This document shows positions 1 to 14,727 of a stretch of DNA of 14,727 nt, piece after piece (within the stretch, counting starts at the first letter, position 1; the number at the start of each line of letters is the position of its first letter). The DNA comes from a virus. Taxonomy: Duplodnaviria; Heunggongvirae; Uroviricota; Caudoviricetes. Position numbers and translations under genes: made by a program. The DNA is taken from the IMG/VR virus record IMGVR_UViG_651053023_000012, positions 1 to 14,727 of that record. One strand, written 5' to 3'. The notes beneath the pieces are model-generated. The model was given only the letters and a program-made list of their open reading frames with translations. It was not told the origin of the DNA and made no database searches.

Positions 1-7277: not shown

Positions 7278-8405
7278 TCATGCTTTCCACTTCAGGACAC
7301 CCGAATTTCTCGCGTGCATTAAAAAACGAATCAGCAACAACAGCTGGCTGCCGTGTTTTTCTTCAAAATCTTTTACCCCGGCGTGCAGTTCGTTATGACA
7401 TTTACGGCACAGCGGAATAACAAACAAATCATCAGCCTTTGTTCCCATCCCTCCCAGTCCATGACCAATGATGTGATGCGGATCATCTGCCTGATTACCG
7501 CACGTCATGCATTTCTGCGTTTTTACCCAGCGCGTGTATACAGGCATCTCTTCCCGTTGTGGTTTCTGGCGCTGGAGATACTGAGCCGGTGACTCCGGAT
7601 CAACGGCAATGCTTACCACCGTCTTTTCCTGTGGCGGGTTTTGCTGGTGGGCGTGAGGCAGCGGCGCAAGATTTTTTGTGCGCTGCTTCAGTATGCTGGT
7701 GGCGGTCTGCTCTCCCGGCACGATGTCGCTTTCACGGTACATTGAGCGGATTTTTTCCGCACGCAACCCCAGCGAACGACGTAATACCGCTTCCGGTAGC
7801 GCGTCCGCCACCTGATTGCGGACCGCCCACCAGGATAATTCAGCCAAAGATAATTCACGCTCCTGCGTACCGCTTATTGCGTGACCGATGACGTCAATCA
7901 TCCATGCTGACAGGTTTTGATGAGCAAGTTGCTCGAGTGATTCGGATGTCTGGTCACGTAGCTGGTTGTCGCAGTGCCAGCACAACACCATTGCGCCGGT
8001 ACCATAACAGTGAATGACGGTTTCGCTGTGATGATAATCGCCGTGTGGCCACTGGCAGGATTTAATATGGCGCAACAGCCAGTCAGACAATGCACCAGCA
8101 CCACCAGCAGCACGAATCACCCGTGCGTTACTGAAAAACGGCAGCAATGTTTTGTCTTCCACCAGCGGCTGGCGAGCGGCAGGGACGACTCCGGACGGCA
8201 GACCGCGCATGCTTTTCGGTTCAGGCTCCACCAGCACTCGAGGGTTATGAAATACTTGCATGGATTCACGGCCCGGCCTAAGGACAACCAGCCCAAGTTC
8301 CGGTACCAGAACAGGTCGAAGTAATATCCGCACGTTACCTCCAGATCCGTTGCTGGTATGTGCGGGATGGGCGCGGTGGGCGTTCGGAATAAGGGAGCCT
8401 GACAT
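7278..8405 (-). CDS. DUF968/YdfU-like prophage protein with a C-terminal zinc-finger, HNH-like motif. Start is uncertain (alternative ATG at 8259-8261).
   Basis: C-terminus CMTCGNQADDPHHIIGHGLGGMGTKADDLFVIPLCRKCHNELH. Further Cys/His pairs sit in the middle (HCYGTGAMVLCWHCDNQ). Its position between rusA and hok matches Qin-type prophage order as recalled. Confidence 0.6.
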   Translation of the reverse strand: MSGSLIPNAHRAHPAHTSNGSGGNVRILLRPVLVPELGLVVLRPGRESMQVFHNPRVLVEPEPKSMRGLPSGVVPAARQPLVEDKTLLPFFSNARVIRAAGGAGALSDWLLRHIKSCQWPHGDYHHSETVIHCYGTGAMVLCWHCDNQLRDQTSESLEQLAHQNLSAWMIDVIGHAISGTQERELSLAELSWWAVRNQVADALPEAVLRRSLGLRAEKIRSMYRESDIVPGEQTATSILKQRTKNLAPLPHAHQQNPPQEKTVVSIAVDPESPAQYLQRQKPQREEMPVYTRWVKTQKCMTCGNQADDPHHIIGHGLGGMGTKADDLFVIPLCRKCHNELHAGVKDFEEKHGSQLLLLIRFLMHARNSGVLKWKA

Positions 8406-8613
8406 AGATTATCCAGTGACGATAATCGAGGCTGAGGGCTTTCTTAACCTCGTATCCGCGCCTGCGGTAACACTGAATTATCCATTCCGCCTGCTCTTCA
8501 GTGCATGGAGGATGCTGGAACCAGTCTGATTTGAATACGTGAAAACGCCGTCCGCGCCTGCTGGCAAAGACGGCAGAATCATTAGAATTGTGTAATTTGG
8601 TATCGTGCGCCAT
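8335..8613 (-). CDS. Hypothetical protein (~93 aa from MAHDTKLHNSN...), overlapping the annotated 5' end of the DUF968-like ORF.
   Basis: Open reading frame only; the Shine-Dalgarno is weak. A longer start at 8694 would fall inside the terminator at 8685-8710. No family recognised. Confidence 0.3.
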   Translation of the reverse strand: MAHDTKLHNSNDSAVFASRRGRRFHVFKSDWFQHPPCTEEQAEWIIQCYRRRGYEVKKALSLDYRHWIIYVRLPYSERPPRPSRTYQQRIWR

Positions 8614-8684
8614 CGGTTGTCTCTGCTGGCGCAGCAGGTGCCAGTTGTTCAGGCTGGCGTGCGTATTGTAAACCAGAATGCCAG

Positions 8685-8710
8685 AAAAAAACAAAACCCG
8701 CCGAAGCGGG
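8685..8710 (-). terminator. Intrinsic terminator (minus strand) downstream of the lipoprotein gene.
   Basis: Minus strand: CCCGC-ttcg-GCGGG followed by TTTTGTTTTTTT. Confidence 0.55.
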
Positions 8711-8840
8711 TATGCTAAAACAAACTGAAGGTAATATGCCGGACTTGTAAAGGAACGATAGAATAATTATCGGATTAAATCCTGACTCAATCCATAGGAT
8801 TTACAGCGTTTTCACTAATAATTTACCGTCCCGCTATACA

Positions 8841-9233
8841 TTACTGCCCAGTTTTAACGAAGTTTTTAAAGGAAACAATTGCCTGATAGGGGTTTGGTTG
8901 ACAGCCAAACATATTATCGCAAAAAGGCTTGATGAAAATTCTTGCGGATCCATCTTCATTTGGCATTTTACTCACTTGATAAGCGAGGAATGGGCTATTT
9001 GGTGAAGGGTTATAAGTGGAAATTAGCGTGTTTGTCGCCGTTTGAATTTTCCATGAGGAATTATTAGCCAACCAGAATTGCGCTCGTTTCCAATAAAAGT
9101 CACATTGCTTTTCATCTTTACATGTTAGTGGCTTCATTGCTTCTGCTTTCAACGCTGGATCGACCTTTGCTGCACACCCTCCCAACATTACTGTTGCAAT
9201 CATTACACCTACGACTAAAACAAGTTTCTTCAT
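8841..9233 (-). CDS. Lipoprotein of unknown function (AT-rich moron).
   Basis: Signal peptide MKKLVLVVGVMIATVMLGGC with a lipobox L-G-G-C. The coding sequence is visibly AT-rich. GGGAG lies just upstream of the ATG. Confidence 0.7.
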   Translation of the reverse strand: MKKLVLVVGVMIATVMLGGCAAKVDPALKAEAMKPLTCKDEKQCDFYWKRAQFWLANNSSWKIQTATNTLISTYNPSPNSPFLAYQVSKMPNEDGSARIFIKPFCDNMFGCQPNPYQAIVSFKNFVKTGQ

Positions 9234-9290
9234 CTCCCTGCCCCATCAATAAAAGTTCGGTTCTCTAATAACTAGAGTTAATCAACGGAA

Positions 9291-9308
9291 AAAACGCCGA
9301 AGCGGGTT
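9291..9308 (-). terminator. Weak candidate terminator downstream of hok.
   Basis: Minus strand: CGC-c(UUCG)g-GCG short stem with a UUCG tetraloop, followed by T6. Confidence 0.35.
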
Positions 9309-9376
9309 AAGTGCGGGTGCGTTGAGGATGCCTGACACATCAGAGGTGGCGAGGGATTTCTCCCCCGCCAGGTCTC

Positions 9377-9532
9377 TTACTCCTCAGGTTCGTAAGCTGT
9401 GAAGACAGCGACCTCCGTCTGGCCGGTTCGGATTCGTACCTCGCAGAGGTCTTTCCTCGTTACCAGTGCCGTCACTATGACGGTTAAACAGATGACGATC
9501 AGGACGATTAACATCGCCTTTTGCTGCTTCAT
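9377..9532 (-). CDS. hokD: Hok/Gef-family type I toxin (HokD/RelF-like), 51 aa.
   Basis: MKQQKAMLIVLIVICLTVIVTALVTRKDLCEVRIRTGQTEVAVFTAYEPEE matches HokD as I recall it with a single substitution. GGAG sits 9 nt upstream of the ATG. Confidence 0.9.
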   Translation of the reverse strand: MKQQKAMLIVLIVICLTVIVTALVTRKDLCEVRIRTGQTEVAVFTAYEPEE

Positions 9533-9740
9533 AGCCTGCTTCTCCTTGCCTTTCGGCACGTAAGAGGCTAACCTAGATTTGCCGTTCATAGATTGAGCCT
9601 CAGATTAATGTTAAGCGTCTTGCAGGACGCGTAATGTTAACTGGGGCTTTTCTCTATCTGCCTTTGGTGTTCATGCCTGAGACAGATAGCCTCAAGCACC
9701 CGCAGCCATTCTACTTAACTCCCGTTACCTCGCCAATATG
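9533..9740 (-). promoter_or_regulatory. hok mRNA leader region (expected site of the mok frame and the antisense Sok RNA in hok/sok-type loci); boundaries are approximate.
   Basis: Inferred from hok/sok locus architecture. An in-frame upstream ATG at 9587-9589 gives a 70-codon frame. I could not map the sok promoter by eye. Confidence 0.35.
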
Positions 9741-10156
9741 AAATCAGTCAGAAAGGCGATCCATAAGAACAACAGCAAGGCAATAAATTGCCATTACAGC
9801 AGCAATAGCCAGCGCACATTTGAGAACCAGCACCACAACCTCCTGTATTGGACGTACACCAGTCCTGATAAATATGAGGCTGTCTCGTCAGTGATTCAAT
9901 ACAACTATTGGGTATAGTTTCTGTGATTTTGTTCTGTAGAAATGGAACACAACAACCAGTCACCACCAGCACTTCTTTAAATACGCCAAGTCCGACGCAA
10001 GCTAACCTTCTAGTCCGCTTTGAGCGAAAAGCAGACTGTCACGCGTTGAAGTTAATTGTATTACTTAGATAAACACTATCATTTTCCTGACGTTAAGTTG
10101 TATCTTTGATAGGATTAAAAAACGTATAGATAGCTTATGCTACTGAGGGAATAAAA

Positions 10157-10966
10157 ATGACGAAAATTAGTGAACGATGGAAGCACAATGGCATTACTGA
10201 AGGTTATTGCAATATTTGTGGGAAATATGGCTTGCTCACAAAAGATCATGTTCCTCCAAAGTGCGCCATAACCTTAGGCCCTGTTTTGCAGAAAACAGTT
10301 AGCGAATTTTTTGGTATTCAGGAACCAGTTAAACCATTAAATGCTAAAAATGGCTCTTATTTCAGAACCATTTGCAGCCACTGTAACAATAAGGTATTAG
10401 GTGGGCTCGATGTTGCAATTGAAAATGTAACAAAGTCCTTTAAAGAACAGTTAAGGCGATATATGAATGGTATGAATGTATATCCATTCATTAGAATACC
10501 TTTTGATAGCATATCTTTCACTAAGGCTATGATTGGGCACGTGCTATCAGCAACTTCAGTTGAAGATTGTAAAAAAGAACCCGTAGATAGCCCCTTCTAT
10601 ACACCTTTAAAGGATTATGTTTTGGGTAAAAATTCAAGTTTTGAGGAAACTCATGATATTTACTACTGGTTTTACCCACACAGAATGCACATATCCGCTC
10701 AAAGTGTAGCATTTATGAACGAAGGACATGTGGCATTTATTTGTGCTTTACATTTTTTCCCTATCGGTTTTATTATCACAATGAAAAATGAAGGAACATA
10801 CCCTGCCCACTCTACAAAATTAGAACTTGAAGATAAATTCCTTACATTTAATATGACCTCTATAAATTATGAGTATACGACATTTCCATTTGTAAATCTT
10901 AAGGGAAACCAAATGTATGCGATAAGCAACGGTCATACTTGTGTGAGTTATCCAATAATTAAGTGA
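10157..10966 (+). CDS. Protein with an N-terminal McrA-type HNH nuclease motif and a ~185-aa C-terminal domain of unrecognised family; candidate defence/toxin cargo or free-standing homing endonuclease.
   Basis: CNICGK-x8-DHVPPK-...-N-...-CSHCNN within the first ~80 aa. GAGGG lies 7 nt upstream of the ATG. The gene is visibly AT-rich and on the opposite strand to all neighbouring phage genes. Confidence 0.7.
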   Translation: MTKISERWKHNGITEGYCNICGKYGLLTKDHVPPKCAITLGPVLQKTVSEFFGIQEPVKPLNAKNGSYFRTICSHCNNKVLGGLDVAIENVTKSFKEQLRRYMNGMNVYPFIRIPFDSISFTKAMIGHVLSATSVEDCKKEPVDSPFYTPLKDYVLGKNSSFEETHDIYYWFYPHRMHISAQSVAFMNEGHVAFICALHFFPIGFIITMKNEGTYPAHSTKLELEDKFLTFNMTSINYEYTTFPFVNLKGNQMYAISNGHTCVSYPIIK

Positions 10967-11112
10967 CGGCTAAATCATACAATCTACGCATGTTCACTTT
11001 CTACATATACCATCTATAATGTCCGCTGTTGGCACAAAGCGGACAACCACGCTAGCTCTACCCTGTGCCACAAAAAGTCAATTTGCATCTGAACTAATGC
11101 ACTTGAATCTCG

Positions 11113-11535
11113 TCACTTCAATAAATACCGAACATCCCCCTGATAAAACGACAATATGCGCTGCATAACTTCACTCTTCCGGCACTCGCGACAGATTATG
11201 TTCTGACGCCTGTCGTAGCGACGTATTTCTCCGTCAGGTAATGACCAGATAAGGTCCGAATCAACCGCAGATGGTTTCTTCAGCTTTGCCCTTGAGAGCT
11301 TTTTACGGGCATTTTGCCAGTCCTTACGCGCCTGTTCAGACGGGAATAACCCGTAACCAGAGTTGTATACATCGCCGCTGGCAACCAGCTCTCTTGCGAG
11401 AACGCTCATCAGATATCTTGTCGCACCTGTTTTGACTTCCAGTTGCCGTAACGTCTCACGCCCACTCTGGCGTACGAGTTCAACAACCTGCCCTTTAATT
11501 TTTTCTCGCTCTTCTTGTGTAAAAACTTTTGCCAC
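11113..11535 (-). CDS. Hypothetical protein, possibly DNA-binding (HTH-like N-terminus); last gene of the replication operon. GTG start.
   Basis: The GTG at 11533-11535 is preceded by AGGAGG with 4-nt spacing. Translation is MAKVFTQEEREKIKGQVVELVRQSGRETLRQLEVKTGATRYL.... No Walker motif, so it is not DnaC-like. Confidence 0.55.
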   Translation of the reverse strand: MAKVFTQEEREKIKGQVVELVRQSGRETLRQLEVKTGATRYLMSVLARELVASGDVYNSGYGLFPSEQARKDWQNARKKLSRAKLKKPSAVDSDLIWSLPDGEIRRYDRRQNIICRECRKSEVMQRILSFYQGDVRYLLK

Positions 11536-11575
11536 AAGTCCTCCTGAAAATTACCTCATGACCAGAAATCAACAC

Positions 11576-12646
11576 TTACCCCCTGAAGCCCGGTGGAATT
11601 TCGGTATCCGGTTCAGAAATATGATTCACACAACGCTGGTTGTTCGTGCCGCTTACCGGGAGCAGCCAGGGGTTTTCAAAATTCCGGTCCGGTCCAAAAA
11701 ACGTCGTCGCTCGCTGAACAAATTCCGTTCCCGTTTTCCCGGTAGCCGCAAGGTATCTTGCGTAACGCCTCACGCCATCCAGCATGGCCTCTGGTGACAC
11801 CCCCTCGCGTAATCTGGCCTTCCAAGCACTGAAAGCGGATTTCTTCGGGTTTGCCCCAGCACGCAACGGGTATTCCCGCCAGACCTGTTCGAACACATCC
11901 GGATAATCCACTCGTCCCACAGGCTGCCCGGTGTTTTCCGGGACTACCCGATCGGCTTCCCGCTGAATGGCGGAATCGGCTTCAGGCTGCTGCAGTTGGT
12001 GTGATTGCTCCGGCCTTGCGGTCATCACCTGCTGCACAGCGCCCGAATCGGCTTTCAGCGCATACGCTGAATCGGCTTCCGGTGTCGTGCCTGCTGGCTG
12101 ACCAAGATTGACGGTCTGAACATCCCCTGCCTGGTTCGTGGCGTTTTTTACGCCATGGACCATAGTGTTTTGATCTTCTTGATCTGTATCTTTATCTGTA
12201 TCTTTATCTGTCGTGACTCGTCGTGACATGTGCGTGACATTTCGTGACGCGCCGTGACAATCGCCATTTTGTTCCCGCTTTCTTTCCCTCTCTCGCTGCG
12301 CCCTCTTGCGCTCTGCAGGAGATTTTGCGGTTTGCGAAATATTGCCGTTGTCCTCTTTAAGCACCTGGCGTTTTTCCCATCCAGTGATTAAATCACCATC
12401 AAGTACCCGCCCCTGCATCGTCTGCAAAATTGAATCAATTACCTCTTCTGTCACGTCGAGCGCACTTGCCAAATCTTCTGTCGTGACATCAATGTGACCT
12501 CGCGTGACATTTCGTGACGCGCTCACCAGGAGGTGGATATACACTGCCATCACTGTTGCAATTGGCTGCCCTGACACCCTGGCAATTGTTCGCCACTTAG
12601 GGTCATTTGGCATGTCATGCCATAATCTGAGCCAGGCGTTAGCCAT
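11576..12646 (-). CDS. Putative phage replication initiation protein (YdaU/O-like) with iteron arrays embedded in the coding sequence.
   Basis: The ATG at 12644-12646 is preceded by GAGGTG. It sits downstream of the Cro-like and YdaT-like genes, as in Rac. Two clusters of GTGAC repeats with 10-11 bp periodicity lie inside the gene. Confidence 0.6.
   Translation of the reverse strand: MANAWLRLWHDMPNDPKWRTIARVSGQPIATVMAVYIHLLVSASRNVTRGHIDVTTEDLASALDVTEEVIDSILQTMQGRVLDGDLITGWEKRQVLKEDNGNISQTAKSPAERKRAQRERERKREQNGDCHGASRNVTHMSRRVTTDKDTDKDTDQEDQNTMVHGVKNATNQAGDVQTVNLGQPAGTTPEADSAYALKADSGAVQQVMTARPEQSHQLQQPEADSAIQREADRVVPENTGQPVGRVDYPDVFEQVWREYPLRAGANPKKSAFSAWKARLREGVSPEAMLDGVRRYARYLAATGKTGTEFVQRATTFFGPDRNFENPWLLPVSGTNNQRCVNHISEPDTEIPPGFRG
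12211..12260. repeat. Iteron-like array A: five GTGAC cores at 10-11 bp spacing, preceded by a 12-bp tandem repeat (tctgtatcttta, two copies) at 12182-12205.
   Basis: tcgtgactcg tcgtgacatg tgcgtgacat ttcgtgacgc gccgtgacaa. It shares the 21-mer gcgtgacatttcgtgacgcgc with array B. Confidence 0.5.
12481..12520. repeat. Iteron-like array B: four GTGAC cores at 10-11 bp spacing, plus an inverted core at ~12450.
   Basis: tcgtgacatc aatgtgacct cgcgtgacat ttcgtgacgc. Confidence 0.5.
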
Positions 12647-12717
12647 ACTCACCTCTTCTGATACCGAATCTTTTTACTCACGAGTTGCCGGAAGTGATTC
12701 GATATGGCTATTATCAC

Positions 12718-13143
12718 TCAATGCACTGCCACAGCATTTCCTGCCGGGCCACCACGGTTCATCTGATTGAAACCGGCGATTGCCACTGCGACAAAATCAT
12801 CAGCGTCTCTCACCAGTCGCTCCCGCGTCTCCACCAGCTCCCGAAAATAAGCTGAACTGTGGCTGCGCATTCTGGCCACCAGCAAAGGTGGCATTGCCTT
12901 TTCGATCGCTGGTAACAACGCCTGAATTTTTTCAACTGCATCAGGGGTGTCTTTCTCTACCCAGCGGAAAATTTTCTGGGTATTGCGAGCCAGGGCTTCC
13001 GGATGGCTGTCGTCATACAGTTCTGGGAACATCATACCCAACTCAAAATAAGCCTGGGTTATTCCAGCCGCCGGAACTTTTTCGCCATCAGGACGCGCCC
13101 AGGCATTCATCGCCATGCGGATGTGTTCATGCTTGATTTTCAT
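12718..13143 (-). CDS. YdaT-like protein (proposed CII-analogue/toxic regulator in Rac-type prophages).
   Basis: The N-terminus MKIKHEHI matches what I recall for YdaT, and the size is ~140 aa. It overlaps the upstream Cro-like gene by 17 nt, as a ydaS-ydaT pair would. Confidence 0.6.
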   Translation of the reverse strand: MKIKHEHIRMAMNAWARPDGEKVPAAGITQAYFELGMMFPELYDDSHPEALARNTQKIFRWVEKDTPDAVEKIQALLPAIEKAMPPLLVARMRSHSSAYFRELVETRERLVRDADDFVAVAIAGFNQMNRGGPAGNAVAVH

Positions 13144-13408
13144 GAATCAAGCTCCTAGAAAGTGGTTGTGTTAACGTTTTGGTATCTTCCAGCTCGGGCC
13201 AAATATTCATCCAATCAAAAGGCCTTAGTTGCTGACGTGTAACTTCACCATTACTGGCTCGCTCAATAAGGACGCATAACGATGCCCCTAACACTTGACC
13301 TTTACTCAATGCCTTTCTTAGATAACCGATGCTGGTACCACACTCGCATGCAAACATACGCTGTTCATCTGACGAAAGAGAATTGAGAAATATTCTTAAT
13401 TCTTCCAT
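13127..13408 (-). CDS. YdaS-like HTH protein (Cro analogue), first gene of the rightward early operon.
   Basis: AAGGAG Shine-Dalgarno. HTH segment CGTSIGYLRKALSKGQVLGASLCVLIERASNGEVT. It is divergent from a repressor gene, with operator repeats between them. Confidence 0.7.
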   Translation of the reverse strand: MEELRIFLNSLSSDEQRMFACECGTSIGYLRKALSKGQVLGASLCVLIERASNGEVTRQQLRPFDWMNIWPELEDTKTLTQPLSRSLIHENQA

Positions 13409-13436
13409 AGCTACTCCTTAGTAAACACAGTAAAGA

Positions 13437-13480
13437 ATACCCACAGGTAAACAAAAGTCAATACCCACAGGTTGTTTACC
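13437..13480. promoter_or_regulatory. Operator-like repeats in the divergent repressor/Cro intergenic region (OR-like).
   Basis: ATACCCACAGG occurs twice (13437-13447 and 13461-13471), with an inverted pair ggtaaaca/tgtttacc. The same ATACCCA half-site recurs in the palindromes at 13971-14008. Confidence 0.45.
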
Positions 13481-13508
13481 TTGCGGTAATCGCATCTATT
13501 ATTTACCT

Positions 13509-13928
13509 ATGGACAAATATGAATTTAGACGACAGCAACTCATCAAAATTCGTGATGAGAAATGCGATGGTAAAGCGGTTAACGTGGCCAGAAAGATCGG
13601 GCGCGAGCCTTCTTATGTATCAAGAATGTTGTACCCAGAGGGGAAAAAGGGAAAAAAACGGATCGCTGATGATATGGTGGAGATTATCGAAGAGTCCTTT
13701 GGGTTACCCCGGGGATGGATGGATGGTATCGTTTCATCATCAACGAACACAGCCTCCAGTTATGAAACAAGGGTTCTAACGCCACGACAACGTATTTTTT
13801 TAGATCTCTTAGACGAACTGCCAGAAAGTGAAGCGGATAACTTATTAAAAACTCTTGAAGAGAAAAAACAGTATTACAATATGATCTACGAAGAAATCCG
13901 TAAAAAGAAAGCACAAAACGCATCATAG
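13509..13928 (+). CDS. Prophage repressor (RacR-like, XRE-type HTH, no obvious S24 peptidase domain).
   Basis: HTH segment AVNVARKIGREPSYVSRMLYPEG. There is no Shine-Dalgarno upstream of the ATG, so the transcript may be leaderless as for lambda cI from PRM. The gene is divergent from the Cro-like gene. Confidence 0.65.
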   Translation: MDKYEFRRQQLIKIRDEKCDGKAVNVARKIGREPSYVSRMLYPEGKKGKKRIADDMVEIIEESFGLPRGWMDGIVSSSTNTASSYETRVLTPRQRIFLDLLDELPESEADNLLKTLEEKKQYYNMIYEEIRKKKAQNAS

Positions 13929-13970
13929 CTCACCAAACAACTAGTCACCAGTTAAGACACCGCAAAAAGT

Positions 13971-14008
13971 TACCCATGGGTATTTACTTTTTAAATACCT
14001 ATGGGTAT
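13971..14008. promoter_or_regulatory. Operator-like palindromes downstream of the repressor gene (OL-like), upstream of the leftward early genes.
   Basis: Perfect 12-bp palindrome TACCCATGGGTA (13971-13982) and imperfect ATACCTATGGGTAT (13995-14008), 25 bp apart. Confidence 0.45.
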
Positions 14009-14193
14009 CCTTCTTTTCATACCAACCCACCCCGCCCCACAGAATGCAGGGCAATACTTCGAGTTACCAGGCAGTGGTCAGGGGTTAAGTAGCCAGCCCG
14101 AGGCGTAAGAACATGACGGCAGGGTTCAACTTTAATAACTATGCAGCAGGTTTTTGTTCCGCTACCCCAGCGTTAAGGGGAAATGAGGTCAGC

Positions 14194-14349
14194 ATGGATA
14201 CTATCGATCTTGGCAACAACGAATCTCTGGTGTACGGCGTGTTTCCCAACCAGGACGGCACGTTCACCGCGATGACGTATACCAAAAGCAAAACGTTTAA
14301 AACCGAAAATGGTGCCCGTCGCTGGCTGGAAAGAAACTCAGGTGAGTGA
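14194..14349 (+). CDS. Small protein, YdaF-like (51 aa).
   Basis: ATG at 14194 preceded by GAGG. Translation MDTIDLGNNESLVYGVFPNQDGTFTAMTYTKSKTFKTENGARRWLERNSGE matches my recollection of Rac YdaF (memory only). Confidence 0.55.
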   Translation: MDTIDLGNNESLVYGVFPNQDGTFTAMTYTKSKTFKTENGARRWLERNSGE

Positions 14350-14350
14350 T

Positions 14351-14479
14351 ATGGATTTCGACACAATCATGGAAAAGGCTTACGAAGAATACTTCGAAGA
14401 CCTTGCCGAAGGCGAAGAAGCTCTCAGCTTCAGTGAGTTTAAACAGGCGCTTTCCAGCTCGGCAAAATCTAACGGCTGA
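14351..14479 (+). CDS. Small acidic protein, YdaG-like (42 aa).
   Basis: ATG one nt after the preceding stop. Translation MDFDTIMEKAYEEYFEDLAEGEEALSFSEFKQALSSSAKSNG. It is below the ORF-track cut-off; assignment is from memory. Confidence 0.45.
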   Translation: MDFDTIMEKAYEEYFEDLAEGEEALSFSEFKQALSSSAKSNG

Positions 14480-14508
14480 TAAGCGAAGTAGCACCGCGAG
14501 GAATCAGT

Positions 14509-14727
14509 ATGCAGAAACGAGAACCCGTCATAATCGCGCCAGACTATACCGATGATGAACTTTATGAGTGGATGCGCCAGAAAATTAATGCAGCGCAGGA
14601 TCTGAAATGGGCTAATGAAGCCAGGGCTAAGCAGGCTGAAAATCTGTCCGCTCTGGAGCAGGATATCACCAATCTGGAAAAAGCAGCGGCATTAAGCATT
14701 GCCAGAATGATTACATACCCGCGTTAA
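14509..14727 (+). CDS. Hypothetical early-left operon protein (72 aa); its stop coincides with the window end.
   Basis: Open reading frame in the same operon orientation as the YdaF/YdaG-like genes. No recognisable motif. Confidence 0.45.
   Translation: MQKREPVIIAPDYTDDELYEWMRQKINAAQDLKWANEARAKQAENLSALEQDITNLEKAAALSIARMITYPR

What the first reader, a model, noticed from the sequence alone, without database searches (positions are those of the whole stretch)
8841..9233. AT-rich lipoprotein moron between the nin-like genes and hok
The ORF has a clear signal peptide and lipobox (LGGC), is visibly AT-rich, and is followed by its own terminator. Prophage lipoproteins in this kind of position are often superinfection-exclusion or receptor-masking factors (Cor/Llp-type) or serum-resistance factors (Bor-type), but this 130-aa sequence does not resemble those I can recall. 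It could be an uncharacterised exclusion factor.
Basis: partly seen in the sequence, partly recalled or inferred. Interest (0 to 1): 0.5.

Follow-up and report, generated by a model that had tools for sequence, protein, structure and literature searches.

The report
Mobile prophage lipoprotein gene, function untested
The finding is a real, well conserved outer-membrane-type lipoprotein gene carried as a self-contained 596-bp insert in a defective E. coli prophage. It belongs to a large unnamed family that occurs almost only on phages, small plasmids and integrons, often right behind the phage repressor gene, so it most likely protects the carrier cell's envelope (probably against incoming phages), but nobody has tested this.

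Summary
A 130-aa ORF lies on the minus strand at 8841-9233. It has a signal peptide, the lipobox LGGC, low GC and its own terminator, and it sits between hokD and the DUF968/RusA/Q genes of a Qin-like prophage.

It is a discrete 596-bp cassette flanked by a 19-nt duplicated hairpin. Other E. coli have the same site empty or filled with different cargo such as rem. About 4.6% of complete E. coli genomes carry the cassette, always annotated as a hypothetical protein.

The protein has no match in Pfam, NCBIfam, PADLOC or PDB sequences and is not Cor, Llp or Bor. It does belong to a large family of 1085 clusters at 50% identity. An AlphaFold model (pLDDT 94) gives a small two-layer alpha/beta domain with four conserved cysteines. 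The fold resembles Flpp3, KA1 and BamC-N, which says nothing about function.

Relatives always sit on mobile elements:
- inside lambdoid tail-tip modules in six enterobacterial contexts;
- directly downstream of the CI repressor in four other temperate phages;
- as the main cargo of 2.5-4 kb ColE1-type plasmids;
- as an integron cassette.

Best reading: a lysogen-expressed envelope protection factor, most likely superinfection exclusion (about 0.45). Immunity against a cell-wall-degrading enzyme is the main rival. No experiment supports either.

The parts
8841..9233 (-). Coding sequence of a 130-aa prolipoprotein (RefSeq WP_000737647.1, 'hypothetical protein'). The stop codon is at 8841-8843.
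   Evidence: ORF list. 100% DNA match to annotated E. coli genomes. Full-length match to PHROG 16082, E = 2.8e-82, function unknown. Purifying selection.
9177..9233 (-). Signal peptide, residues 1-19 (MKKLVLVVGVMIATVMLGG). The lipobox L17-G18-G19-C20 is encoded at 9174-9185.
   Evidence: Read directly from the sequence. Cys20 is invariant in 64 of 64 family members. Ala at +2 predicts sorting to the outer membrane in E. coli by the +2 rule (established knowledge; not tested here).
8844..9176 (-). Mature domain, residues C20-Q130 (111 aa, 12.6 kDa, pI 9.0). After a short tether helix (26-32) it is a beta-alpha-beta4-alpha two-layer sandwich. Two conserved Cys pairs: C38/C44 and C105/C111 (motif C-x-N-x-F-G-C).
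   Evidence: AlphaFold2 model with mean pLDDT 94.3 and pTM 0.82. Conservation. Mass and pI. Disulfide pairing is inferred, not shown.
8685..8711 (-). Intrinsic terminator of the cassette: hairpin at 8696-8711 plus a U-tract at 8685-8695. In alleles without the insert, this same hairpin is the hokD terminator.
   Evidence: Terminator scan. Folding energy -13.1 kcal/mol, z = -2.8. Alignment with the empty-site allele L003.
8712..8840 (-). 3' untranslated part of the cassette, about 129 nt. Many E. coli alleles are about 70 nt longer here.
   Evidence: Alignment A2. Survey of downstream sequences across loci. Hit H24 spans 1471 nt against 1401 nt of query.
9289..9307 (-). Upstream copy of the 19-nt direct repeat, i.e. 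the hairpin sequence, with CC changed to AA. This copy no longer folds into a terminator.
   Evidence: Repeat family D1: 8693-8711 and 9289-9307, 596 nt apart, 89% identical. No hairpin in the minimum-energy fold; -5.5 kcal/mol, z = -0.2. The broken form is present in essentially all E. coli carriers examined.
9234..9291 (-). 5' region that travels with the gene. It holds the leader ACTTTTATTGATGGGGCAGGGAG with the ribosome-binding site (9234-9256), a weak -10-like TATTAG (9265-9270) and a -35-like TTTCCG (9286-9291).
   Evidence: Alignment A4 of upstream regions from six other phage slots shows the same order: hairpin, -35-like, -10-like (TATGAT or TAGGAT), then conserved leader. The Yersinia copy scores as an extended -10 promoter. 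The consensus scan finds no promoter in the E. coli copy, so promoter activity here is uncertain. Coordinates.
8712..9307 (-). The 596-bp insert as a whole (the moron cassette), relative to empty-site alleles.
   Evidence: The empty-site allele L003 spans 806 bp against 1401 bp in the window. The alignment places both junctions at the repeated hairpin.

Best explanation
The ORF encodes a small lipoprotein carried on a self-contained 596-bp moron cassette. The cassette was inserted at the hokD terminator of a Qin-like lambdoid prophage.

Predicted pathway of the protein (inferred):
- It is exported.
- It is lipidated at Cys20.
- Because residue +2 is Ala, the Lol system carries it to the inner leaflet of the outer membrane.
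- There a short tether holds a compact, disulfide-stabilised alpha/beta domain in the periplasm.

Proposed function (inferred): the prophage, plasmid or integron that carries the gene expresses it constitutively. The protein acts alone, binding a conserved envelope component or an incoming phage part. This blocks entry of superinfecting phage at or after adsorption, so it would be a superinfection-exclusion factor unrelated in sequence to Cor and Llp. The two conserved Cys-bracketed loops (P-L-x-C...Q-C and C-x-N-x-F-G-C) are the likely binding surface.

Shown here:
- gene, lipobox, cassette boundaries and terminator;
- purifying selection;
- a high-confidence fold prediction;
- exclusive association with mobile elements;
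- linkage to the repressor gene and to tail modules.

Inferred only: lipidation, localisation, expression in the lysogen, disulfides, target and the exclusion phenotype.
For: The gene is a mobile single-gene cassette:
- Empty-site, rem-bearing and other-cargo alleles exist at the same E. coli site.
- Copies 63-82% identical occupy different slots of lambdoid tail-tip modules:
  - between tape measure and M in Enterobacter;
  - between K and I in Yersinia, L076 and L077;
  - between I and J in Pantoea;
  - next to an M remnant in Phytobacter.
- Each of the three intact contexts scanned (Enterobacter, Pantoea, Yersinia) has its own terminator. All share a promoter-like 5' module.

Lysogenic expression is implied:
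- In four unrelated temperate phages, a homologue lies directly downstream of the CI-type repressor, on the same strand, opposite a cro/YdaS-like gene. These loci are L085, L087, L088 and L090.
- In L087 the gap is 34 nt, holds a strong ribosome-binding site and has no terminator.
- This is the position of lambda rexAB (my own knowledge).

Other contexts:
- next to HEPN_AbiU2;
- an integron cassette bounded by attC sites GCCTAAC...GTTAGGC;
- an integrase island with a capsid gene;
- the main cargo of 2.5-4 kb ColRNAI plasmids.

Other support:
- There is no partner gene in common across contexts, so the protein works alone.
- Precedent: lipoprotein genes inside the structural cluster of mEpimmI coliphages exclude phages when expressed from a plasmid (PMC11893012).
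- Omega of 0.07-0.12 shows the protein is under selection.
Against: - No experiment bears on this protein or on any family member. It is called a hypothetical protein everywhere, and the accession number appears in no paper.
- It has no homology to any known exclusion lipoprotein and no PADLOC hit.
- The E. coli copy has only a weak promoter match. It may depend on read-through from hokD across the broken hairpin.
- The receptor-binding C-termini of J differ among carriers. This argues against masking of a cognate receptor.
- The family spans Enterobacterales, Burkholderiales, Acinetobacter, Shewanella and Gilliamella, so any target must be broadly conserved.
- Some members use LysM instead of a lipid anchor, or carry a C-terminal PDZ domain. 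That fits a cell-wall-associated role as well as or better than a receptor block.
- In Gilliamella the gene lies about 2 kb from an orphan Imm-NTF2 immunity gene.
Confidence: 0.45

Rival explanations
1. It is a periplasmic immunity or inhibitor protein against a peptidoglycan-degrading enzyme. Candidate enzymes are a type VI secretion effector, a bacteriocin such as colicin M or pesticin, host lysozyme, or a phage tail lysin. The conserved disulfide-closed loop C-x-N-x-F-G-C would plug the enzyme's active site. If the enzyme were a phage tail lysin, this reading merges with superinfection exclusion, as with T4 Sp acting on gp5 (my own knowledge).
For: - The family is broad, which demands a conserved target.
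- Cysteine-bracketed loops are invariant.
- Some members are fused to peptidoglycan-binding LysM in Acinetobacter phage-plasmid-like replicons (phrog_4186).
- Other members are fused to a C-terminal PDZ domain.
- It is a single-gene cargo on tiny plasmids and in an integron array, as orphan immunity genes often are.
- The Gilliamella copy sits in a region with an orphan Imm-NTF2 immunity gene, E = 2e-41.
Against: - No toxin or effector gene is adjacent in any of about 20 contexts.
- The most recurrent contexts are phage-specific, behind the repressor or in tail-tip modules. That is not where orphan immunity genes are usually found.
- Only one locus lies near another immunity gene.
Confidence: 0.22
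2. It is a lysogenic-conversion fitness or virulence factor for the host, not an anti-phage factor. It would be a Bor-like or Flpp3-like envelope lipoprotein that alters serum resistance, adhesion, envelope stress tolerance or outer-membrane biogenesis.
For: - The carriers listed include pig ETEC, poultry APEC-type and ST131 strains.
- Morons commonly encode such factors (my own knowledge).
Against: - It is not a member of the Bor or Lom families.
- Fold similarity at 12-13% identity, to a very common alpha/beta sandwich also seen in eukaryotic KA1 domains, carries no functional information.
- The family is abundant in environmental, non-pathogenic bacteria and in metagenomes.
- Placement behind phage repressors and next to AbiU2 points to phage-phage conflict.
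Confidence: 0.13
3. It takes part in the carrier element's own life cycle. Examples would be a lysis or release lipoprotein (an o-spanin or a colicin-lysis-protein analogue), a tail-assembly or ejection accessory, or a plasmid entry-exclusion protein.
For: - It lies inside tail operons.
- There is a weak PHROG match to an Rz-like spanin, E = 0.13.
- It occurs on mobilisable ColE1-type plasmids that also carry MbeD exclusion genes.
Against: - It is absent from most relatives of each phage: empty-site alleles exist and only 2 of 50,697 phage records carry it. It is therefore dispensable for the life cycle.
- It is not in the lysis cassette and has no i-spanin partner.
- The spanin match covers the signal peptide region only.
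- A folded 111-aa domain is unlike Rz1 or colicin lysis peptides.
- Having its own terminator inside a late operon, and a position behind the repressor, both indicate independent, lysogenic expression.
Confidence: 0.05

Closest known systems
Cor (phi80, N15, T1, HK022, mEp167), an outer-membrane lipoprotein that inactivates FhuA
   Same: It is a small prophage-encoded lipoprotein, acts as a single gene, is encoded near tail genes and is non-essential for the phage.
   Different: There is no sequence relationship: the phrog_1119 match (E = 0.007) covers only residues 1-44, the signal peptide and tether. The mature domain here is larger, at 111 aa, and has four conserved cysteines. Carriers do not share one receptor-binding type. 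The family extends far beyond hosts that have FhuA.
Llp of phage T5, a lipoprotein that blocks FhuA from the periplasmic side
   Same: It has a predicted outer-membrane anchor, faces the periplasm, contains disulfides and acts alone.
   Different: No homology was detected. The predicted fold and the size are different. Llp is linked to its cognate receptor-binding gene, and no such linkage to one receptor-binding type exists here.
Lpp exclusion lipoproteins of mEpimmI coliphages (PMC11893012)
   Same: These are lipoprotein genes inside the structural or tail gene cluster of temperate coliphages. Experiments show that they exclude phages.
   Different: Neither tblastn search of the phage collection, with the window protein or with the Citrobacter-type homologue P0020, found mEp phages, so they are not detectably related. 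Exclusion by those lipoproteins tracks the receptor used. That is not evident here.
Genes co-transcribed with the prophage repressor (lambda rexAB) and the HK97 gp15 moron
   Same: The genomic logic matches: an accessory gene sits directly behind cI (four phages here), or is a discrete moron inside tail genes, and is expressed from the prophage to exclude other phages.
   Different: The proteins are unrelated. Those are inner-membrane or cytoplasmic proteins, while this one is a secreted lipoprotein.
Flpp3 / DUF3568 of Francisella, with the BamC N-terminal and KA1 domains (structural neighbours)
   Different: Identity is only 12-13%. Profile searches find no sequence signal. Foldseek E-values are 0.02 or worse. 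The functions of these neighbours are unrelated or unknown.
Bor (lambda), a serum-resistance lipoprotein
   Same: It is a lipoprotein moron of a lambdoid prophage.
   Different: There is no Pfam Lambda_Bor match, and the size and predicted fold are different.

Membership tests
Bacterial lipoproteins (signal peptidase II substrates) | An N-terminal signal peptide ending in a lipobox [LVI][ASTVIG][GAS]C, with the Cys conserved. | tested here: met
   The sequence is MKK, a hydrophobic core, then L-G-G-C20. Cys20 is invariant in 64 of 64 members, and homologues carry LSGC, LAGC or LVGC.
Bacterial lipoproteins (signal peptidase II substrates) | Actual lipidation with globomycin-sensitive processing, and localisation to the outer membrane. 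| not testable with these tools
   Only the +2 rule can be applied (Ala at +2 suggests the outer membrane in E. coli). That is inference.
Moron (independent accessory transcription unit in a phage genome) | A discrete insert between genes that are adjacent in related phages. | tested here: met
   The 596-bp insert is bounded by a 19-nt repeat. Empty-site alleles and alleles with other cargo exist. The same gene occupies at least four other slots in other phages.
Moron (independent accessory transcription unit in a phage genome) | Its own terminator, and a base composition different from the flanks. | tested here: met
   The terminator is at 8685-8711. Homologues in the three intact contexts scanned have their own terminators. 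Gene GC is 36-41% against 44-53% in the flanks of all enterobacterial carriers.
Moron (independent accessory transcription unit in a phage genome) | Its own promoter, active in the lysogen. | tested here: inconclusive
   A promoter-like module is conserved across carriers, and the Yersinia copy has an extended -10 match. The E. coli copy fails the consensus scan, and the upstream hairpin is broken, which would permit read-through from hokD. No expression data are available.
Cor superinfection-exclusion family | Sequence homology of the mature protein to Cor (PHROG 1119). | tested here: not met
   The phrog_1119 match (E = 0.0072) covers only residues 1-44, which is the signal peptide and tether.
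Lambda Bor, Lom/Ail and TraT families | A match to the Pfam family model. | tested here: not met
   The Pfam scan at E up to 1 returned only one chance hit to a collagen C4 domain. Across 64 relatives the only match was one member's weak hit (E = 0.0065) to DUF6491, a family of unknown function.
Known anti-phage defence systems (PADLOC-DB v2) | A match to any PADLOC model. | tested here: not met
   There were no hits for the window protein or for three diverse relatives.
DUF3568 / Flpp3 | Sequence-profile membership, over and above similarity of fold. | tested here: not met
Superinfection-exclusion factors (a functional class) | Expression reduces infection by superinfecting phage at adsorption or entry. 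| not testable with these tools
   Only context supports this: a position behind the repressor in four phages, and a tail-module position in six contexts.

The most novel reading that the evidence does not exclude
This is the E. coli representative of a large, unnamed family of single-gene envelope defence proteins, with at least 1085 clusters at 50% identity. They spread on prophages (behind cI or inside tail modules), phage-plasmids, tiny ColE1 plasmids and integron cassettes across beta- and gamma-proteobacteria. They would block phage genome entry through a conserved periplasmic or cell-wall-level target, not through a strain-specific receptor. That would make it a broad-range exclusion mechanism, different in fold and logic from Cor and Llp.
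Probability: 0.3. Interest if true: 0.7.

Novelty: new variant of a known kind. Interest (0 to 1): 0.5.

Why it matters
Prophage lipoproteins that block superinfection shape phage host range and can defeat phage therapy. Only a few families are known (Cor, Llp and a few others), and each is tied to one receptor.

This family has several features that make it worth testing:
- It is large and absent from Pfam, NCBIfam and PADLOC.
- Its fold is confidently predicted.
- It works as a single gene.
- It sits in positions reserved for lysogen-expressed genes.
- It occurs in about 5% of complete E. coli genomes. The best-matching carriers listed include a pig O141:H4 clinical isolate, a strain named ETEC1716, poultry and APEC-named strains and an ST131 strain.

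If it is a broad, receptor-independent entry block, or an inhibitor of cell-wall hydrolases, it would add a new envelope-level defence. It would also explain why such a small gene is kept on plasmids of only 2.5 kb. If it proves inert against phages, the result is still a clean description of a moron insertion hotspot at the hokD terminator.

Tried and rejected
Family and sequence searches:
- Pfam, NCBIfam and PADLOC scans of the protein gave nothing usable.
- Pfam and NCBIfam scans of 64 relatives also gave nothing.
- PDB sequence searches with two family profiles found nothing.
- The accession number appears in no paper. Four further literature searches gave only the mEpimmI precedent.

Structure searches:
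- Foldseek against PDB and against viral structures gave nothing with E below 0.001.
- The AlphaFold database library was not available.
- Model coordinates could not be read, so disulfide pairing and surface features could not be examined.

Ideas tested:
- Cognate-receptor idea: I compared the last 250 aa of J from six carriers. Three share one type and three are unrelated, so there is no single receptor-binding type.
- Spanin or lysis protein: rejected on position, size and lack of a partner.
- Cor: rejected, because the match covers the signal peptide only.

Locus scans that gave little:
- Species-representative genomes gave nothing with the close alignment and one locus (Gilliamella) with P0164.
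- The metagenome scan gave only three loci.

Full report
**1. The observation**

The window has a 130-aa ORF on the minus strand at 8841..9233. Its N-terminus, MKKLVLVVGVMIATVMLGG|C, is a textbook lipoprotein signal with lipobox L-G-G-C. The cysteine is invariant in a 64-member family alignment, and relatives have LSGC, LAGC or LVGC.

The gene is 39.7% GC against 47.1% for the window. Local 300-nt windows read 38-41% GC over the gene and 50-58% on both sides.

A hairpin with a U-run lies at 8685-8711, about 130 nt after the stop codon. Its folding energy is -13.1 kcal/mol, z = -2.8.

hokD lies upstream. A 92-aa gene, DUF968/YdfU, RusA and Q lie downstream, all on the same strand.

**2. What the locus is**

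The window matches a defective Qin-like lambdoid prophage next to mtfA and a tRNA-Ser gene in E. coli O141:H4 strain P13-6. The 681-nt and 1401-nt stretches I searched match it at 100% identity. There the ORF is WP_000737647.1, 'hypothetical protein'.
- 249 of 5426 complete E. coli genomes carry the gene, while about 4500 share only the flanks.
- The gene sits in a 596-bp insert bounded by a 19-nt direct repeat, at 8693-8711 and 9289-9307.
- Alleles with one repeat copy and no insert exist (L003). Others hold rem (L005) or an unrelated 290-bp filler (L004) at the same point.
- The repeat is the hokD terminator hairpin. The copy after the lipoprotein gene is intact. The copy between hokD and the gene has lost two stem bases and no longer folds. 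This broken form is present in essentially all E. coli carriers examined.

**3. The cassette moves between slots**

Homologues 63-82% identical occur in other Enterobacterales, always inside lambdoid tail-tip modules but at different junctions:
- between the tape-measure gene and M in Enterobacter;
- between K and I in Yersinia and in two IMG/VR phages, L076 and L077;
- between I and J in Pantoea;
- next to an M remnant in Phytobacter.

In the three intact contexts scanned (Enterobacter, Pantoea, Yersinia), a terminator follows the gene; in Yersinia it follows the gene plus a 161-aa partner. All these contexts share the same upstream layout: a hairpin, a -35-like and a -10-like element (TATGAT or TAGGAT), then a conserved leader ACTTTTAYTGATGGGGATAGGGA.

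The Yersinia copy scores as an extended -10 promoter. The E. coli copy has only TATTAG and fails the scan.

All enterobacterial copies are 36-41% GC in flanks of 44-53%. Synonymous sites are saturated while dN is 0.11-0.33, and omega is 0.07-0.12 where it can be computed. This is a classical moron under purifying selection.

**4. The protein and its family**
- Pfam, NCBIfam, PADLOC and PDB sequence searches give nothing.
- PHROGs place it in phrog_16082, function unknown. The match to the Cor family covers the signal peptide only.
- A profile search of 1.84 billion cluster representatives finds 1085 relatives at E up to 0.001 and 472 at E up to 1e-10. Most are 125-135 aa with a lipobox.
- Four cysteines are conserved: C38, C44, C105 and C111, the last two in the motif C-x-N-x-F-G-C. 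The spacing within each pair varies between members, which suggests two local disulfide-closed loops. That is inference.
- AlphaFold2 with 64 sequences gives pLDDT 94.3. After a short tether helix (residues 26-32), the mature domain is a beta-alpha-beta4-alpha two-layer sandwich.
- Some members add a C-terminal PDZ domain after a proline-rich linker.
- In about 110-kb Acinetobacter replicons, the domain follows a cleavable signal peptide and a LysM domain instead of a lipobox (phrog_4186).

**5. Wider contexts**
- In four unrelated temperate phages from higher-GC proteobacteria, the homologue is the next gene after the CI-type repressor. It lies on the same strand, divergent from a cro/YdaS-like gene. 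These are L085 and L087, L088 (repressor phrog_12107) and L090.
- In L087 the gap is 34 nt, with a strong ribosome-binding site and no terminator.
- One homologue lies next to HEPN_AbiU2.
- One lies in an integrase island with a capsid gene.
- Two lie beside integrases or insertion sequences.
- One is a gene cassette in an integron array with 12 attC-like repeats that start GCCTAAC and end GTTAGGC.
- A 43%-identical homologue, WP_032201349.1, is the main accessory gene of 2.5-4 kb ColRNAI plasmids in Citrobacter and Salmonella. The same protein is also on an 8.6-kb Enterobacter plasmid typed to a different replicon cluster.
- In Gilliamella it lies about 2 kb from an orphan Imm-NTF2 immunity gene.
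- No partner gene is shared between contexts.

**6. Mechanism**

Shown:
- The gene is a single-gene module that is selected for and travels on mobile elements.
- The product has every sequence feature of a secreted lipoprotein.
- Several phages place it where lysogen-expressed genes sit.

Inferred: the protein goes to the outer membrane (Ala at +2) and exposes a disulfide-stabilised binding domain in the periplasm. It protects the carrier cell, most likely by blocking entry of superinfecting phage.

The precedent is experimental. Lipoprotein genes in the structural cluster of mEpimmI coliphages exclude phages when expressed alone (PMC11893012). However, those proteins are not detectably related to this one.

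The narrower Cor/Llp idea, masking the phage's own receptor, is weakened for two reasons. The J C-termini of carriers fall into unrelated types. The family also spans many genera and anchor types.

The main rival is a periplasmic inhibitor or immunity protein against a cell-wall hydrolase. That fits the LysM and PDZ fusions, the conserved Cys loops, the plasmid and integron cargo status and the Gilliamella context. Against it, no toxin gene is adjacent anywhere and no structure matches a known inhibitor. The two readings converge if the inhibited enzyme belongs to an incoming phage tail.

My estimates are:
- exclusion, 0.45;
- hydrolase or toxin immunity, 0.22;
- host fitness or virulence factor, 0.13;
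- a role in the element's own life cycle, 0.05;
- something else, the remainder.

**7. Comparison and novelty**

It works like a moron-encoded exclusion lipoprotein, but it fails the membership tests for Cor, Llp, Bor and every PADLOC model. No curated library names the family and no paper mentions it. I rate it a new variant of a known kind: a prophage lipoprotein moron with a new fold family and an unusually broad distribution across mobile elements.

Interest is moderate at 0.5. The genomic pattern is clear and directly testable, but function rests on context alone.

Noticed in passing
window 8685-8711 and 9289-9307; loci L003, L004, L005: The hokD terminator is a cargo hotspot. Different E. 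coli carry nothing, rem, this lipoprotein, or an unannotated insert of about 290 bp at exactly this point.
   Followed up: partly
window 10157-10966 (+): A second AT-rich ORF (about 35% GC, 269 aa, with several CxxC-like motifs) lies on the opposite strand to its neighbours, between the replication genes and hokD. It matches phrog_21495 (function unknown) and has no Pfam or PADLOC hit. It looks like another moron. In strain P13-6 a gene annotated as an integrase-core-domain protein (transposase-like) lies between hokD and this ORF; the window lacks it.
   Followed up: partly
window 1841-1917 and 3325-3401: A 77-nt direct repeat (97% identical) places a fragment of the M15 endolysin gene in frame at the start of the truncated J (tail-tip) ORF at 702-2132. 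This is a rearrangement scar of the defective prophage. The Ais-like heptose(II)-phosphate phosphatase gene lies between the two copies.
   Followed up: no
window 4672-4981 (-): Three tRNA genes (Gly-tcc, Thr-tgt, Met-cat) lie between the holin/endolysin genes and an AraC-type regulator gene (5008-5721). ARAGORN calls the third one Met by its CAT anticodon, whereas RefSeq annotates it as tRNA-Ile in the identical strain.
   Followed up: no
L009 1-10170: This contig is a chromosomal integron cassette array with 12 attC-like repeats of about 125-150 nt (GCCTAAC...GTTAGGC). Gene callers translate each repeat as a spurious 35-aa ORF. Other cassettes include an Adhesin_E-like lipoprotein.
   Followed up: partly
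L012 8403-8888 and L013 5465-5950: In Yersinia the lipoprotein gene is followed by a 161-aa ORF (phrog_8179, function unknown) before the shared terminator. This may be a two-gene version of the moron.
   Followed up: no
cluster look-up of the window protein: The 90%-identity cluster that holds this protein also contains many Hok-family toxins. This is evidently a clustering artefact, caused by partial or fused gene calls that span hokD and the lipoprotein gene. The member count of 1137 for that cluster should therefore not be read as the gene's abundance.
   Followed up: no
L084 6776-7345 (Acinetobacter baumannii replicons of about 110 kb): 126 Acinetobacter plasmid records carry a version made of a signal peptide, a LysM domain and this family's domain (phrog_4186). 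It sits near ParB and helicase genes. These replicons may be phage-plasmids.
   Followed up: no

Follow-up and report, generated by a model that had tools for sequence, protein, structure and literature searches.

A very probably complete hok/sok-family toxin-antitoxin cassette of the hokD/hokW subgroup in a Qin/Rac-type lambdoid prophage of Escherichia coli

Introduction

The hok/sok (parB) system of R1 provides the paradigm for its family: processing yields a translatable mRNA with a stable stem-loop at its 3′ end, the loop targeted by Sok carries a YUNR U-turn motif, and the 5′ tail of Sok serves as the recognition element. The two-state scheme of the hok mRNA has been described for R1, in which mok lies in the +1 frame relative to hok at an offset of 58 nt and in which it is the translation of mok, not the Mok product, that counts (PMC9841398). 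The closest described relative of the locus considered here is hokW-sokW of Sakai prophage 5 (Sp5; VT2-Sakai), which was established experimentally as a type I toxin-antitoxin (TA) system with a Sok RNA of ~71 nt (Takada et al., 2021, PMC8621323). The 71 nt of sokW are complementary to the hokW 5′ UTR, and Northern blotting detected the RNA; the ‘pro-less’ primers used in that work change TAGGTTA to CCGGCTC, which is exactly the sok −10, and mutation of this −10 abolished the antitoxin effect (PMC8621323). The evidence for Hok toxicity, Sok instability, cleavage of the duplex by RNase III and 3′ exonucleolytic processing comes exclusively from R1 (PMC9841398) and hokW-sokW (PMC8621323).

Here we describe a locus of this family within a window of 14,727 nucleotides (positions 1 to 14,727 of IMG/VR virus record IMGVR_UViG_651053023_000012), for which an initial annotation had proposed a hokD-like type I toxin locus at 9377-9740. 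The exact sequence has already been annotated and the system is a textbook hok/sok system, hokD/hokW-type copies being present in most E. coli genomes. RefSeq, however, marks only the 51-aa coding sequence (CDS), to which our map adds the promoter, tac, ucb, mok, dcb, fbi, sok and a weakened terminator, and thus indicates what a complete hokD-type locus looks like beside the truncated K-12 reference. We consider it highly probable that 9736-9289 is a complete hok/sok-family type I TA cassette of the hokD/hokW subgroup, located in the nin-like region of a Qin/Rac-type lambdoid E. coli prophage and working, by homology, as R1 hok/sok and Sp5 hokW-sokW do.

Genomic setting and extent of the cassette

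The chromosome of E. coli EC416 (NZ_AP027404.1) contains a segment with 100% identity to the window, and RefSeq names the CDS in question hokD there. Upstream of hok, this genome carries dicB, ydfABC, a repressor gene, a frameshifted cro, YdaT and DUF977, and downstream of it DUF968/ydfU, rusA, Q, tRNAs, lysis genes and a truncated large terminase gene. Judging from this gene content, the surroundings are those of a Qin/Rac-type lambdoid prophage, which looks defective, its cro being frameshifted and its large terminase truncated. The locus had been placed between the replication and late modules, and hok is indeed found in the nin-like region, with the replication genes on one side and Q on the other. 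Elsewhere in the window, Rfam models place a full-length IS009 element at 41-239 (minus strand, 230 bits) and three tRNA genes at 4675-4981 (minus strand); RefSeq gives EC416 two (Ile, Arg) just downstream of Q.

For comparison, 80 prophage loci with close Hok relatives were taken from IMG/VR and aligned, yielding 69 distinct sequences, or 67 homologues once two leader-truncated rows of the K-12 type are subtracted. Among these 67, the region of high identity to the window extends from the hok promoter −35 (~9736) to a U-run (~9289), and identity collapses on either side. As identity is confined to 9736-9289 and the flanks are unrelated, the cassette moves as a unit of ~450 bp among differing flanks; it is a discrete entity whose borders coincide with the hok promoter and terminator. 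The extent first given, 9377-9740, thus encloses a real locus but cuts off its 3′ UTR with fbi (9315-9327) and the terminator (9289-9304). A 511-bp query has relatives in 4942 of the 5426 complete E. coli genomes, at a median of two places and at up to 10 per genome, and also in 102 phage records, Stx phages among them. One prophage contig (IMGVR_UViG_2778261316_000001, loci L147 and L045) apparently holds two hok loci ~3.3 kb apart, one a complete cassette and the other a K-12-like leaderless hokD copy.

Note also an unannotated 29-codon ORF at 9744-9844 on the minus strand (strong Shine-Dalgarno AGGAGG 9844-9839, GTG 9833, TGA 9746-9744), which ends 8 nt ahead of the hok −35 and whose product is a single hydrophobic helix, (M)LVLKCALAIAAVMAIYCLAVVLMDRLSD. 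It had no family match, and it is conserved in 13 IMG/VR loci with the same flank as the window, where it shows ~6 synonymous and 4 conservative non-synonymous changes.

The toxin gene

An ORF listing of the minus strand gives a frame of 70 aa at 9377..9589 that nests a 51-aa ORF from the ATG at 9532. The features of the toxin gene itself are as follows.

9377..9532, minus strand: hok CDS, 51 aa, stop TAA at 9379-9377, annotated as hokD in RefSeq
9542..9547, minus strand: hok Shine-Dalgarno (SD) sequence AAGGAG, 9 nt ahead of the AUG, near-invariant in 64 alleles
9391..9394, minus strand: candidate TadA A-to-I recoding site (Tyr to Cys), UACG at Tyr47, putative in the present copy

The 51-aa product is identical at 50 of 51 positions to HokD of the K-12 type, the sole difference being A10V, and at 46 of 51 to HokW of Sakai prophage 5. 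It matches Pfam HOK_GEF (PF01848) with 79.9 bits (cut-off 22, E 9.8e-23) and phrog_251, ‘MokW-like host killing’, with an E of 1.5e-32. Against the NCBIfam Hok subfamily models it stays below the cut-offs (49.5 vs 73), and RefSeq still names it HokD. The near-identity to HokD/RelF that had been proposed is thereby borne out, as is the quality of the SD, AAGGAG at 9547-9542, whose spacing from the AUG equals that of the R1-type plasmid copy. The hok observation is real and far beyond chance, and the description of the locus as a hokD-like type I toxin locus stands, given the membership of its product in the Hok family together with the Rfam match of its leader (see below). Within 64 alleles, nucleotide diversity (π) of the Hok CDS is 0.008.

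The UACG context of the Tyr47 codon is invariant in 64 alleles and fits the TadA recoding of Tyr to Cys that has been stated for the equivalent position of hokC/D/E (bioRxiv 10.1101/2025.08.07.668861). Recoding of Hok in this manner would complete the disulfide with a second cysteine. The equivalent Tyr codon of Sp5 hokW stands in the context CUACGAA, which resembles the anticodon loop of tRNA-Arg2.

Promoter, leader and folding of the hok mRNA

The following transcript elements were located; pairings refer to predicted folds.

9708..9736, minus strand: hok promoter, −35 TTGGCG at 9736-9731, 17-nt spacer, −10 TAGAAT at 9713-9708 (consensus scan)
9289..9701, minus strand: full-length hok mRNA of ~413 nt, with a putative +1 at ~G9701 and a putative 3′ end in the U-run
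9690..9701, minus strand: tac (translational activator element) GGGUGCUUGAGG, from the predicted fold, invariant in 64 alleles
9643..9649, minus strand: ucb, or anti-SD box, AAGCCCC, predicted to pair with the mok SD region in the full-length RNA and with tac in the truncated one
9598..9601, minus strand: mok SD GAGG, aligned to GaGG of the Rfam model, invariant in 64 alleles
9564..9569, minus strand: dcb AGCCUC, predicted to pair with the mok SD in the truncated fold
9564..9601, minus strand: predicted Sok-target hairpin of the truncated mRNA, mok SD with dcb, apical loop 9585-9578
9348..9369, minus strand: 3′-UTR GC hairpin, GGCGGGGGAG-AAAU-CCCUCGCC, 10 pairs in every fold computed
9315..9327, minus strand: fbi (fold-back inhibition element) CCUCAACGCACCC, predicted to form 12 pairs with tac, one bulged C
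9289..9304, minus strand: terminator remnant, CCCGC-UUCG-GCG then U6, its 3′ arm without the GG of most alleles

The −10 TAGAAT is conserved at 94-100% in the 67 homologues, whose homology starts at the −35. The leader is matched by Rfam RF01794 over the full length of the model (1-157) at 9701-9527 on the minus strand, with 110 bits (gathering score 59, E 9e-25), model position 1 aligning to 9701. Although named ‘sok’, this model is written on the strand of hok-mRNA sense, from 5′ GGGUGCUUGAGG to the hok start, and therefore marks the leader in which the target of Sok is located; sok itself is encoded on the opposite strand.

The full-length hok mRNA is predicted to fold with a minimum free energy of −162.2 kcal/mol and a z of −6.6 against shuffles (ViennaRNA). 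In this fold, tac (9701-9690) pairs with 9327-9315 through 12 bp with one bulged C, and ucb pairs with the mok SD region, which it sequesters. RNAs shortened from the 3′ side to 9701..9345, 9701..9340 or 9701..9335 all switch to a second fold (ViennaRNA), in which tac is paired with ucb (9701-9694 with 9649-9643) and the SD with dcb (9601-9596 with 9569-9564), the mok AUG being at the apex of the SD-dcb hairpin. Folding in silico, with no scheme imposed, hence yields a predicted pair of states that reproduces the R1 two-state switch. The predicted apical loop of the target hairpin (9585-9578), ACGGCAAA, is without YUNR, the nearest such motif, CUAG at 9576-9573, falling in the predicted stem. 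When folded, the R1-type plasmid hok shows the same closing helix made of other bases, GGCGCUU with AAGCGCC. In the alignment of 64 distinct alleles, paired cells amount to 95.6% as compared with ~40% in slid controls, and the tac-fbi helix is paired in 100%, with changes only from G-C to G-U. Six pairs in the hokD group show double changes, none of them in tac-fbi; since the 64 alleles are ~96% identical, the pairing data show conservation and not covariation.

The initial annotation had suggested that the GC-rich hairpin just after the stop could be the fold-back element. The hairpin is real, but its fold-back role is ruled out, as every fold pairs the 5′ end with 9315-9327; fbi lies 20 nt further downstream than the hairpin and beyond the coordinates 9377-9740. 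The position of the GC hairpin relative to stop and fbi agrees with that in the R1-type plasmid hok, and by analogy with R1 it is probably the protective 3′ hairpin of the processed mRNA. Among the alleles it shows one-sided changes at pair 339/352 (GU/AU/GC).

The terminator has a 3-bp stem, a UUCG loop and U6, and it was below detection in a terminator scan; its stem has a ΔG of −3.1 kcal/mol in the window, compared to −11.8 kcal/mol for the consensus CCCGC-UUCG-GCGGG-U5. It is short of two G’s because the junction with a downstream lipoprotein moron falls within the 3′ arm. This junction is present in 249 of 5426 E. coli genomes and therefore represents a stable variant, not an error. We do not regard the weakened terminator as disabling, because the functional hokW has no consensus terminator altogether, although transcription of hok may continue into the lipoprotein ORF and the 3′-end kinetics of the mRNA may differ. 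The ORF (8841-9233, minus strand) begins 56 nt past the hok U-run and encodes a 130-aa lipoprotein-like product (lipobox LGGC, phrog_16082) whose N-terminal part weakly resembles the superinfection exclusion protein Cor; this lipoprotein gene is found downstream of hok in only 2 of 99 loci.

The mok frame

9377..9589, minus strand: 70-aa frame equivalent to mok, with 19 codons from the AUG at 9589 ahead of hok and the hok codons following in the same frame

The upstream in-frame extension reported earlier is confirmed, the 70-codon ORF from 9589 being the positional equivalent of mok. The mok AUG stands 57 nt ahead of the hok AUG and in frame with it, and with no stop between them the frame remains open through the hok SD and AUG. 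Such in-frame geometry is shared by 53 of the 64 alleles, while in seven mok ends after 19 codons at a UGA that overlaps the hok AUG, and the Rac copy has mok in the +1 frame. All three geometries keep ribosomes moving through the hok initiation region, which fits with the translation of mok, not its product, being what counts. An out-of-frame mok, as in R1, was also considered as a defining feature and rejected: the R1-like plasmid copy L004 is in frame too, as opposed to the 58-nt offset of R1, and the frame is therefore not a defining feature.

The sok antisense gene and its hypervariable recognition patch

9546..9574, plus strand: sok promoter, −35 TTGCCT at 9546-9551, 17 nt, −10 TAACCT at 9569-9574, read from sequence and alignment
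9581..9651, plus strand: predicted Sok antisense RNA of ~71 nt with single-stranded 5′ tail, long hairpin and U-rich 3′ end, both ends putative
9575..9597, minus strand: hypervariable patch of 23 nt, spanning codons 1-5 of mok, the loop that Sok targets and the sequence complementary to the Sok 5′ tail

Whether a sok gene is present had been left undecided by eye. A consensus scan for sigma-70 promoters leaves the sok promoter below threshold, its −10 TAACCT agreeing with the consensus at just three of six positions, and its position was taken instead from alignments with the R1-type plasmid and sokW and from the published primers for mutagenesis. The site corresponds in position to TTGCGC-17-TATCCT of the R1-type plasmid copy, and the whole stretch is identical to that of Sp5 sokW. 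The predicted Sok of 71 nt, counted from a start at G9581 to an end in the U-run 9648-9651, folds with a ΔG of −33.3 and a z of −5.8 into a free 5′ tail and a terminator-like hairpin followed by a U-rich run, and the nucleotides at its very start complement the apical loop predicted for the target hairpin. The question is thus answered at the level of sequence: promoter and RNA have both been placed, and a sok gene is present with a promoter indistinguishable from a validated one.

In the patch, π reaches 0.291 per site, as compared with 0.03-0.06 elsewhere in the leader and with the far lower value of hok itself (64 alleles). It comes in 18-21 alleles, of which six are common at similar frequency (loci L005-L208). 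As one and the same DNA encodes both Sok and its target, changes in the patch keep cognate pairing and may lessen cross-pairing with other copies. The rest of Sok is conserved, so that Sok could still cross-pair between copies. Among copies that share a genome, two of three informative pairs have different patch alleles and one pair is identical, which is far too few for a test. We offer only tentatively, and with some doubt, the idea that the patch is a balanced polymorphism in which ~six divergent alleles give co-resident prophages orthogonal Sok specificities (‘immunity groups’ for addiction), and which drifts freely among the three mok-hok geometries since mok translation alone matters. 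It does raise the testable question of whether several prophage copies in one genome have non-cross-reacting antitoxins.

Proposed mechanism and alternative readings

The regulatory RNA elements of the R1 model all appear to be kept in the window, bar the weakened terminator, and on this basis the cassette may be expected to function as follows. A weak promoter would drive a stable minus-strand hok mRNA of ~413 nt, in which tac is clamped to the 3′ fbi and ucb covers the mok SD, so that no translation takes place. Slow 3′ trimming to the GC hairpin (9369-9348) would take away fbi, whereupon tac would take ucb and the mok SD would move into a hairpin with dcb. The trimmed mRNA would then either be bound by the short-lived plus-strand Sok (~9581-9651) and destroyed or, once Sok is gone, be translated from the mok AUG at 9589, with ribosomes running on through the hok start to produce the membrane-depolarising 51-aa Hok; a 70-aa N-extended form may also arise in this allele. 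Our analysis establishes family membership by sequence, where each element lies, the two-state fold as a prediction and the conservation of the whole cassette. For the present copy, we infer the transcript ends, the 3′ processing, the instability of Sok, the toxicity and the biological role; by analogy, the latter could be prophage addiction or, as for hokW, help in lysis upon induction. Speaking against this reading are the agreement of the sok −10 with the consensus at half of its positions, the low stability of the terminator relative to its consensus, the shallow covariation and the earlier negative results on post-segregational killing by chromosomal hok loci (see below).

One may ask whether the locus, while intact in sequence, is a silent chromosomal relic whose mRNA is never activated or whose Sok always wins, so that it contributes nothing to host or prophage. 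The chromosomal hokA, hokB and hokC gave neither post-segregational killing nor activation by rifampicin in earlier work (summarised in bioRxiv 10.1101/2025.08.07.668861), and both the defective look of the prophage and the weakened terminator point in the same direction. We nevertheless hold silence to be unlikely, in view of the low diversity of the Hok CDS and the conservation of all regulatory elements in 64 alleles despite turnover of the flanks, and of hokW-sokW, 93% identical, being a working TA system with a phenotype; R1 hok, moreover, is toxic when expressed from the chromosome without Sok (PMC9841398). Similarly improbable in our opinion is that the toxic product is a 70-aa in-frame Mok-Hok fusion, instead of a separately initiated 51-aa Hok, with no true two-cistron translational coupling. 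Such a fusion would be in keeping with the uninterrupted frame from the mok AUG, with the RefSeq name ‘toxin MokC’ of the in-frame hokC counterpart and with VT2-Sakai, in which only the 70-aa ORF is annotated. Yet a strong, invariant hok SD and its AUG are retained, and sister alleles with identical hok have a UGA-stopped mok (the seven alleles above) or a +1 frame (Rac), mok being off-frame in R1 as well; as these sister alleles combine an identical hok with a separate mok, the 51-aa product must suffice. That mok translation matters in R1, rather than the Mok product, likewise argues against a fusion (PMC9841398).

Still far less credible than either of these is the proposal that hok and its divergent neighbour, taken for an HNH gene in the initial annotation, form one functional toxin/defence island. 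The neighbour, a 269-aa ORF at 10157-10966, is adjacent to hok and divergent from it at a distance of 416 bp, and its family keeps an HNH-like motif, CxxC..DH..CxxCN. Its assignment as an HNH gene could not be upheld, however, since it has no match in Pfam, NCBIfam or PADLOC and no structural match in the PDB; it belongs to a PHROG of unknown function, relatives being named ‘chaperonin’ or ‘metal-binding protein’ by their sources. The gene is found within 2 kb of hok in none of 102 other hok cassettes, and there is therefore no conserved island. In addition, the loci cease to be homologous exactly at the hok promoter, and a published survey did not find hok enriched beside defence systems. The supposed island is a coincidence of insertions in a mosaic hotspot.

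Comparison with known systems

Of the systems described, hokW-sokW of Sp5 is the most similar, sharing with the window copy its lambdoid nin-region position and, at the nucleotide level, 93% identity over the cassette; tac, ucb, the mok SD, the sok −35 and −10, the hok SD and fbi are all identical. VT2-Sakai also has the same in-frame 70-codon ORF, annotated there as ‘gef homolog’. Differences concern the allele of Sok tail and target loop (CTATGAACGGCAAATC in the window versus CCATGCTGAACACATG in Sp5) and the Hok C-terminus (TAYEPEE versus VDYESEK in HokW). Sp5 is without the CCCGC-UUCG-GCGGG terminator entirely, whereas the window keeps a shortened one, and the host prophage of the window looks defective.

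R1 hok/sok (parB) has the same order of elements, the same predicted tac-fbi closure and the same SD spacings as the window; its sok promoter likewise lies over the hok translation-initiation region, and the two leaders match the same Rfam model. The R1 Hok protein, however, is only ~44% identical (the figure is that reported for HokW). The mok offset is 58 nt in the +1 frame in R1 (PMC9841398) but 57 nt and in frame in the window, the Sok hairpin of the window is longer by 16 nt (an insertion relative to the Rfam consensus), and the sok −10 reads TAACCT in place of the TATCCT of the R1-type plasmid copy.

The chromosomal hokC/mokC (gef) of E. coli is 82.7% identical to the window in nucleotides over the CDS region. 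PGAP names this gene mokC, ‘toxin MokC’; mokC has an in-frame 19-codon N-terminal extension. It occupies a core-chromosome site and not a prophage, and the copy that we examined is flanked by an IS element.

Finally, hokD (relF) of the K-12 Qin prophage belongs to the same prophage family and occupies the same place, upstream of the ydfU/DUF968 gene and Q. Apart from the near-identical Hok (50/51), its 3′ UTR, fbi and terminator region are homologous to those of the window, but this homology begins just ~20 nt before the hok AUG (K-12-type locus L003). K-12 has relBE in place of the promoter, tac, ucb, mok start and sok −10, all of which the window keeps, and the presence of the full leader rules out a relBEF arrangement of the K-12 type for the window. 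The window copy thus combines a HokD-like protein allele with the ancestral, complete architecture of which the K-12 copy is a truncated form.

Follow-up and report, generated by a model that had tools for sequence, protein, structure and literature searches.

A solo gene family of mobile elements with an HNH_5-type N-terminal motif: a candidate nuclease of conflicts between genetic elements

An AT-rich gene of a lambdoid prophage is best explained, with a probability of roughly one half, as a solo, mobile-element-borne nuclease of the HNH type (HNN variant) that would serve in conflicts with phages, plasmids or rival elements and whose C-terminal region would control or direct it. The gene lies at 10157..10966 on the plus strand of the window (the whole 14,727-nt stretch of viral DNA that was analysed), begins with ATG and encodes 269 residues. 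It belongs to an uncharacterised family that is represented in PHROGs only by the unannotated phrog_21495 and that has no match in NCBIfam. A word-indexed search recovered 93 full-length relatives in Gammaproteobacteria, and an exhaustive profile search returned 1,798 cluster representatives (50% identity clusters) at E<=1e-3 and 354 at E<=1e-30; among the best matches listed, members are mostly ~270 aa long and align over their full length. HNH nucleases of defence systems and mobile elements are well known, and what is new here is the family-specific architecture, the unrecognised C-terminal region and the breadth of the family; computational prediction had already singled the family out, and its one experimental test was unsuccessful.

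The gene departs from its surroundings in composition (GC 0.34-0.36, ~35%, against 0.45-0.59 in flanking phage genes and ~50% in the prophage) and in orientation, as it is the sole annotated plus-strand gene from window position ~3176 to ~13408. It occupies the early/replication region, on the strand opposite to the phage genes, with hok/sok on one side (hokD/sok at 9377-9701; sok antisense RNA at 9527-9701, an Rfam match) and replication genes on the other. An AT-rich leader (10045..10156, plus strand) precedes the start codon and carries the Shine-Dalgarno sequence GAGGG at 10145-10149, 7 nt 5' of the ATG; from 10071 on, the P2-like copy has conserved this leader along with the gene. An earlier note on this DNA had described just such an AT-rich open reading frame of 269 codons, equipped with its own Shine-Dalgarno sequence, alone on the plus strand in a run of minus-strand genes and adjacent to a hok toxin locus, and each of these points is confirmed. 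The AT-rich upstream region that the note had also described is present; a consensus promoter scan was empty on the plus strand upstream of the gene, and any promoter in the leader is weak or putative at best.

The N-terminal motif and the C-terminal region

As judged from residue conservation, the N-terminus is an HNH-type nuclease motif, an HNH_5-like HNN variant, and residues 16-85 (10202..10411, plus strand) form the predicted zinc-ribbon nuclease region. The motif is laid out as C18-x2-C21, D30-H31-V-P-P-K and C73-x2-C76-N77. Alignment with the Gme HNH protein predicts C18 (10208-10210), C21 (10217-10219), C73 (10373-10375) and C76 (10382-10384) as zinc ligands and D30-H31 (10244-10249) and N77 (10385-10387) as catalytic residues; D85 (10409-10411), which follows N77, is invariant. 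Conservation was assessed in a set of 73 diverse relatives with 19-45% identity to the window protein, in all of which C18, C21, H31, C73, C76 and N77 are retained, D30 being 98.6% conserved. Because the motif residues are invariant across 73 relatives down to ~20% identity, the cysteine pattern is, on the evidence of this alignment, more than chance.

In whole-protein profile searches, relatives reach HNH_5, whereas the window protein itself falls below every Pfam HNH threshold (HNH_5, 11.5-15.2 bits against 27.5; PF01844, 13.8 against 21.4), since an insert breaks its motif into two short stretches. When the 73 members were scanned singly, HNH_5 (Pfam) matched 16 at E<=0.01 (best E 2.3e-6), the other single matches being one to Endonuclease_7 (Pfam) and one to PtuB (E 5.4e-5). 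Among N-terminal segments with a shorter insert, HNH_5 was the top match in all ten, and one segment exceeded the HNH_5 cut-off (32.1 bits against 27.5, E 1.1e-7) with a single stretch running across both cysteine boxes (profile positions 1-45 of 56). The window protein is linked to curated HNH profiles transitively, through the members of its family, and it is this family context, comprising the relatives' matches and the invariant residues, that settles the assignment. The HNH nuclease motif recognised in the earlier note is upheld on the same grounds; 'McrA-type', as the note had called it, is not the best label, given that HNH_5 and Endonuclease_7 match best and that Asn, not His, follows the second CxxC.

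An N-terminal profile searched against PDB sequences gave Hpy99I and 4H9D as best matches, both non-significant and both aligned motif for motif. The two CxxC pairs that bracket the catalytic motif (C18/C21/C73/C76) correspond to C38/C41/C73/C76 of 4H9D, and the Asp-His dyad and the Asn after the second CxxC correspond to D53-H54/N77 of Gme HNH and to D148-H149/N165 of Hpy99I. In Gme HNH (Gmet_0936, 4H9D), a weak nickase of unknown biological role, zinc is held by C38/C41/C73/C76 and the active site is made up of D53-H54, N68 and N77, the last of which immediately follows the final zinc ligand; this HNN variant is common to Hpy99I and T4 endonuclease VII (PMC3765158). The window protein would share with all three a [CxxC]2 zinc ribbon, a D-H dyad ending the first strand and an Asn after the last Cys. 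It differs from Gme HNH in that ~23 further residues separate the D-H dyad from the second CxxC and in having an additional C-terminal region of ~185 aa without a relative, and from Hpy99I in having no N-terminal DNA-binding domain; the equivalent of Asn68 of Gme HNH is only loosely conserved in the family (N64/Q-x-G66). Unlike the Gme HNH group, moreover, the window family is strictly mobile-element cargo.

The C-terminal region, residues 86-269 (10412..10963, plus strand), is family-specific and has no recognised fold or sequence relative: it matched nothing in Pfam and neither a sequence nor a fold in the PDB, residues 89-269 searched alone against Pfam, NCBIfam and PADLOC gave nothing significant, and a full-length profile gave only non-significant matches among PDB sequences. 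The ~185 residues that the earlier note could not place have consequently stayed without a relative by profile, sequence or fold. Neither a modified-base reader (McrA N-domain, SRA, EVE/PUA or YTH-like) in the C-terminus nor a homing-type DNA-binding module (NUMOD, IENR1 or AP2; Pfam) anywhere in the window protein was detected, and a search of long family members for informative domain fusions found none. Structure prediction yielded a confident model in which the HNH region and the C-terminal region are packed as a single globule. Beyond the HNH motif, D85, G127-H128 (10535-10540, plus strand), W171 (10667-10669), P202 and P244 are invariant across the 73 aligned members, which suggests that these residues mark a functional surface. 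The protein is under purifying selection; the lambdoid and P2-borne copies differ at 44 nucleotides and 15 amino acids (dN/dS 0.14), and the invariant positions are unchanged between them.

Cargo boundaries and genomic contexts

The gene resides in a unit of ~1.0 kb, of which lambdoid prophages and plasmids carry copies that agree at 99.6% identity; the copy of a P2-like prophage is 94% identical. The unit is bounded by a direct repeat with 72% identity between its two copies: an imperfect 32-nt repeat on the left (10013..10044), with a potential hairpin in its first 24 nt, GTCCGCTTTGAGCGAAAAGCAGAC, and its counterpart on the right (11021..11052), GTCCGCTGTTGGCACAAAGCGGAC, which has a 7-bp stem and a 10-nt loop without a T-tail. 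The boundary repeat pattern was found at two sites against 0.01 expected. On the left, homology with plasmid copies begins exactly at the 10013..10044 repeat, and flank homology with a prophage bearing a DUF5677 cargo stops at 10036; on the right, homology with plasmid and P2 copies stops at 11036-11044, and flank homology with the prophages bearing QueH and DUF5677 cargos restarts at 11017-11018. The window copy is not an integron cassette, its 24-nt end hairpins not being attC-like. A self-mobilising, hairpin-bounded HNH element was considered and rejected at the level of the family, because the boundary hairpins also flank other cargos in the hokD-DUF977 slot and are absent from the Pectobacterium homolog, in which homology ends at the ends of the open reading frame.

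The hokD-adjacent slot is variable. Other prophages hold there QueH, an alpha/beta-hydrolase, a DUF5677 protein or DUF7167 with small open reading frames, and the corresponding slot of the K-12 Qin prophage holds relBE, ydfV and flxA. The earlier proposal that the gene is horizontally acquired prophage cargo is supported. Among complete E. coli genomes, 141 of 5,426 (2.6%) carry the gene; its places number 120 on chromosomes and 29 on plasmids, and 122 E. coli genomes have a copy with at least 99% identity.

Apart from the hokD-DUF977 slot of lambdoid prophages, relatives occupy a broad range of mobile elements. In P2-like prophages the gene lies between the tail-sheath and tail-fibre-assembly genes, which, going by P2 gene order, we take to be the Z/fun position. 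Z/fun is the second defence-enriched locus of P2, containing fun and three validated systems (Vassallo et al., PMC9519451). On plasmids of Escherichia, Shigella and Klebsiella, mostly predicted to be conjugative, the gene adjoins IS26 and a small tyrosine recombinase, with pemIK and relBE nearby. Homologs are also found at the end of an inovirus prophage beside DUF2726 (Vibrio), in a serine-recombinase island (Pseudomonas), in a P4-like integrase/AlpA/primase island with ParE/RelB modules (Pectobacterium), in a small islet (Motilimonas) and in a cos/terminase-adjacent prophage slot (Enterobacter). The Plesiomonas homolog is a single-ORF integron cassette, bracketed by two of 22 same-orientation attC-like repeats in 20.8 kb, and shares its array with HEPN_AbiU2, Fic, PLD-nuclease and SduA_C cassettes; the integron-defence papers make no mention of an HNH cassette of this kind. 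In IMG/VR, 21 loci contain a family member, often at a prophage edge, with integrases, P2 GPA, portal and terminase proteins as neighbours and, among the neighbours with strong PADLOC matches, SduA (3e-302), bSEFIR, LmuA and PDC-S31/M18/M45/M48.

Residence in defence islands or hotspots is thus recurrent, extending over the P2 Z/fun locus, an island with a SLATT/SMODS pair and DS-13, the integron array and the neighbourhoods on viral contigs. No partner gene is conserved across these contexts (two neighbours of ~480 aa proved unrelated, E 1.0), in agreement with the earlier view of the gene as a single-gene module. Likewise, none of the contexts compared has a conserved adjacent antitoxin of the type II kind, and shared flanks or a common target gene were not found in at least 11 unrelated contexts.

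Defence prediction and competing explanations

The window protein had zero matches in PADLOC-DB v2 at E<=10, so that no PADLOC model covers it, and across the 73 members PADLOC gave only isolated weak matches (one to PtuB, plus Cas8c and PDC-M01B). Two homologs have nevertheless been proposed as defence proteins by machine prediction. WP_187183634.1, a 268-aa protein named 'chaperonin', appears among the 'predicted novel defense genes' of DefensePredictor with a log-odds of 8.36, and the representative of its cluster, WP_001609855.1 (PDP1, 267 aa), has a log-odds of 7.50 (PMC13092281). Full-length identity to the window protein is 51% for the former and 53% for the latter, and both keep all invariant residues; they were located in complete E. 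coli genomes by blastn with the Enterobacter family gene. Both adjoin a SLATT and SMODS pair, and WP_001609855.1 lies directly upstream of WP_000387046.1/WP_001022716.1, which constitute DS-13 (TMO1), a system validated as defensive in the same study (PMC13092281). Like the window gene, they are solo genes of the same family, in contrast to which they belong to another sub-lineage and to another genomic context (SLATT/SMODS and DS-13 islands). In a search of the DefensePredictor and Vassallo et al. supplements, accessions and peptides of the window allele were absent, and only these two homologs were found.

PDP1 has been put to the test: cloned on a plasmid in MG1655 and challenged with 24 coliphages, it was scored defensive = FALSE in Table S6, and the authors point out that candidates which failed validation may depend on another host or on the system being delimited differently (PMC13092281). 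A different phage panel may be a further reason for the negative result. The anti-phage function suggested in the earlier note, which had been inferred from location only, consequently has neither a PADLOC model nor protection by PDP1 (0 of 24 coliphages) to lean on. Location by itself is not decisive for defence, because the hokD-adjacent slot also holds QueH and the alpha/beta-hydrolase; this non-defence cargo and the negative PDP1 test are the main counter-evidence to a defence reading.

McrA is carried by e14. Like the window protein, it is a single prophage-borne polypeptide that joins an HNH nuclease to a second region and has no partner methyltransferase; the window protein differs from it in its reversed domain order, in being HNN rather than HNH and in a C-terminus without similarity to modified-base readers, and the homolog PDP1 restricted none of its phages. 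The idea of a modification-dependent, type IV-like enzyme is unsupported, no modified-DNA reader domain being detectable in the C-terminus. PtuB, the HNH effector of Septu, shares with the family an HNH motif and a defence-type context, and one family member matches it weakly; unlike PtuB, the window gene is accompanied neither by an ATPase partner such as PtuA nor by any other conserved partner.

Several other explanations compete with that of a conflict nuclease. An unlikely one, though the likeliest of these, is that the protein is a non-catalytic zinc ribbon in which an HNH-like scaffold survives, for instance a regulator that binds DNA or protein, or an anti-defence factor. The ambiguous outcome of the fold search fits such a protein, whereas the loss of the D-H dyad, or of the Asn/His behind the second CxxC, is usual in HNH derivatives that are inactive; in this family H31 and N77 are invariant and D30 nearly so, these being the equivalents of mutationally important residues of Gme HNH. 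Slightly less probable is a selfish, free-standing endonuclease of the homing type that is copied by repair into genomes without the gene, an alternative that the earlier note had raised. HNH is a classic homing-endonuclease fold, the unit is sharply bounded, nearly identical across replicons and flanked on both sides by hairpin-forming repeats, and PDP1 is without an anti-phage phenotype, all of which would suit homing. The contexts, from the hok slot, Z/fun and the IS26 plasmid region to islands, an inovirus end and a cassette, share no target gene or flanks, which disfavours it, as do the missing NUMOD, IENR1 or AP2 module, the hairpins that bound other cargos of the slot and do not travel with the Pectobacterium homolog, and the integron that supplies mobility in Plesiomonas; the dN/dS of 0.14 and the broad, length-conserved family point instead to a selected cellular function.

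The toxin reading of the earlier note, in which the protein would be the toxin of an addiction or stabilisation module that retains the prophage or plasmid, has been weakened to the point of being improbable. A nuclease could act as a toxin, and the family does adjoin hokD/sok here, ParE/RelB in Pectobacterium and pemIK and relBE on plasmids; against this, no small gene or RNA fit to serve as an antitoxin is conserved in any context, the neighbours being unrelated, the Plesiomonas homolog is a cassette of one open reading frame, and PDP1 was maintained on a plasmid in MG1655. Least probable is a phage life-cycle role in which the protein, as a terminase-associated HNH like HK97 gp74, would aid cos cleavage or packaging. 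The gene does adjoin terminase and portal genes in the Enterobacter prophage and in several viral contigs, but in P2-like phages the site beside cos is itself known as a hotspot for cargo, the AT-rich window gene stands in the early/replication region on the opposite strand, the family occurs also on conjugative plasmids, integrons and non-phage islands, and the protein, because of its extra C-terminal region, exceeds packaging HNH proteins more than twofold in size.

Under the preferred explanation, that of a solo conflict nuclease, D30, H31 and N77 would coordinate a divalent metal for the nicking or cutting of DNA, and the C-terminal region would either select the substrate or silence the nuclease until an invader-derived cue, whether a DNA feature or a protein, is encountered. 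Such a protein could shield the host, or the element that resides in it, from phages, plasmids or rival elements that enter the cell, either through direct cleavage of the invader or through abortive self-damage. More speculatively, and with distinctly lower confidence, the family might constitute an unrecognised single-protein immune nuclease whose C-terminus is a new sensor fold and whose targets are temperate phages, plasmids, rival elements or an uncommon DNA modification. Targets other than standard lytic coliphages would account both for the negative outcome with PDP1 and for a residence strictly confined to hotspots.

Provided that the protein is a nuclease that is active and regulated, a compact single-gene module of 269 aa with a previously unseen sensor or regulatory domain would join the bacterial conflict systems, and it would do so as a very widespread family whose carriers are prophages, satellites, integrons and conjugative plasmids, among them plasmids found in Shigella, Klebsiella and E. 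coli. The family is also a test case for prediction-based discovery, in that its sequence and context scores are high and its single test was negative; a true target, if found among temperate phages, plasmids or modified DNA, would reveal gaps in standard lytic-phage panels. Should the protein instead prove inactive or selfish, it would serve as a cautionary example that hotspot residence by itself is no proof of defence.

The host prophage and other features of the window

The tested segment, 9000-12000, matches at 100% identity a lambdoid prophage, Qin/Rac-like, that occurs in porcine E. coli (e.g., UMNF18); in that prophage the gene, annotated as 'hypothetical protein', has hokD on one side and a DUF977/replisome-organiser block on the other. 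The names that NCBI gives to family members ('chaperonin', 'metal-binding protein' and 'hypothetical protein') are uninformative, and 'chaperonin' was rejected as a propagated misnomer without support in the sequence or the model. The lambdoid prophage is defective, its tail-tip gene and its DUF1441 gene being pseudogenes. A 77-nt piece of the M15 endolysin gene (3325-3401) recurs, with 97% identity, at 1841-1917 inside the chimeric tail-tip open reading frame. The window also contains a second AT-rich cargo gene on the plus strand, which encodes a histidine phosphatase (2512-2982).

Variable cargo and its junctions in the hokD-DUF977 slot

The contents of the slot between hokD and DUF977, in which the HNH-type gene resides, vary among related prophages (L018-L021 and the K-12 prophage Qin, L010:7120-8738). 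Alternative cargos at this position include QueH (epoxyqueuosine reductase), an alpha/beta-hydrolase (in O157:H7-type prophages), a DUF5677 protein, a DUF7167 protein accompanied by small ORFs and, in the Qin interval, relBE-ydfV-flxA. The right-hand breakpoint of these cargos recurs at window ~11017-11021, and the slot is a general moron exchange site.

Cargo junctions are marked by a 24-nt hairpin-forming element, GTCYGCT-N10-AGCRGAC, which lies at both ends of the 1-kb unit that carries the studied gene (window 10013-10044 and 11021-11052) and, with a diverged sequence, on either side of the DUF5677 cargo that occupies this slot in another prophage (L020:1513-1537 and 2783-2807). The copy of the gene carried by P2 has the element at its right end (L013:8865-8888), and a further occurrence lies 5' of relB on an IncF plasmid (L012:14284-14307). 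The absence of a T-tail sets the hairpin apart from typical terminators; a recombination hotspot or a cassette boundary may be involved.

Genomic neighbourhoods of homologs

In Plesiomonas shigelloides (CP027852.1, 744947-765759; L007:1-20813), a family member resides in the chromosome within a large sedentary integron, whose array contains 22 attC-like repeats, each ~120 nt long, over 20.8 kb, beside cassettes encoding HEPN_AbiU2, Fic, NUDIX, PLD-like nuclease, and SduA_C (Shedu-like) proteins. Two E. coli paralogs, PDP1 and WP_187183634.1, each adjoin a SLATT and SMODS nucleotidyltransferase pair (L016:5427-10224, from strain AR_0374, and L017:5635-7822), and the validated defence pair DS-13 is directly downstream of PDP1. 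This repeated SLATT/SMODS adjacency could have a functional basis, or the genes could simply have come together by chance within islands.

Rearrangement and additional genes of the defective prophage

A 77-nt direct repeat (window 1841-1917 and 3325-3401, 97% identity) is a rearrangement scar and shows that the prophage is defective. It arises from a fragment of the M15 endolysin gene that lies inside the chimeric 476-aa tail-tip ORF (702-2132), and the tail-tip and DUF1441 genes are annotated as pseudogenes in RefSeq. At the left end of the window, within the tail-fibre-assembly gene region, the Rfam family IS009 gives a strong match (230 bits; window 41-239, minus strand).

A second AT-rich, plus-strand cargo gene (window 2512-2982; GC 0.30-0.40) is probably another moron; its product is assigned to the histidine phosphatase family, and it has the truncated tail genes on one side and the lysis cassette on the other. 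The DUF968 protein (window 7278-8405, minus strand) bears its own HNH-like motif at the C-terminus, CMTCGNQADDPHHIIGH...CRKCHNELH, so that the window has genes for two distinct proteins of HNH type. Three prophage-borne tRNA genes (window 4672-4981, minus strand) separate the holins from the antiterminator Q/AraC-like regulator region, and are called by ARAGORN as Gly(tcc), Thr(tgt), and a tRNA with a CAT anticodon. ARAGORN assigns the last to Met, whereas its RefSeq annotation is Ile; on the latter reading it would be a tRNA-Ile2 with a lysidine modification.

Follow-up and report, generated by a model that had tools for sequence, protein, structure and literature searches.

A candidate replication origin with two arrays of one-turn repeats inside a prophage initiator gene

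Two clusters of a short, helically phased DNA repeat lie within a phage replication gene, raising the question of whether they merely reflect the protein that they encode or form part of a replication origin embedded in the gene of its own initiator. The window, i.e., the whole stretch of DNA that was analysed, comprises 14,727 nucleotides of IMG/VR record IMGVR_UViG_651053023_000012 (Caudoviricetes). The gene, rep, belongs to an immunity-replication module (cI, cro, a cII-like gene, rep), and its product is 100% identical to the 'Replication protein, N-terminal phage replisome organiser' of Escherichia phage Tritos. Most likely, the arrays serve a common E. coli lambdoid prophage as its replication origin. 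Tritos is an integrating phage with int/xis, in which rep is the sole replication gene. Deletion of head and tail genes makes the prophage in the window look defective, and its copy of rep and the arrays may be silent for that reason. All elements of the candidate origin are carried within rep, as follows:

11576-12646, minus strand: replication initiator gene rep (356 aa; ATG at 12646, stop at 11576-11578), from the open reading frame and its translation
12362-12646, minus strand: codes for the N-terminal winged-helix domain (aa 1-95), which presumably reads the iterons
12480-12523, minus strand: array A, made up of four direct GTCAC(G) repeats; core positions 12514-12518, 12504-12508, 12494-12498 and 12483-12487
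12447-12457, plus strand: single inverted unit, TGTCACG read on the plus strand, core at 12450-12454
12210-12262, minus strand: array B, made up of five direct GTCACG repeats; core positions 12254-12258, 12244-12248, 12234-12238, 12223-12227 and 12213-12217
12165-12212, minus strand: AT-rich, purine-rich tract, a candidate DNA-unwinding element, made of GATAAAGATACA repeats encoding DKDTDKDTDQEDQ
12132-12162, no strand assigned: imperfect 13-bp inverted repeat that comes directly after the AT-rich tract and has a perfect 6-bp core, TGGCGT-AAAAA-ACGCCA
11579-11653, minus strand: C-terminal tail (…VNHISEPDTEIPPGFRG), like the DnaT C-terminal tail in a phmmer search against the PDB

An earlier note on this DNA had described two clusters of GTGAC cores, one of five and one of four, with the cores spaced 10-11 bp and the clusters ~270 bp apart, and this pattern is confirmed. 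On the plus strand the cluster of five starts at 12213, 12223, 12234, 12244 and 12254 (spacing 10, 11, 10 and 10) and the cluster of four at 12483, 12494, 12504 and 12514 (spacing 11, 10 and 10). On the minus strand, which is that of the gene, conservation extends over a 6-mer core, GTCACG, a G following the core in 88% of units. An exact 21-mer common to both arrays, GCGTGACATTTCGTGACGCGC, was located at 12232-12252 and 12502-12522 (0 copies expected by chance), as had been reported. Same-strand 5-mer chains at 10-11 bp spacing attain lengths of five and four in the window; in 500 dinucleotide-preserving shuffles of the window, the longest chain was three and none reached four. Array A sits about 260-270 bp upstream of array B within DNA-binding-domain codons, where it codes for aa 43-56 (ASRNVTRGHIDVTT), i.e., the last part of helix 29-45 together with the loop that precedes the HTH. 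The inverted unit codes for D-V-T of 'ALDVTEE'. Array B codes for aa 130-146, part of a linker predicted to be disordered, in which the AF2 pLDDT is low, most of the linker from residue 143 onwards scoring <50.

The AT-rich element that the earlier note had proposed to look for proved to be the 12-bp tandem repeat that it had already listed beside the array; this repeat, encoding DKDTDKDTD, was confirmed at 12177-12212. It lies within the lowest-GC stretch of the 11400-13000 profile (GC 0.33-0.35 at 12160-12219), and the lowest-GC 40-nt window of rep (0.25) starts 5 nt past array B. Two GATC sites, at 12172 and 12181, are found in the tract. Its conservation is family-wide. In 55 homologous loci, which come from Gamma-, Beta- and Alphaproteobacteria, Acidobacteria and Planctomycetes, mean GC is 0.32 in the 40 nt that follow array B vs. 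0.55 for the gene, 75% of the coding-strand bases of these 40 nt are purines, and the minimum-GC window of the gene starts -10 to +40 nt from the end of array B in 47 of the 55. In diverged relatives the GAT/AAA codons of the tract are fixed. Among E. coli copies, indels occur only in 6- or 12-bp steps and all of them fall in this tract; an IMG/VR scan that returned 80 loci, nearly all 98-100% identical E. coli copies, was used for indel polymorphism only.

The inverted repeat directly after the tract is predicted to fold as single-stranded DNA with -8.7 kcal/mol (z -2.69), a stability reached by 0 of 200 shuffles. Inverted repeats are enriched at this position across the 55 loci (mean best stem 5.6 bp vs. 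4.4 bp in control windows; Mann-Whitney p 1e-11), although the statistics on these loci, like those on the 25 genes considered below, overstate independence because the sequences are related by descent. A scan of 11000-13600 for sigma-70 promoters and terminators gave matches at chance level, the sole relevant one being the inverted repeat itself, and a scan for DnaA boxes found none near the arrays and a count at chance level in the window. One further candidate, a third iteron set formed by the GAATCGGCTT repeats at 11950-12082, was rejected. These repeats are spaced by 24, 72 and 24 nt, i.e., multiples of three, and encode EADSA-type peptide repeats within a clade-specific insertion; they were therefore set aside as a protein-level or slippage duplication.

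The GTCACG repeats of arrays A and B are no codon repeat, since their 10-11 bp spacing places the cores in all three reading frames. Synonymous codon use was examined in 25 diverged relatives with <93% nucleotide identity, conservation being called strong where one codon was used in ≥90% of sequences. Strong conservation was almost confined to arrays A and B, one inverted copy and the AT-rich tract. Core codons are fixed for Val (GTC, 24/24 and 24/24), Thr (ACG, 24/24 and 23/24), Ser (TCA, 92%), Gly (GGT, 24/24) and His (CAC, 24/24), and in array B for Ser141 (TCA, 25/25) and Val144 (GTC, 25/25). In the inverted unit, Val65 is encoded by GTG in 20 of the 20 clade members with Val at this position, against a background of 37%. 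Elsewhere in these genes synonymous sites are saturated, and other conserved residues use four to six codons. Moreover, the linker peptide encoded by array B varies among relatives and the DNA core is retained. Judged from these sequence comparisons, the GTGAC repeats are real DNA-level signals, and the arrays, the AT-rich tract and the inverted repeat are under nucleotide-level selection.

Both arrays recur across the family with changing sequence. The core varies with protein clade across the 55 loci (GTCACG, GTAACG, CGAACGC, GCAACG and others), and in 48 of them region A contains two or more copies of the core that was found de novo in array B, i.e., both arrays of one genome have the same core; 2000 permutations of cores among loci gave a mean of 19 and a maximum of 31 concordant loci. 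Core class follows the nearest-neighbour protein in 44 of 52 loci when array-encoded residues are excluded and is independent of the host, more than one class being present in each of Pseudomonas, Acidovorax, Serratia and Pantoea. Pseudomonas phage phita81A has only the N-terminal domain in common with the window (69.5% aa identity) and keeps both arrays and the AT tract, with a different linker peptide, while the more distant Ralstonia phage Firinga (38% identity) carries 5 + 4 GCAACG units. Most loci of the clade also have at least one inverted copy in region A. Array A was found in 47 of the 47 distinct E. coli variants examined, but it is absent from five other homologs and is thus not universally required; six more, among them a Microcystis phage, show no clear arrays. 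The downstream partner genes of relatives vary (primase/helicase, DnaB, DnaC-like or none), which leaves the N-terminal domain as the only constant companion of the arrays. The earlier note had also considered a duplicated segment. No recent duplication private to the phage in the window accounts for the two arrays, which are conserved family-wide.

The protein encoded by rep corresponds over its full length to phrog_3729 (E 1e-257), a family labelled 'replication initiation protein'. A winged helix forms the N-terminal domain, and the nearest fold is apparently that of the DnaD N-terminal domain, although the match is that of a generic winged helix; Foldseek returned no PDB match below E 0.5, only generic winged-helix regulators. 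The initiator matched no Pfam family and hence neither Phage_rep_O, DUF1376 nor DnaT, and a search of 65 relatives against Pfam at E up to 0.01 yielded only DnaT and chance hits. Among the three families with which the earlier note had proposed to compare the gene product, kinship with lambda O is contradicted by the comparison of the family profile with lambda O (hhalign probability 0.1%) as well as by the missing Phage_rep_O match, and DUF1376, the YdaU-type Rac replication protein family, likewise failed to match. Membership in the replisome-organiser family TIGR01714/PF09681 fails at the model cut-off (15.4 vs. 49.8 bits, with no Pfam match); the alignment nevertheless spans positions 1-119 of the 119 in the TIGR01714 model, which eight of 66 relatives match at E up to 0.1 (best 0.004).

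Similarity to DnaT is found at the other end of the protein. The last ~23 residues (SEPD..IPPGFRG) match the C-terminus of E. coli DnaT: in the phmmer search, 6aep_A, 2ru8_A and 9zbt_D align to the last 22-25 residues, and the tail matches positions 156-179 of 179 in the NCBIfam DnaT model. This DnaT-type match is confined to those 22-25 residues (E 0.0015-0.06), and for the initiator of the window the tail alone matches, with no Pfam DnaT match, whereas many relatives contain the full DnaT DNA-binding domain (PF17948 in 16 of 66; DnaT model NF002770 in 23 of 66). In DnaT, the C-terminal domain forms filaments on ssDNA and the N-terminal domain has been proposed to recruit DnaB/DnaC (PMC13377028).

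The best explanation, to which we assign a probability of roughly 0.8, is that the region is a prophage replication origin embedded in the gene of its own initiator and consisting of array B with its unwinding element and a conserved auxiliary array A. The origin within the initiator gene that the earlier note had suspected is supported at the level of sequence by the phrog_3729 assignment, the DNA-level conservation and the AT tract beside array B. The 5 + 4 phased units in the initiator coding sequence exceed the three to four direct repeats expected of a lambda-type origin; the AT-rich tract lies directly beside them, with GC of 0.25-0.35 at 12160-12219; and the repeats lie within the initiator's own gene, as origin repeats do in the replisome-organiser family (PMC8965321). 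Binding of the initiator to the repeats and a replication start at this site are suggested indirectly, by nucleotide-level selection and by a core that changes with initiator clade. Transcription from pR would express cro, the cII-like gene and rep and would run through the origin. The N-terminal winged-helix domain could then bind the phased units along one face of the helix and form an O-some-like oligomeric complex on array B that destabilises the adjacent GATAAAGATACA tract. The C-terminal module, a helical bundle with the DnaT-like PPGFRG tail, may engage the opened strand and also host primosome or DnaB-DnaC components, and such engagement would explain a phage without a helicase or loader gene of its own.

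The closest parallel in layout is lambda, which has its origin, composed of iterons and an AT-rich tract, midway through gene O (PMC7466680). Array B (nt 389-434 of rep) takes the same relative gene position as the O iterons (nt 349-433), and in both cases the direct repeats precede an AT-rich tract whose coding strand is rich in purines and which specifies a K/D/T/E-rich linker, with an inverted repeat or palindrome next in order. Both genes lie downstream of cro and cII in a region transcribed from pR (PMC7466680). However, the annotated lambda iterons are 18 bp long and spaced 20-24 bp (six iterons in Stx-phage variants), compared with 10-11 bp units and a 6-bp core here; only rep has a second array upstream, inside the DNA-binding-domain codons; and in place of P or a DnaC-type loader gene there is the DnaT-like initiator tail. 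In TP901-1, Tuc2009 and SPP1, the direct repeats to which the replisome organiser binds lie in the gene of that protein and are the origins, and the SPP1 origins pair direct repeats with an AT-rich unwinding element (PMC8965321, PMC6316719). The initiator resembles ORF13 of TP901-1, Rep2009 of Tuc2009 and gp38 of SPP1 in its weak full-length TIGR01714 match and perhaps in a DnaD-NTD-like fold, but the score of rep is far below the threshold of that model, the hosts of the rep family are Proteobacteria, Acidobacteria and Planctomycetes, and the second repeat set of SPP1 (oriR) lies ~13 kb away, outside the same gene.

Replicons with two separated clusters of one initiator-binding repeat include P1 (incC/incA), F (ori2 incB/incC) and P4 (ori/crr). 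In replicons of this type, the cluster beside the unwinding region is joined by another with an auxiliary or regulatory role. Their clusters flank or lie outside rep, with units of 17-22 bp (8 bp in P4), whereas the two clusters described here are translated in frame as part of rep and have units spaced by a single helical turn. The candidate origin is an element of a known kind in an uncharacterised and widespread family, with an unusual two-array, one-turn-iteron architecture. An incomplete literature search yielded no report of binding or origin firing for any family member and no description of an origin.

Array A is probably a second binding cluster for the same initiator. Its candidate roles are that of an auxiliary or enhancer element looping to array B and that of a negative control by titration or handcuffing. 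In a stricter form of the latter, array B and the AT tract would be the origin and array A a control locus outside it that titrates or handcuffs the initiator or blocks pR transcription or rep translation. This form is possible but on the whole doubtful. It agrees with the lack of an AT-rich tract adjoining array A, with the loss of array A from several lineages that retain array B, with the extra inverted unit that array B does not have, and with its location near the start of the rep coding sequence, where the protein, once bound, might impede transcription; P1 and F-type plasmids, in which second arrays serve copy control, provide a precedent. However, the sequence fits positive and negative action alike, copy-number restraint would be of little gain to lytic phage replication, and the proposal refines the best explanation instead of being a true alternative to it.

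A truly bipartite origin, the other possibility that the earlier note had raised for the two arrays, appears unlikely. The upstream array would then share its DNA with the codons of the domain by which it is bound, and the arrays would cooperate by looping or handcuffing. As a change of iteron would rewrite the surface loop of its reader, site and reader could switch specificity together. Given how many E. coli genomes carry rep (see below), an induced prophage could moreover fire co-resident origins of the same class and, were this reading true, could also be titrated by them, defective copies such as that of the window included.

More distant from the embedded origin is the idea that the arrays are autoregulatory operators or sites for other phage or host proteins, with the true origin elsewhere, which we regard as improbable. 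Winged-helix proteins are usually transcription regulators, and the fold matches of the initiator include the CRP, MarR and ArsR families. Yet the arrays lie within coding sequence and not at a promoter, and the promoter scan stayed at chance level. Core class goes with the clade of the initiator rather than with the host, the genes next to rep differ among relatives, and the AT tract and inverted repeat linked to the arrays are arranged as in an origin. No DnaA boxes were found nearby, and in the complete Tritos genome the core forms no clusters other than arrays A and B.

That the repeats have no DNA function, being either a repeat of the protein (SRNVT / VTT motifs) or a neutral duplication within the gene, has next to nothing left in its favour: both arrays do encode 'ASRNVT' in the same frame and have a 21-mer in common, and SRNVT-like peptides recur in relatives, but the data already contradict this reading, as cores lie in three frames with fixed synonymous positions, the array B peptide is variable between relatives within a predicted disordered linker, and cores change in concert in both arrays between clades; the codon-level repeat, conserved in amino acids alone, that the earlier note had named as the finding that would overturn its proposal is thereby rejected. 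A parC-type centromere, a packaging (terminase recognition) site or an mRNA structure is just as remote: two clusters of about five direct repeats of 10-11 bp do call to mind plasmid R1 parC, but a centromere or pac site is rejected on gene context, as Tritos has int/xis and no partition genes, its terminase genes lie ~30 kb from the arrays, and the arrays travel with the initiator domain and not with packaging genes, while the mRNA element was dropped because the RNA fold of the array region is ordinary (z -0.97).

The proposed embedded origin bears on a large and little-annotated group of replicons. The gene rep is present in 2534 of 5426 complete E. coli genomes (47%), at up to four places per genome, and is labelled 'hypothetical protein' in RefSeq E. 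coli genomes; the initiator family has more than 800 relatives in several phyla. The family is hereby given a concrete candidate origin architecture with named, mutable base pairs. It also illustrates that a DNA element can dictate protein sequence, the invariant residues of a disordered linker being iteron bases. With at least five iteron classes on one protein scaffold, the family amounts to a natural experiment in origin specificity and, since the arrays switch together on that scaffold, initiator-origin co-evolution becomes testable; replication incompatibility or cross-activation between co-resident prophages is likewise open to test via the iteron classes. Finally, rep and its arrays are a candidate for a phage replicon that encodes the initiator only and may draw on the DnaT/primosome route of the host.

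The rep gene encodes the replication initiator and lies within an immunity–replication module. Along its whole length the product aligns with PHROG 3729 ("replication initiation protein"; E 1e-257), and it is 100% identical to a protein of Tritos, an isolated Escherichia phage, annotated as a replisome-organiser-type replication protein; a Pfam search with the rep protein gave no match. In neither the window nor Tritos is rep followed by a gene for a helicase or loader. The module and the elements within rep are as follows, with GTGAC on the plus strand reading GTCAC on the gene strand.

13509–13928, plus strand: cI-like repressor
13127–13408, minus strand: cro/YdaS-like gene
12718–13143, minus strand: cII/YdaT-like gene
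11576–12646, minus strand: rep ORF, 356 aa
GTGAC starts at 12483, 12494, 12504 and 12514, plus strand: array A, spacing 10 or 11 bp
12450–12454: inverted unit, one more core copy in the orientation opposite to the arrays
GTGAC starts at 12213, 12223, 12234, 12244 and 12254, plus strand: array B, spacing 10 or 11 bp
12165–12212: AT tract, GC 0.33–0.35, with two GATC sites (12172–12175 and 12181–12184)
12132–12162: imperfect 13-bp inverted repeat, directly after the AT tract
11113–11535, minus strand: DUF977/LygF Ren-like gene, next after rep

Of 5426 complete E. coli genomes, 2534 carry the gene, some in as many as four places; strain LF82 has a 100% identical copy. Its RefSeq name is "hypothetical protein". 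In databases it is often represented by "partial" proteins from short contigs, a hint that assembly frequently breaks off within this multi-copy gene.

The earlier note had described five and four GTGAC cores at 10–11 bp spacing, an exact 21-mer common to both clusters and an adjacent 12-bp tandem repeat encoding DKDTDKDTD, all of which were borne out. Chains of any 5-mer at 10–11 bp spacing reach lengths of 5 and 4 in the window, and none of 500 dinucleotide-preserving shuffles of it held a chain longer than three. The 21-mer GCGTGACATTTCGTGACGCGC has two exact copies (12232–12252 and 12502–12522; chance expectation, none), and the tandem adjoins array B. Unit numbers are constant (4 and 5) in 47 distinct E. 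coli rep variants, and the complete Tritos genome contains no core cluster besides the two arrays. At an E. albertii locus (L006, gene nt 128–180) and in an E. coli O157 protein (P0018), array A carries a 21-bp (7-codon) insertion of exactly two extra GTCAC units, six in total (peptide TCHGVSL); as two units (10 + 11 bp) equal seven codons, the array can lengthen with reading frame and helical phase both kept. A different repeat, GAATCGGCTT (gene strand GAAGCCGATTC), occurs four times within 11950–12082 at spacings of 24, 72 and 24 nt, encoding PEADSA, KADSG, PEADSA and EADR in an insertion not seen in other aligned homologs. We considered these copies as a third iteron set and set this aside, since their in-frame spacing points to duplication at the peptide level.

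An AT-rich unwinding element, which the earlier note suggested seeking nearby, has a candidate in the AT tract directly after array B. Across 55 homologous loci, the 40 nt after the last array B unit have a mean GC of 0.32 (vs. 0.55 for the whole gene) and are 75% purine on the coding strand. The lowest-GC 40-nt window begins between −10 and +40 nt from the array B end in 47 of the 55, a placement that holds also in hosts with 65–69% GC. Expansions of 6 or 12 bp in the GATAAAGATACA tract separate near-identical E. coli copies (L072, L078, L123), and the indels in the length variants checked among E. coli rep copies were exclusively such steps; this variation is a length polymorphism of the candidate unwinding element. 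GATC (Dam) sites recur in AT tracts of enterobacterial, Aeromonas and a few other loci (L010, L017, L025, L030, L046, L151), a hint that methylation or SeqA may act here, as has been reported for the origins of Stx phages (PMC7466680). Folded as single-stranded DNA, the inverted repeat after the tract reaches −8.7 kcal/mol (z −2.69). Inverted repeats are enriched at this position across the family, the best perfect stem averaging 5.6 bp vs. 4.4 bp in control windows (p 1e-11, relatedness of loci ignored). No DnaA boxes were found near the arrays.

The N-terminal domain of rep (motifs W[LF]RLWHDM and DPKWRTI) recurs in more than 800 relatives. Scanning one genome per species yielded 62 loci spread over Gamma-, Beta- and Alphaproteobacteria, Acidobacteria and Planctomycetes, nearly all with two phased arrays at the same gene positions (about nt 125–170 and 340–460). 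Twenty-seven loci, among them those of Escherichia, Pseudomonas, Bordetella, Stenotrophomonas and Acidovorax, have GTCACG as their core; other clades use GTAACG, CGAACGC or GGAACGC, GTGACGC, or CTACGTA, and Ralstonia phage Firinga (38% identity) has 5 + 4 GCAACG units. When the core was taken de novo from array B and sought in that genome's own region A, two or more copies turned up in 48 of 55 loci, compared with a mean of 19 and a maximum of 31 in 2000 permutations of cores among loci; the remainder of each gene held 0–4 copies, mostly 0–1. With array-encoded residues excluded, core class equals that of the nearest protein neighbour in 44 of 52 cases. It does not track host identity, several classes occurring within single genera and one class across several phyla. 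Array A is absent from several lineages (L040, L042, L048, L057, L063). The gene after rep differs between relatives (primase/helicase, DnaB, DnaC-like, or none), and because the N-terminal domain is the arrays' only constant companion, we infer that this domain reads them. The arrays could instead be operators or sites of another protein, with the origin elsewhere, but this is unlikely given their intragenic position, the conserved origin-like flanks, a core that follows the initiator's clade and a genome without another core cluster. The neighbouring genes are not those expected of a centromere or packaging site, and a role in mRNA structure found no support.

The earlier note itself raised the alternative of a codon-level protein repeat, to which neutral duplication may be added. 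However, the cores fall in all three reading frames (2,0,1,0 in array A and 1,2,0,2,0 in array B of the window; about equal use among 25 relatives), and the unit spacing of 10–11 bp is no multiple of three. In a codon alignment of 25 GTCAC-clade genes (nucleotide identity <93%), conserved residues show saturated codon choice at nearly all positions, usually with 4–6 codons of which the commonest makes up 30–60%. Near-invariant codons are almost limited to the arrays, inverted unit and AT tract, the exceptions being two isolated ones, Asp11 GAC and a Glu GAA at position 104:

Array A: Ser44 TCA (92%); Val47 GTC, Thr48 ACG, Gly50 GGT, His51 CAC and Val54 GTC (each 24/24); Thr55 ACG (96%)
Inverted unit: Val65 GTG (20/20)
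Array B: Ser141 TCA and Val144 GTC (each 25/25)
AT tract: GAT and AAA

These codons have 14–37% background use in the same genes, and the Arg codon that separates two cores is free to vary (CGA, CGC, CGT, CGG). Pseudomonas phage phita81A, in which a primase/helicase gene follows the rep homolog, has no more than the N-terminal 138 residues in common with rep (69.5% identity), and the C-terminal half is different. Four units per array are nevertheless retained there, as are the inverted unit and AT tract, while the linker peptide differs. Frames, fixed synonymous codons and the phita81A linker contradict a protein-level repeat or neutral duplication and place selection on the arrays at the nucleotide level.

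We estimate a probability of roughly 0.8 that the region is an iteron origin inside its initiator gene, a known kind of element in an uncharacterised and very widespread family. This interpretation, already offered in the earlier note, holds; what the sequences show is the arrangement of the elements, constraint at the nucleotide level and co-variation of cores. Published work places the lambda origin midway along O and describes it as iterons plus an AT-rich tract (PMC7466680). The elements of gene O come in an identical order and occupy the corresponding part of the gene, with iterons (nt 349–433), AT tract (acacaaaagacactattacaaaagaaaaaagaaaagatta; DTKDTITKEKRKD) and a palindrome around GAATTC. 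Functionally, the region would class as an origin of the lambda type, embedded in the gene of its initiator. Tested as a member of the lambda O family, rep fell outside it. The nearest protein relatives in kind are Gram-positive phage replisome organisers, whose origins are direct repeats within their own genes (PMC8965321, PMC6316719); against that family model rep scored 15.4 bits, below the 49.8 needed for membership. By fold, its N-terminal domain resembles winged helices in general, that of DnaD most closely. Unlike the described cases we found, the units are single-turn (10–11 bp) with a 6-bp core, two arrays lie within one gene, one of them inside DNA-binding-domain codons, and both switch core class in concert. 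The conserved second array is an architectural variant of the intragenic origin. None of the classical model phages carries the N-terminal domain, and our literature search found no published description of an origin in its family.

An AlphaFold2 model predicts a confident winged helix (aa 1–95; helices 56–63 and 67–77, wing 78–88), a basic helix (110–127), a disordered stretch (128–245) and a small helical bundle (249–316). Array A codes for aa 43–56, the helix end and loop preceding the HTH; array B (aa 130–146) and the AT-rich tandem (aa 147–160) encode parts of the disordered linker. The C-terminus (aa 332–356, window 11579–11653), SEPDTEIPPGFRG, is near-identical to the C-terminal tail of host primosomal DnaT, which, with no helicase or loader gene after rep, suggests an initiator-only replicon using the host DnaT/primosome route. 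The winged-helix domain would bind the one-turn units along one DNA face and oligomerise on array B, and the complex would open the AT-rich tract; lambda O also binds AT-rich single-stranded DNA (PMC7466680). The C-terminal module with its DnaT-like tail would then recruit host primosome or DnaB–DnaC components, and the phage would be a replicon of the initiator-only kind. DnaT itself assembles into filaments on single-stranded DNA through its C-terminal domain, and its N-terminal domain is the proposed recruiter of DnaB/DnaC (PMC13377028).

Elsewhere in the prophage, a 476-aa ORF is a fusion, with an N-terminal piece of DUF1441 at its start and tail-tip protein J, in its C-terminal half, behind it. 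Its immediate neighbours are a gene for tail-fibre assembly and the lysis genes for a holin and an M15 peptidase. From this arrangement, a large part of the head and tail genes seems to have been deleted, and the prophage copy is probably defective, although rep and the putative origin are intact. The 269-aa ORF lies between LygF and hok, opposite in direction to the replication genes; in Tritos its place is taken by another, longer hypothetical gene.

702–2132, 1–633 and 3176–4246, all minus strand: DUF1441/J ORF with the adjoining lysis and tail-fibre assembly genes
41–239, minus strand: Rfam IS009 RNA match (230 bits), inside or overlapping the region of the tail-fibre assembly gene
4672–4981, minus strand: tRNA genes Gly-TCC, Thr-TGT and Met-CAT, with the AraC-like/Q region on one side and the lysis genes on the other
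9377–9701, minus strand: hok/sok-type toxin and antisense RNA locus (Hok/Gef ORF 9377–9589, sok RNA 9527–9701)
10157–10966, plus strand: 269-aa ORF, function unassigned (phrog_21495, E 9e-195)

Array A appears to be a second putative binding cluster for the rep protein, under selection; given its absence from several lineages, we regard it as auxiliary, either an enhancer looping to array B or a control site. The family-wide co-variation offers a clean, directly testable system for origin–initiator specificity and prophage cross-talk.

Follow-up and report, generated by a model that had tools for sequence, protein, structure and literature searches.

The window, i.e. the whole stretch of DNA that was analysed, comprises 14,727 nt of the virus record IMGVR_UViG_651053023_000012. 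Three ORFs were found in the window for the region described here, and the same three genes are given in the RefSeq annotation. The gene of a repressor (CI analogue, 139 aa) is located on the plus strand at 13509-13928; its RefSeq name is 'hypothetical protein'. The ORF at 13127-13408 on the minus strand encodes a Cro analogue of 93 aa (PHROG 35), for which the PDB 'Cro' entries 8C7K and 8CO2 were found with E=1e-10. In a preliminary description of this DNA the protein had been called Cro-like and YdaS-like. The first name holds, whereas the YdaS label is weak: PF15943 (YdaS) reached 25.8 bits, under the cut-off of 30 bits, as did the Cro of phage mEp043 with 26.0 bits, and the match of K-12 YdaS spans 28 residues. 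The third gene, on the minus strand at 12718-13143, codes for a YdaT protein of 141 aa (CII analogue; PHROG 163, 'CII-like activator'). Its former assignment as YdaT-like was confirmed by PF06254 (39.6 bits, cut-off 21 bits) and by an identity of about 85% to YdaT of CP-933P (8BT1). The identities to PDB 3C4R and to the protein of phage Tritos are about 95% and 97%, and that to YdaT of Rac is 33%. The overlap of the cro and ydaT genes by 17 nt (13127-13143) was found as described before. It is spanned by TTGATTTTCATGAATCAA (13133-13150), the sole match to TTGATT-N6-AATCAA in the window, which is exact and represents a putative YdaT operator of the OM type. YdaT of CP-933P was footprinted on the same motif, at the end of ydaS and the start of ydaT (PMC9986795).

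On the other side of the repressor gene an operon follows on the plus strand with ydfA (14194-14349), ydfB (14351-14479) and ydfC (14509-14727). From 14194 to 14727 the sequence is 98.8% identical to ydfA-ydfC of Qin, and a DUF1391 match was obtained among these genes. In a genome that is 100% identical over 12600-14200, dicB lies in the same operon about 2 kb past the window end. The corresponding operon in the Qin prophage and in phage Tritos also carries dicF.

Three parts can be distinguished in the repressor: residues 1-74 (13509-13730) form the DNA-binding domain, a disordered linker follows, and residues about 89-138 (13773-13925) make up a helical hairpin of the DicA/PaaR2 type. For its structure an XRE-like five-helix HTH fold and a helical hairpin at residues 92-138 were predicted. 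No Pfam family, HTH domains (PF01381 or clan members) included, was matched at E values up to 0.1. Neither the single sequence nor a profile built from the N-terminal domain found a significant match to an HTH family in Pfam, NCBIfam and PDB. Thus, the former designation as XRE-type repressor agrees with the predicted fold, but no sequence model matches. The NCBIfam DicA model matched residues 86-136 (E=2.8e-5), and BLASTP of the repressor found DicA (E=1e-7) and the PaaR2-type protein of phage Evi (E=1e-8). After the HTH, the C-terminal helical domain 'LTxxQxxLLxxFxxLPExE...KK' of the DicA/PaaR2 type is present. The repressor is a natural hybrid of a DNA-binding domain of the mEp043 cI type and a helical C-terminal domain of the DicA/PaaR2 type. 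It had been described as a repressor without S24 domain, and indeed no match to PF00717 was detected by Pfam in the 139 aa; relatives with the same N-terminal domain and a length of 218-242 aa carry PF00717. As the S24 autoprotease is replaced by a helical oligomerisation domain of the DicA/PaaR2 type, RecA-stimulated self-cleavage is not expected. The name 'RacR-like' had to be abandoned: K-12 RacR gave E=2.3 in BLASTP and a probability of 0.1% in the profile comparison with hhalign, and the Rac immunity region contains no TACC-N4-GGTA sites.

The motif ATACCCA is present in eight copies in the window, with 1.6 expected, and eight copies were reached in none of 200 shuffles. The repeats reported on both sides of the repressor gene are therefore present and non-random. 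Four copies lie within the region (13437, 13461 and, on the minus strand, 13977 and 14002). Those at 5866, 9909, 12977 and 13034 are isolated half-sites without partner arm and were taken as chance occurrences, not as operators. AATACCCACAGGT is repeated directly and exactly with a spacing of 24 bp, and TACCCATGGGTAT and TACCTATGGGTAT are spaced 25 bp. Judged from the letters, the true operator unit is the 12-bp palindrome TACC-N4-GGTA. Four exact matches to it were found in the window (0.04 expected), all inside the region. In total there are five candidate operators, not four: three in the intergenic region (13438, 13462, 13477) and two downstream of the repressor gene (13971, 13996), each over an element resembling a promoter (PR, PRM or PL). 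Of the intergenic direct repeats described before, the exact repetition 24 bp apart stands; the copies themselves are (pseudo)palindromes, however, and a third site at 13477-13488 had been overlooked. The two palindromes about 25 bp apart 3' of the repressor gene were found again at 13971 and 13996.

A PR-like promoter was identified on the minus strand at 13434-13461, with TTGACT (13461-13456) as -35, a 16-nt spacer and TATTCT (13439-13434) as -10 (9/12 in the promoter scan). The Shine-Dalgarno sequence AGGAG of cro (complement of 13413-13417) was read directly from the sequence. The PRM-like promoter on the plus strand (13475-13502; -35 TTTACC, 16-nt spacer, -10 TATTAT) likewise reached 9/12. 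Its -10 ends 6 nt ahead of the repressor ATG and a Shine-Dalgarno sequence is missing, for which reasons a leaderless repressor mRNA is predicted. The mRNAs of PaaR2 and lambda cI are leaderless (PMC8630535). The PL-like promoter, an analogue of dicBp, lies on the plus strand at 13983-14011 with TTTACT (13983-13988) as -35, a 17-nt spacer and TATCCT (14006-14011) as -10. It was read from the sequence, as its consensus match of 8/12 is under the threshold of the promoter scan; the register of its hexamers to the operators is the same as at PR. No PRE-like promoter near the YdaT box was found by the consensus scan, a result that is uninformative because an activator-dependent promoter is expected to escape such a scan.

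The OR1-like operator TACCCACAGGTA (13438-13449) is an exact match that lies over the spacer of PR and also over the first 2 nt of its -10. The OR2-like operator TACCCACAGGTT (13462-13473) has one mismatch with a degenerate right arm and adjoins the PR -35; its centre is at about -41.5 relative to the predicted PRM start. The OR3-like operator TACCTTGCGGTA (13477-13488), again exact, overlaps the PRM -35. Of the two exact OL sites, the distal one, TACCCATGGGTA (13971-13982), adjoins the PL -35, and the proximal one, TACCTATGGGTA (13996-14007), is placed over the spacer of PL and the first 2 nt of its -10.

Altogether 43 loci were scored: 41 from Enterobacterales, Aeromonas, Neisseria, Burkholderiales and Xanthomonadales, phage mEp043 and the window. 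All three OR sites were detected at these positions in 30 of the 43 loci, with about 0.1 exact TACC-N4-GGTA sites expected per 6-kb locus. The OR1-position site is at -71 to -75 and the OR3-position site at -32 to -35 from the repressor ATG in the related loci. TACC and GGTA are invariant across the loci and the N4 centre is variable. The 30 loci have an invariant left arm and a degenerate right arm of OR2, and the TCAA immediately left of this site is invariant in the related loci. A TAnnnT hexamer 6-7 nt ahead of the ATG was found in 17 of the 30 three-site loci (16 related loci and the window), including every locus of Enterobacterales, Arsenophonus and Aeromonas among them, and a Shine-Dalgarno-like motif is absent from 25 of the 30. 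The downstream pair, 25-26 bp apart, is present in 31 of the 43 loci (30 related loci and the window). Of these 31 loci, 26 match TTGACA in at least 4 of 6 positions in the hexamer after the distal OL site, and 24 match TATAAT in at least 4 of 6 positions in the hexamer that begins with the last 2 nt of the proximal OL site. In 34 of 42 related loci a homologue of Cro is encoded in divergent orientation. [quoted passage not shown]

A close comparison is given by mEp043. Its DNA-binding domain is 65% identical to that of the window repressor, and its Cro is 73% identical over residues 1-73 of the Cro analogue. The operator core and the spacing are identical: counted from the cI ATG, the three OR sites are at -72, -47 and -32, and the OL pair, there located upstream of N, is also 25 bp apart. 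In contrast to the window, mEp043 has a cI with S24 peptidase domain, which is thus presumably SOS-cleavable, a lambda-type cII and a PL that drives N. The OR/OL layout proposed in the preliminary description is strongly supported, since the same site geometry recurs in mEp043 and in about 30 of 41 loci of other genera with the same DNA-binding domain. A published operator analysis of mEp043 or of a TACC/GGTA phage operator was not found in a literature search, but the operator may have been described elsewhere.

The comparison with phage Tritos shows how this unit is embedded. Identity of the window to Tritos amounts to 98.5% over 11018-13155 and to 98.2% over 14025-14727, and the sole part in between that aligns is 13812-13927 (76%), which encodes the C-terminal domain of the repressor. 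The immunity-specific cassette (13156-14024) with cro, OR, repressor and OL/PL is set in a backbone common to Tritos, and its boundaries fall exactly outside cro and PL. Residues 1-73 of the Cro analogue correspond to the conserved Cro, and the tail crosses the joint 13155/13156 into the backbone. YdaT belongs to the common backbone, outside the cassette. Qin and Tritos resemble the window in the flanks, with 98-99% identity to Tritos outside 13156-14024 and to Qin in ydfA-ydfC. Furthermore, the C-terminal domain of the repressor is homologous to DicA (E=1e-7) and shares 76% DNA identity with Tritos CI, PL is the positional equivalent of dicBp of Qin, and the repressor is short and lacks Ala-Gly/S24 as in Qin. 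In contrast, DicA and Tritos CI contain Pfam HTH_3, which is not detectable in the window repressor, and the operators and cro are unrelated. Qin has lost YdaT, and its antirepressor Rem has no homologue here: tblastn of K-12 Rem gave none in the window, the matching genome or Tritos.

Similarities were also observed to the PaaR2/YdaS/YdaT system of CP-933P (PMC8630535, PMC9986795). Both have a short repressor without S24, a cro analogue, YdaT and a replication protein, the YdaT proteins being about 85% identical, and the TTGATT-N6-AATCAA box at the cro/ydaT junction. Operator sets at OR and OL are common to both as well, and the leaderless repressor mRNA shown for CP-933P is predicted here. 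The C-terminal domain of the window repressor is homologous to that of the PaaR2-type repressor of phage Evi (starting with MQKKE). Different from CP-933P are the DNA-binding domain, Cro and the operators, which are repeats of the GTTTAGTAA type in CP-933P. About 40% identity to the window Cro, counted on the alignment (E=1e-10), is shown by a Cro in PDB with 98.6% identity to that of phage Evi, whose repressor shares the start MQKKE with PaaR2. Unlike in CP-933P, no paaA2-parE2 toxin-antitoxin pair follows the repressor in the window, and PL would drive ydfABC-dicF-dicB.

Rac of K-12 has the gene order, the DUF1391 gene behind PL and a repressor without S24 in common with the window. The region 3' of racR shares 87% identity with the PL leader (14018-14181), and the start of ydaT with the box (13120-13149) is 97% identical. 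On the other hand, RacR is not detectably homologous, the similarity of YdaS is restricted to 28 residues and YdaT is 33% identical. No TACC-N4-GGTA sites were found in the Rac immunity region. What remains of the proposed Rac-type switch is therefore a part of the backbone, namely the PL leader and the ydaT start, but neither homology to RacR nor shared TACC-N4-GGTA sites. With lambda the window shares three OR sites between divergent promoters, 24 bp between OR1 and OR2, an OR2 at about -42 of PRM, a leaderless repressor mRNA (predicted here) and a second operator set at PL 3' of the repressor operon. It differs in that there is no sequence homology, the repressor has no S24, OR2 and OR3 are 15 bp apart and two OL sites were found instead of three. 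The CII analogue also differs in being a POU-like tetramer that binds an inverted repeat.

We interpret the region, with a probability of roughly 85%, as the immunity (lysis/lysogeny) switch of a decayed lambda-like E. coli prophage of the lambdoid Qin/Tritos type. This builds on gene content, homologies, positions of the sites, conservation and the boundaries of the cassette, all of which were established directly. Repressor and cro are divergent with 100 bp between them, and three TACC-N4-GGTA sites lie there over PR- and PRM-like hexamers. A second operator set (13971 and 13996) is found over PL, 3' of the repressor gene, and cro is followed by YdaT and then by a replication initiator (PHROG 3729). 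Decay of the prophage is visible in truncated tail genes, IS elements in the nearest genome and a frameshifted integrase. The switch is of an ordinary, already known sort, and the general picture of lambdoid switches is unchanged.

For its function we propose the following mechanism, in which operator binding, promoter activity, activation from OR2, leaderless mRNA and induction mode are predicted from sequence features. A dimer of the 139-aa CI analogue would bind the 12-bp TACC-N4-GGTA. OR1 (13438) and OR2 (13462), 24 bp apart, would bracket the PR -35 and cover the spacer and the -10, and filling of both would stop expression of the Cro analogue, of YdaT and of the genes for replication. 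Repressor bound to OR2, at about -41.5 of PRM, probably activates PRM and thereby the leaderless mRNA, while OR3 (13477) over the PRM -35 would mediate autorepression at a high repressor level. The OL pair (13971, 13996), in the same two-site arrangement, would shut PL and with it ydfABC-dicF-dicB. The Cro analogue, which is co-inherited with DNA-binding domain and operators, presumably fills the same sites in the opposite order. As the spacing of OR2 and OR3 (15 bp) is unlike that of lambda, the detailed order of occupancy may differ. YdaT could act as CII analogue on its box at 13133-13150 and cause antisense transcription towards the repressor gene. If the switch can still be induced, an antirepressor might do so, or the bistable switch might flip spontaneously. 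For Qin it was reported that DicA represses dicBp, that mitomycin C does not induce and that the antirepressor Rem relieves the repression (PMC10448788). For PaaR2/YdaS/YdaT of CP-933P, PR, PRM, PL, PRE and the leaderless repressor were shown (PMC8630535).

Alternatively, the repressor could mainly serve to silence toxic ydaS/ydaT genes, so that its loss would be lethal and the cryptic prophage would be fixed as by an addiction cassette. [quoted passage not shown] In addition, dicB lies in the PL operon about 2 kb beyond the window end, and high activity of dicBp is reported to be toxic (PMC10448788). However, the YdaT of the window, with 33% identity to that of Rac, is about 85% identical to YdaT of CP-933P, a CII analogue for which no toxicity was seen (PMC8630535). 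Likewise, with 73% identity to the cro of mEp043, the Cro analogue belongs to the ordinary cro genes of phages, and no match to a toxin family was found for either protein beyond the historical Pfam names. The 42 other loci with the cassette are without YdaT, and the same architecture is present in complete phages, namely mEp043 with the same immunity type and Tritos with the same backbone and another immunity. At least three assemblies in which the repressor is frameshifted but the ORFs of cro, ydaT and dicB are intact point weakly in the same direction. We therefore regard an addiction cassette as unlikely, and by analogy the idea would seem to transfer poorly from Rac. Lethality on derepression, if any, would be a by-product of the phage switch, and DicB, DicF and YdfD are more plausibly toxic outputs than YdaS and YdaT.

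The downstream palindromes (13971-14007) could also be seen primarily as an intrinsic terminator of the repressor gene. The terminator scan yielded a stem of 16 bp with a loop of 5 nt, followed by the tail TCCTTCTTTT, the RNA fold has -24.1 kcal/mol (z = -5.3), and no other terminator was found between the repressor stop (13928) and ydfA. A hairpin follows from the operator sequence in any case, since two copies of any palindrome are complementary to each other, and the core of the pair is identical to the OR sites. Moreover, the pair is situated 69-2168 bp past the repressor stop in 30 related loci, compared with 42 bp in the window, mostly with a 'loop' of 13-14 nt and without T-run, but always with promoter-like hexamers in fixed register that are directed away from the repressor gene. 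mEp043 possesses a separate GC-rich terminator upstream of its pair. Termination as the primary role is thus improbable; as the pair folds as a strong RNA hairpin with a T-rich tail, it may also terminate PRM transcripts here. Equally, the switch-like appearance might be that of a dead relic, kept in a cryptic prophage after loss of function. The truncated tail genes, the IS insertions in the nearest genome, the frameshifted integrase and several frameshifted repressor alleles on record agree with this. Against it, the window has no damage in any of the three ORFs, the five operator sites or the promoter hexamers. The region of 1.6 kb is present in 812 complete E. coli genomes at a coverage of at least 80%, the best matches among all matching records being mostly at least 95% identical, and the main protein cluster has 543 member sequences. 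Experiments showed activity and bistability for the switches of Qin and CP-933P, whose prophages are equally defective (PMC10448788, PMC8630535). Loss of function of the switch as such is accordingly a very improbable explanation.

A run of A7 lies in the codons of the DNA-binding domain of the repressor (13652-13658). At least three assemblies have A8 in place of A7 together with intact ORFs of cro, ydaT and dicB; the A8 alleles of several assemblies have a linked SNP in common. It is speculative that the A7 run is a slippage hot spot and that A8 alleles could make the supply of repressor, and hence the expression of DicB and DicF, phase-variable. In view of the decay of the prophage and the A8 alleles, the switch may in some strains be idle in part.

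In repressors of 218-242 aa, the DNA-binding domain found here is joined to S24; in those of 133-150 aa, from Escherichia, Yersinia, Serratia, Arsenophonus and Paraburkholderia, it is joined to a helical domain of the DicA/PaaR2 type. Both forms occur with the same operators and Cro. We tentatively suggest, at somewhat less than even odds, that the cassette belongs to an undescribed and very widespread immunity type of Gamma- and Betaproteobacteria. It would be defined by a DNA-binding domain without relative in Pfam or PDB, by TACC-N4-GGTA in fixed OR1-2-3/OL geometry and by a cognate Cro, with an interchangeable sensor half of the repressor. If this is true, nature would have carried out an experiment in which an SOS-cleavable switch was turned into one that is controlled by an antirepressor or flips spontaneously as a bistable switch.

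The analysis gives a precise, predicted map of operators and promoters for an immunity type that is present in about 800 complete E. coli genomes. This immunity type would control an operon that contains dicB in a matching genome and, in Qin and Tritos, dicF as well (control of cell division, phage resistance). A likely mis-annotation is corrected as well, because the 'toxin' names of Cro and YdaT are unsupported by experiments on close homologues. Finally, the pairing in nature of two different C-terminal domains with a single DNA-binding domain and set of operators could serve to investigate how the mode of induction evolves independently of DNA specificity.

The element is a lambdoid immunity region, and its arrangement matches that of lambda and of the E. 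coli prophages CP-933P (PMC8630535) and Qin (PMC10448788). An ORF check returned the three genes as the preliminary description had them: a repressor candidate of 139 aa (13509-13928, plus strand), a divergent Cro-like gene of 93 aa (13127-13408, minus strand) and a YdaT-like gene of 141 aa (12718-13143, minus strand), the latter two overlapping by 17 nt.

The motif ATACCCA occurs eight times in the window (1.6 expected), including the four copies named before. The repeats reported between the divergent genes and downstream of the repressor gene could be confirmed as an exact 13-nt direct repeat with 24-bp spacing and two palindromes with 25-bp spacing, respectively. The palindrome TACC-N4-GGTA describes the repeated unit better than the ATACCCA half-site: four exact copies were found in the window (0.04 expected), all four within 13127-14008, and a fifth site at 13462, TACCCACAGGTT, has one mismatch. 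Thus, there are three intergenic sites (13438, 13462 and 13477), not two half-site repeats.

A consensus scan found two promoters in the intergenic region. The PR-like promoter of the cro side lies on the minus strand (TTGACT 13461-13456, 16 nt, TATTCT 13439-13434), the PRM-like promoter of the repressor gene on the plus strand (TTTACC 13475-13480, 16 nt, TATTAT 13497-13502). Predicted operator OR1 (13438-13449) extends over the PR spacer and takes in two bases of the PR -10. OR2 (13462-13473), centred at about -41.5 relative to the repressor ATG, adjoins the PR -35 and lies upstream of the PRM -35, separated from it by a single base; OR3 (13477-13488) overlaps the PRM -35. Since only 6 nt separate the PRM -10 from the ATG and a Shine-Dalgarno sequence is absent, a leaderless repressor mRNA is predicted, as was shown for lambda cI and PaaR2 (PMC8630535). 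The same geometry recurs downstream of the repressor gene at a PL-like promoter (TTTACT 13983-13988, 17 nt, TATCCT 14006-14011), which agrees with the consensus in only 8/12 positions and did not appear among the scan's calls. Here the predicted distal OL site (13971-13982) stands directly before TTTACT, and the last two bases of the proximal site (13996-14007) are the first two of the PL -10.

For the repressor candidate a Pfam search gave no match. Homology to RacR was rejected, and the label RacR-like with it (K-12 RacR, E=2.3; hhalign probability 0.1%). An AlphaFold model (pLDDT 84) has a helical HTH domain at residues 3-63 and a helical hairpin at 92-138, with a disordered linker (77-86) in between; the assignment as XRE-type without S24 therefore holds for the fold. 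A database search linked residues 1-74, at 65-82% identity, to the N-terminal domains of many phage repressors of 218-242 aa. Those repressors bear Peptidase_S24, and cI of mEp043, a functional lambdoid phage, is one of them. The segment ~89-134 shows homology to the C-terminal portion of Qin DicA (NCBIfam E=2.8e-5; BLASTP E=1e-7), to CI of phage Tritos and to the PaaR2-type repressor of phage Evi, which starts MQKKE (E=1e-8). By these homologies the protein is a natural hybrid of an mEp043-type DNA-binding domain and a DicA/PaaR2-type C-terminal domain. The DNA-binding domain (MDKYE...REPSYVSRMLYPEGKKGKKRIADDM...LPRGWMD) has no sequence relative in Pfam or PDB; its family has two forms, one S24-bearing (218-242 aa) and one short (133-150 aa).

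The Cro-like protein scored 25.8 bits against Pfam YdaS, under the 30-bit threshold; two PDB 'Cro' entries match it with E=1e-10, and mEp043 Cro is 73% identical over residues 1-73. YdaT is a clear family member by Pfam, with ~95% identity to PDB 3C4R and ~85% to 8BT1, the YdaT of CP-933P. The latter is a tetrameric CII analogue recognising TTGATT-N6-AATCAA at the ydaS/ydaT junction (PMC9986795). An exact copy of this box, the only one in the window, lies in the cro/ydaT overlap (13133-13150). The 30 bp around it are 97% identical in K-12 Rac (4679-4708 of the Rac locus), the YdaT proteins only 33% overall.

The complete Qin-like phage Tritos is 98.5% identical to the window at 11018-13155 and 98.2% at 14025-14727; between these blocks only 13812-13927, coding for the C-terminal domain, aligns (76%). 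Hence, the immunity-specific cassette is 13156-14024, which nearly coincides with the originally described interval. Similarity to Rac is confined to the PL leader (87%) and the beginning of ydaT including its box (97%). Where the OL pair stands in the window, Tritos has GTAC-containing repeats (GTACTAAAAGTAC, AAGTACAT; 2840-3050 of its locus), presumably the operators specific to Tritos immunity; shared sequence resumes directly downstream of them. One cassette joint falls within the 3' end of cro, so that the final ~9 codons (13127-13155), common to Tritos, and the ydaT overlap belong to the backbone. As mEp043 Cro has 76 aa and homology ends at residue 73, we infer that the Cro tail arose incidentally from the recombination joint. 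The 17-nt overlap likewise looks like a by-product of this joint rather than a designed translational coupling.

By analogy, repressor dimers on OR1 and OR2 and on the OL pair would occlude PR and PL. The position of OR2 would suit activation of PRM, and OR3 would serve autorepression. The Cro analogue would act on the same sites, YdaT via its own box. Because the C-terminal domain is of DicA/PaaR2 type and PaaR2 octamerises in solution (PMC8630535), oligomerisation and OL-OR looping are plausible. RecA-dependent cleavage is not expected, since S24 is absent. Mitomycin C does not induce DicA, which the antirepressor Rem counteracts (PMC10448788); tblastn with K-12 Rem found no homologue in the window, the matching genome or Tritos.

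The DNA derives from an E. coli chromosome. Two pig isolates match 12600-14200 at 100% identity, and 812 of 5,426 complete genomes match at least 80% of this stretch. The surroundings are a degraded lambdoid prophage of Qin/DicB type, annotated with truncated tail-fibre genes, lysis genes, three tRNAs, Q antiterminator, RusA, DUF968 and hokD/sok. The annotated order near the switch is replication initiator, the region in question and ydfA-ydfB-ydfC; past the window end follow dicB, an exonuclease and an integrase with frameshift. The tRNA cluster (4672-4981, minus strand; Gly-TCC, Thr-TGT and a CAT-anticodon tRNA, Ile per RefSeq) is flanked by the Q antiterminator region and the lysis genes. 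The hokD toxin ORF and full-length sok antisense RNA (9377-9701; Rfam RF01794, 110 bits) form a type I toxin-antitoxin pair, as prophage stabiliser a more conventional candidate than ydaS/ydaT. A full-length match to Rfam IS009 (41-239, minus strand; RF02111, 230 bits) falls within what remains of a tail-fibre assembly gene at the start of the window. The long ORF 702-2132 and the M15 peptidase (endolysin) 3176-3559, both on the minus strand, have a 22-residue peptide in common, which together with DUF1441 and tail-tip fragments points to a deletion/recombination scar joining unrelated prophage pieces.

The proposal that repression of ydaS/ydaT acts as an addiction cassette holding the prophage in place is doubtful. 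Derepression of Rac is lethal, chiefly via YdaT (PMC11014345). Jobling made the case for YdaS and YdaT as Cro and CII analogues, not toxins (PMC5917428). The YdaT found here is far nearer to that of CP-933P, reported as non-toxic (PMC8630535). DicB, DicF and YdfD behind PL are more plausible lethal outputs. Several repressor alleles among database protein clusters are frameshifted in a G4A5G3A7 stretch (13640-13658) within the DNA-binding-domain codons. In CP041550, CP089254 and JAWPZY01, A8 replaces A7 (5134-5141 of the three loci). These assemblies have different neighbouring modules, a linked T>C at 13431 in common, and intact cro, ydaT and dicB ORFs, which speaks weakly against strict repressor essentiality. 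The A8 alleles could stem from an assembly error at the homopolymer, mark a slippage hot spot or belong to a lineage in which the repressor is really inactivated; carriers may have a second homoimmune copy in trans or frame-restoring slippage. Still less probable is that the OL pair is primarily the intrinsic terminator of the repressor gene. It scores as such (-24.1 kcal/mol, z = -5.3), but two palindrome copies necessarily pair with one another, and most related loci have the pair with a 13-14-nt spacer, without T-run and at variable distance from the stop codon. Termination would thus be at most a secondary role.

The operators were compared across related loci. In mEp043, the cI ATG is preceded by TACC-N4-GGTA sites at -72, -47 and -32, and a 25-bp-spaced pair stands upstream of N. 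Scanning one genome per species gave 41 loci encoding the DNA-binding domain, from Edwardsiella, Klebsiella, Pantoea, Yersinia, Aeromonas, Neisseria, Paraburkholderia, Xanthomonas and others. With the window and mEp043 included, all three OR sites are present at the same offsets in 30 of 43 loci and the downstream pair, with 25-26 bp spacing, in 31. TACC and GGTA are invariant, with a freely varying centre; in OR2 the left arm is perfect throughout and the right arm degenerate. In 26 of the 31 pairs, the six bases directly behind the distal site agree with TTGACA in at least 4/6 positions; by the same measure, the hexamer that begins in the proximal site agrees with TATAAT in 24. These hexamers always face outward from the repressor gene. 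All three-site loci of Enterobacterales, Arsenophonus and Aeromonas have a -10-like hexamer 6-7 nt ahead of the ATG. A divergent Cro homologue (36-73% identity) was detected in 34 of 42 loci, YdaT in none of 42. The suggested OR/OL layout is strongly supported by the site positions on the predicted promoters and by their conservation, and this strong phylogenetic footprinting shows that DNA-binding domain, operators and Cro are inherited together as a unit.

The three-site OR and the OL pair extend from Enterobacterales to Neisseria, Burkholderiales and Xanthomonadales; the operator set is conserved over a wide range of Proteobacteria.
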